The notes under the pieces: generated by a model
Database searches by the model: none
What the model was told of the DNA's origin: nothing
Seen by the model: only the letters and a program-made list of their open reading frames with translations
In this document: positions 1 to 64,000 of the stretch, piece by piece
How positions within the stretch are numbered: position 1 is the stretch's first letter
Layout of the letters: every line of letters begins with the position of its first letter
Source: Candidatus Poribacteria bacterium
GTDB lineage: Bacteria > Poribacteria > WGA-4E > WGA-3G
Assembly (NCBI GenBank): GCA_965215265.1
Contig: OZ244048.1
Coordinates: 1,664,001-1,728,000, forward strand
Length of the DNA: 64,000 nucleotides
Direction of reading: 5' to 3'
Program-made: the position numbers and the translations under genes

Positions 1-259
1 GGACATCCGACGGAACATTGTACGTATGCATATCCTCGGAAAAGCGGTATTGTCCTAATACCCCAGCATTGATAACCACATCATCACGGAGAGGTTGTGG
101 ATGGAAAAACATCGGCGGAATAATCGGTGCCCACCCGCCCAATTCCTCTGAAGAGTCCTTGTGTGCGTAGCTCAGGAGCAACGGTTGTAGACAGAATAGC
201 AGCAAAAGCACCCAAATGGACATCCGCTTGAAAAAGTGAATTCTAATATTTGCTCTCAA
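1..259 (-). CDS. Partial putative secreted protein running off the window start
   Basis: AGGAGG then TTG at 259; the frame reads MRANIRIHFFKRMSIWVLLLLFCLQPLLLSYA (signal-peptide-like) and stays open to the edge. Not in the ORF track, and no family recognised. Confidence 0.35.
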   Translation of the reverse strand, partial: MRANIRIHFFKRMSIWVLLLLFCLQPLLLSYAHKDSSEELGGWAPIIPPMFFHPQPLRDDVVINAGVLGQYRFSEDMHTYNVPSDV

Positions 260-292
260 CAGATAAGCCTCCTTTCTGAAAACCAAATCGAA

Positions 293-314
293 TCCGAGCT
301 GCACGCAGATCAGA
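293..314. repeat. Degenerate palindrome just downstream of the FGE-domain gene (DGR-type hairpin candidate)
   Basis: TCCGAGCTGCACGCAGATCAGA differs at 3 positions from the perfect palindrome at 26197-26220 and has a similar position after the stop codon. Confidence 0.7.
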
Positions 315-326
315 AGAGGTAAAGAT

Positions 327-2860
327 TTAAGGCGTTACAGCCCGCGCACACCGGAACCCGATGTAGGTGGTCGCGTCCGTAGGGGGCCTCATGAGGCGAT
401 CGGCGACACGCAGGTTTTGGGCAATGTGGGGCCAACCCCCGCCACGCAACACGCGAGTGGACTTAACACTTGTAAAATCATTTACAATCAGATCCAGATT
501 CGATATGGTGTTCACGTCACTCAGCGGATTCCGAGACGGCGAACTAAAATAGAAATCCGAATCATACGCATCAAGACACCACTCCCACACGTTCCCGGCC
601 ATATCATACAGCCCATACCCGTTCGCCGCATAACTCCCTACAGGACGGGTGTCCCCTACATTCTGACCGTAGTTCGCCCGCGCAGAGGAGATTGTATTCC
701 CCCACGGATACTTTAACCCTGATTTCCCACCCCGCGCTGCTTTCTCCCACTCCGCCTCCGTTGGAAGACGCTTACCTGCCCACGCAGAATATGCTATCGC
801 CGCATACCACGACACATACCTCACAGGATGGTCCCCCTTACCCACTGGATAGTTATTACCTTCCCAACGTCTTAGGTACTTACCATTGTGGAAGGCATCC
901 GGAATACGCCCCTTCTGCCACTCGGGATTCGCAAGCACGAAACGTTGATACTGCGCGTTCGTCACTTCATACTGGTCCATGTAGAACGCATCCACATACA
1001 CCGTATGCACAGGCTGCTCGTCAGCATCGGCATCGGCATCTTTGCTGCCCATCTGGAAGGCGCCTGCGGGGATGAGCACCATCCCTTCGGGGGCCGCCGG
1101 TGCGGTAGTGCGGGTGGCTGGCGGCGGGATTGGGGGCGTATTACCGGCCGTTCGCCGTCTCGGAAATGAAGGCGTTACAGCCCTCGCGCACCGGAACCCG
1201 GCGTCGTTGAACGCGTACGTTGGTGTATTCCTGAGGCGATCGGCGACACGCAGGTAGCGAGTATCATCGTCCCAACTCCCGCCACGCAACACGCGATAAT
1301 GCTTAACATGTGTAAATCCATCTACAATCTCATCCAGATTCGCGAGCATACTGCCAGACACACCACTCAGCGGATTACTAGACGGAGACTCTGAATAGAA
1401 AGCCGCATCATACGCATCAAGACACCACTCCCACACGTTGCCGGCCATGTCATACAGCCCATACCCGTTCGCAGCATAACTCCCCACAGCCGTTGTACCG
1501 CCTACATTACTAACGTAGTTCGCATGCGCAGAGGAGATTGTATTCCCCCACGGATACTTTAACCCTGATCGTCCACCGCGTGCCGCTTTCTCCCACTCCG
1601 CCTCCGTTGGAAGACGCTTACCTACCCACGCCGCATACGCCATCGCACCATACCACGATACATACGTCACAGGATGGTTCGCCTTACCCGAAGGATAGTT
1701 ATTACCTTCCCAGTGATCTAGGTAGGAACCATCGTGGAGATCGGCCGAAATACGCCCCTTTTGCCACTGCGGGTTCGCAAGCACAAACCGCTTGTATTCC
1801 AAATTCGTCACCTCGTGCATGTCCATGTAGAACGCGTCCACATGCACCGTCCGCACAAGCTGCTCGTCAGCATCGGCATCGGCATCTTTGCTGCCCATCT
1901 GGAAGTCGCCTGCGGGGATGAGCACCATCCCTTCGGGGGCCGACGGTGCGGTAGTGCGGGTGGCCGGCGGCGGGATTGGGCGCGTATTACCGGCCGTTCG
2001 CCGTTCCGGAAATGAAGGCGTTACAGCCCTCGCACACCGGAACCCGAAGTTGCTGAACGCGGACGTCGGGGGTGAATCCCCGCGGCGAAAAGCGGCACGC
2101 AGGAGCCGTGCAGGACCGTTCCAACTCCCGCCACGCAACACGCGAAGTGACCTAACATGTGTATAGTCATTTACAATCTCATCCAGATTCGATATGGTGT
2201 TCACGTCGCTCAGCGGATTACGAGCCGGCGAATTAAAATAGAAATCCGAATCATAAGCGTCCAGACACCACTCCCACACGTTCCCTGCCATGTCATATAG
2301 CCCATACCCGTTCGCAGCATAACTCCCCACAGCCGTTGTATAGTTTACATTCCTATCGTAGTTCGCATCGTTCGGCGTTATCGTGTCTCCCCGCGGGTAT
2401 TTCTTACCAACTAACCCACCGCGCGCCGCTTTTTCCCACTCCGCCTCCGTCGGTAGACGCTTACCTGTCCATGCCGCATACGCCATCGCACCATACCACG
2501 ACACATTTACCACCGGATGGTTCGCCTTACCTGCTGGATAGTTATTACCATTCCAATGTTTTAGGTAATTACCATTGTGGAGCGTGCGGGGGATGCGCGT
2601 CTTTTGCCATTGGGGGTTCGCCAGCACAAACCGCTTGTATTCCAGATTCGTCACCTCGTGCGTGTCCATGTAGAACGCGTCCACATGCACCGTGTGCACA
2701 GGCTGCTCGTTATTACCGGCATCGGCAGCCTCACTGCCCATCCGGAATGTGCCACCGGGGATGAGCACCATACCTTCGGGGGCCGCCGGTGCGGTAGTGC
2801 GGGTGGCCGGCGGCGGGATTGGGCGCGTATTACCGGCCGTTCGCCGTTTCGGAAATGAAT
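327..2860 (-). repeat. Three tandem ~845-bp intragenic domain duplications
   Basis: The near-identical linker SFP.RRTAGNT.PIPPPATRTTAP.APEGMVLIP and the FGE cores recur, with unit boundaries near 1170, 2016 and 2860. Confidence 0.9.
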
Positions 2861-3746
2861 ACGCGTAAGGCTTCTGGGTTGTCTGACCTATTTTATTCAG
2901 TTTCCGCTGGTTAGATGAAAGGAACGTTGTCTCATTGAAAAGTTTTTGTGTTTTCTGTTGCGTCAGTGCAAAGACCTCGCGCCACGACAGGAATCTATCA
3001 GAATCTCTATCTGCCTCCGCAGTGAAACTATCGAGCAGTGACACAGTGAAATACCCACCGATATCGTCATTTCCCCAGGCGTATTCACCAGCCGACGCAG
3101 CCGTGATGTCCAGAAAACCGCGATGTTCTAAAAACAGATTTTTGGTGTACCGCCGCTCTCTTGACTGAACTCTGGCGTAACGGCGTGCAATCGTTGGTGG
3201 TGCTTGAACCCGATTACTACACGTGTCCGTAATCAGCAGCTTTAACCGGCCTGCTTTGTCCTTCAACACGTTACGAATTCCATCCCGGGAGACAAAATCG
3301 TTCGTGACTTCCGGGTCAAAGTTGAGAATGTGGGTGCCAAAAGCATCCATACTTCCGTGTCCACTATAGTAGATGAGAACTGTATCATCATCGTTCGGAT
3401 GCAACTCTCGGAGCCATTGACCCACCTGTTTCGCTTTGATAATCCCCTGCTTTTCTTCCTGAATGCCGCGTGAATCGGTGTTGGACAGCGTGAACTCCTT
3501 GACCATTCCGTCGATTTCGGTTTCCGATTTCATCAGAGTCACGTGCACCTCACAGTCTTCGGACACCTGCCTCAGCAAGGTTTGCATCTTACTCTCATTT
3601 TTCTCGACGCTCGTCCGGATATCTGCATCGTTTCCCAGGATTACCAGCAGCGCGTGCACCTTTTGTGCATCGGCTGAGGGGGCGGCAACAAGAAAGGAAA
3701 CCAAGACGAAGAACCCTATAGCGTGGACAACTTGTTTTGCAATCAT
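327..3746 (-). CDS. Secreted caspase-like (peptidase C14) domain protein with three tandem FGE-sulfatase/C-type-lectin-fold domains; probable DGR target
   Basis: N-terminal signal peptide; YYSGHG and ITDTCS match the His/Cys caspase dyad; three ~280-aa repeats with F.MGS, RLPTEAEWEKAARGG, NGYGLYDMAGNVWEW and RVLRGGSW...GFRCAR. Confidence 0.9.
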   Translation of the reverse strand: MIAKQVVHAIGFFVLVSFLVAAPSADAQKVHALLVILGNDADIRTSVEKNESKMQTLLRQVSEDCEVHVTLMKSETEIDGMVKEFTLSNTDSRGIQEEKQGIIKAKQVGQWLRELHPNDDDTVLIYYSGHGSMDAFGTHILNFDPEVTNDFVSRDGIRNVLKDKAGRLKLLITDTCSNRVQAPPTIARRYARVQSRERRYTKNLFLEHRGFLDITAASAGEYAWGNDDIGGYFTVSLLDSFTAEADRDSDRFLSWREVFALTQQKTQKLFNETTFLSSNQRKLNKIGQTTQKPYAYSFPKRRTAGNTRPIPPPATRTTAPAAPEGMVLIPGGTFRMGSEAADAGNNEQPVHTVHVDAFYMDTHEVTNLEYKRFVLANPQWQKTRIPRTLHNGNYLKHWNGNNYPAGKANHPVVNVSWYGAMAYAAWTGKRLPTEAEWEKAARGGLVGKKYPRGDTITPNDANYDRNVNYTTAVGSYAANGYGLYDMAGNVWEWCLDAYDSDFYFNSPARNPLSDVNTISNLDEIVNDYTHVRSLRVLRGGSWNGPARLLRAAFRRGDSPPTSAFSNFGFRCARAVTPSFPERRTAGNTRPIPPPATRTTAPSAPEGMVLIPAGDFQMGSKDADADADEQLVRTVHVDAFYMDMHEVTNLEYKRFVLANPQWQKGRISADLHDGSYLDHWEGNNYPSGKANHPVTYVSWYGAMAYAAWVGKRLPTEAEWEKAARGGRSGLKYPWGNTISSAHANYVSNVGGTTAVGSYAANGYGLYDMAGNVWEWCLDAYDAAFYSESPSSNPLSGVSGSMLANLDEIVDGFTHVKHYRVLRGGSWDDDTRYLRVADRLRNTPTYAFNDAGFRCARAVTPSFPRRRTAGNTPPIPPPATRTTAPAAPEGMVLIPAGAFQMGSKDADADADEQPVHTVYVDAFYMDQYEVTNAQYQRFVLANPEWQKGRIPDAFHNGKYLRRWEGNNYPVGKGDHPVRYVSWYAAIAYSAWAGKRLPTEAEWEKAARGGKSGLKYPWGNTISSARANYGQNVGDTRPVGSYAANGYGLYDMAGNVWEWCLDAYDSDFYFSSPSRNPLSDVNTISNLDLIVNDFTSVKSTRVLRGGGWPHIAQNLRVADRLMRPPTDATTYIGFRCARAVTP

Positions 3747-3806
3747 CTCCTCCTCCTAAAAGACATTTCGCATTACCTACAACGAGTTAGATTTCTATGC
3801 TACACA

Positions 3807-3835
3807 ATTATAGAGTAAAAAACATTTTTAGTCAA
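3807..3835 (-). promoter_or_regulatory. Sigma70-type promoter for the caspase-FGE gene
   Basis: TTGACT-N17-TATAAT on the minus strand, ~60 bp upstream of the ATG. Confidence 0.65.
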
Positions 3836-3912
3836 GAAAAATTTAAACCGTTGATAGGCATACCGCACCAATCGCCCGGTATGCCTACTGGTAAGTGCAG
3901 ATACTTCCGCTG

Positions 3913-4860
3913 TTAGAATCCGAGTTGTTTGTTGACAACATTCTGCAGTAGTTCTCCTTTGAGGTACCGTTCAAGATTATCAAGGAAAAATTCCGTTGCT
4001 CGGCGTGCCCGATGTTGGGAGCCGCCTGCAGCGTGTGGGGTTATGATGACGTTGTCTAAATCCCACAATGGGCTCTCTTTAGGCAGCGGTTCCACTTCTG
4101 TAACATCCAATCCTGCGCCTGCAATTTTGCCTGCCTGCAGCACCTCAATGAGGTCAGGTTCGTTGACAATGGGCCCGCGTGCGACGTTAATAAAAAAGGC
4201 TGTGGATTGCATGACACCTAGGTTGCTGGCGTTAATCAGGCCGCGTGTCTCCTCCGTTAATGGACACGCAATCATGACGATATCGACGCGGCTCATCGCG
4301 TCTGCGAGCTGCGCTATGGGCAGCAGTTCATCAACGTTGTCGGGTTTATCGGTGCGATAGGCATCGACTCCGATGACGTACATATCAAACCCTTTTGCGC
4401 GTTTAGTCATCTGCATGCCGATGCCTCCCAGGCCGACAATGCAGATTTTGAAACCGTCAATTTCAATCATAGGCGACTTGCTACCGCCCCACTGATGGTT
4501 ATCTTGGTTTCGCACGAAATGGTGGATACCGCGTGCCAAACCGAGGAGTAACGCGAATGCCTGGTCGGCGACGTGAGGTCCGTATAACCCAGCGGCGTTC
4601 GTTAATACGACATCACTGTTGCGGAGGGCCGGATACATGTGCCGGTCCATGCCCGCGCTGGATGCCTGAATCCATTTGATGTTAGGTAGGTGTGGGAAAA
4701 TCTCTTCGCTACAGAAGCCGTAGAAGACCTCGGCATCTTTCCCCTCTTCAACGAGTTCCTCGCGTGAACTAGGTGTGACGAAGGTGTGTTCATCGCCTGC
4801 AATGTCTTCTAAGCGTTTGAGGAGTTCGCCTTCTAAACGTCCTTGTAATAAAATTTTCAT
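3913..4860 (-). CDS. D-2-hydroxyacid dehydrogenase family protein
   Basis: GLGGIG Rossmann motif, INVARG, LDVTEVEPLP, ITPH. Confidence 0.9.
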   Translation of the reverse strand: MKILLQGRLEGELLKRLEDIAGDEHTFVTPSSREELVEEGKDAEVFYGFCSEEIFPHLPNIKWIQASSAGMDRHMYPALRNSDVVLTNAAGLYGPHVADQAFALLLGLARGIHHFVRNQDNHQWGGSKSPMIEIDGFKICIVGLGGIGMQMTKRAKGFDMYVIGVDAYRTDKPDNVDELLPIAQLADAMSRVDIVMIACPLTEETRGLINASNLGVMQSTAFFINVARGPIVNEPDLIEVLQAGKIAGAGLDVTEVEPLPKESPLWDLDNVIITPHAAGGSQHRARRATEFFLDNLERYLKGELLQNVVNKQLGF

Positions 4861-4948
4861 AAATTCATGTCCCTTTCTAATCTCATATTGGTAGTTTTCA
4901 CGGATGGATTGTCGTCAGGAACGTCCTGTGCTTTTCCATCCTTCCTTT

Positions 4949-5848
4949 CTATTCCTGCCATGGTGGGGTTTCTGGTAACAATTCCTGAAAGGTGCTCAGC
5001 AGTTGTTCCGCGTAGGGACCTGCGTATTGTTGGTTAAAAAATAGATGCATGGCTTCGTCAAGGAACTGTGCCCAGGAGGTATCTTCGGCACCAGGGTTGA
5101 CAGGAAAAAATAGAGCCCCTACGTCGCGTGCTGCTTTTAAGTCGCCGGGCGAATCTCCGAGCATCAAGACGTGGTTTTCAGGGTATCTATCTTTCGTGGT
5201 AATAGTCAGATGTTCTGTTTTACTTCCCATTTCCTGTCCGGCGATGAGCGCGACGTACGAGTCGAGGCGGTGTTCAGCCCATTCGCGTCTGAGTGCCTCA
5301 TCCGGCGTAGCAGAAACGACGATGACATCTGCTTTACCTTGGAGGCTTTGCAGCGTTTCGTGCACGCCGGGAAACGGGGGCAGGTTGTAGACAATCTCTG
5401 CAACGCTTTCGTTCACGCCGAGGCTCCATTCCATAACCTGACTCAGTTCGTCTCGTCTTTCACCGGTTGCAGTGTCAATCGCTTGTTGAAGGGCGGGGTT
5501 GCCGAGTTTGGTTTCCGTTTCCGTCCATTCCCGCAAGTGAGGGAGTTCTGGTACGTTCACACCCATTTTCTGGACGAGGGGCATTTCACGTAAGAAATCA
5601 CACGAGAGCAGGATTGCTTTAAACCGGTTGGTGCCACGTGTCGTGGAGTAGAGATTGACAAAATCCCACACCTGATGCACCTGTCGGGAAATAGAGGCGA
5701 GCCCGAAATGTTTAACTAGGTTGACGCTGAAACAGTCGTTGTGTTTTACCTCCATGCTGTTGAAAACACAACCGTCAGAATCAATTCCGACGAAAAAGTC
5801 GTGTTGGGGTTGAAAGGCGTGTAGTGCTTGTTGTGGTTCGTGAGCCAC
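4949..5848 (-). CDS. HAD-superfamily hydrolase
   Basis: Motif I GIDSDG, VVSAT, and motif IV MLGDSPGD. Confidence 0.8.
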   Translation of the reverse strand: MAHEPQQALHAFQPQHDFFVGIDSDGCVFNSMEVKHNDCFSVNLVKHFGLASISRQVHQVWDFVNLYSTTRGTNRFKAILLSCDFLREMPLVQKMGVNVPELPHLREWTETETKLGNPALQQAIDTATGERRDELSQVMEWSLGVNESVAEIVYNLPPFPGVHETLQSLQGKADVIVVSATPDEALRREWAEHRLDSYVALIAGQEMGSKTEHLTITTKDRYPENHVLMLGDSPGDLKAARDVGALFFPVNPGAEDTSWAQFLDEAMHLFFNQQYAGPYAEQLLSTFQELLPETPPWQE

Positions 5849-5874
5849 TCTTTTCCTCCTTTGTGCTGCTCAAA

Positions 5875-7338
5875 TTATTCGACAATGACTTCTGGGCGGC
5901 CGTCTAACATCCATTCGGTGTGGAATACGGTCGGTTCACCATCTTTCCCGAGTACGGGGTTTCCATTTCGATCGAGTTTATGGTAGGTATGCGCGCCGAA
6001 GTAATCACGCATTGCCTGAATCAGATTCGCCGAAAGTCTACCGCTGCGGTAACTGTCGAAATAGGCAAGGGCGGAGCTGAACGCCGGTATCGGGATGCCG
6101 AGTTGCGTCGCAGTGGCGATGACATGCCGCCAGTGCGGCTGCGCGTTCTCGATGACTTCACGGAAATAGTCATCGAGCAACAGGTTCGGCAAAGCGCTGT
6201 TTCTCTCAAATGCTTCCGCGATGCGATGCAAGAATTTCGCGCGGATGATACAGCCGCCCCGCCATCCTAAACTAATGCTACCGAGGTTCAAGTCCCAATC
6301 AAACTCCCGGCTCGCTTCACGCATCAAGGCGAACCCTTGTGCATAAGAGCAGATCTTGGCGGCGTAAAGCGCGTCGTGAATCGCTTTGAGGAATGCATCA
6401 CGGTCGCCTTGGTATATGCCACTGGGGCCCTTGATAATTTGTGATGCATCTACCCGTTCGTTTTTAATCGCGGAGATACAGCGTGCAAAAACTGCTTCAG
6501 CAATAGTCGGTGCGGCGATACCGAGGTCGAGGGCGGAAATGCTCGTCCATTTACCCGTGCCTTTCTGCCCAGCCCCATCTAGCACAACATCAACGAAAGG
6601 GGTGCCGCTTGCATCTGATTGGGTGAAGATGTCAGCGGTAATTTCAATGAGGTAGGAATTCAGTTCACCGCGATTCCATTGGCTGAAAACTTCGTGCATC
6701 TCAGGTGCGTTCATCCCCAATGTATTTTGCATCAGTGCGTATGCTTCGCAGATGAGTTGCATATCGCCGTATTCGATGCCGTTATGCACCATTTTGACGT
6801 AATGCCCCGCACCGTTGGGACCGATATAAGAACAGCACGGTACACCATCCACCTGCGCTGCAATCTGCGTAAAGATCGGCTCAACCAGGGCGTAAGCCTC
6901 TAGTGAACCGCCCGGCATCATTGCCGGTCCCTTGAGGGCCCCTTCCTCTCCACCGGAGATTCCAGTGCCAATGAAGAGGATATCGTGTTCAGCAAGTTGT
7001 GCATGGCGGCGCATTGTATCCATGAAATTGGAATTGCCACCATCAATAATCAGATCGCCTTTTGAGAGGTGGGGTATTAATTGTTCGATAAATCCGTCAA
7101 CAGGTTCCCCCGCCTTGACCATTAAAATAATCTTGCGCGGTGTTTTCAATTTCGCAATCAGTTCTGAAATAGAATGCGCGCCTATGATATTTTTTTGCTT
7201 CGCGGCACCTGTGATGAAATCGTCAACTCTTGACACGGTGCGATTGAAGACTGCAACGTCGAACCCTCTGCTCTCTATGTTAAGCGCCAGGTTCTCTCCC
7301 ATGACTGCCAATCCGATAAGTCCGATATCTGCTGCCAA
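5875..7338 (-). CDS. gnd: NADP-dependent 6-phosphogluconate dehydrogenase
   Basis: IGLIGLAVMG, VKMVHNGIEYGDMQLI, GQKGTGKW, QAMRDYFGAHTY. Confidence 0.97.
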   Translation of the reverse strand: MAADIGLIGLAVMGENLALNIESRGFDVAVFNRTVSRVDDFITGAAKQKNIIGAHSISELIAKLKTPRKIILMVKAGEPVDGFIEQLIPHLSKGDLIIDGGNSNFMDTMRRHAQLAEHDILFIGTGISGGEEGALKGPAMMPGGSLEAYALVEPIFTQIAAQVDGVPCCSYIGPNGAGHYVKMVHNGIEYGDMQLICEAYALMQNTLGMNAPEMHEVFSQWNRGELNSYLIEITADIFTQSDASGTPFVDVVLDGAGQKGTGKWTSISALDLGIAAPTIAEAVFARCISAIKNERVDASQIIKGPSGIYQGDRDAFLKAIHDALYAAKICSYAQGFALMREASREFDWDLNLGSISLGWRGGCIIRAKFLHRIAEAFERNSALPNLLLDDYFREVIENAQPHWRHVIATATQLGIPIPAFSSALAYFDSYRSGRLSANLIQAMRDYFGAHTYHKLDRNGNPVLGKDGEPTVFHTEWMLDGRPEVIVE

Positions 7339-7479
7339 ATTTGTGTTCCTCCGATTATTTTTGATTTGTTTGATTGTATAATAGTTGTGTGATTATGTCA
7401 ACCAAAAAAAGCAGGTATATTTGTGTTCTAAAACTGTCTAAAGTGGTATTAGCTGCTGCTGGTAACTCAAAAGATGAAT

Positions 7480-7507
7480 TTGACAAAAGCGTAAAACCGG
7501 GTATAAT
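7480..7507 (+). promoter_or_regulatory. Sigma70-type promoter
   Basis: TTGACA-N16-TATAAT upstream of the SDR gene. Confidence 0.6.
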
Positions 7508-7650
7508 TAAACTTAACGAAGGTTAAATTTCTTACGATAAAGCGGATTGCTAGTAAGCTTTGGGCTATTCACGCAATTAAAAGACGAGAAGTTAACAGAC
7601 CCTCTGTTTAAGCGGGGATCGGAATTATACACAATAAGAGGAAAGCTTTA

Positions 7651-8424
7651 ATGGTACTCAAAGATCGCGTCAGCATCGTGACAGGTGGTAGTTCAGGCAT
7701 CGGGCGCGGAATCGCGCTTGAATTTGCACGCGAGGGTGCGCGTGTTATCATCGCGGATAAGCAGGAGGCACCGCTTCAAGGTAAATATCACGAAATGGAT
7801 GTTACAACGCCAACCGTTGCAGAAATTGAGAAACTGGGGGCGGAAGGAAGATTCATCCAAACCGATGTCGCCGATGAATCACAAGTAGCAGAAATGATTC
7901 AGCAGACCGTCCAACACTTCGGCGGTGTGGACATTCTGGTTAATAACGCCGGTATCCATATCCCTGGTGGCATACAAGCCATCTCGATTGCGGATTGGGA
8001 CCTAGTAGTTCGTGTTAACCTCCGTGGGGTTTTTGTGGCAACTAAACTCGTCATCCCCCATTTGAAAGCATCTAAATTTGGAAGAATTATCCAGATTGCG
8101 TCTGTGCATGCCTACGGTGGCGGGGCGGGTCCTGCGTACGCTCCGGCGAAAGCAGGGGTTATCAACCTTGTTCGCGATACTGCGTTAGAATTGGGACAAT
8201 TCGGGATCACTGTCAATGCTATCTGCCCTGGTTATATCGAGACAGCCATTCAAGACTACCTCACCCCGGAACAGATTGCGGAAGCGTTGGAGAAGACCGC
8301 TCTGCCACGTTTTGGACTGCCGAGAGACATCGGGCGGGCAGCGGTCTTCCTCGCGTCCGACGATGCAGAATGGATTACCGGTGCTTCCTTATTGGTTGAT
8401 GGTGGTTTTGCTGCTGGGATTTAG
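7651..8424 (+). CDS. Short-chain dehydrogenase/reductase (FabG-like)
   Basis: TGGSSGIG, NNAG, YAPAK, NAICPG, VDGG. Confidence 0.93.
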   Translation: MVLKDRVSIVTGGSSGIGRGIALEFAREGARVIIADKQEAPLQGKYHEMDVTTPTVAEIEKLGAEGRFIQTDVADESQVAEMIQQTVQHFGGVDILVNNAGIHIPGGIQAISIADWDLVVRVNLRGVFVATKLVIPHLKASKFGRIIQIASVHAYGGGAGPAYAPAKAGVINLVRDTALELGQFGITVNAICPGYIETAIQDYLTPEQIAEALEKTALPRFGLPRDIGRAAVFLASDDAEWITGASLLVDGGFAAGI

Positions 8425-8559
8425 GGGGACGTGCTATCCGCTATCTATGATGCGCGATGGTTGCGAACATCACTAAACGTCTTTTGCGGATTTACGTCAA
8501 ATTCCCTATACCTTTCAATATCCTAACATCTTAATTGAAAACATCTTTGCCTAGCAAAG

Positions 8560-10344
8560 ATGTCAGAAAGGAATTTGACAATTCGCAGTTTATTCGGTTT
8601 AAAAAAATATATCATTCGATATAGGTATGCCATTGCAATAAGTTTTACGCTGGTGCTTTTAACCAATAGCATTCTGCTTGTCAGCCCCAAAATTCTTCAG
8701 ACGGTGGTTGATGAATTGGAACGTGCGTATAAAGATCCAAACCAGACGGTATCAACGGGAAGGCTTGTCTTTTTCTCTGCACTGATTTTGGGTGTCGCCG
8801 TTTTCGCAGGCATTTTGCGATTCGCGCAACGTCGCACGATTCAAGGTGTCGCGCGGCAGATGGAGTATCATCTCCGTGCAGATTTCTTCTTGCATCTCCA
8901 AAAACTTTCAGCCGCTTATTACGATAACGTCCGCACCGGAGATCTGATGACGCGTGCCACGAGCGATTTGAACGCGATCCGCATGGTGCTAAGCAGTGCG
9001 ATAATGTACACCGCGGATGCGACAGTCTTTTTTGGATTGGCACTGATTATCATGTTGCGTATTGATGCAAGTTTGACCCTTCTCGCCCTTCTACCTTATC
9101 CAATTCTTGCCGTTTTAATTCGGCAGCTCGGGAAACGTTTACACGTGCACTACGAGAGCATCCAAGCAGCCTTTTCAACGCTGAACACGAAAGTACAGGA
9201 AAACCTCTCCGGGGTTCGGGTGGTAAAGGCCTATACGCTTGAAGGTAGCGAGATTGAGCATTTTAGAGAACTTAATGAGGAGTTTGTTGGACGTAACCAT
9301 CGGCAAATTCGGCTGATGACGTTCTTTTTTCCACTCTTCCGTTTTCTACCGGGGATCGGCGGTGTCGTTTTGCTCTGGATGGGCGGGTTCCATGTGATAC
9401 AAGGAAAAATTACCTTTGGGGATTTTGTAGCGTTCAATGCGTATTTAATGATGTTGGTACGCCCGATGATTACCCTCGGTTTTATTGTGAATACCTTTGA
9501 GCGTGGCGCAGCATCTATGGATAGGATAAACGTGATTCTCAACGAAAAGCCTGAAATCTATGATAGCGAGGACGTGAAGTACGATATAAAAACTGTTGAA
9601 GGCGAAATTGAATTTAAGAATTTAAGTTTTGCTTATCCGGACGGACATCCGGTACTTAAGGATATTAATCTGAAGATTGCTCGAGGTTCCACACTTGCAA
9701 TTGTCGGTGGAACGGGTTCAGGAAAATCGACGCTGGTCAGTCTAATTCCGCGGGTTCGTCAAGCCGAACGCGGGATGGTGTTTATTGATGGCATTGACAT
9801 CCAAGATATACCGCTAAAAGTGCTACGTTCTCATATTGGATTTGTTGAGCAGGAGCCGTTTCTATTTTCAGACTATTTGCGGAATAACATCGCCTACGGT
9901 GTCGATACACCTAATGATGAGCAGTTAAAACAGGCGGTATACACTGCAGATCTGCTTGCACAAATTGAAGAATTCCCTGATGGGTTAGAAACCCGTCTCG
10001 GAGAACGCGGGCTGACAATTTCAGGTGGCCAACGCCAACGCAGCGCACTCGCCCGCGCGATTCTGATTAAGCCACAGATTCTCATTCTCGACGATGCCTT
10101 CGCGAGTGTCGATACGCAGACAGAAGACACGATTCTGAGCCGGTTAAAAGAGATTATGGTAGCGCGAACGACTATCCTCATTTCACACCGGATTTCGACG
10201 GTTAAAGACGCAGACCAGATTGTTGTGCTAAACGAAGGACGCATCGCAGAAAGCGGTACACATGAAGAGCTGCTCCAACTAAATGGAATTTACACCGGTA
10301 TCTATGAGACCCAACTCTTGCAAGAGGAACTTGCTGAACTTTAA
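8560..10344 (+). CDS. Heterodimeric ABC exporter, permease/ATPase subunit (MdlA/YheI-like)
   Basis: Transmembrane domain plus GGTGSGKS, ISGGQRQR and degenerate Walker B ILDD. Confidence 0.9.
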   Translation: MSERNLTIRSLFGLKKYIIRYRYAIAISFTLVLLTNSILLVSPKILQTVVDELERAYKDPNQTVSTGRLVFFSALILGVAVFAGILRFAQRRTIQGVARQMEYHLRADFFLHLQKLSAAYYDNVRTGDLMTRATSDLNAIRMVLSSAIMYTADATVFFGLALIIMLRIDASLTLLALLPYPILAVLIRQLGKRLHVHYESIQAAFSTLNTKVQENLSGVRVVKAYTLEGSEIEHFRELNEEFVGRNHRQIRLMTFFFPLFRFLPGIGGVVLLWMGGFHVIQGKITFGDFVAFNAYLMMLVRPMITLGFIVNTFERGAASMDRINVILNEKPEIYDSEDVKYDIKTVEGEIEFKNLSFAYPDGHPVLKDINLKIARGSTLAIVGGTGSGKSTLVSLIPRVRQAERGMVFIDGIDIQDIPLKVLRSHIGFVEQEPFLFSDYLRNNIAYGVDTPNDEQLKQAVYTADLLAQIEEFPDGLETRLGERGLTISGGQRQRSALARAILIKPQILILDDAFASVDTQTEDTILSRLKEIMVARTTILISHRISTVKDADQIVVLNEGRIAESGTHEELLQLNGIYTGIYETQLLQEELAEL

Positions 10345-10352
10345 AGGAGAAT

Positions 10353-12215
10353 GTGCCTGTGTTTGGTATGGGCGGTGATTTACACGAATATAGCGATGAG
10401 GAGGAGCAGCTCGGTAAAGTCTACGACCGGGTGCTGATGAAACGCCTCCTCGCTTATCTCAAACCGTATTGGTTCCACCTCGTGCTAATCGTTTTTTTTA
10501 TGATAGGAAATACGCTGTCGCGTCTTGTTGGACCGTTTCTGATGCAAATCGCTATTGACCAGAACATTATGCCCGGGGTCTTAGAAGGCTTGGGGACAAT
10601 TGCCATGTTTATGATATTGGGGCTCGTCGGTGAATTTGTGTTTAGTTACTTTGAAGAGTACCGGATGCAAATGATCGGGCAGCACGTCATGCGGGATTTG
10701 CGGCAAACCCTCTTCTCACATTTGCAAATATTGGATGTACAGTACTTCGACAAAAACCCAGTAGGACGGTTGATGACACGCGTGATGGGGGATGTGCAAG
10801 TTCTCAATGAACTCTTTAGTTCAGGAGTCATTACGATTTTTGCGAATTTGTTGAATATTATCGGGATTATGGTAGTGATGCTGCTTTACAATTGGAAGTT
10901 GGCACTCGCAACGTTTACCGTGATCCCGGTGATCTTTGGTGTGACCTTAGTTTATCAGATCTATTCCCGCCGGGCTTTTCGCGAACAACGAAAGCAGTTG
11001 GCCCGTATTAACGCCTTCCTACAAGAAAATATCGTCGGGATGACGACGATGCAACTTTTTGCCCAAGAATACCGCAGCTACTTACGTTTTAACCAACGGA
11101 ACCGCAAGTATCTCGATGCCAACTTGCGCAGTATCTTCTATTTCTCTATTTTTCATCCACTCATTGAGGTGATGGCATCTCTCGCGACAGCAGTCATTAT
11201 CTGGTACGGCGGTGGACAGGTCGTCCAACAGGTGTTGACCTTCGGGGTGCTGGTTGCTTTCATCCGATACGCTGAGCGGTTTTTCTGGCCAATCCGCGAA
11301 TTGAGTGAGAAATATACCATCTTCCAGAACGCGATGGCATCCGCCGAACGTATTTTCCAATTGCTGGATACGCAGCCGACTATTGTTTCCACAAAAAATC
11401 AAAAAAATAGCGATGGTTTAAAAGGCGAAATTGAGTTCCGCAATGTCTGGTTTGCCTATAACGAGGAGGACTACGTTCTCCGGAATGTCTCGTTCACGGT
11501 GAGACCGGGTGAAAAGGTCGCGCTTGTCGGGCATACGGGTGCTGGGAAAACTTCTATTATCAACCTGCTTTGTCGATTTTATGAGACTAACAAGGGGCAA
11601 ATTTTGATTGATGGTGTCGATATACGAGAGATGAACCTCGAGGAATTACGTTCTGCAATTAGCATTGTTCAACAAAATATCTTTCTCTTTTCGGATTCAA
11701 TTGAACGGAATATCAGTCTAGGGAAGCCATCCATTTCCGCAGAGCAGATAGCACGCGCAGCAGAAGATGTCTATTTGGATCGGTTCTTTCAGATTTCCAA
11801 AGATGGGACTGTGCAAAATTCTGCAGGAACAGGCAACTCACTGCCTCACATCCACAGTACCTACATCAAAGAAGATGGTGCGGGCTTATCGGTTGGCCAA
11901 AAGCAGCTCGTTGCGTTTGCACGGGCGTTAGCCTCTGCACCGAACATTCTTATTTTGGACGAAGCGACTTCAAGTGTTGACACGGAGACTGAAATCTTAA
12001 TCGAGGATGCCCTGAGCTATCTGATGGAAAATCGGACATCTGTAGTGATTGCACACCGGCTTTCTACTATTCAAAATGCCGATAAGATTATTGTGATGCA
12101 TCGGGGTGAAATTCGAGAGGTCGGTACCCATACTGAGTTGTTAAAGCAGAACGGCATCTATTATCGCTTATATCAGTTGCAATATAAAGAACAAGAAACA
12201 TCGCGCGTCCGGTAG
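10353..12215 (+). CDS. Heterodimeric ABC exporter, permease/ATPase subunit (MdlB/YheH-like)
   Basis: Transmembrane domain plus GHTGAGKT, LSVGQKQ, ILDEATSS, IAHRLST. Confidence 0.9.
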   Translation: MPVFGMGGDLHEYSDEEEQLGKVYDRVLMKRLLAYLKPYWFHLVLIVFFMIGNTLSRLVGPFLMQIAIDQNIMPGVLEGLGTIAMFMILGLVGEFVFSYFEEYRMQMIGQHVMRDLRQTLFSHLQILDVQYFDKNPVGRLMTRVMGDVQVLNELFSSGVITIFANLLNIIGIMVVMLLYNWKLALATFTVIPVIFGVTLVYQIYSRRAFREQRKQLARINAFLQENIVGMTTMQLFAQEYRSYLRFNQRNRKYLDANLRSIFYFSIFHPLIEVMASLATAVIIWYGGGQVVQQVLTFGVLVAFIRYAERFFWPIRELSEKYTIFQNAMASAERIFQLLDTQPTIVSTKNQKNSDGLKGEIEFRNVWFAYNEEDYVLRNVSFTVRPGEKVALVGHTGAGKTSIINLLCRFYETNKGQILIDGVDIREMNLEELRSAISIVQQNIFLFSDSIERNISLGKPSISAEQIARAAEDVYLDRFFQISKDGTVQNSAGTGNSLPHIHSTYIKEDGAGLSVGQKQLVAFARALASAPNILILDEATSSVDTETEILIEDALSYLMENRTSVVIAHRLSTIQNADKIIVMHRGEIREVGTHTELLKQNGIYYRLYQLQYKEQETSRVR

Positions 12216-12313
12216 TTCGGTGGCGGCATGTTAAATCACGGCTACACTTCCGTCTCGAGCAACGATAAGGCAGGTTCCGCATGAATGCCTCCGTGCCTAT
12301 CCTGTCAGAGCCT

Positions 12314-13510
12314 TTAGCCTGCAATTATATCCCGAATCTGGTTTGTGTCAGCATCCTGACTCAAACGGGTGTTAACAATCAGTGTCAGTGCGCGTTGAAA
12401 TCTCACTTGTGGCTCACCCCATGCGTTCAAAAGGAGTTGGCTTTCAAGTTTTTCCGGCTGCGCCATTGCTTCTAAAAGCCGATGGATAACTGAAAGATAA
12501 AAGAGTAGGTGATGTGCATCTACCCGCGCTGCGATGTCATCGGAGTCAGCGGATGTGTATTGTCCTCCGTTTGCCGCATGTCTGATAACGGATTCAACAT
12601 ATCTTTTTACCAGTTTCCTATTTAACAGTGAGACAAAATTCGATCTTTCCATGAAAGCACCAATACTATTGAACATTTGAATCAAACGTCTCTCCTGCCA
12701 ATCCCAACCGATGCTTGCAAAATCGATAAAAACGGGTTTTCCACTGTTAATCACGATATTACGTGCGTTATAGTCAAGACTCCCTAATGTCGTAGGTGCA
12801 TTGAGTAAACGGTCAGAGAGTTTCTTCCAAGCAGTTTCGAGACGTTCAATTTGTGCTGTGGACATTGAAATGCCTCTCGCTTGTGTGAGATAGCCGACAG
12901 TTTTTTTTCCTTGTTCAAGTAAACGCCTCAACGTTTCGTGGCTGTTAAAACGGAATACATAAGGTTTTAGCTGCCTTGTCTGTTCTGCAAAACAGTTCTC
13001 AATTCTGCCTAATTCTTGGATTGCAGCGTGTAGGATTCGGTGGCTGGCTAGCTCTGAAATTGTCGTCGATTTTTGTCTCCTTTTTTTTGTATCAAGCGTC
13101 GGTTCGGTGTAGCCACCCCCTTTGTTGTCGATAGAGAGTGTGCTGAGATTTCCAGGACGTTGGGCGATAGCATCAAGCGTCAGTTCTCCGCACCCTTCCA
13201 ATAACAGTGTTTGAAAGGATTCAGATTTCCAAACAACTTTGGGAACATTACAGCCACAGCGGTGTAACATGGATAATACGGTGGATTCAATCTGAAAAGG
13301 CGTATAACTTCCACCTTTGCTAACGTGAAAAGTGGTATAATGTTGTTTAATGACGTAGTATTCGGTACCAATTCTCAAACGCCAGACGTTCTGTCTTTTC
13401 CGCGTTCCGTGCCGAATGGTTTCAATCTGCAGTGCATCCGGAGATGTTTTCAAGTACACAGCAATCTCTTCAAGCACCTGCTCCAGATTGTTTGTATTGG
13501 ACTCAACCAT
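12314..13510 (-). CDS. Phosphotransferase (APH/choline kinase-like) family protein
   Basis: YVIK, DYNARN (Brenner-like) and FIDF motifs. Confidence 0.65.
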   Translation of the reverse strand: MVESNTNNLEQVLEEIAVYLKTSPDALQIETIRHGTRKRQNVWRLRIGTEYYVIKQHYTTFHVSKGGSYTPFQIESTVLSMLHRCGCNVPKVVWKSESFQTLLLEGCGELTLDAIAQRPGNLSTLSIDNKGGGYTEPTLDTKKRRQKSTTISELASHRILHAAIQELGRIENCFAEQTRQLKPYVFRFNSHETLRRLLEQGKKTVGYLTQARGISMSTAQIERLETAWKKLSDRLLNAPTTLGSLDYNARNIVINSGKPVFIDFASIGWDWQERRLIQMFNSIGAFMERSNFVSLLNRKLVKRYVESVIRHAANGGQYTSADSDDIAARVDAHHLLFYLSVIHRLLEAMAQPEKLESQLLLNAWGEPQVRFQRALTLIVNTRLSQDADTNQIRDIIAG

Positions 13511-13693
13511 GTTTTTCTTTATTCTCTCGCTAGCGGCTTTCGCTATAACTCAGTAAAGTCTTTATCTTTCCTATAGTAGACGTTGAACGTCCCAGTTAGG
13601 TTGAAGTTCAAAAATTGGGCGCGGTTGGTGCATGCGACGTTAAGCCGATGTACTTGTGTCACTCAGATTTTAATCAGCATCAATAGAAAAAAC

Positions 13694-13722
13694 TTGCAAT
13701 TTGAAGATGACTGTGGTAAAAT
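13694..13722 (+). promoter_or_regulatory. Probable promoter of the rpsB-tsf operon
   Basis: TTGCAA-N17-TAAAAT with TG upstream of the -10 element. Confidence 0.55.
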
Positions 13723-13790
13723 ATTTATATCCATTCTAAAGTGGAACAAGAAGTATAAAGTGTACGCGCATGTGACGCGACATAAAGACG

Positions 13791-14161
13791 ACACACCTCC
13801 CGATTTGCACGGCGGGTTCTCTCATTCAGTTCTTCTGTCTGTTTCAGCATCTTAACGTCTTTACTTTAAGGTGATTTTGCAAGATAGGCTTGAAAGCTGC
13901 ACCTGCGACTCGTTAAAGGTTTTTGATGTAACTTCAGAAACAAGAACTTTGTATATAGGAGCACAACAATGATGATGTGATGTTTAACCTCGCACAAATC
14001 TCGTCGGAGCCTTTCGATGTATTGAATCTAAACATCGGAACCCTCCGACGAGATTCGAAAAGGATTTATCAAAACATCAGGCATTGATGTGCTAAAATAT
14101 ACGAATGATTCTAAATTTGAGAGTCCGATGCAGATGTGAAAGAGGTGGACGTAAAAACCCG
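13791..14161 (+). promoter_or_regulatory. rpsB (S2) autoregulatory leader-like RNA structure with an expanded loop
   Basis: The 5' arm ACACACCTC..TTTGCACGG-CGGGTT-CTCTCA pairs with the 3' arm TGAGAG-T-CCG-ATGCAGA..GAGGTG; the bulged GGGU can pair with AACCCG at 14156-14161. Confidence 0.55.
13946..14103. repeat. Modular ~61-bp dispersed repeat cluster
   Basis: TTTGTATA...GCACAAATCTCGTCGGAG...CTCCGACGAGATT...TATACGAA. Confidence 0.75.
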
Positions 14162-14317
14162 GTAGGCGCTGCTAAGGAAGAGAGTAGCAGAATAGGTAAG
14201 TTTACGAAACCTTTCAGGTGGGGAAGTGCTTCCCGCAAGCGGGGATGAATCCCCATCGTGAACTACCTTTTACCTGCCACCCACTGGGCAGTGCTTCTAT
14301 AAGTGCAGGAGGTTATT

Positions 14318-15211
14318 TTGGCTGTTACAATGAAAGATCTCCTTGAATGTGGAGTTCATTTCGGACACCAAACCCGTCGCTGGAATCCGAAGATGGCAGA
14401 GTACATCTTCGCGGAGCGAAACGGGATTTATATCATTGATTTGCAAAAGACATTACACATGCTGGAAACGGCCGTGGCGTTCGTACAAGACATCGCCTCA
14501 AAAGGCGGGGGAATCCTATTTGTTGGCACAAAACGGCAGTCGCAAGAGGCAGTGAAAGAAGAAGCAGAGCGATGCAGTATGTATTACGTGAATCACCGCT
14601 GGTTAGGTGGCATGCTCACCAATTTCCAAACGATTCGACGGAGCGTCAGCCGCCTCAAGAAGTTGGATGACGACGACACGAATGGGCTATTTGATCAGAT
14701 GCCGAAAAAAGAGGTGATGCGGCTGCGGCGGGAGCGCGGCAAGTTGGACAATAACCTCTGCGGGATAAAGGAGATGCACCAGCTGCCGCAGGTTATTTTT
14801 GTGACAGATACCCGCAAAGAGCATACCGCTATCGCTGAGGCCAATAAACTCGGCATTCCTATTATTGCTATTGTTGATACAAACTGCGATCCGGATCCCG
14901 TCCATCTACCTGTCCCCGGGAACGACGATGCCATCCGCTCAATTCGGCTTATCTGCAACGTTTTAGCGGATGCAGTGATTGAAGGACGTGGGGAAGCCTT
15001 AGAGGGCGAGGAAAGCATAGAAACGCCTGCGGATTCCGAGGTAGCCCCCCAGGTTGATCTTGTGCTAGAAACCGAACGTCATGAAGAGCAAGGGGCTGCG
15101 ATGCTGGATGAAACCGAACTATCCGCGGAACCAGAAGCAATCGGCGATGGCGACACACGTTCTAGTCGCACGCCACGCCCGCGGAGAAGAAGCAGGTCAA
15201 CTAAACGGTAA
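14318..15211 (+). CDS. rpsB: 30S ribosomal protein S2
   Basis: [35 protein letters not shown]; TTG start after AGGAGG. Confidence 0.98.
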
Positions 15212-15215
15212 CTAT

Positions 15216-15710
15216 TTTTATATATCTCAGTACCATCATCGCTTCTGCTTTGCTGGCTCGTGTGTAAATCTCGTCGGAGTTTTTCTATGCTATGATTCTA
15301 TACATCAGAACCCTCCTAGTGAGTGGCAGGTAATTTGTATGGTGCAGCCCCTAAACGGCTGATGTTGTGTTAATCACTGTGTAAATCTCGTCGGAGATTA
15401 TCTAGGTGATGATTCAATACATAAACGGTTCCCAGTGGGTTGGCAAGTTCGGTATTCTTGTCTCTCCTTGTAGGAGAGACAAAGATTACCTTATCTTGCC
15501 AGCTATAGATTTTGATAACCTTTGCATAAAACTCGTCAGAGCCTGCTTAGGTATCGTCTTTAAAGTCAAAACCTAAGGAATCTCCGAAGAGATTTACACG
15601 GTAATAAACATAACATCAGGCGTTATCGGGCTGAAATATACAAAAAAACGAGATTTACACCCGAACTATCAAAACATAGACGTTGATGGTACGGAGATAT
15701 ACGAAAAAAC
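15216..15710. repeat. Modular ~61-bp dispersed repeat cluster (rpsB-tsf gap)
   Basis: Several GTGTAAATCTCGTCGGAG / GAGATTTACAC and TATACGAAA ends in both orientations. Confidence 0.8.
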
Positions 15711-15727
15711 AAGATTGGAGTGGATTT

Positions 15728-16321
15728 ATGGCAATTACAGCAAAATTGGTGAGTGAGCTCCGTTCCCGCACAGGTGCAGGAATTATGGACTGCAAAAAGG
15801 CGTTAACAGAAACGAACGGGAACCTGGAAGAAGCGATTCAAAAATTACGTGAACAAGGTTTGAAAGCGTCCGAACTCAAAGGCGGACGTGCGACAAAAGA
15901 GGGATTAATCGTTTCCTATATCCATCCCGGAAATCGTGTTGGGGCCTTAGTTGAAATGAATTGTGAAACCGATTTCGTGGCGAGAACGGAGCAGTTCCAA
16001 AACTTGGCGAAAGAGATTGCGATGCAAATCGCCGCTGCCAAACCTAAATACGTTGACGTAGAGAATATACCGGATGATGAATTGGATGCAGAAAAAGCGA
16101 TTTTGAAAACACAAGCGGTGAAAGAGGGAAAACCCGAACATATCGCCGAGCGCATTGTAGCAGGACGACTCTCCAAATTCTATTCGGAGACATGCCTGCT
16201 GCATCAGCCCTACATTCGCGATACAGATAAAACCATCCAAGAACTGGTGAAGGATGCGATAGCACAACTCGGTGAGAATATCGTCGTTAAACGTTTTATG
16301 CTCTATGTTCTTGGGCAGTAA
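15728..16321 (+). CDS. tsf: Elongation factor Ts (short form)
   Basis: LRSRTGAGIMDCKKAL, EMNCETDFVAR; real start taken as the ATG at 15728 after GGAG. Confidence 0.97.
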   Translation: MAITAKLVSELRSRTGAGIMDCKKALTETNGNLEEAIQKLREQGLKASELKGGRATKEGLIVSYIHPGNRVGALVEMNCETDFVARTEQFQNLAKEIAMQIAAAKPKYVDVENIPDDELDAEKAILKTQAVKEGKPEHIAERIVAGRLSKFYSETCLLHQPYIRDTDKTIQELVKDAIAQLGENIVVKRFMLYVLGQ

Positions 16322-16350
16322 AGATTTTCATCTATTTCAGCACATCAACG

Positions 16351-16681
16351 CTTTTTCGTATACTGGAGCCCAACAACACCTGACGCATTGTTTTTTTTGT
16401 ATATCTCCGTACCATCAACGCTTATGTAATAATAACTCGTGTGTAAGGATTTAATATAGCAGCCGCCTTTATAGGGCTCCTGTATACGAAAGAACGAGAT
16501 TTGTAAGGGGGTTAACATTGCAGCAGGCTTTATTGGGCTCAATTAAGTAACTACGCTGATCAGTATGCAAAGCAGAGTTAACATTGCAGCAGGCTTTATT
16601 GGGCTCCTGTAGACGAAAGAACGAGATTTGTGCAAGGATATTCATTATAGCAGCATTTGTAGTGCTGCAGTATACGAAAAA
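16351..16681. repeat. Modular ~61-bp repeat array (tsf-frr gap)
   Basis: Tandem inverted units AACGAGATTTGT...GGGCTCCTGTA(T/G)ACGAAA; GTTAACATTGCAGCAGGCTTTATTGGGCTC occurs twice. Confidence 0.85.
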
Positions 16682-16693
16682 AGGGGAACTCCG

Positions 16694-17281
16694 ATGCAAC
16701 AGGTTCTTCAAGATGCCGAATCCAGGATGAAGAAAACAGTGGAGTCAACAGCGACAAAACTCTCGCACGTACAGACAGGACGTGCTACCTCTGCTCTTCT
16801 GGACCAGGTCACGGTCAATTACTATGGAAGTAAAAGCCCCTTGAATCAGGTAGGTACAGTCACCACACCGGAGCCACGTCTACTTGTTATTCAACCGTGG
16901 GACAAAACGTTAATCAAAGAAGTTGAGAAAGCGATTGCGCTTTCTGATTTGGGCTTCTCAACCAGCAACGATGGAAACGTCGTCCGAATCTTAGTGCCTG
17001 AGTTGACAACGGAACGCCGCACTGAACTCACCAAGGTCGTGCGTAAGTTAGCTGAAGAAGGGCGCGTCGCCATCCGGAACATTCGCCGAGATGCAAACGA
17101 AGCTATACGCAAGCTGGAAGGCGCAAACTCAAGCGGAAGCGGCAGAAAAAGTAGGGGCCGCAGCGGCGATAGGAAGAGTGGGAGATCCGATGCTGACCCT
17201 GTGCAACAGCTTACTGATAATTACATAGAGCAGATTAACCAACTTACCACATCTAAGGAATCAGAGTTGTTGGAAAATTAG
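16694..17281 (+). CDS. frr: Ribosome recycling factor
   Basis: TGRA, LLVIQPWDK, PELTTERR, RVAIRNIRRDAN. Confidence 0.95.
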   Translation: MQQVLQDAESRMKKTVESTATKLSHVQTGRATSALLDQVTVNYYGSKSPLNQVGTVTTPEPRLLVIQPWDKTLIKEVEKAIALSDLGFSTSNDGNVVRILVPELTTERRTELTKVVRKLAEEGRVAIRNIRRDANEAIRKLEGANSSGSGRKSRGRSGDRKSGRSDADPVQQLTDNYIEQINQLTTSKESELLEN

Positions 17282-17291
17282 AGGAACGCAA

Positions 17292-18224
17292 ATGGCCGAG
17301 CAGCATATCTACATCCCCGACAAAAAATTTTGGCGGCGAACCTTGAGTGTTATTATGCTGGTCCCATTAGTTCTCCTAATTATATATTTCGGGGATTGGC
17401 TTTATCTGCTGCTTGTGTCCGTGGTGGTATTAATGATGCAGATCGAGTACTGTCGACTGGCGCGGCATTTCAGTGGACATTTTAATGCCCGTTTAGAAGC
17501 CGCGCCTTACATGAATCCGGTAGTCCCTGGACTTCTAACGCTTGCTTTCTGTGCTTTAGCATATTTTGCTCCCGTTTTGCCACAAACAGCAAATGGAAAG
17601 GGCACTGCCGAACTCGTTCTATTTGGATGCTTTACCTTTGTACTTATCTATGTTTTCGCTGAAAGCATCTTCCGTGGAAAAGTTGAGGGAGAGTTGATAA
17701 CCGTTACCTTAAAGTTTACAGGGATTATTACCATCGGCTGGGCTTTAGGCTACCACCTCATCCTGTTACGAAATATCCATATAGAAGGGGCACCGGGCAC
17801 TAACACCGAGGTAGGTAGGAATCTCATATTTTTGCTCGCTGGCACCATTTGGTGCAGCGACACGGGGGCATACCTCATCGGGAGAATTGTCGGGAAGCAT
17901 AAATTGGGCACGCCGATTAGTCCGAGGAAAACGGTTGAAGGTACGATTGCGGGGTTAGTTTTGGGTACCTTGGTAGGTTTTGGACTTGGCGTGACCCTCC
18001 TGCGTGACACGCTCTCTTTGTTCAATGCTGCATTTATAGGCTTGCTATTGAGTGCTTTGGGACAACTCGGTGACCTGAGTGAATCGCTGATGAAACGGAC
18101 TGCAGGTGTTAAAGACTCGGGCGATGTCATCCCTGGACACGGTGGATTCCTTGACAGATGCGACAGCTTAATCTTTAGTGCCCCTGTTCTTTATTATTAT
18201 ATAGAATTTTTTCGTATATTATAG
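17292..18224 (+). CDS. cdsA: Phosphatidate cytidylyltransferase
   Basis: DTGAY, ISPRKTVEG, GDLSESLMKR..GVKDSG..IPGHGGFLDRCDS. Confidence 0.95.
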   Translation: MAEQHIYIPDKKFWRRTLSVIMLVPLVLLIIYFGDWLYLLLVSVVVLMMQIEYCRLARHFSGHFNARLEAAPYMNPVVPGLLTLAFCALAYFAPVLPQTANGKGTAELVLFGCFTFVLIYVFAESIFRGKVEGELITVTLKFTGIITIGWALGYHLILLRNIHIEGAPGTNTEVGRNLIFLLAGTIWCSDTGAYLIGRIVGKHKLGTPISPRKTVEGTIAGLVLGTLVGFGLGVTLLRDTLSLFNAAFIGLLLSALGQLGDLSESLMKRTAGVKDSGDVIPGHGGFLDRCDSLIFSAPVLYYYIEFFRIL

Positions 18225-18335
18225 CACGTCACAAGTTGCTGTAATCAACACCTTAGCACAAATCTCGTTCTTTCGTCTACAGGAGCCCGTTAAAGGCTGC
18301 CCACTGGGCGTTGACGGTACGGAGATATACAAAAA
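18209..18335. repeat. Modular ~61-bp repeat cluster (cdsA-dxr gap)
   Basis: TTTCGTATA..CACAAATCTCGTT, then TTTCGTCTACAGGAGCCC, then an inverted GTTGACGGTACGGAGATATACAAAA. Confidence 0.8.
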
Positions 18336-18338
18336 GAT

Positions 18339-19526
18339 ATGAAGCACATCGCGATTCTCGGTAGCACGGGTTCAATTGGGAAGAACGCGCTCAGCGTTAT
18401 TGAAATGCACTCAGAGGAATTTAACGTGGTGGGGCTCGCTGCAAACCGGGACGTTGATACACTTGAACAGCAGATTCGCACCCATCGTCCCAAGTTGGTT
18501 GCTCTGAATCAAGAAACCGCTGCGGTACATTTGCGCCAACGTATCCGCGACCTTAACGGTGTAGAAGTACTCGCCGGCACTGATGGGCTCAGGGCAGTCG
18601 CGACGATGAACGAAGCAGAGCAGGTATTAGAAGGAATAGGCGGAAGCACAGGTTTACTCCCTACATTGGCTGCTATAAACGCTGGAAAAGACATCGCCTT
18701 TGTTAACAAAGAGGTAATGGTAATGGGAGGGAAACTTGTCATAGACGCAGTCCAGACAAACGGAGTTAACTTAATTCCGATAGATGGGGAAATGAGTGCA
18801 ATTTTCCAGTGCTTAGAAGGACAACGGAATCGCCAAACCGACATCCATCGCCTCCTGATTACCGCATCCGGTGGCCCGTTTCGCGAAATGCCCAAAGAAG
18901 CACTCTATAGTGTAACACCACAACAGGCACTTAAACATCCTAATTGGGATATGGGGGCGAAAATTACAATCGACTCTGCGACTATGATGAACAAGGGACT
19001 TGAGGTTATTGAAGCCAAATGGTTGTTTGATGTCCCCCTCTCAAAAATCGATATTGTTATTCACCGGGAGAGTATTATCCATTCTATGGTTGAATGGACA
19101 GACGGCTCAACGCTCGCGCAGCTGGGGCCCACGGATATGCGCGTCATGATTCAATATGCTTTGAGTTATCCGCACAGACTCTCTACGCCTGTTCCGCGTT
19201 TAGAGTTGTGTGAGCTGCAAGCATTACACTTTGAACCGGTGGATAGTGAAAAATTTCCGTGCATTTCACTCGCCTATACTGCGGCGGAAGTCGGGGGGAC
19301 GCTTCCAGTTGTACTCAGCAGCGCGGACGAGGTAGTCGTCGACGCTTTTCTGGAAAATCGTATCGGATTTATGGATATTCCAACTATCCTACGAACCGTT
19401 ATGGATAAACATGTTGTGATTACACATCCAGACCTCGCTGATATCCTTGCTGTTGATGAGTGGGCAAAATCGGCAACACGTTTTTGTATATCTCAGCATC
19501 TTTCGTCTACAGGAGCCCAACAATGA
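18339..19526 (+). CDS. dxr: 1-deoxy-D-xylulose-5-phosphate reductoisomerase
   Basis: ILGSTGSIG, TASGGPFR, HPNWDMGAKITIDSATMMNKGLEVIEA. Confidence 0.97.
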   Translation: MKHIAILGSTGSIGKNALSVIEMHSEEFNVVGLAANRDVDTLEQQIRTHRPKLVALNQETAAVHLRQRIRDLNGVEVLAGTDGLRAVATMNEAEQVLEGIGGSTGLLPTLAAINAGKDIAFVNKEVMVMGGKLVIDAVQTNGVNLIPIDGEMSAIFQCLEGQRNRQTDIHRLLITASGGPFREMPKEALYSVTPQQALKHPNWDMGAKITIDSATMMNKGLEVIEAKWLFDVPLSKIDIVIHRESIIHSMVEWTDGSTLAQLGPTDMRVMIQYALSYPHRLSTPVPRLELCELQALHFEPVDSEKFPCISLAYTAAEVGGTLPVVLSSADEVVVDAFLENRIGFMDIPTILRTVMDKHVVITHPDLADILAVDEWAKSATRFCISQHLSSTGAQQ

Positions 19527-19680
19527 TTGATGTAATGTTTAGTCCTTTTTTCGTCTACAGGAGCCCAATACGGATTCATGTGGCAGGATAGGTATTCTTT
19601 GTCTCATGGCAAGAAAACCGAACCTGCGAACACACAAGTTATCAATACATAAATGTTGATGGTACGGAGATATACAAGAA
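19480..19680. repeat. Modular repeat cluster overlapping the dxr 3' end
   Basis: TTTCGTCTACAGGAGCCCAA twice, plus an inverted TGTTGATGGTACGGAGATATAC. Confidence 0.8.
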
Positions 19681-19681
19681 A

Positions 19682-21490
19682 ATGGAATTTCTACAGTCAT
19701 TTTTTTCAATCCTTCCAAATATTAAAACAGTGCTACTTGCAATTATCCCGCTCGGTTTCCTTATTTTTATACATGAACTCGGCCATTTTTATGCAGCGAA
19801 ACGGGCTGGAATTAAAGTCAACACCTTCTCCCTCGGTTTCGGTCCAAAACTAATCGGGTTTCAGCGCGGGGTAGGTTTTACAACACTCATAGACGGATTA
19901 CGCTTATCCCGTGCGGCTAAAGCTGCCGAGGAGGCAGCAGGATCCGGGGAATCTACGAATCCGGGTGCGGATGTCTCTTCTCTATCTACCACCGACACCG
20001 AGTACCGGCTCTCTTTGTTGCCGTTTGGCGGGTATGTTCAAATGGAAGGTGAAAATCCGAAGGAGCAGACTGGTGCTGTAGGCGAATTTGGGAGTGCTTC
20101 GCTTGGCAACCGGGCTTTTGTTGTTGCTGCGGGCCCCGCCGTGAACTTGCTGTTCGGGGTTTTAGCATTTTGGCTGGTTTTCGCTATTGGCTTGAATCAG
20201 CGTTCGGTTACTTTTATTGAAGGATTAACAGGTAAGCACTTAGAGGGAAAAAAAGAGGGACCTCAATTAGGAGCGGTTGCTCCTGAAGGGCCCGCTGCGC
20301 ACGGCGGATTGGAGCCCGGCGATATCATTCTGTCCGTAAACGACACACAAATTGAAAACTGGGCTGCATTTCACATTAAAATTTACACAAGCCCCGGACG
20401 AGCGTTAGAAATCGAAGTAGAACGCCAAGGCACTCGTCAAACCTTCACTGTCGTACCTAACATTGTACCAAGTGCAAGGGGAGATACCGGCGAACTGCAA
20501 GTCATTTCCAAAAGCGATATAATGGTAACGGATGTTGCCGCAGGGAGTTTAGCAGAACAGGCAGGTATCCAAGTAGGGGATAGAGTTGAGACGATTAACG
20601 GCGAAAAAATTTATAACGTTCCAGAATTTGGTTCGGGAATTTGGGCAGCCGAAGCGATTTGGCTGTCTCAGCACTACCAGTCCCTTTACCGCTCAATTCA
20701 GCAGAATCCTAACGAGTTTCAACTCGGTATTCGCCGAGGCGAGACTGCAAAAGTTTTGAAAATGCCGGTCACTTGGGAACTCACGGCGGTGGTTCAACCC
20801 GATGCGGAAGTTGTTGGCTTGCAAAATGGGGACACGCTTCTCACCCTCAATGGAAATGCCGTGGATAGTGAGACGCTTTCAGCAGGCTTGAAAGCAGCGG
20901 CAAGCAAACCGATTGAATTGCGCATACGGCGAGGCAATTCAGAAAAAACGGTAACGCTATCTCCGAACGTAAAAGCGAGAGCTGAGAGTGCACAAGCAAC
21001 AAGCAGGCTATATGGATTCGGATGGACGACAACGCTCAGCGGAATCTCATTTGGGGAACCGCCGCGGGTCGTGCCAACCTATACTGTATTTACAGCGTTC
21101 GGAAAGGGACTTGAAACGTCATGGCTGACCGTTGCCTCCATCGGAAGAACCCTAAAGCAGCTAATCAATAGAGAAGTTTCGCCGAGGTATCTCACCGGAC
21201 CTATCGGCATAGCCAACGCGACAAGCCGGATGTTTAATTTCGGGTTCACGATTGCTCTGTTTTTTATTGGCTTTATTAGCATCAACCTCGCCATTGTGAA
21301 TTTGTTGCCAATTCCGATCGCCGACGGAGGGCATTTGCTATTTTTTGCGGTTGAGAAAATCCGAGGACGGCCGATAAGCCTCGAAAAACAGGCAATCGTC
21401 CAGCATGTAAGCATTATTCTCTTAATTGCCCTATTCCTGTATATCACTTGGTTTGATGGGCTCTCCTTAATTGATGACATCCGTAACTAA
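19682..21490 (+). CDS. rseP: RIP metalloprotease RseP with multiple PDZ domains
   Basis: HELGH, LLPFGGYV, AGPAVN, NLLPIPIADGGH. Confidence 0.95.
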   Translation: MEFLQSFFSILPNIKTVLLAIIPLGFLIFIHELGHFYAAKRAGIKVNTFSLGFGPKLIGFQRGVGFTTLIDGLRLSRAAKAAEEAAGSGESTNPGADVSSLSTTDTEYRLSLLPFGGYVQMEGENPKEQTGAVGEFGSASLGNRAFVVAAGPAVNLLFGVLAFWLVFAIGLNQRSVTFIEGLTGKHLEGKKEGPQLGAVAPEGPAAHGGLEPGDIILSVNDTQIENWAAFHIKIYTSPGRALEIEVERQGTRQTFTVVPNIVPSARGDTGELQVISKSDIMVTDVAAGSLAEQAGIQVGDRVETINGEKIYNVPEFGSGIWAAEAIWLSQHYQSLYRSIQQNPNEFQLGIRRGETAKVLKMPVTWELTAVVQPDAEVVGLQNGDTLLTLNGNAVDSETLSAGLKAAASKPIELRIRRGNSEKTVTLSPNVKARAESAQATSRLYGFGWTTTLSGISFGEPPRVVPTYTVFTAFGKGLETSWLTVASIGRTLKQLINREVSPRYLTGPIGIANATSRMFNFGFTIALFFIGFISINLAIVNLLPIPIADGGHLLFFAVEKIRGRPISLEKQAIVQHVSIILLIALFLYITWFDGLSLIDDIRN

Positions 21491-21810
21491 TTTTCGTCTA
21501 CTGCAGCACAACAAAGGCTGCTGCAATGCTAAAATTTGTACAAATCTCGTTTTTTTCGTCTACAGGAGCCCGTTAAAGGCTGCTGTAATGTTAACCTTAG
21601 CACAAATCTCGTCGCCCGCCCACCCAAATCCTTTGATGTTATGATTCAATACATCGAAGGGCTCAGACGAGATTTACACAGTGATTAACACAACATCAGC
21701 CATTTAGGGGCTGCACCATACGAAAGAATTCGTATATCTCCGTACCATCAACGTCTATGTTTTGATAGTTCGTGTGTAAATCTCGTCGGAGCCTCTTGAT
21801 GTTTAGATTC
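21491..21810. repeat. Modular ~61-bp repeat array (rseP-udg gap)
   Basis: Two tandem units (21491-21551 and 21553-21612), a hairpin linker, an inverted unit, then a further forward unit ending GTGTAAATCTCGTCGGAG. Confidence 0.85.
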
Positions 21811-22488
21811 AAAAAAGAATACTTACAACTTCTTGCGACTGTGAGGGAATACGTGGAAGAACAACTTGAACTCGGTTTCATGGAGCTACAGGAGCCTAAA
21901 CAGGAATCTCCTTACGCTAACTTCGACCTGATCCAGTTAGATGCAGATGCTCAAAACTGCACCCGATGCGTTTTGCACGAAAGCCGAAACAGCGTCGTTT
22001 TCGGATTTGGAAATCCTAATGCTTCGCTGATGTTTGTCGGAGAAGCACCTGGGGCGGATGAAGACCGGCAAGGCGAACCTTTTGTCGGACGCGCCGGGCA
22101 ACTGCTGACCCGAATTATTGAGGCGATGAAGTTTACACGTGACAATGTTTACATCGCTAACGTGCTAAAATGCCGTCCACCGGGAAACAGAAATCCAGGC
22201 CCGGATGAGATTGAAATGTGTCGTCCATATTTGGAACGGCAGATAGAATTGATTCACCCCAAAGTGATTGTCGCACTCGGGAGTTTTGCAGCGAAGTTGT
22301 TAATTAATACGACTACAGGTATTTCAGCACTTCGCGGACAGTTTCATACGTACTCGAAAGCCGGAAAGCAGGAGAATGCACCACGCATCATGCCTACCTA
22401 TCATCCTGCATATCTGCTCCGGAATCCTAGTGCAAAACGCGACGTGTGGGACGATATGAAAAAGGTCTTAGATTTCTTAGAAAAATGA
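21799..22488 (+). CDS. Uracil-DNA glycosylase family 4
   Basis: Cxx[34 protein letters not shown]. Confidence 0.93.
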
Positions 22489-24965
22489 GTTACGCCAACG
22501 TCGCTTTCCCGCTCGCCATCAATCAGCAGTTTACGTACGCCGTACCGTCGTATCTAGATGCAATAGTGCAACCCGGTGTCCGGGTACTGGCTCCCTTTCG
22601 GCGAAGTATTCAGGAAGGGGTTGTTGTTGAAAGGCTTGATGAAACTGAGCTTGCACCCAACAGAATCAAGCATATTTCCGATTGTCTGGATGAGGTACCG
22701 ATGTTCTCTACTGAGATGCTGACGCTCACAAAATGGATGGCTGACTACTACGTCTCTTCGTGGGGTAATGCACTTTTTTGTGCTGTACCTACCGCTATCC
22801 GCAGTCAGAAACAGCAGCGCGTGAAACTCCAACCGGAGCCTCCGGTGCCGAGGGGAAAAGTGCAAAAGGAAATTGTTGCACTTTTGGAAGCAGAAGGGGA
22901 GCTGTCGCCCAACCAACTCGCGAGGCGTGTCGGTGTCAGCTACTCGGATCTACGCCCCAAAATTTCTGCCCTACGTGAAAACGGGGTTGTGGATATTTAT
23001 GTCACGCACAAACCAAAAGCCACGGCACAAGTCACGACTGTTGCAACATTAGCGCTGCCTGCATCGGAAGTCGAGACAGAGATCGTTGAACTGAAAGATG
23101 CAGAAAACCGCCGGCGTGGTGCCTCCGCCAAACATGCTGAAATTCTGCAAATCTTACTTGACGAGAATGTTCCGTTAGCCACAACAGAACTCACAAAACG
23201 CGTCGGGGCTGGTGTTTCTCTGCTTCGAACGCTTGAAAGACGTGGATTCATCCGGATTACACGCGTCCCCTCGGTGCGGAACCCGCTGAGCTGCCAACCC
23301 GTGGCACCCACACAAGCGTATCCGTTAAATTCCGAACAGGCTGCAGCATTTACCGAAATCCAGAACGCACTCTCAACAAATATTTCTGCCTCTCAAAAGC
23401 CCCCGATTTTGCTGCTTCACGGCGTGACTGGCAGCGGCAAAACCGAGGTGTACATGCAGTCAATGGCACCGATACTGAAAACCGGTAAATCGGTTATCGT
23501 ATTGGTACCAGAAATTTCATTAACACCGCAAACGGCTTCGCGGTTTATCGGGCGTTTCGGCGACCGGGTTGCTGTGTTACACAGCCGATTGAGCAATGGT
23601 GAACGCTATGATGGGTGGCACCGCATTCAAAAAGGCGAAGCGACTATTGTTATCGGACCCCGCTCAGCAGTGTTTGCCCCGGTTAAGGAACTCGGCTTGT
23701 TAGTTATAGATGAAGAGCACTCGGATTCCTATAAATCGGATACTGCACCGAGATACCATGCGCGGGAAGTTGCACAGAAACGGAGTGAGCTTGCAAACTG
23801 CGCGCTGCTGTTGGGTAGTGCCACCCCTTCCATTGAGAGTTTTCATCGTGCAAAGAATGGGACCTACAACTTACTCAGCTTGCCCTCCCGGGTATTAAAT
23901 AGAGCAATGCCGGCCGTTCATATCGTTGATATGCGCGCCGAATTGAAGCAGGGCAATCGCACTATCTTCTCCGATGCACTCCGAAACGGCATCGTAGAAC
24001 GGCTTGTAAAACGGGAGCAAATTATCCTTTTTCTCAATAGACGGGGGCATTCAACTTATGTGTTTTGTCGAACTTGCGGTTATGTAGAGCGGTGCAACAG
24101 TTGCTCTATTTCGTTGACGTTCCACTTTGAAACCAAAAAACTGGTTTGCCATCATTGCGGACATAAACGGAATACACATTCTACATGTCCACAGTGTAGC
24201 AGTCCTGCCATCCGTTATTTTGGACTCGGCACAGAAGCTATAGAACAAGAGGTCAGAAAATCGTTTCCGGGGGCAAACGTCAAGCGCTTTGATGCAGATT
24301 CTACAGCGCGGAAGAACGCACATCAACAGATATTAGAAGCATTTCAGCAGCAGCAGCTTGACATTTTAATTGGTACTCAGATGGTAGCAAAGGGGTTAGA
24401 TTTCCCCAATGTCACACTTGTCGGAGTCATCGCCGCAGATACTGCCTTAAATTTGCCTGATTTCCGGGCAGGTGAGCAGACCTTTAGCCTGCTGACACAA
24501 GTCGCCGGGCGCTCCGGACGGGCGGATATACCAGGGGAGGTTATCTTTCAAACCTATATGCCCGAACACTACTGCATTGCAGCAGCACAAAAGCATGACT
24601 ATCTCGAGTTTTATGAGAAAGAGGTGGAGGCACGCAACGCGCTGCGTTACCCCCCCTTTTCGCAGGTGGCAAGACTGCTGTTGCGTGGCCCGGATGAGCC
24701 AGCGGTTATTGAAGCCGCCCATGCCCTACACACGAAACTCCAACTTTGGCTAACTGACGAAGTTCTCGACATCGATATTCTCGGACCTGCACCTGCTCCG
24801 CTCTCAAAAATTGAAGGGAAATTTCGGTGGCATTTTTTGCTTCGAAGTGAAGCGGACGGAAAAATTAGTCAACTCCTTCACCACATCACGAACGACCCTA
24901 TACCTTCTATTAAATCCAACGCTATTGAACTCATTATAGACATAAATCCAACGCATACTTTGTAG
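22485..24965 (+). CDS. priA: Primosomal protein N' helicase
   Basis: HGVTGSGKTEVY, DEEH, the CxxC zinc-finger series, GTQMVAKGLDFP, QVAGRSGR. Confidence 0.97.
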   Translation: MSYANVAFPLAINQQFTYAVPSYLDAIVQPGVRVLAPFRRSIQEGVVVERLDETELAPNRIKHISDCLDEVPMFSTEMLTLTKWMADYYVSSWGNALFCAVPTAIRSQKQQRVKLQPEPPVPRGKVQKEIVALLEAEGELSPNQLARRVGVSYSDLRPKISALRENGVVDIYVTHKPKATAQVTTVATLALPASEVETEIVELKDAENRRRGASAKHAEILQILLDENVPLATTELTKRVGAGVSLLRTLERRGFIRITRVPSVRNPLSCQPVAPTQAYPLNSEQAAAFTEIQNALSTNISASQKPPILLLHGVTGSGKTEVYMQSMAPILKTGKSVIVLVPEISLTPQTASRFIGRFGDRVAVLHSRLSNGERYDGWHRIQKGEATIVIGPRSAVFAPVKELGLLVIDEEHSDSYKSDTAPRYHAREVAQKRSELANCALLLGSATPSIESFHRAKNGTYNLLSLPSRVLNRAMPAVHIVDMRAELKQGNRTIFSDALRNGIVERLVKREQIILFLNRRGHSTYVFCRTCGYVERCNSCSISLTFHFETKKLVCHHCGHKRNTHSTCPQCSSPAIRYFGLGTEAIEQEVRKSFPGANVKRFDADSTARKNAHQQILEAFQQQQLDILIGTQMVAKGLDFPNVTLVGVIAADTALNLPDFRAGEQTFSLLTQVAGRSGRADIPGEVIFQTYMPEHYCIAAAQKHDYLEFYEKEVEARNALRYPPFSQVARLLLRGPDEPAVIEAAHALHTKLQLWLTDEVLDIDILGPAPAPLSKIEGKFRWHFLLRSEADGKISQLLHHITNDPIPSIKSNAIELIIDINPTHTL

Positions 24966-25022
24966 CATAGAGACTTGTCTCGCACTTTCTTATTGCATAA
25001 AACCTATTGAAAGGAATCATAG

Positions 25023-25976
25023 ATGGGCACCCGGATATTTGACAAACTTAATGACACAACACAACTTGCACGAAGCCCAATTCTCGTTTTCGCTGCCGAC
25101 CCGCTGGCATCCGCTGGTATTAAAGGATTGGGACAGGTTCAACATCCTAAACCGCACTACCGGACGCATGCAGAGTTTTTGCAGCTACAACGTGACCTGG
25201 TTGCAGATGGACAATTGGATGGGCTGCTGATGACACCGGCTGATGCTGAAACGCTGGCCCTTGAAGAAAACCTGTTTGAAGATACACATATCACGCCAAT
25301 TGTTCGGATGAATTCGGAGACAGCTATCTGGAATCCGCGTTTTGGTGTATATACCGCGCGCCCGTCAATGCCCTTTCAAACGGTTTTTCCGGAAGACATG
25401 CAGCGGTATTGTGAAGCACTCATCGGCCCTGCTTTGGAATGCCGGGTTAACCTCGGCCTGTATTCTATTACACTCAACAACGACCCGATTGTTGATGAGC
25501 GGATGCTGCAGGCGTATATCCAATTCGCGCATGTTGTCGGTGAAATTGAGGGGTTTGACCATCTACTAGAGGTTTTTCTACCTAATGTTAAATTGCCGGG
25601 GATGGATGAAGAGAAACGTGGAATGTACGTTGCAGACTCTATCGTGCGAACGATGAGCTACCTACGGAAACATCAACGCCCACGCTTTATCAAAACCGCA
25701 TACACCACTGCTGAAGTATGGTGCGAGTTGTGTGAATTTGATAAAACCTTGGTGATTGGTGCCTTGGGCGGTCCGCGGCAAAACGCACGAAGCACGTTTG
25801 CCCTCGCACATAACGTCATCCAGAACGGCGGGCGCGCCATCTTATTCGGGCGTACCATTTTTGGTGAAGCAGCACCAGTCGGGTTCGTGCAATGCATCCG
25901 TCGCGTGCTTGACGGTGAGGCAGAGCCGCAGGCAGCGCACACCGAATATCAGAAAATGTTGCGGATGGGCCAGTAA
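25023..25976 (+). CDS. Putative class I aldolase-like TIM-barrel protein
   Basis: FAAD near the N-terminus, FIKTAY (Schiff-base Lys-like), GALGG, LFGRTIF. Confidence 0.55.
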   Translation: MGTRIFDKLNDTTQLARSPILVFAADPLASAGIKGLGQVQHPKPHYRTHAEFLQLQRDLVADGQLDGLLMTPADAETLALEENLFEDTHITPIVRMNSETAIWNPRFGVYTARPSMPFQTVFPEDMQRYCEALIGPALECRVNLGLYSITLNNDPIVDERMLQAYIQFAHVVGEIEGFDHLLEVFLPNVKLPGMDEEKRGMYVADSIVRTMSYLRKHQRPRFIKTAYTTAEVWCELCEFDKTLVIGALGGPRQNARSTFALAHNVIQNGGRAILFGRTIFGEAAPVGFVQCIRRVLDGEAEPQAAHTEYQKMLRMGQ

Positions 25977-26111
25977 CACAGTTTGCCTAAGTCTGCTACT
26001 CCCCACCCGCCCAACTTCCGATGATGGCTGAAGAACCCGTTTTTTTGCCCAAGCGTCTGTCATGTCCCGTGTTGCATGTCTATGTCAGCCCCCGCCCGTA
26101 TCCTAAAATCT

Positions 26112-26152
26112 GTTGGCAGGTTTGGCAGCCGGACCCTGCCAAACCTGCCAAC
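26112..26152. terminator. Perfect 17-bp inverted repeat between convergent genes
   Basis: GTTGGCAGGTTTGGCAG-N7-CTGCCAAACCTGCCAAC. Confidence 0.6.
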
Positions 26153-26196
26153 CAATTCTAACGCTTTTTTTAACTAATAGTAAAAAAATCGTAGAG

Positions 26197-26220
26197 GTCC
26201 GAGCTGCATGCAGCTCGGAC
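26197..26220. repeat. Perfect 24-bp palindrome downstream of the variable region (DGR-type hairpin/cruciform candidate)
   Basis: GTCCGAGCTGCATGCAGCTCGGAC, 19 bp after the TAA of the FGE gene. Confidence 0.75.
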
Positions 26221-26239
26221 GGGGTAAAGGGGTAAAGAT

Positions 26240-28213
26240 TTAAGGAGTAACAGCCCTCGCGCACCGGAACCCGACACCGCCGTACGTGAACGTCGGGGTA
26301 AGCCTGCTGCGACCGGCGACACGCAGTTTTCGTGTAGGACTGTTCCAACTACCGCCACGCAACACGCGAGAGGAAGAGATCATAGCGGTCATATAGCGAT
26401 TTACAATCTCAGCCACATTCACGAGCGTACTGCCAGACACACCACTCAGCGGATTCCGAGACGGAGACTCAGAATAGAAATCCGCATCATACGCATCAAG
26501 ACACCACTCGTAAACGTTGCCTGCCATATCATACAGCCCATACCCGTTCGCAGCATAACTCCCCACAGCCGTTGTATTGCCTACATTCCTACCGTGGTTG
26601 GCGTTATTAGGCGTTATCGTGTCCCCCCACGGGTATTTCTTACCAACTAACCCACCGCGTGCCGCTTTCTCCCACTCCGCCTCCGTTGGCAGACGCTTAC
26701 CTGCCCACACGGAATATGCCATCGCACCATACCACGACACATACCTCACGGGATGGTTCGCCTTACCCACTGGATAGTTATTACCTTCCCAAAGCATTAG
26801 GTACTTACCATTGTGGAAGGCATCCGGAATCTGCGTCTTCTGCCACTCGGGGTTCGCCAGCAGAAAACTTTTATACTCGGCGTTCGTCACTTCGTGCATA
26901 TCCATATAGAACGCGTCCACATACACCGTCCGCACAGGCTGCTCGTCACCATCGGCCTCGGCATCGTTGCTGCCCATCTGGAACTCGCCCGCGGGGATGA
27001 GTGCCATCCCTGCAGGCACCGATGTTGCACTCACACAACGAAACCCGGTGAAGCTTGCCGTGAACGTCGGCTCCCTCTTGAACCTATCGGCGACGCGCTG
27101 GTAACGCACATCAGCACGCCAATTACCACCCCGCAACACCCGCATTGACTTCACATTTACGCCAATGTAGTCCGATACAATCTCAGCCACATTCGCGAGC
27201 ATACTACCAGACACACCACACAGCGGATTCCGAGACGGAGACTTTTTATAAAATTTCTTATCCCACGCATCAAGACACCACTCGTGAACGTTCCCGGCCA
27301 TGTCGAACAGCCCATACCCGTTCGCAGCATAACTCCCCACAGAAGTCGTATCGTCTACATTCCTATCGTAGTTCGCATCGTTCGGCGTTATCATGTCTCC
27401 CCACGGATACTTCAGACCTGCCTCCCCACCGCGTGCCGCTTTCTCCCATTCCGCCTCCGTTGGCAGACGCTTCCCTGCCCACGCAGCATAAGCCATCGCC
27501 GCATGCCACGACACATACCTCACAGGATGGTCCCCCTTACCCACTGGATAGTTATTACCGTCCCAACGGTTTAGGTAAGAACCAAAGTGGAAGGCATCCG
27601 AAATACGCCCCTTCTGCCACTCGGGATTCGCCAGCACAAAAGTTTGATACTCAGCGTTCGTCACTTCGTGCGTATCCATATAGAACGCGTCCACATGCAC
27701 CGTATGCACAGGCTGCTCGTTATCCCGCGCATCAGCATCGTTGCTGCCCATCTGGAAGGTGCCGCCGGGGATGAGCACCATCCCTGCAGGCGCAGACGCG
27801 GGAGCCGCAGGCGCAGACGCGGGAGCCGCAGGCGCAGACGCTGCACCGTTAAACCCCGCCGCTACTAACACCACGTCTCCTATATCCACTACACTATTCC
27901 CGTTCATATCTGCCGAACTGTTACCGCGGGTTCCCAGGCGCGCCGCTACCAATGCCAAATCCACTATATCCACACGGCCATCACCATTCACATCCGCATC
28001 ACCTTTGACAGCCGAAAGCATGCCGACATCCGCAGGCAGGCTTACCCCTTGCGCACACACAGCGCCAACACTCCCTAAACTCAAAACTATACACGCCAAT
28101 ATTGCTAACATCACTGACACGCTGTTATTAGTCATTACAGTCCTCCAAACCTTTGACACTTTTTTAGCGGACATTACAGTCCTCCAAACCTTTGACACTT
28201 TTTTATTACACAT
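26240..28213 (-). CDS. Secreted dockerin-like/EF-hand + two FGE-sulfatase/C-type-lectin domains; probable DGR target
   Basis: Signal peptide; DVNGDGRVDIVDL and DMNGNSVVDIGD repeats; PAAPASA linker; two FGE domains, the last ending GFRCARAVTP*. Confidence 0.88.
   Translation of the reverse strand: MCNKKVSKVWRTVMSAKKVSKVWRTVMTNNSVSVMLAILACIVLSLGSVGAVCAQGVSLPADVGMLSAVKGDADVNGDGRVDIVDLALVAARLGTRGNSSADMNGNSVVDIGDVVLVAAGFNGAASAPAAPASAPAAPASAPAGMVLIPGGTFQMGSNDADARDNEQPVHTVHVDAFYMDTHEVTNAEYQTFVLANPEWQKGRISDAFHFGSYLNRWDGNNYPVGKGDHPVRYVSWHAAMAYAAWAGKRLPTEAEWEKAARGGEAGLKYPWGDMITPNDANYDRNVDDTTSVGSYAANGYGLFDMAGNVHEWCLDAWDKKFYKKSPSRNPLCGVSGSMLANVAEIVSDYIGVNVKSMRVLRGGNWRADVRYQRVADRFKREPTFTASFTGFRCVSATSVPAGMALIPAGEFQMGSNDAEADGDEQPVRTVYVDAFYMDMHEVTNAEYKSFLLANPEWQKTQIPDAFHNGKYLMLWEGNNYPVGKANHPVRYVSWYGAMAYSVWAGKRLPTEAEWEKAARGGLVGKKYPWGDTITPNNANHGRNVGNTTAVGSYAANGYGLYDMAGNVYEWCLDAYDADFYSESPSRNPLSGVSGSTLVNVAEIVNRYMTAMISSSRVLRGGSWNSPTRKLRVAGRSRLTPTFTYGGVGFRCARAVTP
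27786..27841 (-). repeat. 21-bp tandem repeat encoding an (ASAPAAP)n linker
   Basis: GCAGGCGCAGACGCGGGAGCC repeated about 2.7 times. Confidence 0.85.
28133..28204 (-). repeat. 39-bp-period tandem duplication containing RBS + ATG
   Basis: AAAAAAGTGTCAAAGGTTTGGAGGACTGTAATG twice on the minus strand. Confidence 0.85.
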
Positions 28214-28325
28214 TATATACCTCCAAATGCCGCGAAACACTCGCGGCTAAAAATACGAGGGGTTGGAGGCGAGACCGCCGCGTCAAACGCAGACGGCACA
28301 CACACCCTTACACCTCTCTCACGCT

Positions 28326-28934
28326 TTACTTCCTTATCAACATCTTCTGCGTGGCGGAGAAGTCGCCGGCACGCAGCGTATAGAAATAGATACCACTTGC
28401 AACACGCTCACCAGAGGCGTTGCGCCCGTCCCAATACGCGGCACGCGCCTTGCTCTCGTAACGGCCCGCCGCTTGATGTCCCAACGCTAACGTCCTAACC
28501 AAACGCCCGTCCAACGCATAGATGGACACCTCCACATCCGCTGGCACTGCCAGTTGATAAGGTATCCACGTCTCTGGGTTGAACGGATTCGGATAGTTCG
28601 CTAACAGCCGCGGCCGCTCCACAGGCTGCATCTCCCACAGCACCTGTTCAAGGTTCGCTATCCCCTTTGCAAAAACCGCGGAGCCGTCATTGTTGGCACG
28701 TAACAGCGACAACCACTCTGCAACCGTTTCAGGAGAAACCGAGTCAGCGGAGACGGCAGGCAAGCTACGTGCTATGCTTGTGAGCCCGTCAACCGGAGGC
28801 GCAACGCGCTGCGTCTCTGAGTGAACCGGCATCAAGCCGTATTGCGCTTTTACCAGTCCGTAGCAGGCAAACACTAACACCAGCCCGCCCAAGAAAATCA
28901 CGATGCCTTTTTTCGGGTTCTTCCAATCTTTCAT
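28326..28934 (-). CDS. Secreted protein with a C-terminal FlgD-Ig/T9SS-A-like domain
   Basis: N-terminal hydrophobic segment; LLANYPNPFNPETWIPYQL...YWDGRNASGERVASGIYFYTL. Confidence 0.8.
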   Translation of the reverse strand: MKDWKNPKKGIVIFLGGLVLVFACYGLVKAQYGLMPVHSETQRVAPPVDGLTSIARSLPAVSADSVSPETVAEWLSLLRANNDGSAVFAKGIANLEQVLWEMQPVERPRLLANYPNPFNPETWIPYQLAVPADVEVSIYALDGRLVRTLALGHQAAGRYESKARAAYWDGRNASGERVASGIYFYTLRAGDFSATQKMLIRK

Positions 28935-29200
28935 TTCAAAATATCCTTTCGGACGATGTGTCCGTTGTCGATGCGGTTATCGCACCGGTTAGGTTTATAA
29001 GTCGTTATCAGTTTGATTGCGGGTGGGCAGGCGTGCCGAAGCACGCTGTCCACGCACAAATAGGTGAATAGCCAATACGAGCCCACGGTAGGGTGCCGGG
29101 CGATTGTCGCCTCGGCGCCGTTGACATAAGCCGACTCGGCTTGTTAGCGCACCCGCACACAGAAGCCCGGGGCTCCGACAAGGGGTGCCGCACGCATCAG

Positions 29201-29251
29201 AAAAAAAGCCTGCAACGGCCTCCACCGTCCGAGACGGTAGGCGTGCAGGCG
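29201..29251 (-). terminator. Strong intrinsic terminator
   Basis: Minus strand reads GCCTGCA-CGCCT-ACCGTC-TCG-GACGGT-GGAGGCCGT-TGCAGGC-TTTTTTT. Confidence 0.7.
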
Positions 29252-29570
29252 TGAGAAAGCAGCGACTAAGGGTGATGCGGCTTGAGTTAATAAAATGGTT
29301 AACGTACGTAAATCTGGGGGGGGTCAATCGTCTTAACAGGCAGTTAAAACACACGACAGCACGGTATATGCACGCGTTCGCGCAAAGATGCCAACCCCGC
29401 AGCACAGGGCAGCTCACTCTGCTTATGGGATACACGGACTCTCGGTGTTTCATCTGTTTTATCTCTTTCAGCTCAAAACAGAGAGCGTCTCCGACGAGAT
29501 TTACATCGGATTTCAGATAACATAAACCCGTATAGTACCGAGATAGACAAAATTCTGATTCGAGTGAATG

Positions 29571-29800
29571 CATTTTAGCCGAAAACAACACTTTTTGGCA
29601 AACTTTTTTTTGCCTGACTCAAAAGTTGTTTTGCATTATCGCACAATGAACATTTTTTTGTCAACTCTTTTTTCCGAAATAAAAAAGAGACGAACACATT
29701 TTAGCCGAAAATCACACTTTTTGGCAAACTTTTTTTTGCATGACTCAAAAGTTGTTTTGCATTATCGCATAACGAACGTTTGTTTGTCAACTCTTTTTTT
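29571..29800 (-). repeat. 126-bp tandem duplication, each copy carrying a sigma70-like promoter
   Basis: Copies start at 29571 and 29697; minus strand TTGACA-N18-GATAAT with TG extension. Confidence 0.8.
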
Positions 29801-29998
29801 CAAATTTTTTCGTCTCTTTCAGCACGTCACCGACGGTTTTTTGGTCTCTTTCAGCGCTTAAGACAATGCAAAACAGAGATAGACTCTGGCGACATTTGGA
29901 CAAGGCTTATCAAAACATCAGACGACGGTGATGGACTCAAATAGACAAAAATCGGATTTCACATTACATAAACCCGTATAGTACCGAGATAGACAAGT

Positions 29999-30480
29999 TT
30001 ATCTTGCAGGCCCAATCAGCAGCACCGCGGCTGGCAGCGATGTCTTTTCCGAGTTTTCAAACGCTCTATTGATACTGCGCATGTCAGCATCAGTTGCCAA
30101 TATCTCATAAGGCAAACTCCACGCGTGCAACGTCGGCTCCAACAATGTCGCGACTGAATCAACCCACTGGCCATTTTCATCTCGATTATGATAGCCACGA
30201 TACCCGATGAAGACTACAACGGGTATCTGCATATTTATAACTGTGCCGCGGATAGCATCGCCGGATGCCAGAAAGCCTGTGTTCTGGATGATGATAACAG
30301 GTCGTTTGCCACCGACATACAACCCGGAGGCGATGGCGAATGCCTTACCGTGATGACTTCAATGTCTGATTCTACCCGGAGACATTCATAAATTTTCGCA
30401 CTGCCATTATCAGGAACGCCCACGGCATGTGTGATATTCCATTTTTTTATTTCAGCCACTATGTTTTGTGCTGATGCCAT
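29999..30480 (-). pseudogene. Frameshifted TPP-binding sulfopyruvate decarboxylase alpha (ComD-like) subunit
   Basis: N-half GVPD...EVITV and C-half AFAIASGLYVGGKRP..IQNTG are in different frames; the conserved (T)REGE segment is missing near 30346. Confidence 0.75.
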
Positions 30481-30648
30481 ATCGGACTCCTATGTGCGTT
30501 CTGACAAAATGCATGAGGGACAGATGTAGATTTCTGTCCCGATTCATGCTCCTAATATCTATCCAAGGATTTCTGTCAAGTTATCAGAAAATCATGGACA
30601 CAAGATTTTGGCTGGATCGGATAACCTCATAACCGCTTGCAGCTCAGC

Positions 30649-31060
30649 TTACCTTCTGCCTTCAACTAAAGCGTCAACGACTGTCGGATCTGCGAGCGTT
30701 GAAATGTCGCCGAGGCTAGTGATGTCACCTTCTGCAATTTTGCGAAGAATACGCCGCATAATCTTAATTGCCAATTCCGGTACCATCTGTAGATAAATAC
30801 AAACCCGGTCGCCTTTGTGAACTCCTTGTGCTTTTAGGACACTGGCGAATTTTTTGACTTCTGCTAAGAGTTCGTTGTAGGTGAATGTTTTATCTTCGGA
30901 AGGATGGTTTCCTTCCCAAATAAGAGACGTTGCGTCGCCGTGCCCAGCTTCAACGTGCCGGTCCAAGCAGTTATAGCATGCGTTCAGAGTGCCTCCTTTA
31001 AACCATTTAATACCTTGCTAACGTCCGAATTGTCCGTTACCCCGTTGAACCAGAACAACC
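30649..31060 (-). pseudogene. acs: Acetyl-CoA synthetase remnant with a large internal deletion
   Basis: KWFKGGTLNACYNCLDRH...TYNELL..GDRVCIYLQMVPEL is fused directly to the extreme C-terminus KIMRRILRKIA..LGDISTLADP. Confidence 0.85.
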
Positions 31061-31162
31061 TGTACATCTTTACACAGAGGTGCGAAACAAGAATGATATT
31101 GAAGCAATGACATTCTTTTCTATAGACAGGAGCCCCTTTTTCGATGTCTGAACGCCTCAGTT

Positions 31163-32155
31163 TTAGGATATGCCAACGGCTTTACGAACCTTACGTAATA
31201 TCGGCACGGCGATGTCTCGCGCTTTTTCGGCACCCTGCAGTAGCACTTGATCTAACTCACCACGTTTTTCCATCAACGCGTTGTACGTTTCGCGTTGTGC
31301 AGAAAAAGTCGTCTCTAGCAACGCAAAGAGTTCATTTTTCATATCACCGTATCCGAGTCCACCCTCAATATAGAGCTGTCGTTTTGCCTCAACCGCATCC
31401 GCATCGGCAAAATGTTGGTAAATCGCAAAGACATTGCATGCTTCAGGGTCCTTCGGATCTTCAGGACGTTTCGAATCGGTGACAATCCGTCTCACCTGCT
31501 TGCGAATCTCGTTAGGCGGTGCGAAAAGCGGGATGACGTTGTTATAACTTTTGCTCATTTTTCTGCCGTCAAGCCCGGGAATCGTCATAACCTCTTTCCG
31601 AATAACGGCTTCTGGAATCGTCAAGACGTTCCGATAGTTTTTATTAAAAGCGAGGGCGACATCGCGCGTAACTTCAAGGTGTTGCTGCTGGTCAAGTCCG
31701 ACGGGGACGACGTGCGCGCCAAACAGCAAGATATCCGCTGCCATCAAAACAGGATACGTAAACAAGCCGGTGTTGATGCGCTTATCGGCTTCGCGGCCCG
31801 CAGCAACGTTGTCATCAACTAGCGCTTTGTAGGCGTGAGCGCGGTTAAGCAGCCCTTTCGCTGTGAAACAGGACAACACCCACGCTAATTCAAATACCTC
31901 AGGAATATCCGATTGACGGTAGAAGATAACCTCATCCGGATTTAATCCTAATGCCAACCACGTTGCAGTCGCTTGATACGTCAAATCCTGCAGCTCCCGC
32001 CGGTCTTTCACAGTGGTTAAAGCGTGATAATCAGCGATAAAGTAGAGTGCTTGGAAATCTCGGGCGAGTTCCAGCGCGGGTTTGATCATCCCGAGGTAGT
32101 TACCGATGTGAGGCTGCCCCGTCGGTTTGATGCCTGTTAAAGAAATCTGTTTCAA
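31163..32155 (-). CDS. trpS: Tryptophan--tRNA ligase
   Basis: TGIKPTG.PHIGNY, VPVGLDQQQH, KMSKS. Confidence 0.97.
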   Translation of the reverse strand: MKQISLTGIKPTGQPHIGNYLGMIKPALELARDFQALYFIADYHALTTVKDRRELQDLTYQATATWLALGLNPDEVIFYRQSDIPEVFELAWVLSCFTAKGLLNRAHAYKALVDDNVAAGREADKRINTGLFTYPVLMAADILLFGAHVVPVGLDQQQHLEVTRDVALAFNKNYRNVLTIPEAVIRKEVMTIPGLDGRKMSKSYNNVIPLFAPPNEIRKQVRRIVTDSKRPEDPKDPEACNVFAIYQHFADADAVEAKRQLYIEGGLGYGDMKNELFALLETTFSAQRETYNALMEKRGELDQVLLQGAEKARDIAVPILRKVRKAVGIS

Positions 32156-32179
32156 TTCAGTTGTTCTCCTTGTCTTTCG

Positions 32180-33031
32180 CTAAGATATTTGAATAACGAC
32201 AGCATCACCCCGTTTTAATTGGAAACGTTCTTGGGCACTCTCGCTATTTATAGCAATTTCTAATAACCCGAAGCTGCCGATAATCGCTAAAGGCTCACCG
32301 GTATGAGATTCGGAGTACGCGGTGTTTAACCGCTCCATCCGCACATCGCCCGCCTGAATTGTATAGTGAGACGAAGTTTTCGTAAATTCGGTGAACGCAT
32401 TTTGAGAGATATTCGTTATCAAATTTCCAAAACGATCGATTTTGATGATCTGCCCCGTGAGAGTGTTTTCAGAGATATGTGCCTCAGGCAACGGCAGTTG
32501 CACCGGGTTTCGGATAGGTTTTCCGATACTTGTAAACGGAATACCGAGCGATAGATGTGCCGCGACAGGGGCGAAAATATCTCTACCGTGGAATGTATTG
32601 CTGACGTTGGGTAAGAGATATTTCCTGTTCTGAATTGCCACAACTCTTCGTATCTGCCGCCGTCTATAGCCATTTTCAGTGTGTTGGAATAGATAACTCA
32701 GTGTTCCATTATCAGGACACACAAAAAACGCGCTATCAGTTTGACAAACTATTGCCCGGCGATTGCTGCCAACACCCGGATCAACGACGATGATGTGAAT
32801 CGTACCGTTTGGGAAATATTGATGCACAGAAGGGATTAAGAAAGCGGCTTCGTGGACATCTTGCGGTGGTATCGCGTGTGTAATGTCGATCACCTGCACG
32901 TGCGGATTGATACTTAAAATTACGCCCTTCATAATACCGACATAAGCGTCGTTGGTACCGAAGTCGGTTGTTAGGGTGATAATGCTATTTGTATATTTCA
33001 GCACGTCAACGGTTGATGTTGTGTTAATCAC
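32180..33031 (-). CDS. SAM hydroxide adenosyltransferase / chlorinase-fluorinase family (DUF62)
   Basis: ITLTTDFG, VVDPGVGS.RR, SNTFHGRDIFAP, IDRFGN; the start codon lies within a repeat unit and is uncertain. Confidence 0.9.
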   Translation of the reverse strand: MINTTSTVDVLKYTNSIITLTTDFGTNDAYVGIMKGVILSINPHVQVIDITHAIPPQDVHEAAFLIPSVHQYFPNGTIHIIVVDPGVGSNRRAIVCQTDSAFFVCPDNGTLSYLFQHTENGYRRRQIRRVVAIQNRKYLLPNVSNTFHGRDIFAPVAAHLSLGIPFTSIGKPIRNPVQLPLPEAHISENTLTGQIIKIDRFGNLITNISQNAFTEFTKTSSHYTIQAGDVRMERLNTAYSESHTGEPLAIIGSFGLLEIAINSESAQERFQLKRGDAVVIQIS

Positions 33032-33072
33032 TGTATAAATCTCGTCGGAGGTTATCTAGGTGATGATTCAAT
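32988..33072 (+). repeat. Modular repeat unit overlapping two genes
   Basis: TTTGTATATTTCAGCAC...GTTGATGTTGTGTTAATCACTGTATAAATCTCGTCGGAGGTTATCTAGGTGATGATTCAA, highly similar to 15335-15418. Confidence 0.8.
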
Positions 33073-33888
33073 TTGTTGTTTCTTTCGTTGGAGGTGCGTC
33101 TGCATCCAGGCAAAGCTCTTCCGCTGGCCCGTGCCGTCGTTTTCTCTCCCCTCGTATTCACAGCACCAAACACCGTCATAGCCCGCTTTTTTTAAACAAC
33201 GGATTGCCTTATGAAGGTCTATTTCGCCTTCGCCGAGTGCTTCCCCCCGGTAATTTCCGCGAGAACCGGTGCCATCTTTCAGATGTGTGTGTAATGTATA
33301 CGGCGCGACGATTTCATAATACCTGCTCACTGTAGTGAGGTCGTGTCCTGCCCATCGGTAATTCATCGTATCCAAGTTTGCACCCACATGTTTGGAACCG
33401 ACGCGCTCAAACAACTCCACTTGTAAATCACCGTCATTCGTAACCAAGCCGTGGTTATCAACAGCCAGATAAATCTCGTTTGCTTCCGTAAATTCAAGGC
33501 AACGTGTTAAGCATTCAGCCATCGCTTCGACCCATCGACTTTCCGGTACAGCGTCCTTTGGCGAACCCCCTTCGGTGCGCAGGACTGAAGTGCCGAGTCT
33601 CTTCGCGATGCCTGCAATACGTTCCATCCGCGCCACTTGTGCCTGAATTGCCTTTTCCTCTAATACGACAAAATCGTTCCCTGCGGCAAGTGCGGAGACC
33701 TGCAAACCGTACGATTCTACCTGCTTTCTCACAGTCTCCGCGTTTTTTTCAGGGTTATCCGTTTCGAGGCTCCAAACATCGCCTATCTGGAGTTCAACGT
33801 ATCCGAATCCGGTTTCACTCGTGAATTTAAGGAAGTCGTCAAGCGAGCTGCTTGCGTAGTTGTAATGAATCAGACCTAATTTTGACAT
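33052..33888 (-). CDS. Sugar phosphate isomerase/epimerase (AP endonuclease 2 TIM barrel)
   Basis: VDNHG, NLDTMN, HTHLKDG, GEGEID, CCEYE. Confidence 0.85.
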   Translation of the reverse strand: MSKLGLIHYNYASSSLDDFLKFTSETGFGYVELQIGDVWSLETDNPEKNAETVRKQVESYGLQVSALAAGNDFVVLEEKAIQAQVARMERIAGIAKRLGTSVLRTEGGSPKDAVPESRWVEAMAECLTRCLEFTEANEIYLAVDNHGLVTNDGDLQVELFERVGSKHVGANLDTMNYRWAGHDLTTVSRYYEIVAPYTLHTHLKDGTGSRGNYRGEALGEGEIDLHKAIRCLKKAGYDGVWCCEYEGRENDGTGQRKSFAWMQTHLQRKKQQIESSPR

Positions 33889-33985
33889 AATTTTATTGGC
33901 TCCTGATTTGCCAGGTTATAGCATCTCCTAAATAATAACGTTCTCTAAAAAGCAAGGTTGATGATTGTGTGTACGAAAAATTCTC

Positions 33986-34015
33986 TTGCATCTTTTAAAA
34001 TTATTATGGTATAAT
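33986..34015 (+). promoter_or_regulatory. Extended -10 promoter for mqnE
   Basis: TTGCAT-N18-TATAAT with TG extension. Confidence 0.55.
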
Positions 34016-34071
34016 ACTATCATTAGGAAGCAGATGTCAAGCAATTTTTTGCTCGCAAAATAGGGAAAATA

Positions 34072-35208
34072 ATGGAGAACTATAATCGCTTTACCGATCC
34101 GAAATTAGCTGCCATTTACGAGAAGGTTAAGGCAGAAGAGCGGCTCTCTTTTACGGAAGGAGTCACCCTTTACGAAAGTGCTGATATTACCGGTGTTGGG
34201 TTTATCGCCAATCATGTCCGTGAACGTTTAAACAGGAACGTTGCCTACTATAACATCAACCAACACATAGACTATTCCAATGTGTGCATCCTGCACGCGC
34301 GGTGCCATTTTTGTGCGTTTGCCCGGAAGAACATGCAGACCCCAGGTGCTTGGGAAATGAGCGTTGATGAATTTTTAGACAAGGCGATGTATTCCATAGA
34401 ACACGGTTGCACAGAGATTCATAGCGTCGGCGGGTTGCACCCGAAGCTGCCTTTTGATTACTACCTTGACATTATCCGGGGTCTGAAGGAACGGATGCCA
34501 CAGGTACACCTCAAATTCTTTACAGCTGTTGAAATTCATCACTTCTCGCGCATCTTTAAGATGTCAATGGAAGAGGTTTTGACGCAGTTGCGCGAAGCCG
34601 GCTTAGATTCGCTACCGGGCGGGGGTGCAGAAATCTTCGCCGAAGAGACGCGTAATAAGATCTGCCCCGGCAAACTAAGTGCGGAAGGCTGGCTTGAGGT
34701 TCACGATATTGCGCATCACCTTGGGATTCCAACCAACGCGACGATGCTTTACGGGCACCTTGAAACGAATGAAGACCGGGTCGACCATCTGATTAGGTTG
34801 CGGGCACAACAAGATAAATCCGGCGGGTTTGTCACATTTATCCCGCTGGCTTTTCACCCTGCAAACACACGAATGTCTTATCTGCCATCAACCTCTGGCT
34901 TAACCGATCTTAGAAACATTGCAGTGGCGCGTCTGATGTTGGATAACCTACCACATATCAAGGTGTATTGGATTATGACTGGATTGAAAACCGCACAAGT
35001 GGCACTCCGATTTGGGGCGGATGATATTGATGGCACAGTGACAGAGGAAAAAATTACGCACATGGCAGGCGCTGATACGCCTGAAGCCGTTTCTGTGGAT
35101 GCCTTGACGCACCTCATTGAAGAGGCTGGCTTTGTACCTGTAGAGCGCGATACGCTTTACAACGAAATCATTCGCGAGGGAAACCGGTGGTACAGGAAAG
35201 CAGCTTAA
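34072..35208 (+). CDS. mqnE: Aminofutalosine synthase (radical SAM)
   Basis: EIHSVGGLHP, PGGGAEIF, TNATMLYGH, HIKVYW, DGTVTEEKITHMAG; adjacent to mqnA. Confidence 0.9.
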   Translation: MENYNRFTDPKLAAIYEKVKAEERLSFTEGVTLYESADITGVGFIANHVRERLNRNVAYYNINQHIDYSNVCILHARCHFCAFARKNMQTPGAWEMSVDEFLDKAMYSIEHGCTEIHSVGGLHPKLPFDYYLDIIRGLKERMPQVHLKFFTAVEIHHFSRIFKMSMEEVLTQLREAGLDSLPGGGAEIFAEETRNKICPGKLSAEGWLEVHDIAHHLGIPTNATMLYGHLETNEDRVDHLIRLRAQQDKSGGFVTFIPLAFHPANTRMSYLPSTSGLTDLRNIAVARLMLDNLPHIKVYWIMTGLKTAQVALRFGADDIDGTVTEEKITHMAGADTPEAVSVDALTHLIEEAGFVPVERDTLYNEIIREGNRWYRKAA

Positions 35209-36038
35209 CAGAAGAGAAGTTATGCCAACCGAGCCCCGTTAGAGTCGGAGCGGTTTCATTTCTGAACACCAAACCGCTTATATACCCGTTGTTAAATAAA
35301 GACATCCCAACGGATATGTCCCTCAGCGTTCAGGTACCAAGTCAACTGGCTTCACTTTTAAAGAGTGGGAGACTGGATGTCGGCTTAATCCCGATTATTG
35401 AGTATTTCCGTTCTCCGGATGCTGGATACCGCATCTTACCGGATATTTCTATAGCATCTCACGGAAACGTCCTGAGTATACAACTCTTCAGCCATGTACC
35501 GATTCAAGAGATTCAGCGCGTCGCTCTGGATACGAGTTCGCGTTCGTCAATAGCGCTCCTGAAGATTTTGCTTGCTGAGCAGTATGGGCTGCATCCTGAA
35601 TTCACGGCTTGTGATCCTTCCGTGAATCCGAATGCACCTGAAGTTTCAAGGTATGGAGAGGCAGTGCTGCTCATTGGGGATGCAGCACTGCGGCAATTGA
35701 ACACGACTCAATATAGCCTTGACCTTGGGGCAGCATGGCATGAATTTACAGGGTTGCCATTTGTGTATGCTTGCTGGGTTGCTCGAGAAGGTGTGGACGT
35801 TGGCGAAGTACCTGAAGTGCTTCAGACAGCAAAGGCACGTGGAATACCGCAGATTCCAGAAATCGCGCGCATGGAATCCCCTAAACTCGGTTTACCTGAA
35901 TCCCTCTGTCGGGATTACCTGCAAAAGCATATATGTTACGATTTGGGTGAATGTGAATTAGCCGGCCTCCAAAAATTTTATCAACTTGCGGTTAAACACG
36001 GTCTTGCTGAACCCGGTGCTACAGTGCTCTTTACGTAA
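35187..36038 (+). CDS. mqnA: Chorismate dehydratase (futalosine pathway)
   Basis: VSFLNTKPL, SRSS..LLKILL, LLIGDAAL, DLG..W...TGLPFVYACW. Confidence 0.9.
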   Translation: MVQESSLTEEKLCQPSPVRVGAVSFLNTKPLIYPLLNKDIPTDMSLSVQVPSQLASLLKSGRLDVGLIPIIEYFRSPDAGYRILPDISIASHGNVLSIQLFSHVPIQEIQRVALDTSSRSSIALLKILLAEQYGLHPEFTACDPSVNPNAPEVSRYGEAVLLIGDAALRQLNTTQYSLDLGAAWHEFTGLPFVYACWVAREGVDVGEVPEVLQTAKARGIPQIPEIARMESPKLGLPESLCRDYLQKHICYDLGECELAGLQKFYQLAVKHGLAEPGATVLFT

Positions 36039-36132
36039 TTTTTTTAGCTGCCGCATAAACCGTGTTGTCTTGGTGTGCAGATAATCGCCAGCAACCCTGG
36101 TGTCTCAAGTTGTGTGTTAAAAGGAATTAACC

Positions 36133-36627
36133 ATGAAATCCGATCAAAAAAGCGGAGTCCGACCGGATCTCTCAAAGCAGTTTAAAGACTATTTGGAAAG
36201 CTGTGGCCTTCGACTCACCACAAAACGTTTAGATATCCTGGAACAAGTGTATGCCTATAACGGACATTTCCAAGCCGAAGACCTCTTGGTACACATGCGG
36301 CGTAACGGCTATAATGCTTCTCGACCTACCATCTACCGGACGTTACCGTTGCTCGTTAAAAGTGGACTTTTGACAGAATTTATTGACGCGCAAAAAAATA
36401 CACGGTATGAGAGCATTCATTCGCTGAAAGAACACGCGCATCTTATCTGCCTTCGATGCAATCAGATAGTAGAATTTAAAGAACCCGGGATTGACGCACT
36501 ACAAAAGGCGGTGTGTAAAGCGCACCGGTTTAAAGCAGTGCGCTTCCGGAATGAGATTATCGGCTACTGTGCGGACTGTCAAGCAGAGTTAGAGTTGTCC
36601 ATACAAGAGCGCGCGTCTACATCTTAA
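36133..36627 (+). CDS. Fur-family transcriptional regulator
   Basis: GLRLT..R, TIYRTL, HAHLICLRC, GYCADC. Confidence 0.9.
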   Translation: MKSDQKSGVRPDLSKQFKDYLESCGLRLTTKRLDILEQVYAYNGHFQAEDLLVHMRRNGYNASRPTIYRTLPLLVKSGLLTEFIDAQKNTRYESIHSLKEHAHLICLRCNQIVEFKEPGIDALQKAVCKAHRFKAVRFRNEIIGYCADCQAELELSIQERASTS

Positions 36628-37330
36628 GACGGCTCCATGTGGTGGTAAGCAACCCTCCAGGGTGAACGTCTAAGGTCTTGTCTTCTGCGTTGTCGTAATC
36701 CTCATCTGTGGGTTGATATTCCAGATCGCTAGACCAGAGGAAAACGTCATATTGGACTTGTAGTGAACTTTGGCGGGTCCAGATCATCATGACGTTTTCG
36801 CCATGTTGCAATTCATTGACGGTACCACCATCCTGTCCAAAATCACCGGTACGCATCCATGCCCACGCGGGAACGTTTTCTTCAAAGATGATATGATCTG
36901 GACGAACAAAAGCGGGTGCGTCCTTCGGAATTTCGTCGCCATCATCTCCCAAAACCCACAGCCAATCTGAATGGTTACTCGGATTAATCACTCTACCGAT
37001 AAACCGCCAGGTACCTGCTCTTCCGCCAGCACGGCTGATGTCGAATCGATAGAGTATCCATCCCTGTTTTCCTGCACCGGCATTCGTGACAATATCACCG
37101 TAGGCATCATCGGCAGGGTCCACTGCTTTCTCGCCTTTTCCTAATTTGTAGACATCATCGGAATCCCGTTCGTCAAAGGCTTCTGCTTCAAACCAGAGCT
37201 GGACTCCTTTGCCGTATTTAGAGACTTTAAACGCTTCTACGGCAAACCCGGAGAGTGTGCTGAATAGCATCAGCAGGCAAACTGCGATGCCTGTCAATTG
37301 AAATTTTTGAATCATAAGAGTTTCCTCCAT
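36617..37330 (-). CDS. Secreted hypothetical protein with a conserved C-terminal TTW tail
   Basis: Signal peptide; WFEAE motif; ends LDVHPGGLLTTTWSRLKM. Confidence 0.75.
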   Translation of the reverse strand: MEETLMIQKFQLTGIAVCLLMLFSTLSGFAVEAFKVSKYGKGVQLWFEAEAFDERDSDDVYKLGKGEKAVDPADDAYGDIVTNAGAGKQGWILYRFDISRAGGRAGTWRFIGRVINPSNHSDWLWVLGDDGDEIPKDAPAFVRPDHIIFEENVPAWAWMRTGDFGQDGGTVNELQHGENVMMIWTRQSSLQVQYDVFLWSSDLEYQPTDEDYDNAEDKTLDVHPGGLLTTTWSRLKM

Positions 37331-37584
37331 GGGAAATTGAATGAATTGTTGTGCAAGCTAACATCAATACAGACGATGATTGGGTAATGTGCCTTGCCCT
37401 CCGCCAGGCATATCAACAGCAAGGCGAATATTGCCTTCCGCCAAGATATATACTCTGTTTAGCAATCTGATGCTCATGATACTACAATAACTTTAAACAT
37501 GCAAATGAATGGACACGTTTTTTTAGAATTCAAATGTCTATATCCTGCATCCTGAGTACAAGCGACGGTAATCCCGGTTCATAT

Positions 37585-37613
37585 TTGACATTTGTTTCAC
37601 AATAGTGTATAAT
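37585..37613 (+). promoter_or_regulatory. Consensus sigma70 promoter of iscU-iscA
   Basis: TTGACA-N17-TATAAT. Confidence 0.75.
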
Positions 37614-37653
37614 ATTAATAGAGGATTTCTGCAATACATTGAGACAGTGAGTT

Positions 37654-38031
37654 ATGTATACCCAACAAGTCACTAAGCATTATGAAAACCCGTGCAATGT
37701 CGGAACTATCGCTGATGCTGATGGCATGGCGACGGTGGGAGATGCAGCGAGTGGCGAAATGCTCAAACTGACGCTCAAGGTTAAAGACAACGCGATTGCT
37801 GCGGCAAAGTTCCGGGCATTCGGATGCCCGACTGCAATTGCAAGCGGTTCTATCCTGACTGAATTGATTACCGGGCTCCCAATTTCGGATGCCCTAAAAA
37901 TTAAAGCAGGCGATATCTCTAATGCCTTAGGCGGACTCCCCTTAGATAAGTGCAGATACGCTATCTATGCTGAAGAATTACTAAAACAGGCAATTGCTGT
38001 CGCGAGTGCTAAATCGGGCATTGTCGCATAA
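37654..38031 (+). CDS. IscU/NifU-like Fe-S scaffold protein (atypical)
   Basis: YTQQVTKHYENP.NVG, KFRAFGCPTAIAS.S, ALGGLP..K. Confidence 0.8.
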   Translation: MYTQQVTKHYENPCNVGTIADADGMATVGDAASGEMLKLTLKVKDNAIAAAKFRAFGCPTAIASGSILTELITGLPISDALKIKAGDISNALGGLPLDKCRYAIYAEELLKQAIAVASAKSGIVA

Positions 38032-38084
38032 GTTGTTAGTGGACGCTACGGGCGATTGTGCAGAAAAAAGGAGGTGCGATTATC

Positions 38085-38414
38085 ATGATTACTGTTACAG
38101 AGTCAGCAGCGCAAAAAGCCATTGCGCTGATTAATAGAAATGAGGAAATTACCCCTGATAAGCTCGGCTTGCGGATGCAGGTTGTCGGCGGCGGCTGCTC
38201 TGGATTCCAATACAACCTTGAATTTGGTGCCGCGAAAGACACCGATAAGGTGTTTAAGTTCCACGGATTGCAGGTTTTCATAGATCCGCGCAGCACCCTT
38301 TACCTGGCCGGATCCGTACTTGACTATAACGATGGATTAATGGATTCCGGCTTCAAAATTACCAATCCGAACGCTAAAAACACCTGCGGTTGCGGTGAAT
38401 CGTTTAGCGTATAA
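38085..38414 (+). CDS. A-type Fe-S carrier (IscA/ErpA/HesB family)
   Basis: GGGCSGFQY, NPNAKNTCGCGESF. Confidence 0.95.
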   Translation: MITVTESAAQKAIALINRNEEITPDKLGLRMQVVGGGCSGFQYNLEFGAAKDTDKVFKFHGLQVFIDPRSTLYLAGSVLDYNDGLMDSGFKITNPNAKNTCGCGESFSV

Positions 38415-38446
38415 CTTGCGTGTCGAAAATTTGCACACCCGAAAAA

Positions 38447-38495
38447 AAAGTGGCTAAGGTTAAAAGAGGTACGCCTTTTAACTTTAGCCACTTTA
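38447..38495. terminator. Bidirectional terminator hairpin between convergent genes
   Basis: AAAGTGGCTAAGGTTAAAAG...CTTTTAACTTTAGCCACTTT. Confidence 0.75.
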
Positions 38496-38502
38496 AAATT
38501 TT

Positions 38503-39294
38503 TCAGCCTGTGTTGTAGAGTTCAGCATGCCGTTGAAGCACCGCATCCGAATCCGGGGGATTGATAACCTCAATGGAGATGAACCCGGTGTAGCCATCTT
38601 CAGCAAGCATCGCAAGCGAGTCTCTCTCCGTGTCAGGTACCGGTCCGCTGTCTCCAAAACTGACATGCACATGTCTGACCTTTCCACGCAGATGAACGTA
38701 AGCGACATCAACTGGCTGTCCATGGCGGACGTGGTGTGCCGCGTGCCAATTGACGAAGGTATGCTGCGCTTCAGCTCGATACAAGACTTCAGCGACATAA
38801 CTCGCTATGAGATTCCCGTGTGTTTCAAGACAGAGCGCGATGCCAGCCTCTCCGGCGAGGGTGTCGCATGCGCGAATCCCATCAGCTTCCCAATCTAGTG
38901 TTTGTGACACTTCAACCGCTGTCGTTTTTGGCACCGGATCCCCAAAGATCCGGATATTCTGCGCGCCCATTGTTTCGGTGAGTTCAATATATCGCTTCAG
39001 TAACTCAACTTGCGCGGCACGTTTTTCGGTATCCGGATCGACGAACCTAATACCGGTTGCAATACACGAGAGGGTGATGCCGCTATCCGCAAAGCGCGCA
39101 CGCGCCTCACGCAGCTGCGCCGCAGACGAGTCTAATTCAACACCGTGTCCATGCCCCCACTCTACGCGAAGTTCAAGGTGTTCGTAATTATACTGTTTGG
39201 CTTTGTCAATCAACTCCGCGAGCGTTAACGGCGGACAGACTGATGACATAAAACCGAATTGGCTCTGGTTCGTTCCTTGTTCTGCATTTTGCAT
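38503..39294 (-). CDS. Sugar phosphate isomerase/epimerase family protein
   Basis: LELRV..GH.HGVE, IRIFG, CLETHG, HVH, ISIE. Confidence 0.8.
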   Translation of the reverse strand: MQNAEQGTNQSQFGFMSSVCPPLTLAELIDKAKQYNYEHLELRVEWGHGHGVELDSSAAQLREARARFADSGITLSCIATGIRFVDPDTEKRAAQVELLKRYIELTETMGAQNIRIFGDPVPKTTAVEVSQTLDWEADGIRACDTLAGEAGIALCLETHGNLIASYVAEVLYRAEAQHTFVNWHAAHHVRHGQPVDVAYVHLRGKVRHVHVSFGDSGPVPDTERDSLAMLAEDGYTGFISIEVINPPDSDAVLQRHAELYNTG

Positions 39295-39626
39295 AGCAAT
39301 CTCCTGTTTTCAAAAGAGTTTATAGTGAATTATGAAAATAATTAGACATTTCGATGAACAAACTCGGAAACGAGCCCTATCTTCCATCTGGATCATTGTA
39401 GGCGTGCTTTGCGACTGCGCAGTCGCGTTGGTTCAGCGCGTTCTGTTTATAAAACGCGACAGGCTCCATATCTCTACTCCGGCGGCGCAGTGTGTGACGC
39501 ATCGACTCCCTTCCTAGGTAGGCAAGACTTCTACCTCGCAGCTCACAATGTTATTGTAAAATCTACTGTCAGAATTCTTTAACAAAATCTTTTGTATCAG
39601 TTCATGATAGTCAAGCAAAAATTCTG

Positions 39627-42600
39627 TTAGGAGCTAATCTGAATGTATGAACAGCCGTTTCCTCGTTTCCTTACGTTAATTTTAACCGGCAAACGTCTCG
39701 TTAACTCCTGAATATGACTGATAAGGAAAATGCTTTTGCCCTGCATGCGGAGTCCTTCAAGTGCGGCGATGGCAACGTCAAGCGTTTCTGCATCAAGTGT
39801 ACCGAAGCCTTCGTCAAGGAAGAGTGAGCTCAATTGTGTACGCCCACGGCTGAGCTCGGAGAGTGCGAGTGCTAAAGCGAGGCTGGTCAGGAAAGATTCT
39901 CCACCAGAGAGCGTTTCAACCGGACGTTCCTCGTTTGCATTCCATCTATCAATCACAGTCAGTTTGCCGATGCTTTCTACTTTAAGTTGATACCGTTCAG
40001 ATGTCAAATATTCCAATTGTGCATTGGCGATACGGGCGACTTGCTTGAACATAATGTCCAGTGCGAAGTCACGCAAATCGTTGGCAGGAATTATCTGTTG
40101 TAGGTTATCCCATCGATTTAATTCGCGCTCGGCTTCCTCAATTTCACTAGTAAATGCCTCGCGTTTGGATAATGCATCTCCGAAGTCCTCTATCTTTTTC
40201 TCTTCCGCACCAATGTTTTTTTGTATTGTCTCAATTGTCTGCTCAATTTCTTGTCTTCGGGCAGTAATTTCCTCTAATTTCTGTGGCTCAAACGGTGTTT
40301 CTTCAAATCGAGTCTGCAATTCAGCAATCTCTACCTCAAGTGCATGCTTTTCTCTATTATACTCCTTTATATCTTTCTCGACTTGTTGCATCCACCCTTC
40401 TTCTCGAAAGGCGTTCTCATGTGCCTCAGGTGAGTCAAAGCCTGCACGGTTTAAGACCTTTAAGTAGGCTTCGCGTGCGATTTCCACGTTTTCTGTGCAT
40501 TCTGCACGGCGGGATAGTTGATATTCGTAATTGGTTTGTGCTTGAGCGAGCGATATCTTGCTCTCCTGAAATTCTTGTTCAGCTTCGTTGCGCTGATTCG
40601 CTTTTTTCTGAACTGCCGCTTCTAATTTTTCGATCTTGGTGTCAATCTCCTGCTCGGTTGTTAATCCATCTGTTTTGTCACGCGCAGCATCTAAAAATTG
40701 GTTTTCCTCGCACTGATAACGTTTAATATCAGCCTTAACCTCTTGATGTTGTTTTGTAAGTCTTTCATGCTCACGCTCGTTTCGGTGATGTTCAGATTCG
40801 AGTCGTTCCAGTTTTTGTATTTTCTTGCTGCATTCTTGTTCTCGTGCTTCAACCGTCTCTATCTGATTTTCGAATTGAGAAACCGCCTTTTCGGGTTCGA
40901 CTTGATGGAAAGTATTAGGCATTAACTCCCAAAAACGGTTTTCGCTGCTTGCCATCTCTGCTTTTAAATCCTCAAGTTCATCGGTTAGGACTTGCAAATT
41001 CTGTTGTGTATCTTTTAACAGTTCGTTTTCTCTCGCAATAACCTTCTCACAACTTTCAAGGTGTTGAGCTCGCGTCTCGTAATCATGCAATGCGTTCGTG
41101 CACGCCTCTCGTGCTTTGTGGAGATTCTCAATAGCAGTCTCTGCGTCCCGAAGCTGTTGCTCAACCGCTGCGGCTGTAACTTCGGTGTGAAGGTAAATTT
41201 CCTGCCATTGGTAGGAAAGGCTTTGAGCCTCCGACTCTAGTTCATCTATTTCCGCTTCGGATGTGTCAATTTGTGTAGTGAGGTTGTTCTCATCCTGCTC
41301 GAGCTGTGCCTTCTTTCGTTCTAGCCGTTGCATCTGTTTCTGTTCTGCTAGTGCGTCGGTTTTAGCCGTGGCTAAGGCTTTTTCAGCCGCTTCCAACAAT
41401 TCATCGCCTTCCGGCTCAAATTCATCGGCACAAGGATGTTCTGTAGCACCACATACCCTGCAAGGTTTTCCTGCCTCCAATTGTTGCCGCAGCTGATTAA
41501 TAGGAGCTGCGAGCAGTGCCAATTCGCGTGCGTGTTCAAATCGGGTGACTTTTTCCGCTGTCTGTGCGCAGCTGGCAGCTTGTGATTCCAATTGACGGTT
41601 AACTGCTTCAAGTGCCGCCTTCCGAATTGCCAAATGGGAATGTAATTCCGCCTTTTCGTGTTTCACATCATCGAGTTGGCGCTGCACAACTTCATACCGC
41701 TGGGCAATAGGTAGTGCCTGCTGTGCTTTTTCTTTTTGTGCATGCCACAGGTCGAGGGTTCCAACTGTTTGTAGGGCTGCCAATTCCGTGTTAATCCTTG
41801 CGAGTGATGCCTCAGCAGTCACTTTTTCGGCAGTGAGTTCTTCACGAGCCTGGGATAACTGAGTGAGTTCACCTTTCAACCTCTTTACGTTGTCCACATA
41901 TTCTGTCTTGCGTTCGGATTTCTCTTGTTGCCGTTTATGTTGTTCACGGTACGTTCCCAAGAATTCTTTTGCGCTGATGAGGCGTGGTTGCCTATCCACA
42001 GGTAGCGAATTTTCATCAAGAAATGCCCGGGTGGCTTGAATCTGTTGATGCAATTCCGCGTGGCGTGCAGTATCTTCGGTTAATTGCTTGGACAAATTGT
42101 TAATTTGTGCAGCCAATTCCTCCATCTGAGGTATCATACTTTCTGCTTGATTGTGCCTATCCTGTGCCTGTTTTACATCAGATTTCGCATGAGCATAGGC
42201 CTTCATTTTTGTCTGCTGGTTTTGCAATTCTGCCTGATATGCTCCGTCAATTTGAGTGAATTGCGCATCCTTCTGCTCAAATTCCGTTTGTGCGGCCTCA
42301 CATTCTATTTCTGCTTTCCGAAATGTGGTATCTACGTCGCTAAGTTGCGATATAGCAAAATCCAATGCCTGTTTTTCAGAACGAAGGTTATTGGCAAGTC
42401 TTGCTTGTTCTCGTTCGGTTTCGTGTTCTGCTATCTCCGCTGCTTCATCTAAAAGCACAGCGTACCGTTTCTGCGAGGTGCAGAGTTTTTCAAACGCTTC
42501 TGCCCGATTTTGTTCCCGCTCTTCTTTCCTCCGGGATTCCTCTCTTTTTTTTTGCAGTGCCTCCGCTTCATTGTACAAACTGTCCACCCTTGTCTGAGCT

Positions 42601-43271
42601 TCCGCGAACTGTCCCTGCGTGACTTCCGGAATAGCGTTTAATTTTTGGGATACCGCTTCGTATGCTGTTTTAACCCTTCGCACTTTATCGTTTAGCCCTT
42701 TTTTTAATTCATCATAGATACCGATGCCGGCGGTTGCTTCCAAAATCGTTCGTCTATCTTCGTCCTTTGCCTTCAAGAACGCCGCAAATTCGCCTTGTGC
42801 TAGCATAACAGAACGTTTGAAAGCATCAAAGCTAAGTCCCAAGATGGATTCTATTTCTTCACTCACCGTTTTTTGACTGGAACCCAAGGACTTACCTTTT
42901 GCCCCGAGTCTGTTAGTAATCAACTTGTTTTCATCAACATTAAACAACTGCCCCTTTGGGGAGTTCTTTCGTTTCATACTCCATTCAGCGAGGTAACGTG
43001 TGCTGTTTGCGACAAAATGCACCTCGGCGTACCCCTCTTTTTCGCCGTGGGTGATGAGATGGCTCGGATTTTGCGTCCCTGTTCCAGACAAGCGCGGGGT
43101 CTTGCCGTAGAGCGCGACGCAAATTGCATCTAACAACGTCGTCTTCCCTGCTCCCGTAGGCCCCGTAATTGCCACGAGAGATGCTTCGTCCAGTGGCGAT
43201 TTTTCAAAATCTAATTCCAGCACTTCACGGAAACTATTTAGATTCTTCAGTCTGAGTTTATTCAATTTCAT
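39627..43271 (-). CDS. sbcC: SbcC (Rad50-like) ATPase
   Basis: [20 protein letters not shown] zinc hook, [18 protein letters not shown]. Confidence 0.95.
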
Positions 43272-43273
43272 AT

Positions 43274-44443
43274 CTATTCTCCAGCAAGTTCCAACAATTC
43301 TGTAAAGGTTTTCATAACGTTTTTGTCAGGGGTTTCACCGAATTTTTCGGTGTAGAATTGCTCGAAAATCTCGGTTGGCTGCTGCATATCCTCAATCGGG
43401 ATGTCCTGAACTGCTTTCAGCGTGGGTAACTCAACCTCAACACTCAGCACCTCTCCGCCGCGTTGACTGAATGCCTCCCGAATCGTATCACTGATTCCGA
43501 CTTCTGGTTTCTCTAGCCTAAGTTTAACTTGGATGTATTTCTTATCCCAATCTGCTGTCATTGCCTCTCTCAAAACTGAGTCTACATCCCCAGTGACGGT
43601 GCAAAGTTCTTTGAAAATAGGTATCTCAATTTCTTGACAGGTGGGTGAATTTTCTGTTGGTACAGCCGCAAAGTTGAGGAGATAGACGTTTTTTCGATAA
43701 TGGGTTTCGTTGAACCTTAGGGGCAGCGGCGAACCTGAATATCGGATAGCACAACTCGCCCCGCGGATTGAATGCGGTCTATGAAGGTGTCCCAAAGCCA
43801 CGTAGTCCACGTCATCGGGAAAATCACTCACTTGTGTTGCGGTGGCTCCGCCAATCTGGATATTGCGTTCTGAGCCGGTTGCCTTTCCCCCTTGAACAAA
43901 GAGGTGCCCCATCACAATCTTCGGGAGTTCCGGCGGCATGTGCGCGACGCATTGCTGATATAACTTCTTCAGCTGTTTCCGGTACCGGTTTCTCTTATCG
44001 GATTCGCTCTCAAACGAAATGTGTGACAGTTCACTTTCAGATAGATACGGCACTGCTGCAACGGCGACGCGCGGATTTTCGGCTGGAAAGGTAAAGACGC
44101 ACTGACAAGCGTCTGTAACTGACCCAACAACGTAAATCCGTCCCAGTCTGAGAAATTCTTGTGGGGCTTCTAAATGCCTCGGGGAATCATGGTTGCCCGC
44201 CGTTATCACTGCATACGCGTCGGTTTCCTGAAAGAGCCGGTAGAGAAACCGATAATAGAGGTTCGTAGCATCTGCAGTAGGAAGGGATGTATCAAAGATA
44301 TCTCCTGAAACCAGTAGGAGTTCCACCTCATATTTTTGAATAGTTTCAAGAAGCCAATCCAAAAATTGTTCATGTTCGTCAAGCCGTTGGCGTTCGTGAA
44401 GTCGTTGTCCAATGTGCCAGTCGGCAGTATGTAGTATACGCAT
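43274..44443 (-). CDS. sbcD: SbcD (Mre11-like) nuclease
   Basis: MRILHTADWHIG, SGDIFD, AGNHDS, YVALGHLH, YSGSP. Confidence 0.95.
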   Translation of the reverse strand: MRILHTADWHIGQRLHERQRLDEHEQFLDWLLETIQKYEVELLLVSGDIFDTSLPTADATNLYYRFLYRLFQETDAYAVITAGNHDSPRHLEAPQEFLRLGRIYVVGSVTDACQCVFTFPAENPRVAVAAVPYLSESELSHISFESESDKRNRYRKQLKKLYQQCVAHMPPELPKIVMGHLFVQGGKATGSERNIQIGGATATQVSDFPDDVDYVALGHLHRPHSIRGASCAIRYSGSPLPLRFNETHYRKNVYLLNFAAVPTENSPTCQEIEIPIFKELCTVTGDVDSVLREAMTADWDKKYIQVKLRLEKPEVGISDTIREAFSQRGGEVLSVEVELPTLKAVQDIPIEDMQQPTEIFEQFYTEKFGETPDKNVMKTFTELLELAGE

Positions 44444-44718
44444 CGCTTGTGCTTTCTGTTCTGAATAGTTATAGATAGAGGGTATGACGAGTACGATTAT
44501 CATAACAGATTTCAACAAATTTTTCAAACAAATTATTAATTGTGCTTCTCTACTCGTTCTTGGACTGTATCTGTACGCCGGATGCTTTTCAGAAATAGAC
44601 TTCCAAAAAATTCTTGAAAAAAAGCGGAAGCCGTGATAAATTTGAAAATCAATGGTTCCTATACTCAGTGTTTAGAAAACACAACTTTTCCACTTCATTT
44701 GCAAAGGAGTTGTGAAAA

Positions 44719-45915
44719 ATGACCCATACGGATAATGGTAGGCTGCCAGCAGAATTGGAAAGCATGCAAGTCTATGGCGAAACCCTCGTTGGGTGGGATG
44801 AGCATACGCCACCCAATGAGACTGTAGATGCAGAGGGTAACATTTTTCCTGCCAACCGAGGGTTTGGCGTAGCAGATGCGACTTCTCCTTCTCGTCGGGT
44901 TTACGACGATCCGGAGGTACACGCACTCAGGGAACATTTGCGGAAACACAACGGAATCAGGGGCTTGGAAATTTGCGAGCCGCACGAAGTCAAACGGGCT
45001 GCGCGGATTTTTCGTCGGGACGGATTTGTTGTGGTGCGCGACTTGCTGAATGCTGAGCAACTTGCGAGGTGGCGCAAAGGCTGCGCACGCGCACTTCGAG
45101 ACATCCTTTCTATACCCGGTCACGGGAAGCGAAAGTACGTCACAGAGACAGGCCGGTTACCGCACAGATATAGTTACGGAACATCCTCAGCCTCAAGGCA
45201 GATGCTGCACGACCCGGTGTGGGCAAGTATGATCGATTTGCCGACAACGACACCAATTGTCACGGAAATTTTCGGCTCCTCTGATTACCGAGTGTGGGGC
45301 TCAGGGGGCGATCTCTGTTTGCCGGGGGCGATCGAGTATCAACACCTGCACCCTGATGGCAGAGATCCACAGCACCTTTCGGAGGCACGGATCGCGCAAG
45401 CACAACACGCCGGGGTTAAACTGCAGCCGGACATTGCTGACAATCTGGATGTACCGACACAAAAATTGATTATGGAAATGACACCGCCGACCGTCACTAT
45501 TAATTTCGTGATGTGTGATTTGACGTGGGAAAATGGGCCAATACGACAGATTCCGGGAACGCATACGATGCAACAGGCACCACCACCACCCGGTGATGAA
45601 CCCGATTGGATGCGGCATTCAACGTTGGTTGGCGCGACTGCCGGTTCCGGTGTGTTTAGGGACAACCGGGCGTGGCACGGCGCAACACCGAACTTGTCCA
45701 AAGAGATTCGGGCACTACCCAACGTTGAGTACGCTGCACCTTGGCGCACGCATCACGGTTTTAGTCGCATCATGCCACATGAAATTTGGAAAACTTTGAC
45801 ACCGCATGCGCAAAAATTGTGTGAATGGATTAAAGCAGAACCAGGGGTTTGGCCTCCGGGAGCAGGGATTATGCATCCACTTGCAAGTAAACGCGCAGAA
45901 GCAGCTAAAACGTAA
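44719..45915 (+). CDS. Phytanoyl-CoA dioxygenase (PhyH) family protein
   Basis: RDGFVVVRD, QHLHPD (HxD), IPGTH, WHGATPN. Confidence 0.85.
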   Translation: MTHTDNGRLPAELESMQVYGETLVGWDEHTPPNETVDAEGNIFPANRGFGVADATSPSRRVYDDPEVHALREHLRKHNGIRGLEICEPHEVKRAARIFRRDGFVVVRDLLNAEQLARWRKGCARALRDILSIPGHGKRKYVTETGRLPHRYSYGTSSASRQMLHDPVWASMIDLPTTTPIVTEIFGSSDYRVWGSGGDLCLPGAIEYQHLHPDGRDPQHLSEARIAQAQHAGVKLQPDIADNLDVPTQKLIMEMTPPTVTINFVMCDLTWENGPIRQIPGTHTMQQAPPPPGDEPDWMRHSTLVGATAGSGVFRDNRAWHGATPNLSKEIRALPNVEYAAPWRTHHGFSRIMPHEIWKTLTPHAQKLCEWIKAEPGVWPPGAGIMHPLASKRAEAAKT

Positions 45916-45940
45916 AAACAGATGAGGAAGAAGGAGACGA

Positions 45941-46030
45941 CTGATGTTAAGTTGAATTGGGGAATCTTAGGTGCAAGCGGCATCGCCTATGTATTTTGCA
46001 ACGGGCTGCGTTTTACCGATATAGGATTTT
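45941..46030 (+). pseudogene. N-terminal stub of a Gfo/Idh/MocA oxidoreductase cut off by a repeat unit
   Basis: KLNWGILGASGIA..F..GL, immediately followed by the repeat TTTTCGTATCTCTCCGTACC. Confidence 0.6.
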
Positions 46031-46160
46031 TCGTATCTCTCCGTACCGTCAACGCTTATGTATTAACGGTCGTGTGTAAATCTCGTCGGAGGTTATCTAG
46101 GTATAGTTTTGTATATTGTAGCACATTTTTGTATACTGCAGCACTACATAGTTGCTATAA
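46028..46160 (+). repeat. Modular ~61-bp repeat cluster
   Basis: TTTCGTATCTCTCCGTACCGTCAACGCTTATGTATTAACGGTCGTGTGTAAATCTCGTCGGAGGTTATCTAGGT, followed by partial units. Confidence 0.8.
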
Positions 46161-46398
46161 TGGCATTCGCAATTACGCTCTGCAGCATGTCTTTTTCGGC
46201 ACAAACCCGATCTTGGCTAATCGGCGGTATCATCACAACGCTTAGCATATTACCTAGTAATTCGGTAATATGCTCGTTTATCAGCGGACGGGATTGCTTT
46301 TTGCTTTTGCTAGAAGAAAAGGTGCCTGTTTCGAACGTCTCAAGCCTCGCGAAGCCAACCTCGTCCGAAAGCTAGGGGTCAGCAGAGGTAGAACGCGG

Positions 46399-48840
46399 CT
46401 ACTGGTTTTTGGATTTATCCGCCACTACCTCTGCTACTAGCTGTTCCAAAGCCGCTCCCTTGGATTTGTAGGAGATCAACTTGCCATCTCTATCAATAAG
46501 CCACCGTGCTGGAATAGAGCGAATGTCATACTGTTGTGCCAGGGGACTCTGCCGTTCTTGTCCGCTAAAAATCTGCCGCCACGGGATGTCATTCTCCTTG
46601 AGGTAGTTGCGCAGGCACGTTTCATCAGTATCGAGGCTCACCCCGATGATGTCAAACCCTTGTTCTTTATAGGTGTCGTAAATATTTTTGACATTCGGCA
46701 TCTCTGCGATGCAGAAACTGCTCCAGACGGCCCAAAAATCAAGTAACACCACTTTCCCGCGATATTGCTGCAGCGAAATCGGATTCCCATCAAGGGCTGT
46801 CGCAGAAAAATCGGGAGCCGGTTTTCCAACCCATGCCAATGTAGGCCGAACCTTTTTGCGGTATTCCATTGCTAATTCAGCGTTGCCTAACTTTTCATGG
46901 ATCTCGGCAAGCCTCGAGGATATACTGCGTTTTTGCGGGTATTGCTTTTCAAGGTTCTTAAAAAGTTGGAGCACATCCTCATCCCGATTTGCCTTCTTAA
47001 GCATATAACTGAGGGTCAAATGATCTTGAAGGGTTTTAGGGTTCATGACAACTTTGAAACGGTCAATAAGCCCATCTACATCTTTTTCCCGTCCACCTTC
47101 AATATAGAGACGGACAAGCATGGGGTAGATATAGAAAAAACTTTCATTATCTGGTTGTTGCTGAAGTCCCACTTCCAAAGCCAAAATGGCTTTTTCGATA
47201 GTTTCGTACATGTCTTCCGGCGTGTATTCCCATTCGCGGGATGACCGGTAGACCTCATAGGAGAAACTCAAGTTTAGACACTCAAATTCGTGGTTGGCGT
47301 GATGACAGCAACGAGCAAGTGGTATGACATCGCCATATACGGCTCGGTTTTCCAGCGTTCTTTCCCGGTTCTCTGGGTAAAACGAGTAGCCGTAACTCAC
47401 AAGCATCTCCAGGGCTGCATTGCCAGAAAAGATTGGCTTGCCACCCAGTTCATCTGTTGGACACAGCAAGAGGCTTGCATCTGGCAAATATTTGGGATAG
47501 AGTGCTGAGAGCCCCTCAGGAAAATCGCCGTTTTCATTGTGGTAGGCTTGAACGGCTTTGCCGATAGCCATCAAATTTTTGGTGCAAATTCCGATGTTTT
47601 TCTCGTCCTGTGCTTTGCAAATTCCGATGTTTTTCTCGTCCTGTGCTTTGCTGATATCCCCGCTCAGTTTTTGTGCCTTCACTTCCACACTCGTAGATGA
47701 CTTTAGCAATTCTAAATATCGGGGTATCCGCTCACTGCGAGGCAGATAATACGGATGAAATAAACTCCTACTGGATAAATGTTCAATCACTTCCAATTCA
47801 GGAGTTAAGGTCAGAATATCTACAGAATCCGTGTAATATTGTTGAAGTTTCGTGGCCAAGGCCCCAGCTGCTGCCCCTTTGGAACCTGCCCTCAGTTCGG
47901 GCAACTCCCTGAGCAAAACCCAGACGTTTACAAAGTGCATGTTGAGCAAATTGATAATTTTCGGTGAGGAGAGCGGACCCGCTCTCAAACTTTTGCCCGT
48001 CCCTCAGCAAGATTCATCGTCGAGCACACCAAATAAAAGCACCGCATGAATCGGACGATTCGATGCTTTTGCGAGTTCAACCGCGTCATCAATTGGAGTC
48101 CACACAATTTCGGTGAACTTGTAGAATGTGGACGCTAACTTCTCGCGGGCTTCTTCCATAGTAATAGCTGCTCTCCAGCCGGTCGCTTGGAGTCCAGGGT
48201 CTGATACACTGCAGAGCGCCATGTGAGGAACGAATGCCAAATCGTGATTTCTAAAAGCACCGATAGCTACATTACTATTGCGGGTGGGAAGCGATAGCCT
48301 AAATTGACAAATCGTGCCGCTGTTAAGATCGATTACCAGATGTCCAGCGAATTGTGCTGGCATAAAGTAGGCACCAATTGACACGTCCAGCGTGAAATTC
48401 GCATGAATTCGGAAGACAATGTCAGCATATTCAGGCGATAGGGCTCGTAAACACGCTTTCGCATTTGTCTGACTAGCTGGAATGCTACCATAACGTGGCA
48501 TCTTCATTGTTGCGCCTGGGTGAAACTGACGCAGAAATGGAAGCACCCCTGCTGGGTCTAAGTCCCAAACATCCCCTACGTTGGCAGTTGAAGAAGGAAG
48601 AAACACTTGAAAATCCGTTGTATTGTAGTCCTGCAGCGAATGCACAGGTTTGGGATTGAACAGTTCTAACGCTTCTTCCCATGCCATATCCACTGGCTTT
48701 GGCCACTGTGCCTTGGCTCGATTAAACTTTTCTTCTGTTGGCTGGTGCAAGTGATTCGCTGTATTGGCAATCGGTTCCCAATCTGCCCGCACTTGTACAC
48801 GGGTTGTATTGCCAAGCACATGGCTGAAGTCGACAGTCAT
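46399..48840 (-). CDS. Selenoprotein N (SELENON)-like selenoprotein with UGA=Sec at 48004-48006, fused to TPR-like and TlpA/AhpC-TSA thioredoxin domains (~813 aa)
   Basis: ORFs 48004-48924 and 46399-47988 are in frame across a single TGA: LLFGVLDDESC-U-GTGKSLRAG, compared with human [21 protein letters not shown] (recalled). AGGAGG RBS precedes the ATG at 48840; SECIS-like hairpin follows the UGA. Confidence 0.85.
47584..47651 (-). repeat. 33-bp in-frame tandem duplication (KAQDEKNIGIC x2)
   Basis: GCAAATTCCGATGTTTTTCTCGTCCTGTGCTTT occurs twice, exactly. Confidence 0.9.
47969..47986 (-). promoter_or_regulatory. Bacterial SECIS-like hairpin
   Basis: GAGAGCG-GGUC-CGCUCUC; the stem starts 17 nt after the UGA and the apical loop begins with G. 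Confidence 0.7.
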
Positions 48841-49034
48841 CTTATTTTGCCTCCTGTTGTTGGCACGATTTATGGTATATTTTAGAAGGACTGAGACATC
48901 TGATGCTTTGAATAATATCCTCAATAGACTTTATTCGGCATCACTCATAGCAAAGATAACAAGGCTGATGCCGATACTGTACAATATGGACTTACAATTT
49001 ACACTGTGAAAAAATAAAGCGAGCGTTTTCATTT

Positions 49035-50093
49035 TTATCCTCCTATCTCTACAGCCTTTCGTGTCTCTGCGGAAGCGTAAATAGCATCGGTTATTTTCTG
49101 AACAACGAGTGCCTGTTCAAGCGTTGTCATAGGTTCTCGGTTTTCACGAATTGCGGCGGCGAAATCTGACAATGGGGTGTCGTGTCGTGATGTGATGTCC
49201 GCATCCATATCTGAAACAGACGTTGCCTTTACGCCACCTTGGGTGGTGGTTTGGTTGTGGATAATGCTCTCCGGTTTACTATCGCCCATCTTAAGTTTGA
49301 GCGAACCTTTTGTGCCGATAATCTGCCAATCGGCGTGCGACTGCATCGTCATGAATTCCCCGCGTTCCAAACTAATAACCGTTCCACCTTCACACCGGAT
49401 GAGCGCAGTATAGTGCGTTTCTGCATCGGAGCCGGGGGCAATATGTGATTCAAATACAAGCGGCACCGTCCACGTCTGTGCAAAGACGGTTTGCGGTTTA
49501 AGCCGCCAACCGGTAATACCGAGTAGGTAATCTATGTCGTAGCAGCCCCAATTGACGAGAATGCCGCCGCCGTTGAGTGCCTTAGTCAATCGCCAAGCAG
49601 GACGCGGCGTGTCCGGTCTCTCACGTGCACCTACAATGGCGCGGCAGTAGACGCTACGGAGCTCCCCTAATTCACCGCTTGTGATAAGCTGAGTCGCAAG
49701 CTGCGCAGATTTCGCAAACCGATTCCGTGAGGAACAGCACGCCGAGGTGAGGGAGCCACGCGCCGCGATGAGTTGTTTAACTTCAGCTACGTTCATCGCA
49801 ATCGGTTTTTCTATCAGAACGTGCTTGCCCTTGTCAAAAGCGCGCAGCGCAACCTCGGTCCGGTATTGTGTCGGAAATGCCAGGACAACCGCCTCGATCT
49901 CATCGTCGTTGAGCAGGTCAACGTCATTCGTGTACATTTTCGGCGGTTGGAAACGTTCAGCAGCTTTCTCACGATTTGCCGCAATCATGTCCGCAGCAGC
50001 GACAAGCTCAATATGTGATGACGTAGCAGCGATACTGAGATGTCTACTCCCGATAACACCACATCCGATAACGCCTAATTTTACTGGTTTCAT
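49035..50093 (-). CDS. Gfo/Idh/MocA family oxidoreductase
   Basis: GVIGCGVIG, GKHVLIEKP, GGGIL..WGCY.ID. Confidence 0.92.
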   Translation of the reverse strand: MKPVKLGVIGCGVIGSRHLSIAATSSHIELVAAADMIAANREKAAERFQPPKMYTNDVDLLNDDEIEAVVLAFPTQYRTEVALRAFDKGKHVLIEKPIAMNVAEVKQLIAARGSLTSACCSSRNRFAKSAQLATQLITSGELGELRSVYCRAIVGARERPDTPRPAWRLTKALNGGGILVNWGCYDIDYLLGITGWRLKPQTVFAQTWTVPLVFESHIAPGSDAETHYTALIRCEGGTVISLERGEFMTMQSHADWQIIGTKGSLKLKMGDSKPESIIHNQTTTQGGVKATSVSDMDADITSRHDTPLSDFAAAIRENREPMTTLEQALVVQKITDAIYASAETRKAVEIGG

Positions 50094-50342
50094 ATTTTCG
50101 TCGTTCCTTAACAGGTTTAGTTAGGATTATCATGCAAAAATAGATATCCTGCTAGTTCTGCTCGCCGCGATGAGCGAACTGTTATTATTTTATAATTTGC
50201 CGGCCTTTAGCAACAAAAAATTGCCAACTCTCCTAGAGTGTCTCAAGTTGTTAGAAGCCACTACTTTTTCCACTCTACTTGCCTTGAGCGTTGGACTATT
50301 CCCACTTTCCTATGCTTATTCAAAGAACGTTTTAATCTCTCA

Positions 50343-50416
50343 TCGCCTTGCCAACCCGGGGTGACTATAAATTCCATCTCCTGTCCCGCATTTCTCCCAT
50401 CAAATTGCAATGCCCA
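50343..50416. repeat. 74-bp orphan copy of an internal segment of the LamG gene (52120-52193)
   Basis: Identical except for 2 adjacent bases. Confidence 0.9.
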
Positions 50417-50489
50417 AAGGAAAGAAAATCTGCCAAGCCACACAACCAAACTAGTATTGGTTTGAGGCAATGAAACGAGTTTACATCAT

Positions 50490-51353
50490 TTACCGCCTTT
50501 TGATTTCGCCCCATGTTGTTGCTAACTTTCCACGGGGGTGGACATCTAGGTATTTACCGTGATAGGTTAAATGGTGCCCGTTTCCGCTAGAATCCATAAG
50601 GCGCTCCTCTTGGCCCCATCCATCAAAATGCCACAGCACAACCGTGTGTTCATCCGGTTCAAAACGGGCATTCGGTACCTGAATGGTGTCTTCCCAAAAA
50701 TGCTGATTTAGATTTTCTCTGGGATAGCGCACGATATTGGAGATACGCACCTCGTCAATCAGCCCTTCAATGAAACTGGTCGAAGGAGGACCCTTCCCAC
50801 CCTCTCTTTGGCCCGGGTCAATCCCAACCAAGCGATGCTGGGCTCCTCCAATACATAAGGGAGAGGGAGTGTTTACAAATCCTCGAAAGCCCCCAAGGTT
50901 TCCCTTAAGAAAATCATTGGCAACTTCCTGCAAATATTGCTCATCAAACATAATGGCAATGTAGTGCCATTGGTTGATGGGCGTGGGACTAGTACGGCTA
51001 ATAGGGAATCCCCATGATTGAATAGCCCCTGGACCTTCGATTCTCACGCGCACTCCGTGTGAGATGAGTGCGAGGGAATAGCTTCCTGCTTTGTAAACGA
51101 GGGCCCAGATCTCTCCTGCTTCCCCGGTTGCCTTGTTAAACTCCTTCACGGGACGTTTCAGATAAAACCACAATTCGACAGTGAACCCATTCTTTCCTAG
51201 TTTGAAATCAAAATCTAAACGGTCAGGGACAAAAGCATAATCGCCTGCTTCGTAAATGGTTAGGTACCCGCCGCCTGCGGGAGATGGTGGAATGGAAAGG
51301 GCGGGGGCAGTGAAGCCGAACGTGAGCACGAGAGCAACAAAGAAAACGCGCAC
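50490..51353 (-). CDS. Secreted LamG/concanavalin-like domain protein
   Basis: Signal peptide; FTVELW, QWHYIA, GLIDEVRIS, LWHFD, DSSGNGHH; TTW tail. Confidence 0.85.
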   Translation of the reverse strand: MRVFFVALVLTFGFTAPALSIPPSPAGGGYLTIYEAGDYAFVPDRLDFDFKLGKNGFTVELWFYLKRPVKEFNKATGEAGEIWALVYKAGSYSLALISHGVRVRIEGPGAIQSWGFPISRTSPTPINQWHYIAIMFDEQYLQEVANDFLKGNLGGFRGFVNTPSPLCIGGAQHRLVGIDPGQREGGKGPPSTSFIEGLIDEVRISNIVRYPRENLNQHFWEDTIQVPNARFEPDEHTVVLWHFDGWGQEERLMDSSGNGHHLTYHGKYLDVHPRGKLATTWGEIKRR

Positions 51354-51794
51354 TGAACTTCTCCTCTTAGAAAATGCTGGGTGCTCACACCTGCATTGTG
51401 AAAACCCAGCGCGCACGGAAGCGGTTAACTATGGCCAGGGCCAAGAGACTGCAGAGCCGGCATGAGTATGTGCTCTGCCCCAGACAGTCTCTTTGTAGTA
51501 ATAGCCTTTACCGGAGAATTCACCTGCCGGTATTCGGTATTCAGAGACGGCTTTCATCTGATCTCCAGATGCACCAGCAGTATTAGCATAGCTGGTGTAA
51601 GTGACACCAGCCACCCACCATTCCGACGGATTGTGGCAGGATAGGTATTCTTTGTCTTTGTACAAGTGCGAAACCCCGGGGAGACACTGCCTTATAGCGT
51701 TAGGAAGGGTGAACACCAGTCCAAAAATTCAGAGGAGAAGCGGGAAGAATTTACGCTTACAGTTTGATACGGAGCGGCACCACCAAATTAAACG

Positions 51795-52580
51795 TTATTT
51801 TAAAGATTTAATCTCTCCCCATCGCGTCGCGAGTTTTGCGGTCGGTTCAACAAGGAGCCCCTCTGCTTCGAAGATTTGCGAGACGTCGTCGGCAGAGAGT
51901 GCCTTGTTGTAAATCATCACTTCGTCAATAATGCCCACAAAACCGCCATCACTTGCACGCCCAATCTCGGTTTCCGAACCGTCCGTCGTCATAGGCCCGT
52001 TGTAAACCATCTCTTTCTCTACTCCGCCATCAACGTAAAGCAACATCTGTTTTTTGTTCACAACCCCGACTATGTGGTGCCACTCCCCCTTCTTAAAGGT
52101 AGGTGCACCAAAACCCCCGTCGCCTTGCCAACCCGGGGTGACTATAAATTCCATCTCCTGTCCCGCATTTCTCCCATCAAATCTCAATGCCCAGCCGTTG
52201 ATATCGCGCTGCGCGACGATGGTCCCGCAACAGCCAGCAACAACGCCTTTGACTGGACTATCGCTATCCGCATTTACCCATGCAACGACGCTCATCTCTT
52301 CCGCACCCGCAAATTCTAACGTCGCTGTGCCGGGGATATGGACGAAATTCTCACCGTTGAATTCTAATGCTTTGCCGACTTTACCATCAACCTGCTTCGG
52401 ATTGCCGTCAAGTTCACCGGCGTTATCCCCAAGGACATCCTCAACAGTGTTGCCGGCAATTGTACCCTCATCAAACGGCCAGTAACTCACAACACCATCT
52501 AGAGGCAATTGAGCGTGTGTCAGCGGCACATTCACAAAAATCACCGCTATCATGATAATTAAAATCGCTTTTTCTTTCAT
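51795..52580 (-). CDS. Secreted LamG domain protein
   Basis: SYWPFDEG, GKVGKALEF, WHHIVGV, GIIDEV.IYN.AL; tail VEPTAKLATRWGEIK. Confidence 0.9.
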   Translation of the reverse strand: MKEKAILIIMIAVIFVNVPLTHAQLPLDGVVSYWPFDEGTIAGNTVEDVLGDNAGELDGNPKQVDGKVGKALEFNGENFVHIPGTATLEFAGAEEMSVVAWVNADSDSPVKGVVAGCCGTIVAQRDINGWALRFDGRNAGQEMEFIVTPGWQGDGGFGAPTFKKGEWHHIVGVVNKKQMLLYVDGGVEKEMVYNGPMTTDGSETEIGRASDGGFVGIIDEVMIYNKALSADDVSQIFEAEGLLVEPTAKLATRWGEIKSLK

Positions 52581-52704
52581 AATATGATATTATCTCCCTT
52601 TTGTTTATAGAAATGATAAGCACAGTATAGATGCCCTTCCGGTGACGCTCTCACATGACGCACTTTTTAAGGGCGGATACGGGAATCCGCCCCAAAACAG
52701 AAGA

Positions 52705-53508
52705 TTAGTACTGTTGTTTAACGTTTCCCCAGGTTGTAGAGAGTTTATCCATGGGTTCAACAGGTGTCAGCAGTGTCGCCGCGATGCCTTTATCCATCAA
52801 TGTTTGGATATCCTCAGTACCTAAGGCAACGTTAAAAATAACCACTTCGTCAATGATAGCGTTCCCGAAACGTCCATCGCAGCACGTATCCCTGCCGATA
52901 AAAAGGGCGCCGTCATCTGCATCAATCGGATCCGTGTTGATAGTCATGGTGCTCTCTGCAACGCCGTCAATATAGATATTCCACTCGCCGGTTGCGCTGT
53001 CAAAAGTGGCTGTGTAGAGATGCCACTCCATGATATTTTCTGGACCGACTTCGCCGTCGCGCCATCCGCCCGGCTTATTCCAACAACCGCCGTTACAAAT
53101 CGGCCATGAAACATTCTTGGTATCGGCGTTGGGATGAATAATATAGGCATTCCGTTTTTCAATGAACCACCCATGTTGTACCCAGTTCTCGGTTAAACTT
53201 TTCACCCACATTGAGATGGTGATTGCATCAGTTGGATTCACGTGCGCAGGGACTTCAACGTAAGCATCTACACCGTTAAGCTCCAACGCCGAACCGAATT
53301 TGCCGCTCACCCACATCGGGTTGCCCATCAATGCAGCATCAAGTCCACTATCCGATGAATCTGCTGCGACATCACCGCTCCCTTCATCAAAAAGCCAAAG
53401 CCCTGTGACAGTACTCATATCAAGTGCCGCGAAGGTAGGCAGCATGAGGAAGCACACACTCAAAATTAAGCTCAGCCCTACAAAGGCTAATTGCATCCTA
53501 AATTTCAT
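52705..53508 (-). CDS. Secreted LamG domain protein
   Basis: LWLFDEG, GKFGSALE, WHLYTATFD, IIDEV.IFN.AL; tail VEPMDKLSTTWGNVK. Confidence 0.9.
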   Translation of the reverse strand: MKFRMQLAFVGLSLILSVCFLMLPTFAALDMSTVTGLWLFDEGSGDVAADSSDSGLDAALMGNPMWVSGKFGSALELNGVDAYVEVPAHVNPTDAITISMWVKSLTENWVQHGWFIEKRNAYIIHPNADTKNVSWPICNGGCWNKPGGWRDGEVGPENIMEWHLYTATFDSATGEWNIYIDGVAESTMTINTDPIDADDGALFIGRDTCCDGRFGNAIIDEVVIFNVALGTEDIQTLMDKGIAATLLTPVEPMDKLSTTWGNVKQQY

Positions 53509-53698
53509 GAGAATCTCCTATGTTTTAGAGGTTAATATCCGCCATGGGAACGGCTGCCCGTGACAGATTTTATCTATCTATACAACTATTATCACATATT
53601 ATTATTTTCGCGTCAATGAATCTTTACAACCAGACAGGAGGTTCTCCGACACCTGTTTCAATACTGCAATACTTTATTTGAGACTCCAGACGAAAATG

Positions 53699-54541
53699 TT
53701 AGAACAAGTATTCAAGCAGTTGTGCCCCGTCACGAAAATCAGGGATGATGATATCAGCACCGGCACGTATCAGTCGTTCACGTTTATCCGCGTTCATATC
53801 GTAGATGTTGTCCTCCACAGATGCTACGCCGACTGCAATCGCGCCAACTGCCTTCGCGTTTTCTATCTCAACGTATCCATCGCCAACTATGAGAAGTTCG
53901 CTGTCACTGATTCCAAAATCTGTTAGGATTTTCTCGATAACCATGGCTTTGGAAAACTTCTTATATTCCCTTAACGCCCCAAAGATGCCGCCGTCGAAAT
54001 ATGTTGCCACCCCGAGTAGTTCTGCTTCCTTTTGGACAAATTCAATATCCGTGCCGCTCGCTAGATAGCAGGTAACACCTTGGCTTGCACCTTTGACAGC
54101 CCGTAAACGCTGGAGAAATTCAAGTGCCATTGGGACGCGGAGGCTTGCGGCGGGTAGTACTCCCGCCGCAAGCCTCGCAATTCGCCCTTCAACGATAGGG
54201 AGCAACCGGCGGTTGTACTCATCCTTGTAATCGAGAGGCTCTTTCGGTACACCACCCCGTTTCGCAATCTCCTCGCCTAACTGAATCATCTGATAGATAG
54301 TCTGTTTACCGGTCAGCCTATCTACAAATTCAACAACGAGCGTCTCTAGCTGCTCTTGAGTTTCCGAGGTATCGGTTTCGGTTTGGATAAACTCAACCAT
54401 CATCGGGACCATGACGTTCTGCCAACCGTCACGGATGAGCGAGATAGTGCCGTCAAAATCAAATACGACATGCCTGATATTCCCTGTTTCGATTTCTCGG
54501 TGGAGTTCAATTGTCGTTCCGTCCAAAAAAACATCTTGCAT
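53699..54541 (-). CDS. HAD-superfamily hydrolase
   Basis: FDFDGTIS, LASGT, VGDG..E. Confidence 0.88.
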   Translation of the reverse strand: MQDVFLDGTTIELHREIETGNIRHVVFDFDGTISLIRDGWQNVMVPMMVEFIQTETDTSETQEQLETLVVEFVDRLTGKQTIYQMIQLGEEIAKRGGVPKEPLDYKDEYNRRLLPIVEGRIARLAAGVLPAASLRVPMALEFLQRLRAVKGASQGVTCYLASGTDIEFVQKEAELLGVATYFDGGIFGALREYKKFSKAMVIEKILTDFGISDSELLIVGDGYVEIENAKAVGAIAVGVASVEDNIYDMNADKRERLIRAGADIIIPDFRDGAQLLEYLF

Positions 54542-54693
54542 CGGCGTCCTCTTTTCCTTCTGTATATCAGCAGCGGATTCGCGTTATCGGAAAAATTCGT
54601 TCTCTAAAAATTGATTTCTTTCTCTTTTTCTGATAGTATAAAGCCGGGAGAATTATTAATCAAGCAATTTTTCAATTTGCACCTCAAAAGGAG

Positions 54694-55641
54694 ATGGTGC
54701 CTGTGTATGATGTTAGATCAGAAATGAGCAAGGGAAAAAAAATTCAACGGATTGACATCTTTACAAACCGGCTTGTGAACACCGTGTTTGCCGGTGAGTA
54801 TGAAAGCGTCTTTAAAGGGCAAGGGATTACCTTTGATGAAGTCCGCGAATATCAGGGAGGCGATGAGATTCGGACGATCGATTGGAACGTCACGGCCCGC
54901 ATGGGGCAAGCTTACATCAAAAAGTATGTTGCCGAACGCGAATTGGTGATGATGTTAATTGTTGATATCAGTGCCTCAACCGGGTTCGGCAGTACTGCAC
55001 AGACGAAAGCAGAAATCGCCGCAGAGGTTGCCGCTGTCCTCGCTTTTTCCGCGATCAAAAATAACGACAAAGTAGGCCTAATCTGCTTTACCGATGAGGT
55101 TGAACACTTCGTAGCACCGCGAAAGGGGAAAAGGCACGTGCTGCGTGTCGTTCGAGATATCCTCTATTGGGGTAATCCAGACACAGCGATGCACAAGTCG
55201 AAGCAGGACAGTCAGAACAGACCTCGGCATCGCGGCACAAATATCGCGGCAGCGTTAGCATTCGCGGGGCGGGTGCTCAAACCCCATAGCGTTGTGTTCC
55301 TCATTTCGGACTTTAAGGACACTGCGTATGAAAAGCAGTTACGCCTCACCGGACAGCGACATTCGTTCGTCGCCATAACACTACAAGATCCACGAGAAAC
55401 TGAGTTGCCCAACGTCGGGTTAATCGAGCTCGTAGATGCAGAAACAGGGGAGCATGTGGTTCTAGACACACGCTCAACACACACACGGCAATTGTACACT
55501 GAACTCAATCAGCGTGCAGATAAAGAACGCAGGCAGCGCTTTCGTGCAAATCAGATTGATGTCATTGATATCCGCACGGACGAACCTTATATAAAACCGC
55601 TCATCCGATTCTTTCGTCAGCGGAGAACACGCCGGACTTGA
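54694..55641 (+). CDS. DUF58 (MoxR-associated, VWA-like) protein
   Basis: FKGQG..FDEVREY..GDEIRTIDWNVTAR, VDISAS, LISDF. Confidence 0.92.
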   Translation: MVPVYDVRSEMSKGKKIQRIDIFTNRLVNTVFAGEYESVFKGQGITFDEVREYQGGDEIRTIDWNVTARMGQAYIKKYVAERELVMMLIVDISASTGFGSTAQTKAEIAAEVAAVLAFSAIKNNDKVGLICFTDEVEHFVAPRKGKRHVLRVVRDILYWGNPDTAMHKSKQDSQNRPRHRGTNIAAALAFAGRVLKPHSVVFLISDFKDTAYEKQLRLTGQRHSFVAITLQDPRETELPNVGLIELVDAETGEHVVLDTRSTHTRQLYTELNQRADKERRQRFRANQIDVIDIRTDEPYIKPLIRFFRQRRTRRT

Positions 55642-55911
55642 ACGAGTTCGTTCGCACGCAATGAAATGCCCGGCAATTCATGTAAAATGTCACTTACCCC
55701 GATTTTTTTGAAGGTTTGTCGTGAAAGGTTTTCGTCTCTTTTCGTCCAATAAAGGCAGTTGTTATGTTTAGTGCTTTACAAACCTCGCCAGAGCCATTCG
55801 ATGTATTGAATCATAATCGGGTATTAGCAAAAGATAACCTTTATGGTATGGAGAGATACGACAGCTCAAAACATCAGGGGTTGCCGTGCTGAAAGAGGCG
55901 ACATTTGATTC

Positions 55912-56187
55912 CAAAGTCTCCAATTCACGAAAAGTTTCACGAGAGGTTTTCGTGAGCTTAGACTACCACTGCGTTCAGGAGATCTAAAATCCGTTTTTTC
56001 GTGAAAACGGCTTATCTGGCGACGGCTTGTGTTTAGCTCCAAAGTCTCCAATTCACGAAAAGTTTCACGAGGGATTTTCGTGAGCGTAGACTACCACTGC
56101 GTTCATAAAATACAAAATGCGTTTTTTCGTGAAACTGGCTTATCTGGCAGCTGCCTCTGTTTGACTACAAACTATCCAATTCACGAA
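55912..56187. repeat. 128-bp tandem repeat (2 full + partial copies) rich in CACGAAAA/TTTTCGTG
   Basis: CAAAGTCTCCAATTCACGAAAAGTTTCACGAG at 55912 and 56040, partial at ~56168; related fragment at ~56345-56400. Confidence 0.85.
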
Positions 56188-56434
56188 CGGAGGCGGTTAT
56201 CGCCGACAGCTGCTTCGGCCCCAAAGTCGTCGCCACTTCGCGCAGACGCGTTTGAAATAAATCTTGATATCCTTATCTATCTGCTTAGGCTCTTAACTTC
56301 TCATGATAAAGTATAGCAGCCTCTCTGCTTTTTTGTCAACGTCTTTTTTCGTGAAAACGGCTCATATCGCAACTTCAGATGTTTGGCTCCAAACCGCAAT
56401 TCTGGTGGGTTGCTATAATATAGAGCGTGGTGCT

Positions 56435-59400
56435 TCATACTGTCATCCCTGCGTCGCGATACGTCTGTTCTATGAGTTGAATTTCTTGTGGCGTTAACTC
56501 ATATAACTGATAGACTAAGGTATCTATCTCTTTCTCAAGTGCGTTCACGGCATCGCCGTTGGGTTCTGCCAATATCTGTGCGACGAGGCGTGAGAGTGCG
56601 GCTTTCTGTGCTTCTGTTCTATTGGCTATCGGGACGTGTTGCATGTATATTTTCTTTAACCGTAATCCACCTCCTACCCATGGGTTGTTAAGGGTTTGAA
56701 ATTTGTAGCGCGCATACCAATCAAAAAGTTGGCTGTTTAAAATTGCAAGCAAAGAGAAGTCAGTAGCAGGTATGCAAAATGTTGTTGCTTCTCCGAAGAC
56801 CTTGGTGGTATCATAACACGCACGCATAGATGAGCTAATATCTGGATAGATAATCTTTGGCTTTTCGAACGCGTCGTAATAGGCGCACGAACGCAACTCC
56901 CAATAGAATTTCCCCTGATCATCACGGGGTAAAAGCCGCTCTTTATAGCGTATTAGATGGCGATGGATTGCTGGATAGGTTTTTTCAAAAATCTGTTCGG
57001 CTTCAGATTCGCTTGCTGCGTTTGACCAGGGCCACTGTTTATTGGCACTGCTGGCTATTGCTATCAAGTGCTCGTTTGCTGATACTGCTTTCCATTTTTT
57101 GAGATTCCGTCCACGAAGTAAAGGTTTTATGAGTTGTGCGCTTTTGGCATCCTCTGCTATTAGCTGCTGACAGATGGCTTCATCTATGATAAAAGCGTCA
57201 TTGCACCCTGTCTTGATACCAAAATAGAATTTGCCTTGTATTGATTCGCTGAATGATGTTCCCGTGTGTTGCAATTTCTGTAGTAGGGCGAGTGTTTCTG
57301 TGCGTGCTAACGTCCATTCTTCTGAAGACAAATAGGCGAGCTGCATCGGGAATGCCTGCGTTTGAAATGCCTCCCGGACGTTAAATTCCTCTGAAACATG
57401 CCTTAGGGTTGTAGCATGGAGGGTGTGGTTTGGAGTAGGTGGCGACTTTTGAACGAGGAGAATGCATGCATTTACTGCTGCGTCAAAGACGGGGAGGCTG
57501 CCGAAGTCCAAAATTGTTTTTAGTGCCATCTCAGCGGTTAGGAATTGGCGTAGTTTTTTTCCGTAGCCGCTGCGCATAAACTTGTTTGTGCAGATATAGG
57601 TGAGCAACCCGCCTTGGCGTAGCAACTCGGCTCCGCGTTTGTAGAAGTAGCCGCTGATGTCTGCGGTGCTGGCGAAGAAGTCGCCGAAGTGTGTTTGCAA
57701 GGCAGGCTTGAGATGGCGAATCTTTTCGTGTCGGATGTAGGGTGGATTGCCGATGACGATGTGAAAGCCGTGGTGGATGCCGAACATCCATGCGGGTTCA
57801 AAGAAATCGGCGACGGCGTTCTGGTTGTATGGATTCCAGTTTGCGATTTTCTGTGCCTCTTCTACGCTGGCTGTTAGCTTTTTCTCGCGAACGGTGTATT
57901 CCTTCTGGCGTTGTTCTCGCAATTTCTGGCGTGCGGCTTGTTTTGGCAGCTGCGCCACCTCTTGACTGATGCGGTTTTGTTGATGTGTTTTCCAGGCGTT
58001 GTGTTGGGCTAGCAACGCCTCTATCAACGCTTGACGACAGGCCTCTTCTTTCTCGGCGACTTCTCGTTTGGCGGGGCGTGTGGCTGCACTGAAATGGTCG
58101 TTCCGCAGCTGGTGAATCTTCTGACGCAGCACCTGAATCTCGTCTTTTGCGAGGCGCTGCTGGAATTCGGAGGTTTTTACTTCCTTTAAGCCGATGAGGG
58201 TGTTTGCGGCAACGAACTTCGTCTCCAAGTTGGGGAGGGGTCTGATGCCGTAGTTGTCGTCAGGGTTCTGGTTGGGTATCTGCTCTATGATGAGAGAGAT
58301 GAAAAAGCGGAGTTTTGCTATGGTGACGGCGATGGGTTGTATATCTATGCCGTAGAGGCCGTTTTGGATGAGGTAGAGTTTACGTCCGTAGTCGTTGTAG
58401 TGATTCGCCTTGGAGAAAACTGCCTCAATTGCCTGCTTCGCGCTTTCTCGGCTATGGGTATCTGGTATGTTCTCAGCTTGTTGAAGTTGTCGCTGCTTCC
58501 AGTTTTGATTCTGCGGGTCGAGTTTTCGGAGGATGAGCACGAGTTTATTGAGGATGCCCATAGCGAAAGCCCCGGAGCCGACGGCTGGATCTATGATTTT
58601 GAGTGCGTCGATTGCCTGAATGAGGGGTTGGATTTCCTCTGGATGAATGAGGTGATGTGCGTCTTCATCAATGTTGCCTTGGGATTCGTAAGCGAGGAGG
58701 TCTTCGCGGAGGCGTTCCTCAAGGGATTGTGTGTCGCCGTCGTAGGGTTTGACGTTTTGGATGAGGTATGCGCTAAGTGCCTCGTCTACCATGTGTTCAA
58801 CGATTTGGCGGGGTGTGTAGTAAGAGCCTGTGGCTTTGCGTGCGGTGGATTGCGTCTCGGGGTTATAGGTGCCGAGCAGGTTTTCAAACACTTGTCCGAG
58901 CAGTTCTGGATCGAGCGCGACTTCTTGTTCTATGGGTGTGTTTTCCTCGACGGTAAACTTATAGTGAGCGAAGAGAGGAAAGAGGCCGTGTGTTTTGTCA
59001 AAGAAGAGTTTTGCGGGGACGTGTAATTTTTGCCGAACTGTTTTGTTATCAGAGAAACAGTCTATTCGGACACCGCCGTCGCCGGTTGCCTCAAAGGTAT
59101 CGAGGCAGTCAAATAGGCCGCCGTTGACAAATGGGACGTGCTTTAGGTGTTGAAGGAAGGTTTGGGGTGATTGCAGCAAGTCAGCATAGCGATATTTGCT
59201 TGAATCGCGGTGGCTCCTGTTATCGTGTGTGCTAAATGTGCGTTGATTTATAGGTGTGTTGAGAGTAGCAAAGAATAGGTTTTGGAGGATGGCTTGGTAG
59301 TAGTCGGATGTGTCGGGCTCAAAGTTTTTGAGGTGTGCGTGCAGGCTGCTTTCTGTCGTGGCGTTCGGCAGAAGACTTAACGTCTGTAAGGGGGGGGTAT

Positions 59401-60341
59401 TCAGACGGCTCGTTGTTTTGCAGGCTCACCTGCCTATTCTGTTCAGATTCTTCAGACAGCTCGTTGTTTTGCGTGCCCGCCTGCTCTTTCTGCTCGGAAT
59501 CTTCAAACAGCCACTCGGGGACAAGCCCTTTTTCTTTCAAGAACCATATAAAGAGAAGGCGTGTGATGAGCCGGATGATGTGTGCTTCGGAACCCAACGG
59601 ATTCAGCTCGGCTGTCGGGAACTTCGCTTCCCTCACTGCCCACTCAAACCAACTGAACAACCTTCCGTAGAACTGCTTGTTGAGCGCTTCGGTGTTGAGT
59701 TTCGCAAACCAGGCGGATAGCAGCCCGGCTAAGTTTTTCTGTTTCTTATTGGCGTCAATCCACTTCACGCATTCTGTTAGTGACAGCTCAGACAAGATAT
59801 CCAGATGTGCACGGTGCGGCGCCTCAAGACGAATGTCCTTGATGAGTGTCACTTGTTGGAGAACATCGCGCCCTGGGTGGTGCGCGTGTGGACGGCGTCC
59901 CACAAAACCGAGGGTTAGCCGGGTTGACACACGAAATAACACCACCGTCGGAACAATCAGACGCTTATTGATTTCTCGCGTCAATTCTGCGTACGCACTG
60001 CGGGAGTAGGTTTTCTCTTTTAGTTCAACCGCGAAGAAAAAGAAACTTTCCGCATCGTTTCCTTCCAAGAGGGTTAACCGCTGTTGCGTTTCGGCATCTA
60101 TTTCTGCGTCTGTGAGTTGAAAGATGAAGTGTATCGAGGCTGCGTGGTTTCGGAGGGCTTGTTCTGTTTGGGTGTTTCGGTTGAATGCGGGGAAAGTCTC
60201 TATAAAGTCGCCGGCTGTGCCAGAGAATGCTTCTGTCAAATCGCTGCGGTAGCCGAGCGTGGCGAGCAGGTTTTTCGCGGTTTGTAAAAAGGGGCCAGTG
60301 CATATTGCAGCGAGAGCCTCTCTGATGTGTTCTTTGTTCAT
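56435..60341 (-). pseudogene. Type IIG (Eco57I/TaqI-like) restriction-modification/methyltransferase gene, frameshifted; possibly phase-variable
   Basis: IRLITRLLFIWFLKEK, YYQAILQNLFF, PFVNGGLF, GSYYTP, DPAVGSGAF, IVIGNPPY, TaqI_C-like end. A +1 frameshift lies near the C8 tract at 59390-59397. Confidence 0.85.
59400..59510 (-). repeat. 51-bp (17-aa) imperfect tandem repeat inside the RM gene
   Basis: TTCAGACRGCTCGTTGTTTTGC at 59400 and 59451, partial at 59502. Confidence 0.8.
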
Positions 60342-60595
60342 GCGTTTGCTCCTCTGGGGCCATGCGGTTGAGGGACGAGGCTGGGCTTTGTGAGTTTATT
60401 GTGCATGCGGTTGTCTCCTCTGATAAGCAGGTTTGCAACATTGTCAGGCAGATTTTTATGGTGTTCACATTAATATATCATATTTTAAAAAAAATTGTAA
60501 GAGAAATGTGGGAATGCACAATAATTCTTGAAAGTTATCTGGTTATATGATAAACTATTTTCAAATTTATAGTCAAAAAAAAATGGAGAAAAAAA

Positions 60596-62830
60596 ATGAC
60601 GAAATGGACAACGGTTTTTGTGTTGGTGGTGTTCTGCTTGGGATTTATGATATCGGTGAGCAGTGGTAAGGAATTACGGTTGGAAGATATTTTTCCGGCG
60701 GATCGGATTTTGGATGTGCAAATCAGTGTTGCAGAGGAAGATTGGGACACGATTCGGCATCAGTCGCGTGATTTTTACACGTCGCTGAGTGAGGCGCGGC
60801 GGTTGGAGCCGGTTGCGCATCCGTATACGTACGTTGATGCGAGTGTTAAGATTGATGGTGTAACATATCCGAGGGTAGGGTTGCGTAAAAAGGGTTTCAT
60901 CGGTTCGGAGAGTGCGGTGCGTCCGTCATTAAAAATTAAACTGAATCATGTTAACAAAGCGGGTGGGATAGATGGTTTGACGAATCTGACGTTGAATAAT
61001 AATAAACAGGATGTGCATTTGGTGAGTCAATATCTGGGGTATGGTTTGTTTAACGCTGCGGGTTTGCCGGCACCGCGGTGTGCTTATGCGAAGGTTAGTG
61101 TTAATGGCGTGAATCTTGGCATCTATTCGCATGTTGAAACGATGCGTGAGCCGTTGCTTATGCGTGTTTTTGGAAATAGCGATGGTTCGTTGTATGAGGG
61201 GACTGTTGTGGATTTTTATGAAGGGTGGGATATGAGTTTTGAGCATAAACGCGGAGGCGATGCGCGGGGACGTGCGAAGATTAATGCGTTGATTGAGGTT
61301 CTGGCTGGGGGTGAAGTGACTGAGGCTGCGATCGGTGAGTTGGTAGATTTGGATTCGTTTTATCGGTTCTGGGCGATGGAAGGGTTGCTCGGTTTTTGGG
61401 ATGGCTATTCTGGGAACAATAACAACTTTTTTATGTATCTGAACCCTGTGACGGATAAATTTCATTTCGTTCCGTGGGGTATGGATTCAGCGTTTACGGA
61501 GTTTAGCGAGTTGAAATTCATGAATGATTCGCGTGCGCCGATTTCAGTTAAGACACAAGGTTTAATAGCGTACAAGTTGTATCAGCTTGAGTCTGGGCGG
61601 GAGCGGTATGCGGGGGCGATGGCGGAGCTTCTCGAGAAGTATTGGGATGAAGGGTTCCTATTGGCAGAGCTGGATAGGATTTCCGCGTTGGTAACGCCAC
61701 ATCTGACTCTTTCGCAGCGTTATCCTGAGCAGGAAAGGGAAGAGAGGTGGCGTAAGGGGAGTTCGGTTTACGAAGATGCGCTTGATGAGACGCGTGAGTT
61801 TATCCGTGGTCGGCGTGCGAGTGTCGTGAAGGAGATGAGTGGTGGTATGCCGGTTTGGACAAAGCGGCCGAATCCGCCGTTTGTGCTGGATAAAGAAGGG
61901 AATTTTAAGAAGATGTTTGCAGGGGCCTTGGAGGGTACGCTAATGGATGCGGTAGGCAGCGGTGACCTTGAGGCGATTAATCGTCATGTGGCTGAGGGTG
62001 CGGATGTGAATGAGAACAACCAGCAACTTGAGATGGCACCGTTGGCTTGGGCATCGTTGACGGGGCAGCGGGACTCGGTTGCGCTGCTGCTTGAGCATGG
62101 TGCGGATATTAATGGCCGGAGCCGGGGCGATGGTGCTACGGCGTTGCATATTGCGGTGTTCTTAGGGCGTGTGGACATCGTATCCGTACTTCTGAAGGCG
62201 GGTGCGGATGTGACGGTGAAGAACGATGCTGGGCATACGCCTACGGGCGGTCTGTGGGCACCTTGGGAGATGACAGAGTTTATCGTAAAGCTGTTTGGGC
62301 TAGGGTTAAAACGTGAGGAGGTAGAAGCGGGCAGGGCTGAGATTGCGGAGCTGCTGAGTGTTGAGGGGTTGCCGTCGGTGGAGTCGAAGGAGGCGCGTGC
62401 ATGGGAAGCGGTATACACCGGTGACTTTAAGACGGTTAAGGCGGCTTTAGCAGCGGGTTTTGATGTGAACGCCAGAGATGAGCAGTTTGGAGCGACGTTA
62501 TTATCTTCGGCGGCCCTGATGGGGCATACGTCAATTGTTACGTTATTGCTTGAACATGGTGCCGATGTGAATGCGAAAAATGGTGATGGTGGTACGGCGT
62601 TGCACAACGCGGCGTTCTTGGGACGTGCTGAGAGTGTTAAAGTGCTGCTTGCGCATGGTGCGGATGTGACGGCGCGGAATCGAGATGGCGCGACGGCGAT
62701 GGAGGCTGCGACGCTTGACTGGGGCATCACAAAGTTCATCGTAGGAATGCTGAAAATAGAGGTTGATAGAGAAGAAGTGGAAGCTGGCAGAGCGAAGGTA
62801 GTGGTCCTGCTTTCGGGGGCTGGGGAATAA
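60596..62830 (+). CDS. Secreted CotH-family kinase fused to ankyrin repeats
   Basis: Signal peptide; GLRKKG, SLKIK, LTLNN, WDGYSGNNNNF, FVPWGMD; C-terminal GATALH..A..G...V..LL..GADV repeats. Confidence 0.88.
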   Translation: MTKWTTVFVLVVFCLGFMISVSSGKELRLEDIFPADRILDVQISVAEEDWDTIRHQSRDFYTSLSEARRLEPVAHPYTYVDASVKIDGVTYPRVGLRKKGFIGSESAVRPSLKIKLNHVNKAGGIDGLTNLTLNNNKQDVHLVSQYLGYGLFNAAGLPAPRCAYAKVSVNGVNLGIYSHVETMREPLLMRVFGNSDGSLYEGTVVDFYEGWDMSFEHKRGGDARGRAKINALIEVLAGGEVTEAAIGELVDLDSFYRFWAMEGLLGFWDGYSGNNNNFFMYLNPVTDKFHFVPWGMDSAFTEFSELKFMNDSRAPISVKTQGLIAYKLYQLESGRERYAGAMAELLEKYWDEGFLLAELDRISALVTPHLTLSQRYPEQEREERWRKGSSVYEDALDETREFIRGRRASVVKEMSGGMPVWTKRPNPPFVLDKEGNFKKMFAGALEGTLMDAVGSGDLEAINRHVAEGADVNENNQQLEMAPLAWASLTGQRDSVALLLEHGADINGRSRGDGATALHIAVFLGRVDIVSVLLKAGADVTVKNDAGHTPTGGLWAPWEMTEFIVKLFGLGLKREEVEAGRAEIAELLSVEGLPSVESKEARAWEAVYTGDFKTVKAALAAGFDVNARDEQFGATLLSSAALMGHTSIVTLLLEHGADVNAKNGDGGTALHNAAFLGRAESVKVLLAHGADVTARNRDGATAMEAATLDWGITKFIVGMLKIEVDREEVEAGRAKVVVLLSGAGE

Positions 62831-62843
62831 AGGGAGGTATCTG

Positions 62844-63132
62844 ATGGTGAGTTCAGAGACGAATGTTGAGGCTACTCAAGAAATATCAGCGGCGGCTCCA
62901 ATGACGTTGGAGGAATTTCTTGAAAACGATTAAGCAGTATGATGTTACGGAAAGGGCGTTAGCGTATATCACTTCGGGAACGCGGCTTGTGTGGGTTATC
63001 GAACCGGTCAGGAAAACGGTAATGGTCTATCGTTCTGAAACAGAGTTCGTGCTGCTTACGTGTGAAGATAGCATTAGCGGTGAGGATGTTATAGAAGGTT
63101 TTAGGTGTAGCGTCTTGCAATTTTTTGAATAG
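62844..63132 (+). pseudogene. Uma2-family endonuclease remnant with an internal deletion
   Basis: N-terminal MTLEEFLEND stops; the C-terminal AY..SGTRLVWVIEP..KTV.VYRS..L.GEDV..GF is in another frame; the PD-(D/E)xK core is missing. Confidence 0.75.
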
Positions 63133-63214
63133 ATTTTTTGAGTGGCTCGCGGATAGAGGTGGCCTCGGCTTCTCAAAGAGAGTTGTTGAGAATTAACGGT
63201 ATAGGGAGTGTGAC

Positions 63215-64000
63215 ATGGCGAAAGGGCTTGATTATTTTGATATTTTAGAGAGTGGTTCGGCTGATATCTATGAGATAGAAACGCATGCGTCGGGTGCTGA
63301 GGGGAGTCTACCGTTAACGGAGGAGATGCTGCTGCATCGTCCGAGTGGTGATATATTTGGTTTGAGTCATAATGCGGCGATGGGTTGGGCACCGACAGAG
63401 CTGCGTCGGGATGAGTTTCTGATTCTGAGTACGCAAGGTGGTATCCGTGCGCCGGATGGGCATCCTATAGCGCTGGGTTACCACACGGGCCATTGGGAAG
63501 TAGGTCTGTTGATGGAAGCGGTTGCGCATGAGTTGAAGGCGCTGGAGTCGATTCCGTTTGCGGGTTATTGTTCGGATCCGTGTGATGGTCGGACACAAGG
63601 TACAGTGGGTATGATGGATAGTCTAGCGTATCGAAACGATGCGGCGCAGGTATTTCGGAGACTGATTCGTTCTTTGCCGACGCGAAAAGGTGTGGTAGGT
63701 GTTGCGACGTGCGATAAAGGGTTACCTGCGATGATGATGGCGTTGGCATCGATGCGTGAGTTGCCGGCGATTCTTGTGCCGGGTGGTGTGACGTTGCCTC
63801 CGACGGTGGGTGAGGATGCGGGTAAAATTCAGACGGTTGGTGCACGTTTTGCGCATGGTGAGATAAGTTTACAAGATGCGGCAGATATGGGTTGCCGTGC
63901 GTGTGCGACACCTGGTGGCGGTTGTCAATTTCTAGGGACAGCGGCGACATCGCAAGTAGTGGGTGAGGCGTTAGGTATGAGTTTACCGCATAGCGCGTTG
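63215..64000 (+). CDS. YjhG/YagF-family D-xylonate dehydratase (IlvD/Edd family), partial
   Basis: Own translation: [48 protein letters not shown]; runs off the window end. Confidence 0.9.

Follow-up and report, generated by a model that had tools for sequence, protein, structure and literature searches.

Probable frozen records of past DGR rewriting in a caspase-like protein with three FGE-type domains from a Candidatus Poribacteria genome

The genome of a Candidatus Poribacteria bacterium (GCA_965215265.1) contains a gene for a caspase-like protein, P0001, in which each of three FGE-sulfatase units terminates in an approximately 111-nt copy of one template. The gene lies at one end of the window, that is, the whole stretch of 64,000 nt analysed here (OZ244048.1, 1,664,001..1,728,000, forward strand). 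The question raised by this locus is whether its three copies, designated VR1, VR2 and VR3, are still targets of a DGR. We consider it probable that VR1-VR3 are frozen records of past rewriting that are no longer rewritten, and that the protein is a fixed multivalent binder. Coordinates of all relevant features are listed in Table 1.

P0001 is composed of a signal-peptide-like N-terminus (residues read by eye), a caspase domain and three tandem units, each consisting of a linker and an FGE-sulfatase domain. Pfam models matched it with 38.7 bits for PF00656 (cut-off 21.4) and with 640 bits, in three stretches, for PF03781; NF047832, a caspase subfamily model, gave E 1.7e-7, which is under the model's cut-off. 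SGHG and DTCS motifs, found by eye in the translated caspase domain, are what we take to be a candidate His/Cys catalytic dyad. Both the three PF03781 stretches and a match to 2y3c place the variable regions at the C-terminal end of FGE-sulfatase/CLec domains. Among solved structures, unit 3 can be aligned with FGEs and with TvpA (2y3c, E 2.4e-14). The SUMF1-type FGE of PDB entry 6s07 belongs to the same fold family (E 7e-39, alignment across the domain), but two cysteines of its C-terminal loop, presumably the FGE catalytic pair, face the first variable cluster, where unit 3, the unit to which this alignment refers, has no cysteine. Judged from its sequence, the FGE-type module of P0001 would be a binding module and not an FGE enzyme.

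Two caspase-DUF4384 genes neighbour the P0001 gene, and no STAND or MoxR conflict-system genes were detected among the neighbours scanned. Orthologs of the caspase part exceeding 49% identity were absent from 25 relatives, and none at all, at whatever identity, were found in the metagenome or genome contig collections searched. The closest homolog, P0004, compared as protein sequence only, is 81% identical to P0001 overall. Its first ~330 residues align near-identically with the front of P0001, while its FGE units are far more divergent and only two in number; this suggests that the units turn over by recombination.

Table 1. Features of the window, and the DGR cassette of the same genome (C1 coordinates)
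Feature	Position	Strand	Remarks
Caspase/triple-FGE gene	327..3746	-	1139-aa P0001; ORF list and translation
Peptidase_C14 (caspase-like) domain	2946..3419	-	aa 110-267; Pfam PF00656
FGE-sulfatase unit 1	2028..2777	-	aa 324-573; best Pfam stretch
FGE-sulfatase unit 2	~1182-1934	-	limits estimated from repeat period
FGE-sulfatase unit 3	~336-1088	-	limits estimated from repeat period
VR1, internal template-like copy	2031..2144	-	one extra codon; TR alignment
VR2, internal template-like copy	1185..1295	-	older "type B" backbone; TR alignment
VR3, C-terminal template-like copy	345..455	-	TR alignment
Degenerate hairpin after VR3	293..314	-	10-nt arms, 2 mismatches; checked against sequence
Gene for dockerin and two FGE-sulfatase units	26240..28240	-	Pfam
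Terminal template-like copy of dockerin gene	26258..26368	-	type B backbone; 19/35 adenine and 8/77 other sites mismatched
Perfect hairpin downstream of this copy	26197..26220	-	10-bp stem, 4-nt loop
Internal "type C" domain end of dockerin gene	27032..27142	-	19/77 non-adenine mismatches to TR
DGR cassette (VR gene, Avd, RT, TR)	C1:1,418,066-1,421,145		243 kb upstream of window gene

An earlier note, made from the sequence of this locus, had described near-invariant flanks of the three domain ends (CGC GTG TTG CGT GGC GGG and GGG TTC CGG TGY GCG) and attributed the codons between them to a DGR. Both flanks are present in VR1, VR2 and VR3, the six codons quoted for each copy agree exactly with our codon table, and 23 of 25 such codons in the window are indeed NNC, the exceptions being GGT in the terminal copy and GCA in the type C end of the dockerin gene. 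The attribution to a DGR is borne out by a complete cassette with TR, RT and Avd in the same genome. Its RT, an intact ORF of 354 aa, is the only RVT_1 match of the genome (85 bits) and scores under the cut-off with group II and all other RT models of NCBIfam. The translation displays IGNLTSQ and YVDD, which we take to be hallmarks of DGR RTs. The adjoining Avd, again the sole match in the genome, reaches 120.2 bits with NF033474 DivGenRetAVD (cut-off 80) and 83 bits with PF22296 bAvd. An adenine-rich TR adjoins Avd and RT, and the cognate VR (C1:1419065-1419178) is mismatched to it at 16/35 adenine sites and 0/77 others and is one codon longer within the AAC run. Among the DGR criteria tested, a DGR-type RT, an adjoining Avd and a TR/VR pair with adenine-only differences were all found. 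The template inferred in the earlier note agrees with this TR at 79/84 bases and differs at 5/84 (by-eye comparison), so reading the sequence alone had given the real DGR template nearly base for base. Orthologous DGRs, with RTs 83% and 79% identical to that of the cassette, occur in genomes G004 and G024, respectively.

In alignments with TR, the mismatched fractions of adenine and of other sites are 24/35 and 4/77 for VR1 (with a 3-nt insertion), 16/35 and 7/77 for VR2, and 21/35 and 10/77 for VR3. Mismatches are thus strongly concentrated at TR adenines (p 3e-12 to 2e-5), as had been predicted, but they are not restricted to them. The rule of Wu et al. 2018 (PMC5758913) for non-adjacent targets admits A-to-N differences only, with minor exceptions; VR1-VR3 depart from it at these 4, 7 and 10 of 77 sites, with adenine enrichment still strong. 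When units are compared with each other, 21-28 of 35 template-adenine positions differ versus 3-6 of 77 others (Fisher p 1e-10 to 3e-14), with 80.5-82.9% identity over the 600-nt domain bodies. VR3, the copy with most non-adenine mismatches of the three, has four of its ten outside the backbone set shared with other copies, common to few or none of them. VR1 and VR2 carry no private non-adenine mutation beyond the shared backbone positions and may therefore have been written fairly recently, and the core backbone of VR1 is near-modern (1/39 non-adenine mismatches); both observations are counter-points to regarding these copies as frozen.

Altogether, 31 template-like copies of the one TR are distributed over the single-contig genome of 4.83 Mb. 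Of 41 regex matches, those at 955806, 2552996 and 4277134 were dropped as false positives: they are mismatched at 28/77 non-adenine sites and their alignments have 16 gap columns, 955624-958404 encodes a DUF1156 protein without FGE domain, and the other two are identical to it over the matched stretch. In the AAC/AAT-templated codons of the 31 copies, position 1 is changed in 253/365, position 2 in 211/365 and position 3 in 11/365 cases, in accord with the earlier statement that positions 1-2 vary and position 3 is fixed. Four copies, including the cognate VR, have 0/77 non-adenine mismatches and differ mutually at adenine sites (e.g. 11/35 for 4150259 versus 4795105). Non-adenine mismatches fall mostly at six positions common to many copies. 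Since two of these shared backbone states (GTC GCC) are the states of the orthologous DGR TRs in G004 and G024, they mark an older or alternative state of the template. Across the repertoire, the lectin tip is joined to caspase, dockerin, cohesin, C39-peptidase and PA14 modules. The type C end of the dockerin gene in the window is nearly alike in six paralogs, hence undiversified since these paralogs split.

Past the shared GC-rich stretch, VR1-VR3 continue with AGGGCTGT or CGGGCTGT, and TR continues with AAGACCCT. The IMH-like stretch is present in all three window copies, intact in VR1 and VR2 and with one changed base in VR3; in TR the corresponding stretch is IMH*-like and distinct, and such a hairpin is missing. 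Its being intact at both internal copies is a further counter-point to their frozen state. Thirteen terminal copies are followed, ~40 nt past the IMH-like stretch, by a perfect stem of 8-10 bp that occurs in two compensatory variants. The variants differ by T-A against G-C, but the four T-A copies share flanks and may represent one event. All four copies with 0/77 non-adenine mismatches have the hairpin, and a similar one follows several terminal copies in G004. The conserved hairpin is absent after VR1 and VR2, where linker coding sequence is found instead. Its conservation, one compensatory variant and the correlation with backbone state suggest that the hairpin would participate in target recognition.

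Evidence on present activity comes from paralogs and from contigs. In dockerin paralogs with three domains, internal domain 2 shows 0/35 adenine-site differences in 3/3 pairs (bodies 97.3-97.7% identical) and internal domain 1 shows 0-7/35 in seven pairs (bodies >90% identical), whereas terminal domain 3 shows 23-26/35 in four pairs (bodies 90-93% identical). This contrast concerns one gene family, in which recombination could have swapped terminal domains. In each of four runs of one study (X3-X6), contigs span VR3 (1-518 or 1-507) and VR1 (1976-2201), and contigs of X3 and X4 span VR2 (1089-1348), in each case with 0 differences; among the variants listed from these contigs, which leave out 75 further differences, none falls inside a window VR. 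The comparison covered X3-X6; two older runs, X1 and X2, bear another organism label and hold 31% of the words. Such contigs drop rare variants and are uninformative over the repeated domain bodies, and the source sample may be among the runs. Contig depth is near that of the single-copy flank in three of four runs, the VR3 contig of X4 being deeper.

The earlier note had envisaged three live, differently diversified variable regions that make up a combinatorial receptor. Older backbones, missing or damaged hairpins, frozen internal copies in paralogs and identical contigs leave this idea unsupported. As observations that would speak against it, that note had named non-adenine mismatches and a lack of read-level variation, both in line with what was seen here (the latter in contigs), and the absence of TR and RT, which are in fact present. 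According to the interpretation we prefer, retrohoming would have written the window copies, which would now be inactive.

Among the alternatives, it is conceivable, but unlikely, that only the C-terminal copies, VR3 and the terminal copy of the dockerin gene, are still occasional targets while internal ones are frozen. Terminal copies do diversify following duplication, the dockerin copy retains its perfect 10-bp hairpin, and hairpin and IMH-like stretch of VR3 are still recognisable. On the other hand, both terminal copies have the older backbone, VR3 combines ten non-adenine mismatches (four of them outside the shared set) with a changed IMH base and two stem mismatches, and its contig is identical across four runs.

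That all three VRs are live trans targets of the present DGR, forming a combinatorial trivalent receptor, seems decidedly improbable to us. The adenine-specific pattern in VR1, VR2 and VR3, the IMH-like stretch kept at all of them, and published triple-VR precedents (Wu et al. 2018 and Doré et al. 2024) agree with it, and so does a cassette that looks intact and recently active, with four 0/77 copies differing at adenine sites. After complete homing, however, the non-adenine positions would again match the present TR, and 4-10/77 differ; moreover, internal copies lack the hairpin and are frozen in paralogs, and the contigs of four runs show zero differences. An extended form of this proposal is equally doubtful: one cassette would act in trans on two to three dozen VRs over 4.8 Mb, internal ones included, with the caspase tips slow but live and VR backbones recording the template version of the last rewriting. 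If true, the network served by this single template would far exceed in size any described, and backbone states would constitute a datable, layered history of retrohoming. A simple linear template history, in which VRs are dated by their backbone, was tried and rejected: near-modern internal copies predate gene duplication, and the diversification of terminal copies with an old backbone followed it. Either two coexisting templates or recombination would be required.

Very little speaks for the older-backbone copies being served by another template, either recently lost or located on a replicon or in a strain variant that the assembly lacks. Terminal copies with this backbone differ at 26/35 adenine sites where bodies are 93% identical, which indicates that the older-backbone template acted after duplication, and an RT-like fragment exists at C1:3363435-3363509. 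This fragment is tiny, though (23-25 aa, 64-70% identical to RT), with no template-like copy nearby, and RVT_1 and Avd are matched only once each. Nor does the genome contain a second adenine-rich template: besides TR, all ungapped matches have at least 19/38 adenine positions changed (at least 15/35 in gapped alignments). Finally, an explanation without a retroelement, in which paralogs diverged in the ordinary way and positive selection acted on the binding loop, can be dismissed, for although paralog binding loops are often fastest to diverge, here the variable positions are adenines of a template adjoining Avd and RT, third codon positions are almost untouched, and the undiversified type C ends display the ordinary drift of the family.

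Targets with triple-VR FGE architecture have already been published. Wu et al. 2018 describe a target in which three FGE domains follow in tandem and two of the three VRs are internal, and for one target Doré et al. 2024 (PMC10907252) measured variation in each of its three VRs; internal VRs that diversify are thus on record, a counter-point to the frozen state proposed here. What is unusual in this genome is the ratio of one template to 31 copies. The survey maxima given in PMC5758913 are seven non-adjacent and eight tandem targets.

The closest known type is the FGE-sulfatase/CLec1 class (category b of PMC5758913; prototype Treponema denticola TvpA, 2y3c). Common features are a VR that terminates an FGE-type lectin fold, an AAC-rich template, an IMH-like stretch with a GC-rich inverted repeat downstream of it, Avd and RT, as well as remote targets >100 kb off. 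The window VRs differ by their distance of 243 kb from the cassette together with 4-10 non-adenine mismatches, by the 31 template-like copies per TR and by the caspase front end. DGR 4/5 of Thiohalocapsa PB-PSB1 (PMC10907252) likewise involves a tandem triple-VR protein (vWA and three VR-bearing CLec domains) and a trans-acting TR, and its targets, like those here, owe their repertoire to duplication, domain shuffling and transposons. There, the third VR is variable more often than the first two, and other targets carry caspase-like CHAT domains; here, a putatively exported caspase stands beside two caspase-DUF4384 genes. With the target recognition of BPP-1 and Legionella DGRs (IMH and hairpin/cruciform), the terminal copies of this genome share a conserved stem-loop at fixed distance past the IMH-like stretch, and TR likewise lacks such a hairpin and has an IMH*-like stretch of its own, but hairpin distances and sequences differ from those of the BPP-1 phage element (PMC5758913). 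The introduction of that paper states that the inverted repeat of the Bordetella phage DGR raises efficiency and describes it as non-essential, which is another counter-point to reading hairpin loss as inactivation.

Under the frozen reading, P0001 would be an exported caspase-like protein bearing three FGE-type binding modules of lectin fold, the tips of which were once written by mutagenic retrohoming from the DGR of this lineage. The surviving cassette writes, or wrote, the 31 template-like copies, whereas VR1-VR3 would retain the backbone of a template that preceded the present TR. Internal copies would have lost the hairpin of terminal targets, and in VR3 the hairpin would be damaged and point mutations private to this copy would be present. 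Linker-domain-VR units from the paralog pool were probably duplicated or recombined to build the triple-unit protein. Its three units may represent three different inherited specificities, now fixed. Such a protein may bind and cleave an extracellular ligand.

For annotators, the adenine-mutagenesis signature is a record of past activity and does not imply present activity. The genome also offers a natural experiment on target recognition, because within the same genes copies with the IMH-like stretch but no hairpin remained unchanged and hairpin-bearing terminal copies were rewritten. A DGR is hereby documented in a sponge-associated Poribacteria-type genome; a full-text literature search combining the two subjects gave 2 papers, the single listed one being on cold-seep viruses. 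The modules joined to its lectin tips point to extracellular recognition, plausibly where the bacterium meets its host or other microbes.

An RVT_1 profile search over the whole genome (4,833,177 bases, single contig C1) gave one match only. It lies in a complete DGR cassette comprising a gene with a variable repeat (VR), Avd, reverse transcriptase (RT) and an adenine-rich template repeat (TR); no second full RT or Avd was found in the genome by tblastn. The first base of the window is C1:1664001, 243 kb from this cassette. The cognate VR differs from TR at 16/35 adenine positions and 0/77 others, with one additional codon in the AAC run. The earlier note had predicted an adenine-rich template next to RT and Avd, and this is where TR was found. 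Compared by eye with the printed codons, the template sequence that the note reconstructed departs from TR at 5 of its 84 bases, three of them backbone differences between what looks like an older template and the present one. The flanks and codons that the note quoted are present at the three domain ends of the triple-FGE gene in the window (VR1, VR2, VR3), and its count of NNC in 23 of 25 codons, both domains of a second, dockerin-FGE gene included, is correct.

With this RT as query, matches were obtained in 10 of 41 genomes, the host genome among them, and none in G001 of the same genus. Two further genera of the family have orthologous DGRs (RT identity 83% in G004, 79% in G024). An RT-like fragment of 23-25 aa inside a 52-aa ORF matches the part of the DGR RT immediately ahead of the YVDD motif at 64-70% identity and may be the remnant of a second DGR-type element. 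A YhgA-like (Transposase_31) gene has 14 near-full copies genome-wide (88-96% protein identity); this gene or its remnant lies within 3 kb downstream of 6 of 24 terminal template-like copies, those six having 0-4 non-adenine mismatches. In the cassette region, Avd-RT-TR is flanked on one side by a ~200-nt post-VR element and on the other by a YhgA-like gene, which gives the impression of an insertion into a repeated 'target + flank + YhgA-like' unit.

Features of the window protein, the DGR cassette and related loci (adenine and other: positions differing from TR)
Feature	Position	Strand	Details
Triple-FGE gene	window 327..3746	minus	one ORF, 1139 aa
Peptidase_C14 caspase domain	aa 110-267 of 1139		Pfam, 38.7 bits
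FGE-sulfatase, three stretches of window protein			Pfam, 640 bits summed
VR1, domain end	window 2031-2144	minus	adenine 24/35, other 4/77, plus 3-nt insertion; Fisher p 3e-12
VR2, domain end	window 1185-1295	minus	adenine 16/35, other 7/77; Fisher p 2e-5
VR3, C-terminal domain end	window 345-455	minus	adenine 21/35, other 10/77; Fisher p 7e-7
VR3 hairpin	window 293-314		2 mismatches
Second gene (dockerin, two FGE units)	window 26240..28240	minus	terminal copy: adenine 19/35, other 8/77; internal copy: adenine 24/35, other 19/77
Terminal hairpin, second gene	window 26197-26220		perfect 10-bp stem
FlgD Ig-like + type IX secretion C-terminal sorting-domain matches	window 28326-28934	minus	small protein
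Two caspase-DUF4384 genes	L024 (local stretch) 4666-6495, 6564-8078	same as triple-FGE gene	downstream of it, beyond the 409-aa protein gene
409-aa protein without Pfam match	L024 8075-9304, extending to window 2..304	minus	directly downstream of the triple-FGE gene
RVT_1 match	C1:1420096-1420737		only match in genome
DGR target gene, FGE-sulfatase	around RVT_1 match		376 aa, VR at end
Cognate VR	C1:1419065-1419178		one codon longer than TR
Avd	DGR cassette		118 aa; NF033474 120.2 bits (cut-off 80); bAvd Pfam 83 bits
RT	DGR cassette		354 aa
TR	C1:1421035-1421145		~90 nt beyond RT
RT-like fragment	C1:3363435-3363509 (L034, local stretch, about 1935-2009)
YhgA-like copies	L001 (local stretch) 2871-3641; e.g. 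C1:1264791-1265864, 3731076-3732137, 4143879-4144976, 4795625-4796746
Tandem seven-gene FGE array	C1:997807-1006764		template-like end on each gene
Caspase gene cluster, G002	C1:1243032-1261008		template-like FGE ends at 1244304, 1252979, 1260894

A fuzzy anchor search, its hits then aligned to TR with gaps allowed, yielded 41 further matches genome-wide. Thirty-one have 0-12 non-adenine and 15-27/35 adenine mismatches, and seven are strongly diverged (19-24/77 non-adenine). Three were dropped as false positives (28/77 non-adenine mismatches, 16 gap columns); the one scanned is a DUF1156 protein without FGE domain, the other two being identical over the match. Four copies, cognate included, have 0/77 non-adenine mismatches and five more have 1-3. 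Among codons templated by AAC or AAT in the 31 copies, 253/365 differ from the template at position 1, 211/365 at position 2 and 11/365 at position 3. Judging from adenine versus other-site counts and their Fisher p values, a DGR origin of VR1-VR3 is well supported, as the earlier note proposed. Its expectation that mismatches fall at TR adenines stands as strong enrichment, not exclusivity, and current activity is not supported. Compared pairwise, the three units differ at 21-28/35 template-adenine positions versus 3-6/77 others, and their 600-nt domain bodies are 80.5-82.9% identical.

Ten copies carry a single 3-nt insertion or deletion, in some cases within or beside the AAC run; these include the cognate VR, window VR1 and copies 1795834, 2357213, 2359547 and 3732547. 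Copies 4150259 and 4795105 have frame-breaking indels despite 0 non-adenine mismatches. Seven single-domain FGE genes in tandem, with 1 to 12 of 77 non-adenine mismatches, are followed by the hairpin described below or a 2-mismatch copy of it in five cases and by different sequence in two; multi-unit fusions may have drawn on this array. In related genome G002, where this RT query has no match, template-like FGE ends stand among about eight tandem caspase-domain genes and may be relic VRs outlasting the retroelement.

Behind its caspase part, the window protein consists of a thrice-repeated unit: Pro/Thr-rich linker, FGE domain, variable stretch and GFRCARAVTP. The linker also stands ahead of the first FGE unit, and the N-terminus resembles, by inspection, a Sec signal peptide. 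Unit 3 aligns with solved FGE 6s07 (E 7e-39) and with the DGR variable protein TvpA (2y3c, E 2.4e-14). In contrast to the enzyme, it has no counterparts of the two loop cysteines, which we take to be the catalytic pair; in the 6s07 alignment its first variable cluster lies opposite them. Other family members have the same tip joined to dockerin, cohesin plus dockerin, C39-like peptidase, PA14 or nothing, and one homolog cluster in the protein database is labelled Candidatus Poribacteria by its source. P0004, the closest database homolog (81% identity overall), is near-identical in alignment over its first ~330 residues and has two FGE units only, far more divergent from those of the window protein. 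Recombination with the paralog pool thus evidently adds, removes or exchanges units faster than the caspase part diverges. The window gene and the two caspase-DUF4384 genes downstream make a cluster of three caspase-domain genes. The small FlgD-like protein adjoins the dockerin-FGE gene.

In the window copies, six shared positions account for most non-adenine mismatches: CGT, GGG and AGT within the 5' flank and, further in, the central CGT GTC GCC. This backbone recurs as a haplotype in a dozen copies. No template carrying it was found in the genome by ungapped scan and gapped alignments: all ungapped matches except TR have at least 19/38 adenine positions changed, gapped alignments at least 15/35. 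GTC GCC also occupies the middle positions in the TR of G004 and in that of G024, so the window backbone looks like an older or alternative template state.

Six dockerin genes in this genome carry two or three FGE units and provide the paralog contrast, the closest paralog bodies of the window units being at most 87% identical. In internal domain 2, where the IMH-like stretch (at the 3' end of the VR) is intact and the hairpin absent, all three near-identical pairs (body 97.3-97.7%) have 0/35 adenine-site differences; a fourth copy, with body only 82% identical, differs at 22/35. Seven pairs of internal domain 1 (body over 90%) differ at 0-7/35, four pairs of terminal domain 3 (body 90-93%) at 23-26/35. 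So in this genome, and for one gene family, rewriting since duplication appears to have reached terminal copies and spared internal ones; alternatively, terminal domains could have been replaced by recombination. Internal copies with a near-modern backbone are older than a duplication after which terminal copies with the older backbone diversified, and a simple one-template history does not account for this.

A conserved stem-loop lies downstream of terminal copies, ~40 nt from the shared GC-rich stretch. Its 8-10-bp stem is perfect after 13 copies, in two variants one compensatory pair apart; since the four carriers of this change share flanks, it may be a single event. The hairpin is present at 4/4 zero-mismatch copies, and in G004 a similar one stands behind several of the terminal copies. 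No such hairpin follows TR, whose IMH*-like continuation also differs. Linker coding sequence without such a stem follows VR1 and VR2, and the VR3 hairpin is a damaged hybrid of both variants. The terminal copy of the second gene has a perfect stem yet the older backbone.

Six sequencing runs hold part of the window; contigs of the best four (X3-X6: four samples, one study, possibly including the source sample) were compared. Contigs across VR3 (1-518 or 1-507) and VR1 (1976-2201) show 0 differences in 4/4 runs, as do X3 and X4 contigs across VR2 (1089-1348), and none of the differences listed, which leave out 75 more, lies inside a VR. Depths are near the single-copy flank in 3/4 runs (X3: 23.7, 27.1, 29.1 vs 29.9); the exception is X4, with greater depth on the VR3 contig (1000.8 vs 592.8). 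Diversification on a large scale or between samples is thereby made less likely; rare events are not, as contigs drop rare variants.

Taken together, VR1-VR3 are more likely than not frozen records, no longer rewritten, and not the live targets of the combinatorial receptor that the earlier note proposed. Live status is not supported, given the missing or damaged hairpins, the unchanged internal dockerin copies, the invariant contigs and the older backbone, which complete homing from the present TR would have erased. Confidence in the frozen reading is only moderate because of counter-evidence. Private non-adenine mutations are absent from VR1 and VR2 (VR3 has four changes beyond the shared set and one altered base in its IMH-like stretch), the VR1 core is near-modern (1/39 non-adenine mismatches), and both internal copies retain an intact IMH-like stretch. 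Moreover, published triple-VR targets are apparently mutagenised at internal VRs too (PMC5758913; PMC10907252), and the inverted repeat of Bordetella is described as raising efficiency without being essential (PMC5758913).

The window protein is of an already published type: targets with three VRs and three FGE domains have been reported (PMC5758913; PMC10907252). PMC5758913 also describes remote targets at distances above 100 kb, differences other than A-to-N, and indels of 3 nt facing AAC runs, and PMC10907252 describes action in trans, shuffling of domains and target domains of caspase-like type. The window protein would be an exported protease that carries three lectin-like binders, each of different fixed specificity. 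The distinctive point is the number of template-like copies for a single template, 31, nine of them at 0-3 non-adenine mismatches, against maxima of seven non-adjacent and eight tandem targets in the 2018 survey (PMC5758913), whose supplements may list larger cases.

What the first reader, a model, noticed from the sequence alone, without database searches (positions are those of the whole stretch)
26197..27142. Second, remote DGR-type target sharing the 3' end and hairpin: trans-acting multi-target diversification
Seen in sequence: this gene lies ~23 kb from the first and has a different N-terminus (dockerin-like), yet it ends with the same GGG TTC CGG TGC GCG AGG GCT GTN ACN CCT TAA ATCTTTACC. 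A perfect palindrome GTCCGAGCTGCATGCAGCTCGGAC follows; the first gene has a 3-mismatch copy at 293-314. The variable codons are TTC ACG TAC GGC GGT GTC (terminal domain) and TTC ACG GCA AGC TTC ACC (internal domain). Conservation of non-coding sequence past the stop fits an IMH plus hairpin/cruciform homing signal. No RT or TR lies in this 64 kb. Inference: a dispersed family of secreted targets is served in trans by one retroelement. This copy, with the intact hairpin, may be active, and the first may be decaying.
Basis: partly seen in the sequence, partly recalled or inferred. Interest (0 to 1): 0.85.

Follow-up and report, generated by a model that had tools for sequence, protein, structure and literature searches.

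The report
Relic remote target of a DGR
This gene is one of about two dozen scattered surface-protein genes whose tips were once rewritten by a single mutagenic retroelement lying 269 kb away, but this copy has stayed unchanged across related strains, so it is a relic of a known kind of system.

Summary
The gene (window 26240-28135, minus strand) ends with the same coding tail, stop, TTTACC repeats and hairpin as the first gene of the window. The palindrome at 26197-26220 is perfect.

The missing retroelement exists. The genome has one Avd-RT-TR cassette at 1,419,462-1,421,146, which is 269 kb from this gene. The genome also holds 39 VR-like segments. 23 of them are terminal and carry the stop and TTTACC repeats.

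This gene's VR differs from the TR at 19 of 35 adenines and at 8 of 78 other positions (p = 1e-6). It was therefore diversified by a DGR at some time.

It is not in step with the present TR, however. Only four VRs have no non-adenine mismatch: one cis and three remote.

This VR is also identical in contigs from three studies. It is identical in two other assemblies whose proteins differ at 35-41 of 589 upstream columns. A remote VR that is in step has only 13 of 29 residues identical to its nearest counterpart.

The internal domain's "variable codons" are frozen.

Verdict: this is a real DGR-type remote target that now looks like a relic of an older template state. It is a new member of a known kind. 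The interest is moderate and lies mainly in the large, staged target family.

The parts
26240..28135 (-). Target-type gene: signal peptide, dockerin-like domain and two FGE-sulfatase (C-type-lectin-fold) domains. The ORF is listed as 26240..28240; the likely start is the ATG at 28135 behind a GGAGG.
   Evidence: closest solved structures are formylglycine-generating enzymes (E 9e-40) and T. denticola variable protein 2y3c (E 1.6e-12)
26257..26369 (-). Terminal variable region (VR), 113 nt, homologous to the TR at genome 1,421,034-1,421,146.
   Evidence: 19 of 35 TR adenines mismatched against 8 of 78 other positions, Fisher p = 1.2e-6. Identical in runs X1, X3 and X7 and in proteins P0003 and P0122.
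26243..26272 (-). IMH-like end: GGGTTCCGGTGCGCGA (last part of the TR homology, one T>C against the TR) followed by GGGCTGTTACTCC, where the VR and the TR flank diverge.
   Evidence: the pattern is found 31 times in this genome
26240..26242 (-). Stop codon TAA.
26221..26239 (-). Two direct CTTTACCCC repeats between the stop and the hairpin. They are kept in other genera; their role is unknown.
   Evidence: alignment A1; relatives
26197..26220 (.). Perfect palindrome: a 10-bp stem and 4-nt loop (CATG), 36 nt after the end of the TR homology.
   Evidence: covariation (90.4% of cells paired, 4 of 10 pairs with changes on both sides, slid controls 37% or less)
27031..27143 (-). VR-like end of the internal FGE domain. 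It is a frozen lineage with no stop and no hairpin.
   Evidence: 24 adenine and 20 other mismatches to the TR; 3 adenine-site and 0 other differences to paralog 4443031
327..3746 (-). First gene of the window: a caspase-like domain and three FGE domains. VR-like segments lie at 344-456 (terminal), 1184-1296 and 2030-2145.
   Evidence: 21/10, 16/7 and 24/4 adenine/other mismatches
292..315 (.). Degenerate copy of the hairpin after the first gene.
   Evidence: -1.8 kcal/mol, z = +0.5

Best explanation
The gene encodes a secreted, dockerin-bearing binding protein. Its C-terminal C-type-lectin/FGE-fold domain carries the variable region of a diversity-generating retroelement.

The retroelement is a target-target-Avd-RT-TR cassette. 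It lies 269 kb away and is the only one in the genome.

Inferred from the known mechanism: the RT copies TR RNA into cDNA and misreads adenines. The cDNA then replaces a VR that is marked by the IMH-like end and a downstream DNA hairpin.

This VR was rewritten in that way in the past. The template then carried letters that the present TR no longer has, and two of these are still seen in the TRs of other genera.

Since then the TR has changed, or a second template was lost. Only four VRs have kept in step with it. This copy has stayed fixed through strain divergence.

It is therefore best read as a relic remote target. It now serves as a binding protein of fixed specificity, with its homing signals still largely intact.

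Shown here: the anatomy, the adenine bias, the mismatch to the TR and the invariance across strains. Inferred: the homing mechanism, the order of events and the protein's role.
For: Cassette:
- There is one RVT_1 match in the genome.
- The Avd gene matches PF22296 and NF033474 above their cut-offs.
- The TR has 35 A in 113 nt and about 12 AAY codons, as read.

Adenine signature:
- Across the 39 VR-like segments the mean minor-letter fraction is 0.53 at adenine columns and 0.10 elsewhere.
- This VR has 19 of 35 adenine mismatches against 8 of 78 others.

Terminal position matters:
- In three paralogous three-domain genes the middle VRs differ at 0 adenine sites (upstream identity 96-97%).
- The terminal VRs of the same genes differ at 23-26 of 35 adenine sites (upstream identity 92-94%).

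Out of step:
- Four VRs have 0 of 78 non-adenine mismatches although their upstream 300 nt are only 79-83% like the cis target.
- This VR has 8. Five of them are shared by about 14 VRs.
- Outgroup TRs carry two of those shared letters.

Static in populations:
- Contigs identical to the window span 26244-26451 in X1. Depth there is 46 against 53 in the flank, and the flank has 36 differences in 4229 bases.
- Contigs identical to the window span 26231-26451 in X3 and X7.
- The VR core is 26/26 identical in P0003 and P0122, with 548/589 and 554/589 upstream columns identical.
- Cis target 1, which belongs to the same lineage, is likewise 26/26 identical against P0147.
- The in-step remote VR 1795948 is 13/29 identical against P0002, with 174/200 upstream columns identical.

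Same pattern in another genus: in G004, 1 of 27 IMH-bearing segments, the one beside the RT, has 0 non-adenine mismatches. The other 26 have 3 or more.
Against: - The hairpin is perfect and stronger than that of the cis target (-11.4 against -7.7 kcal/mol). The IMH-like end differs from in-step copies by a single T>C. A dead target might be expected to have lost these signals, as the first gene has.
- Logan contigs drop rare variants. Low-frequency homing within a population is therefore not excluded.
- Invariance could reflect strong purifying selection on one allele rather than loss of competence.
- The positive control (P0002) is more diverged than P0003 and P0122, and it may be a paralog.
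- Two of the four in-step VRs are frameshifted and two carry an extra codon against the TR. It is therefore not proven that the present DGR is active at all.
- X3 may be the sample the genome came from, and X7 shows the same strain. X1, P0003 and P0122 are the informative comparisons, and their mutual independence is unknown.
Confidence: 0.75

Rival explanations
1. This is an active remote target. The present Avd-RT-TR cassette still rewrites this VR in trans, and the fixed allele seen is only the currently favoured one.
For: - The hairpin is perfect.
- The IMH-like end is almost the same as in in-step copies.
- Other remote VRs are in step with the TR at 375 kb to 3.4 Mb, so action in trans is plausible.
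- Contigs cannot show rare variants.
Against: - A homing event replaces the whole tract, so it would erase the 8 non-adenine differences. These lie throughout the VR, including one about 18 nt from its 3' end.
- No such event has been fixed in strains that differ by 0.85% in flanking DNA or by 6-7% in upstream protein columns.
Confidence: 0.14
2. The VR is served by a second template. A TR with the lineage-B letters lies on DNA missing from this one-contig assembly, or is present only in some cells, and it diversifies the roughly 14 lineage-B VRs.
For: Lineage-B VRs share five non-adenine letters yet differ from each other at 18-28 of 35 adenine positions. They were therefore written from a template that is not in this assembly.
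Against: - No second RT was found.
- No second adenine-rich TR-like sequence was found. All 39 other hits have 13 or more adenine mismatches.
- The VR is static across strains, as is the lineage-B VR of cis target 1.
- Outgroup TRs suggest that the B letters are an older state of the same TR.
Confidence: 0.06
3. The shared tail and palindrome are a generic terminator or REP-like repeat, and the sequence variety comes from ordinary paralog divergence without any retroelement.
For: - A T-run follows the hairpin 9 nt downstream in this copy.
- The family is large (58 FGE-domain matches).
Against: - The hairpin core occurs only at VR ends or their remnants, apart from 4 poor matches (22 of 26 hits).
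- The terminator scan does not call it.
- Many copies have no T-run.
- Variation falls on TR adenines (0.53 against 0.10).
- A matching TR sits beside an RT and an Avd gene.
Confidence: 0.02

Closest known systems
Treponema denticola DGR with TvpA and remote targets, including the leftover remote target of strain SP32 (PMC4891356 and PMC5758913, passages read; PDB 2y3c seen)
   Same: - A cellular DGR whose targets have an FGE-type C-type-lectin fold.
- Several target genes far from the RT. Seven non-adjacent targets is the largest number reported in PMC5758913.
- One remote VR fits a different TR type and is read as a leftover (21 changes, 19 at adenines, PMC4891356).
   Different: - The family here is larger: 23 terminal cassettes and 31 IMH-like sites.
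- Many proteins carry two or three FGE domains, with dockerin or caspase-like N-termini.
- The out-of-step copies form a shared lineage that seems to record an older state of the same TR.
- Sequence similarity of this domain to TvpA is weak (E 1.6e-12).
Bordetella phage BPP-1 DGR target signals: IMH plus hairpin/cruciform (PMC3240598, passages read)
   Same: - A GC-rich stem with a 4-nt loop lies just downstream of the VR.
- The stem is kept by structure and not by sequence. Here 4 of 10 pairs show compensatory changes.
- The TR flank differs from the VR flank just past the shared GC-rich end.
   Different: - The loop is CRYG here (CATG, CGTG), not the GRNA consensus.
- The hairpin lies 36 nt after the TR homology, against 4-34 bp in the paper.
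- Two conserved TTTACC repeats fill the spacer.
- The host is cellular, and the gene order is target-target-avd-RT-TR.
Thiohalocapsa PB-PSB1 DGRs acting in trans (PMC10907252, passages read)
   Same: [quoted passage not shown]
- One such target shows no diversity in populations.
- Duplication and mobile elements shape the loci.
   Different: - There are nine DGR loci and 15 targets there, against one cassette and dozens of VR-like segments here.
- The targets there are linked to NTPase conflict systems.
- The window's VR fails the non-adenine test.
Cyanobacterial cellular DGRs (RT relatives at 55-60% identity; PMC7517822 seen in a search listing only)
   Same: - They are the closest RT relatives outside the own group.
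- They are cellular, not phage-borne, which is the class in which targets more than 100 kb away are reported (PMC5758913).
   Different: - The host group differs. The nearest RT (83%, L050) and a named homolog bear the label Poribacteria.
- I did not examine the target families of the cyanobacterial loci.

Membership tests
DGR variable region (target) | A TR elsewhere that matches the VR, with differences concentrated at TR adenines | tested here: met
   19 of 35 adenines against 8 of 78 other positions, p = 1.2e-6
DGR variable region (target) | Only A-to-N differences to the TR, allowing minor exceptions. This is the criterion for assigning non-adjacent targets in PMC5758913. | tested here: not met
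   8 non-adenine mismatches spread along the VR. Four other VRs have none.
DGR variable region (target) | A DGR-type RT and accessory gene in the same genome | tested here: met
   - One RVT_1 gene.
- It falls below the cut-offs of the group II, retron and Drt models.
- The adjacent gene passes NF033474 (Avd) and PF22296.
- The IGNLTSQ and YVDD motifs are seen; their meaning is recalled.
DGR variable region (target) | An IMH at the VR end that differs from the TR's flank | tested here: met
   VR ...GGTGCGCGA|GGGCTGTTACTCC against TR ...GGTGTGCGA|AGACCCTTTCC. The function was not tested.
DGR variable region (target) | A downstream hairpin/cruciform with a 7-10 bp GC-rich stem and 4-nt loop (PMC3240598) | tested here: met
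   10-bp stem and 4-nt loop; covariation. The loop is not the GRNA consensus, and the spacing is 36 nt.
DGR variable region (target) | The VR varies among cells or strains | tested here: not met
   Identical in X1, X3 and X7 contigs and in P0003 and P0122. Rare variants were not testable.
Formylglycine-generating enzyme (catalytic FGE) | A pair of catalytic cysteines in the C-terminal segment (recalled) | tested here: not met
   Where the FGE 6muj has LCHDSYCNRY, the query has W---NSPTRKLR, which is the VR itself (alignment). PF03781 is matched as a fold.
Intrinsic transcription terminator | A GC-rich stem followed at once by a T-run | tested here: not met
   The scan does not call it. In this copy the T-run starts 9 nt after the stem, and many copies have none.

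The most novel reading that the evidence does not exclude
The template of a cellular DGR drifts over time and leaves behind cohorts of targets, each stamped with the template version that last rewrote it.

This genome, and a second genus with 27 such sites, would then hold a natural series of two dozen target cassettes, from in-step to decayed. From that series the rules of target competence could be read: IMH letters, hairpin type and terminal position.

The YhgA/Rpn-like nuclease genes found right behind 8 cassettes and the TR may be what copies the cassettes around the chromosome.

In the boldest form, the well-kept hairpin of out-of-step copies such as this one means that they remain competent and are re-enlisted when conditions change.
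Probability: 0.25. Interest if true: 0.6.

Novelty: new member of a known kind. Interest (0 to 1): 0.36.

Why it matters
Remote targets, IMH-plus-hairpin signals and leftover targets of DGRs are all in print, so the finding itself is not new biology. It matters in three smaller ways.

1. It shows that anatomy alone overcalls activity. A perfect hairpin and a shared tail did not predict an active target. The non-adenine letters and the strain comparisons decide the question.

2. The family is unusually large for one cassette: 23 terminal cassettes and 31 IMH-like sites. The largest number of non-adjacent targets in the 2017 survey (PMC5758913) is seven. The host group is also one for which I found no DGR description. 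Two papers in the library hold both terms and one was listed, on seep viruses. Supplementary tables of the surveys were not opened and may list such cases.

3. In-step, out-of-step and frozen internal copies sit side by side in one genome. This gives a ready-made comparison for what makes a DNA site a DGR target.

Tried and rejected
- Orthologs in other species. I looked for the gene's ortholog in 30 related species genomes. The flanking genes are there (82% identity in the same-genus genome G001), but the match stops at the end of the neighbouring gene. No cross-species VR comparison was therefore possible. G001 has neither the cassette nor any IMH-like site.

- Metagenome scan. A scan of metagenome contigs for the IMH-stop-motif pattern found nothing. 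I did not use the second scan.

- Run X8. The raw Hi-C reads gave no usable cover of the VR: 0 depth in the bin 26005-26271 and 98% of laid reads running on unlike. Within-sample rare variants were therefore not tested.

- Contigs skipping the VR core. Contigs in X1, X3 and X7 skip 26274-26345. I considered them as alternative alleles and rejected this. Their summed depth is about two or more single-copy equivalents, and the reference allele has near-full depth, so they fit paralogs.

- Terminator or REP reading. Rejected.

- Catalytic FGE reading. Rejected.

- Not run. I did not run structure prediction, complex prediction, the protein atlas or the representative-library search, because the family assignment was not in doubt.

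A protein comparison stands in for it and is weaker.

- Papers. Passages were read by 'find' in PMC5758913, PMC3240598, PMC10907252 and PMC4891356. PMC11661182, PMC7517822 and others were seen only in search listings. No supplementary file was asked for.

- Recalled, from no call: the TvpA structure paper, the DGR RT motif, the FGE catalytic cysteines and the recombination role of Rpn proteins.
Full report
**What is at the site**

Window 26240..28240 on the minus strand is an open frame of 666 aa. It holds a dockerin type I domain and two FGE-sulfatase domains (PF03781, E 8e-119). The likely start is the ATG at 28135. This ATG follows a GGAGG inside a 39-nt tandem repeat and opens a signal peptide.

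On the gene strand the frame ends ...GGGTTCCGGTGCGCGAGGGCTGTTACTCCTTAA. Two CTTTACCCC repeats follow, and then the perfect palindrome at 26197-26220.

The first gene of the window (327..3746, minus) has a caspase-like domain and three FGE domains. It ends in the same way, but its palindrome is degenerate.

**The missing retroelement**

The whole genome is one contig of 4.83 Mb, and the window is bases 1,664,001-1,728,000. It has a single RVT_1 match, at 1,420,096-1,420,737.

Around that match lie, in order:
- two FGE target genes (1,416,737-1,418,032 and 1,418,066-1,419,196);
- a 118-aa gene that passes the Avd models PF22296 and NF033474;
- the 354-aa RT;
- 90 nt further on, a 113-nt adenine-rich copy of the FGE domain's end, with 35 A and about 12 AAY codons by my reading.

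That last piece is the template repeat (TR). It lies 269 kb from the finding's VR.

**The family**

- The genome has 58 FGE-domain matches.
- Aligning every seed match to the TR gave 39 VR-like segments besides the TR itself.
- In 23 of them a stop falls 15 nt after the end of the TR homology, followed by the TTTACC repeats. The others are internal to multi-domain proteins or have lost that end.
- Two more sites keep only the last approximately 25 nt of a VR with the whole tail.
- Across the 39 segments the mean minor-letter fraction is 0.53 at TR-adenine columns and 0.10 elsewhere. This is the mark of adenine mutagenesis.

**The hairpin**

- A pattern for its core gave 26 hits. 20 lie at VR ends, 2 at the truncated ends, and 4 are poor matches elsewhere.
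- I aligned 22 copies from this genome and 4 from other genera. In that alignment 90.4% of cells pair and 4 of 10 pairs change on both sides. One pair is G-C in 10 rows and T-A in 10. Sliding the partners gives at most 37% paired.
- The terminator scan does not call it.
- It fits the hairpin/cruciform that BPP-1 needs for homing, a 7-10 bp GC-rich stem with a 4-nt loop (PMC3240598). The loop letters differ from that paper's consensus, and the spacer of 36 nt is just beyond its range.

**Is this VR served now?**

A homing event replaces the tract, so a VR in use should differ from the TR only at adenines.

- Four VRs meet this with 0 of 78 other positions changed: the cis target 2, and remote copies at genome 1795948, 4150258 and 4795218. 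Their upstream 300 nt are only 79-83% like the cis target. This is good evidence for homing in trans over 0.4-3.4 Mb.
- The finding's VR has 19 of 35 adenine mismatches and 8 of 78 others (p = 1.2e-6).
- Five of the 8 are shared by about 14 VRs. Among them are the first gene's copies and cis target 1, which has also lost its stop and hairpin.
- These lineage-B VRs differ from each other at 18-28 adenine sites. They were therefore diversified from a template with those letters.
- No such template is in the assembly.
- The TRs of two other genera carry two of the B letters. An older state of the same TR is thus the simplest source.

**An internal control for position**

Three paralogous three-domain genes were compared.

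| VR position | Adenine-site differences | Upstream identity |
|---|---|---|
| Middle | 0 | 96-97% |
| Terminal | 23-26 of 35 | 92-94% |

Only ends with the tail were rewritten after duplication. The internal VR-like segment of the finding's gene (27031-27143) belongs to a frozen lineage: 20 non-adenine mismatches to the TR, and 3 adenine-site and 0 other differences to a paralog.

**Population evidence**

Contigs of three studies were laid on window 22000-30000.

| Run | Flank against the window | Contig identical to the window |
|---|---|---|
| X1 | 36 differences in 4229 bases | 26244-26451, depth 46 against 53 in the flank |
| X3 | 0 differences in the 4246-base contig | 26231-26451 |
| X7 | 0 differences in the three flank contigs | 26231-26451 |

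Two other assemblies encode proteins P0003 and P0122. These match at 548/589 and 554/589 upstream columns, and their VR core is 26/26 identical. The lineage-B VR of cis target 1 is likewise 26/26 identical in P0147.

As a positive control I compared the in-step remote gene with its nearest counterpart P0002. The VR core is 13/29 identical, against 174/200 in the columns just upstream. This control is more diverged and may be a paralog.

**A second genus**

In G004, 27 sites bear the IMH-like pattern. Only the one beside the RT has no non-adenine mismatch to that genome's TR, and the other 26 have 3 or more. Large families of mostly out-of-step VR-like ends thus recur.

The pattern was found in 6 of 31 genomes searched, counting G000. 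It was not found in the same-genus genome G001 (95% complete).

**Comparison with what is known**

- Remote targets are documented: ten DGRs with 29 targets more than 100 kb away, and at most seven non-adjacent targets, in Treponema (PMC5758913).
- A leftover remote target of another TR type is described in T. denticola SP32 (PMC4891356).
- Trans action judged by non-adenine identity, and an in-step target without diversity, are described in Thiohalocapsa (PMC10907252).
- The RT's nearest relative outside this genome is 83% identical, in a record titled as an uncultured Poribacteria MAG. Cyanobacterial RTs follow at 55-60%.
- I found no paper on DGRs of that group in the library. Survey supplements were not opened.

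**Verdict**

It is wrong, on present evidence, about this copy being active.

What remains open:
- whether rare homing still occurs here;
- what template wrote lineage B;
- whether the present cassette is active at all. Two in-step VRs are frameshifted and two have an extra codon against the TR.

Noticed in passing
genome G000 (outside the window): e.g. 1,421,523; 1,264,848; 4,143,936; 4,795,682; 3,264,707; 3,731,454; 2,997,768; 4,392,948: 8 of 24 Transposase_31 (YhgA/Rpn-like) matches start within 600 nt downstream, on the same strand, of a VR, TR or truncated target end. About 0.06 would be expected by chance. Each is preceded by a ~120-nt promoter-like repeat that also follows the TR. These genes may be linked to the spread of the target cassettes.
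   Followed up: partly
genome G000 2,998,856(-) and 4,393,884(-): Two truncated target ends (the last ~25 nt of a VR, the IMH-like end, the stop, the TTTACC repeats and the hairpin) lie about 100 nt after PA14-like genes. The same filler sequence precedes both.
   Followed up: partly
genome G000 4,795,218(+), 4,150,258(-), 1,419,179(+), 1,795,948(+): Of the four VRs with no non-adenine mismatch, two are frameshifted inside the VR (+2 nt; -5 nt at four places). Two carry one extra codon in the AAC run against the TR. This could come from RT slippage, from real decay, or from consensus errors over a mixed population.
   Followed up: partly
genome G000 1,795,132(+) (L157): An internal VR with no stop or hairpin after it is almost in step with the TR (18 adenine mismatches, 1 other). 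This sits oddly with the rule that only terminal VRs are rewritten.
   Followed up: no
L012 about 3290-3320 (genome ~1,421,190-1,421,220); also L013, L014: A ~27-nt element (GGGTTGCCAGAGTTGGTGTGCCTCCGA) about 45 nt after the TR is kept in three genera. A stem-loop of varying sequence precedes it. It is probably part of the DGR RNA.
   Followed up: no
window 28125-28227: A 39-nt tandem repeat (2.6 copies) lies at the 5' end of the finding's gene. Each unit carries a GGAGG and an ATG, giving alternative in-frame starts.
   Followed up: partly
window 29571-29799: A 126-nt repeat (1.8 copies, 93% alike) lies in an intergenic stretch. Contigs of run X3 skip 93-94 nt at 29459-29554, just upstream of it. 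Depth is high over 28141-29742 in all runs, so this is repeated DNA.
   Followed up: no
window 327-3746 (-): The first gene joins a caspase-like Peptidase_C14 domain to three FGE/lectin-fold domains. Many database homologs share this build together with PF08308. It resembles the sensor-plus-protease proteins of conflict systems.
   Followed up: no
window 28326-28934 (-): The gene just upstream of the finding's gene encodes a 202-aa protein with a FlgD-Ig-like domain. It also has a weak, below-cut-off match to the type IX secretion C-terminal sorting domain.
   Followed up: no

Follow-up and report, generated by a model that had tools for sequence, protein, structure and literature searches.

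Introduction

SELENON is a human disease gene, known from the SELENON-related myopathies. The animal protein has an N-terminal membrane anchor, an EF-hand calcium sensor and the redox motif S-C-U-G, as described in PMC12839072. Its selenocysteine (Sec) codon, a UGA, is served by a 3′-UTR SECIS together with SBP2, and an animal-type transcript in our dataset (L127) carries such an element, which Rfam assigns to SECIS_1. The coding sequence holds a further stem-loop, the SEPN1 SRE, immediately after the Sec UGA, and a resemblance between SREs and bacterial SECIS elements (bSECIS) is noted in two sources (PMC4561486; PMC12936836). In bacterial selenoproteins with an in-frame SECIS, such as fdhF and Sec-type selD, a short G+C-rich hairpin whose apical loop contains G and U comes within a few tens of nucleotides after the UGA, and selA, selB, selC and selD are present in the genome. 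The apical loop of Escherichia coli fdhF is GGUC. In the main text of open-access papers, neither an account of SelN in bacteria nor a SelN-like family in the bacterial selenoprotein literature came to light.

Here we analyzed 64,000 nt of DNA (the window) from Candidatus Poribacteria (GCA_965215265.1, contig OZ244048.1, 1,664,001 to 1,728,000 of the forward strand). An initial annotation had proposed that two ORFs of the window conceal a bacterial relative of SELENON with an in-frame UGA and a downstream hairpin. Our sequence comparisons confirm this observation.

Results

The two ORFs belong to one frame, as had been proposed. Positions 48840..46399 of the minus strand form a single coding sequence of 813 codons plus stop, in which the sole internal stop is a TGA at codon 279 (48006..48004). 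A Shine-Dalgarno-like AGGAGG, read from the sequence (48850..48855, minus strand), is separated by a 9-nt spacer from the ATG at 48840..48838. The residues spanning the UGA are DDESC-U-GTGKSLR; in wider context the protein reads ...LLFGVLDDESC-U-GTGKSLRAGPLSSPK..., and the frame translation together with codon conservation identifies the UGA as the probable Sec codon of an S-C-U-G motif. Translation table 11 cuts the gene into ORFs at 48004..48924 and 46399..47988, and the downstream half is deposited alone in a public protein collection as a 513-aa entry (P0009), which is the splitting by standard gene callers that had been predicted. The TGA is not an assembly slip, since contigs from three runs in two studies, some of them possibly the source of this assembly, agree with 0 differences over 47700..48300. 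Elsewhere in the window TGA works as a normal stop: it ends seven of the 36 ORFs of at least 250 aa, one of the seven being the first half of this gene. The encoded protein is ordered as a SelN-like module, a linker with a tandem duplication, a helical or TPR-like stretch and a TlpA/ResA-like thioredoxin domain.

Homology to animal SELENON covers the N-terminal ~360 residues of the window protein. Alignment with a primate SELENON record by BLASTP gave 28% identity over 346 aa (pairwise E 7e-35), covering window-protein residues 72-357 and beginning on the animal side only at about residue 165. All of the co-linear blocks that the initial annotation had listed were recovered in this alignment (window/primate: FQVFLP/FQPFLP, QFHP/MFHP, ACLRALS..VFRIHANF/ACLTAIS..MFRIHAEF, QFAGHLVI/QFTGHIIL, LLNMHFVNVW/LLNESFISTW). 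The match was significant in both search directions: when primate SELENON was searched against the bacterium's own genome, the window gene ranked first (E 4.9e-21), and the match crossed the TGA. Word-indexed searches, queried with the window protein and P0002, returned bacterial relatives only and no named SELENON; an exhaustive phmmer search was needed. Among 1.84 billion representatives, the Poribacteria homolog P0028 matched records named Selenoprotein N from Cercocebus (E 4.9e-20) and Eptatretus (E 1.3e-22), a Schistocerca “selenoprotein N-like” record, and EF-hand proteins of Vombatus (3.8e-31) and Nematostella (1.4e-22). The nearest ESM Atlas cluster of a homolog was likewise labelled “Selenoprotein N” (score 0.93).

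The SELENON-homologous core extends over approximately residues 59-361 (47758..48666, minus strand), as delimited by an own-genome match (C1:1711758-1712666) to P0028 residues 36-363 with one TGA inside. In it, a beta-rich domain precedes a thioredoxin-like one, and the UGA interrupts the latter. The UGA occupies the position of the animal Sec codon: 29 animal-type loci carry TGA in the same column, and the database primate SELENON record shows a 2-residue gap precisely at this site in the BLASTP alignment. The module has no model in Pfam or NCBIfam, a PDB sequence search with the N-terminal 400 residues gave chance-level matches only, and a search of PDB sequences found no solved SELENON structure. 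The fold was predicted for a relative, the Cys-form family member P0064 (pLDDT 93.2). In this model S-C-C at 283-285 stands directly before a helix (286-295), and the UGA-equivalent site falls between strand 1 and helix 1 of the thioredoxin-like domain, which places the UGA inside one predicted domain and not between genes. Foldseek matched the C-terminal half of the model to DsbH, AGR3, DsbD-gamma and ERp19; the beta-rich N-terminal domain had no significant PDB match. The window protein carries the SELENON core and lacks the animal N-terminal module of membrane anchor and EF-hand. At E values up to 0.1, Pfam gave no EF-hand family, and inspection revealed no signal peptide or membrane segment; many relatives, and TlpA-type domains, look extracytoplasmic.

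Downstream of the core, the linker contains a perfect in-frame 33-bp tandem duplication (47583..47651; period 33, 2.1 copies, 100% matches) that encodes KAQDEKNIGIC twice, of which the ortholog P0017 has one copy. Signals for TPR_19 in Pfam were weak and below the cut-off (E 0.015 and 0.004), and the model predicted for the downstream ORF from P0009 and two relatives had a pLDDT of 42 and showed no more than a helical-repeat stretch (57-87). The middle region also bears the pattern C-x-K-N-L-x-x-I-G-K-A-x-x-x-Y, which may resemble planctomycete DUF1559-type proteins; Pfam reported no DUF1559-type match there. Residues 671-792 (46465..46830, minus strand) form a TlpA/ResA-like thioredoxin-fold domain that scored above cut-off for AhpC-TSA (79.3 against 26), Redoxin (76.2 against 26.6) and Thioredoxin_8 (61 bits). 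It matched ResA structures in a PDB sequence search (E 1.6e-19) and reached 94 bits for the NCBIfam ResA subfamily, under its cut-off of 170. Alignment to the WCKPC of ResA shows a single-cysteine variant, S-S-F-C, in place of CxxC at residues 707-710 (46711..46722, minus strand). At 18 orthologous loci this site reads NGFC (7), NSFC (6), HSFC (3), SGFC (1) and, in the only case where CxxC is kept, CGFC (1).

Conservation of the UGA was examined across homologs. Of 100 homologous sites from 78 loci, most of them Poribacteria, 98 have TGA, one has TGC and one, in the relative L066, has TGG. TGA is also present in each of the 46 metagenome loci examined, so this is not an isolated nonsense mutation. 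Amino-acid conservation continues across the stop in one frame at the 100 sites. Exactly one TGA is present in 146 of 150 listed matches from 81 genomes of the phylum, as counted by reading the table. Among 152 examined representative relatives, 108 stop exactly at ...SC and are thus truncated at the Sec codon; eight read through, six of them with Cys at the Sec site.

The hairpin GAGAGCG-GGUC-CGCUCUC lies where it had been described, 17 nt after the UGA (47986..47969; 5′ arm 47986..47980, loop GGUC 47979..47976, 3′ arm 47975..47969). Its 7-bp stem overlaps the codons L-R-A-G-P-L-S, and the loop occupies nt 28-31 counted from the U of UGA. The spacing criterion in the bSECISearch literature is 16-37 nt. 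Folding of the single sequence was not beyond chance (z -1.38; 18 of 200 shuffles folded as well, and the 61-nt MFE favoured another pairing), and the significance of the hairpin comes from comparison with other loci, not from the window sequence alone. Across Poribacteria and other bacterial loci the stem is kept in the same place: 98.7% of 224 cells are paired, a value that none of 500 shuffles reached, and four of the seven pairs show compensatory changes on both sides. Considered by class, pairing was 97.9% of 238 cells for the class A stem (nt 21-27 with 32-38) and 100% of 246 cells for the class B stem (nt 21-26 with 31-36), whereas slid controls reached 77% at most; within each class, only one or two pairs show double changes. 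In some paired changes one side alters the protein and the other is synonymous. Part of the conservation is nevertheless protein-driven, because the hairpin overlaps the strongly conserved codons LRAG[PV]LS. At the one Cys-form locus the G’s of the loop are gone (AUUU). A covariance model of the bacterial hairpin (R1) scored the window site at 61.5 bits and had four hits in the own genome, all of them SelN-like sites. Rfam gave no family at the hairpin site at E up to 10, no family reaching the gathering score across the whole window, and no eukaryotic 3′-UTR SECIS in the window.

The Sec machinery of the genome is complete, with selA, selB, selC and selD all above curated cut-offs. selB (336 bits) is directly followed by tRNA-Sec (80 bits, anticodon tca; called tRNA-SeC by ARAGORN), and selA scores 588 bits. 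selD (359 bits) is of the Sec type: it too has an in-frame TGA, after which comes a small hairpin with the loop CGGGU.

The SelN-like family is broad. A library-wide search returned 352 representative relatives, and at least 100 distinct 50%-identity clusters are truncated at the Sec codon. Poribacteria genomes hold up to 17-18 SelN-like matches each, and of the 78 nearest loci 73 are titled as Poribacteria, which fits the sponge symbiont that had been guessed from the sequence. Family contexts are gene-dense and prokaryote-like, and members show bacterial-style fusions to ECF sigma and TlpA.

Discussion

Two origins had been suggested for this gene, an overlooked bacterial branch of the family and host-to-symbiont transfer. 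Our sequence analyses favour the bacterial branch over a recent transfer, because of the 352 representatives and because the window gene groups with Poribacteria alone, apart from the well-supported clade of animals. Recent acquisition of SELENON from a sponge host would suit an organism whose relatives are sponge-associated Poribacteria and a family that had been discussed only for animals (PMC12839072). Joining the animals with the window clade, a group named after the tree was seen, cost 20.8 log-likelihood units and was not rejected by the AU test (p 0.07). Against this, in trees whose animal sequences include no named sponge SELENON, the animals form one clade (support 100, on a long stem of 1.39) with no Poribacteria sequence inside, and in FastTree their closest non-animal rows are LWGxLDDQSC-type metagenome sequences and not Poribacteria. 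The prokaryote-like contexts, the ECF sigma and TlpA fusions, the lack of an EF-hand and the bacterial in-frame hairpin also speak against it, and we consider recent acquisition from the host very unlikely.

The two ORFs most probably constitute one gene for a selenoprotein of ~91 kDa, in which hairpin-dependent Sec insertion would yield a SelN-like thiol-selenol oxidoreductase. The initial annotation’s reading of a Sec-containing SelN recoded by a bacterial SECIS within the coding sequence is supported by the SELENON homology, the conserved TGA with its co-varying hairpin and the Sec machinery. None of the three refuting observations that it had named (absence of Sec machinery, absence of a SELENON match, an isolated nonsense TGA) was made. 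We propose that SelB with Sec-tRNA(Sec) would meet the ribosome at the UGA (48006..48004), held by the hairpin 17 nt downstream acting as a bacterial in-frame SECIS; Sec would be inserted and translation would continue to the full product. S-C-U-G is predicted to lie at the N terminus of helix 1 in the thioredoxin-like domain, the place of the thioredoxin CxxC. There the adjoining Cys and Sec could cycle between selenenylsulfide and thiol/selenol, as in a thiol-selenol oxidoreductase like animal SELENON. For the single-cysteine TlpA/ResA-like domain our guess is that it may serve as an internal redox partner or a substrate-holding domain.

Two other readings of the UGA have to be weighed against Sec insertion. 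It might be read through without Sec, by near-cognate insertion of Trp or Cys or by SelB-independent, hairpin-stimulated readthrough, as the TGG codon of L066 could suggest and as reported for animal SREs, which also stimulate Sec-independent readthrough (PMC4561486). We consider this very unlikely, given that the Cys of six of the eight read-through representatives makes a classic Sec/Cys pair, that the site lies in a redox motif adjoining a Cys, and that the genome keeps selA, selB, selC and selD while using TGA as a stop elsewhere. Also very unlikely is a true stop separating proteins of 278 aa and about 513-529 aa, with the hairpin a by-product of conserved codons: the two ORFs of table 11, the possible starts of the downstream ORF, the separate deposition of P0009 and the non-significant single-sequence fold are outweighed by a site that the P0064 model places between strand 1 and helix 1 of a thioredoxin-like domain, by one-frame conservation at 100 sites with Cys-codon homologs that read through, by double substitutions in stem pairs, some of which change the protein in one arm but are silent in the other, and by a complete Sec system.

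If hairpin-dependent Sec insertion is the correct reading, bacterial selenoproteomics gains a family that gene callers cut at the Sec codon, as well as the phylum Poribacteria. The bacterial branch offers soluble, intron-free homologs, natural Cys forms included, for structural work and enzymology, and the high-confidence two-domain prediction for P0064 provides a model of a SELENON-related module. The natural fusions, to an ECF sigma factor and to a TlpA-like domain, point to possible partners and to a possible role in redox sensing.

Compared with animal SELENON, the window protein shares a homologous core of ~300-350 residues, S-C-U-G followed by G-[KR]-x-L-R, a thioredoxin-like domain bearing the Sec motif (on the bacterial side as predicted for P0064) and an RNA hairpin just 3′ of the UGA. 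It differs in having neither EF-hand nor N-terminal membrane anchor, in a C-terminal extension of 450 residues that includes the TlpA-like domain, and presumably in relying on an in-frame bacterial hairpin with SelB where the animal gene uses its 3′-UTR SECIS and SBP2; unlike animal SELENON, bacterial SelN-like genes also occur as many paralogs per genome. In its recoding features the locus resembles the in-frame-SECIS selenoproteins fdhF and Sec-type selD, with a hairpin shortly 3′ of the UGA whose apical loop contains G and U. The best structural matches to the C-terminal half of the SelN-like module, DsbH/AGR/DsbD-gamma thioredoxin-fold proteins (2ju5, E 6e-5; 7tkv; 3ph9; 1vrs), share only 9-20% identity and have CxxC where this family has S-C-U-G, with vicinal Cys and Sec. 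TlpA/ResA oxidoreductases are matched by residues 671-792 in the AhpC-TSA and Redoxin profiles and in ResA structures, but here the first Cys of CxxC is replaced (by N, H or S in 17 of the 18 orthologous loci), a SelN module precedes the domain in the fusion, and no signal peptide is evident.

The likeness to the SEPN1 SRE deserves separate consideration. Both are coding-sequence stem-loops directly 3′ of a Sec UGA, placed over homologous codons (L-R-x-x-x-L). The SRE is longer, with ~14-16 bp or more starting ~6 nt after the UGA, compared with 6-7 bp starting 17 nt after it in the bacterial hairpin. Their registers differ by 0-1 nt. Among 22 animal-type sequences, 21 have the centre of the apical loop at nt 28-29.5; among 21 bacterial sequences, 16 have it at nt 29.5. 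Because R1 recovered no animal-type SRE site (0 of 22, E up to 10), the likeness is supported by position and not by sequence plus structure. Mariotti et al. reportedly put forward in 2015 the hypothesis that SREs derive from bSECIS. Our observations lead us to raise, tentatively and as a rather doubtful possibility, that SelN belongs among the old, widespread families of bacterial selenoproteins, that the animal gene came from a bacterial Sec gene, and that the SEPN1 SRE is the remnant of a bSECIS that came along with the gene and was demoted to a helper once a 3′-UTR SECIS had taken over. If true, the family would provide the clearest case to date that SREs descend from bSECIS, with both states in one family and over the same codons. 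As the bacterial hairpin and the animal SRE centre on about the same nucleotides within one family, such a descent is directly testable.

Results and discussion

We found that a minus-strand frame of 813 codons, read by translation, runs from an ATG at 48840..48838, preceded 9 nt upstream by AGGAGG, to a TAG at 46399. Its sole internal stop is a TGA at 48006..48004 (minus strand), across which the peptide reads ...VLLFGVLDDESC-U-GTGKSLRAGPLSSPK... The initial annotation had predicted that standard gene callers would split this gene; translation with table 11 does yield two ORFs, and the second half stands as a separate entry (P0009, 513 aa) in a public protein collection. Contigs from three runs in two studies, some of them possibly the source of this assembly, show 0 differences across 47700..48300. 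TGA closes 7 of the 36 window ORFs of at least 250 aa, including this gene's first half, and is therefore an ordinary stop elsewhere. The linker of the gene contains a perfect in-frame 33-bp tandem duplication (KAQDEKNIGIC twice; 47583-47651), which looks recent because P0017, an ortholog, has the unit only once.

Word-indexed protein searches returned unnamed bacterial relatives only, many of which are 576-aa proteins with ECF sigma-factor domains that end exactly at ...DDESC, while a few, such as P0002 (DDESC-C-GTGKTLR) and P0020, read through the site with Cys. An exhaustive phmmer search of 1.84 billion representatives with the Poribacteria homolog P0028 gave 352 matches at E<=1e-3 (246 at <=1e-10 and 45 at <=1e-30), among them Selenoprotein N of Cercocebus atys (E 4.9e-20) and Eptatretus burgeri (E 1.3e-22), EF-hand proteins of Vombatus (E 3.8e-31) and Nematostella (E 1.4e-22), a Sanderia protein and a Schistocerca 'selenoprotein N-like' entry. 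The similarity to SELENON proposed in the initial annotation was borne out: the window protein shares 28% identity with primate SELENON over 346 residues (pairwise E 7e-35; window residues 72-357 against animal residues 165-502), every sequence block listed in the initial annotation is reproduced in this alignment, and a reverse search of the window's genome with primate SELENON has this gene as its top hit (E 4.9e-21), in a match that spans the TGA. In agreement, the nearest Atlas cluster for a homolog is 'Selenoprotein N' (score 0.93).

Pfam and NCBIfam match the C-terminal domain alone (residues 671-792; AhpC-TSA, Redoxin and Thioredoxin_8; ResA/TlpA-like), and the first 400 residues have no counterpart in Pfam, NCBIfam or PDB sequences. 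Animal SELENON carries an N-terminal membrane anchor and an EF-hand, whereas the window protein has neither. TlpA and ResA have a normal CxxC, in place of which the C-terminal domain has SSFC; across the orthologous subfamily, the TlpA-like domain is present in 18/18 loci and its first Cys is replaced in 17/18, which suggests that the fused domain may be a single-thiol partner domain.

The Cys-form relative P0064 was modelled from a 64-sequence alignment (pLDDT 93.2, pTM 0.89). The model comprises a beta-rich domain (~38-218), for which Foldseek returned no significant PDB match, and an alpha/beta domain (234-384), which Foldseek matched to DsbH, a Thioredox_DsbH protein, AGR3/AGR2, DsbD-gamma and ERp19, and in which S-C-C (283-285) immediately precedes a helix (286-295). 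This predicted fold and its matches place the UGA inside a thioredoxin-like domain at the CxxC position. As has been put forward for animal SELENON (passage of PMC12839072), the window protein would use a Cys-Sec selenenylsulfide as its redox centre.

The initial annotation had called the protein Sec-containing, and the corresponding machinery is present in its genome, a single contig of 4.83 Mb: selA (588 bits), selB (336 bits) directly followed by tRNA-Sec (80 bits; ARAGORN anticodon tca), and selD (359 bits) with an in-frame TGA of its own. The tRNA-Sec starts 49 nt after selB (C1:2079562-2081610; loci L001 and L009), and selD (C1:4044300-4045226; L019) itself encodes a selenoprotein (VKCAG-U-ASKLAP), its UGA being followed after ~14 nt by a small hairpin with loop CGGGU.

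When one genome per species was scanned, 225 relatives came up, and the best 80 of these yielded 78 loci (73 titled Poribacteria, 5 'uncultured bacterium'). The TGA occupies 98 of 100 homologous sites in these loci, the others being TGC (L052) and TGG (L066), with same-frame amino-acid conservation on either side. It also occupies the site in 46/46 loci returned by a metagenome scan that targeted the more distant LWGxLDDQSC group. We examined 152 representatives of the family: 108 stop at the Sec codon, with ...SC as their last residues, and 8 read through it (6 Cys, 1 Ala, 1 Gly). SelN-like matches occur in 61 of 81 genomes of the phylum (50/52 in family f1), with up to 17-18 per genome; by our reading of the table, among the matches listed, 146/150 have exactly one TGA and 4/150 have none. 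The window's genome holds three complete copies, one TGA each, and one remnant. P0028 has Gly at residue 273 (ESC-G-VNGK), where relatives have Sec or Cys; in L022, the genomic locus most closely related to it, the codon at that position is TGA. At L066:3781, where the Sec codon is TGG (Trp), the hairpin is intact.

The hairpin GAGAGCG-GGUC-CGCUCUC lies 17 nt after the UGA (minus strand, 47986..47969), as initially annotated. Its local fold is unremarkable alone (z -1.38; 18/200 shuffles fold equally well; the MFE of a 61-nt piece favours another pairing), so the case for it is made by comparing it with other loci. With nt 1 set at the U of the UGA, the hairpin starts at nt 21 in all Poribacteria sites and takes two forms, class A (stem 21-27/32-38, loop GGUC, codons LRAGPLS) and class B (stem 21-26/31-36, loop AGGU or AGUU, codons LRAGVLS). 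In 34 distinct class A sequences, 97.9% of 238 cells are paired and 2 pairs changed on both sides; in 41 distinct class B sequences, 100% of 246 cells are paired and 1 pair changed on both sides. Pooling 16 Poribacteria class A and 16 other bacterial loci gave 98.7% of 224 cells paired, with 4/7 pairs changed on both sides (20 cells). When partners were slid by 1-3 columns, paired cells fell to <=77% in class A/B and <=69% in the pooled alignment, for which 0/500 shuffles attained the observed values. Conserved codons also explain much of this conservation. In some pairs, a protein-altering change on one side is matched by a silent one on the other, as with Ala-to-Val (GCG>GUG) opposite synonymous CCG>CCA, a pattern that speaks for selection at the level of the RNA. 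Pair 21-38 is swapped from G-C to C-G in further Poribacteria-set loci. The sole Cys-codon locus (L052:3775) keeps the stem, with a loop AUUU devoid of G's instead of AGGU/AGUU. A covariance model of the hairpin found four sites in the window's genome, all in SelN-like genes (window site, 61.5 bits), and no Rfam family matched at the hairpin or elsewhere in the window.

SELENON of animals has a known long stem-loop following its UGA, the selenocysteine redefinition element (SRE; passages in PMC8704476, PMC12839072). SREs have been hypothesised to derive from bacterial SECIS elements (Mariotti et al., 2015; PMC4561486), and a passage of a 2026 review (PMC12936836) remarks on the resemblance for SELENON. 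By sequence, 29/46 metagenome loci are animal-type and show this stem-loop; 10/11 transcript-like ones share 37-50% identity with the best-matching named SELENON over ~450-550 aa, and one transcript bears a 3' SECIS_1. The divergent, transcript-like L128 shares 32% identity with named animal SELENON over ~340 aa; this eukaryote-like relative (L128:1154; GSARNMRDGHLKD after TGA) lacks the hairpin at its usual position. In MFE folds, the apical loop of animal-type SREs is centred at nt 28-29.5 in 21/22 sequences, and that of the bacterial hairpin at nt 29.5 in 16/21 (class B, 28.5); RETALES-type animal sequences have the apical stem in the class A register. A hairpin could come to lie at the same site in animals and bacteria through nothing more than shared codons, and the bacterial covariance model matched 0/22 animal-type SRE sites. 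We regard common descent of the two elements as a tentative and rather unlikely reading. A bacterial SelN family would let the derivation of SREs from bacterial SECIS elements be tested at homologous codons.

One paralog class in Poribacteria (P0002, P0004-P0016, P0022-P0031; e.g. L039, L042, L052) carries, fused to the SelN-like module, an N-terminal ECF sigma-70 factor (PF07638, PF04542, PF08281) and a hydrophobic segment. In databases, most of its members are entered as 576-aa proteins ending at the Sec codon. It looks like a putative sigma factor and redox (selenol) sensor domain in one polypeptide. Another subfamily (P0021, P0034, P0036, P0037, P0039) has the beta-rich N-terminal domain only, into which a long coiled coil (~200 aa) is inserted; the thioredoxin-like part and the Sec site are missing. 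Tandem arrays of 3-5 SelN-like Sec genes occur in several Poribacteria genomes (L028/L034 on one contig; G077:C1:912032-921243; G075:C2:5656180-5667755; G042:C17:39945-45910), and the database ORF P0003 spans the post-Sec part of one array copy into the next copy's pre-Sec part. The window gene has an upstream spacer of ~190 nt. Its neighbours, a PhyH-type dioxygenase (44719-45915, plus strand), a GFO/IDH/MocA oxidoreductase (49035-50093, minus) and a Laminin_G_3 protein (50490-51416, minus), offer no functional clue and form no obvious operon with it.

The initial annotation had offered either host-symbiont transfer or an overlooked bacterial branch. We built unrooted trees with FastTree (211 rows) and IQ-TREE (64 rows), in which most bacterial rows lack taxonomy and no named sponge sequence is present. 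An overlooked bacterial family fits both trees, since the window gene falls outside the animal clade. In the FastTree analysis, a 59-row set (support 97) unites the animals with metagenome sequences of the LWGxLDDQSC type, which are unnamed and gene-dense. A recent transfer of SELENON from sponge to symbiont does not fit, because animals form one clade (support 100, long stem of 1.39) and the window gene belongs to a clade made up of Poribacteria alone, although a tree that joins the animals to this clade was not rejected by an AU test (p 0.07).

Conclusion

No bacterial SelN was described in the open-access literature searched, nor in passages of 2026 bacterial-selenoprotein surveys and of a 2026 SELENON review; the passages of that review give orthologs only for vertebrates and some invertebrates and nowhere contain 'bacteri'. 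The likeness was already visible in databases, since one Atlas cluster with many Poribacteria members bears the automatic name 'Putative selenoprotein n 1 (Fragment)'. The protein family and the type of recoding are known; within the literature covered, the domain of life and the architectures are new.
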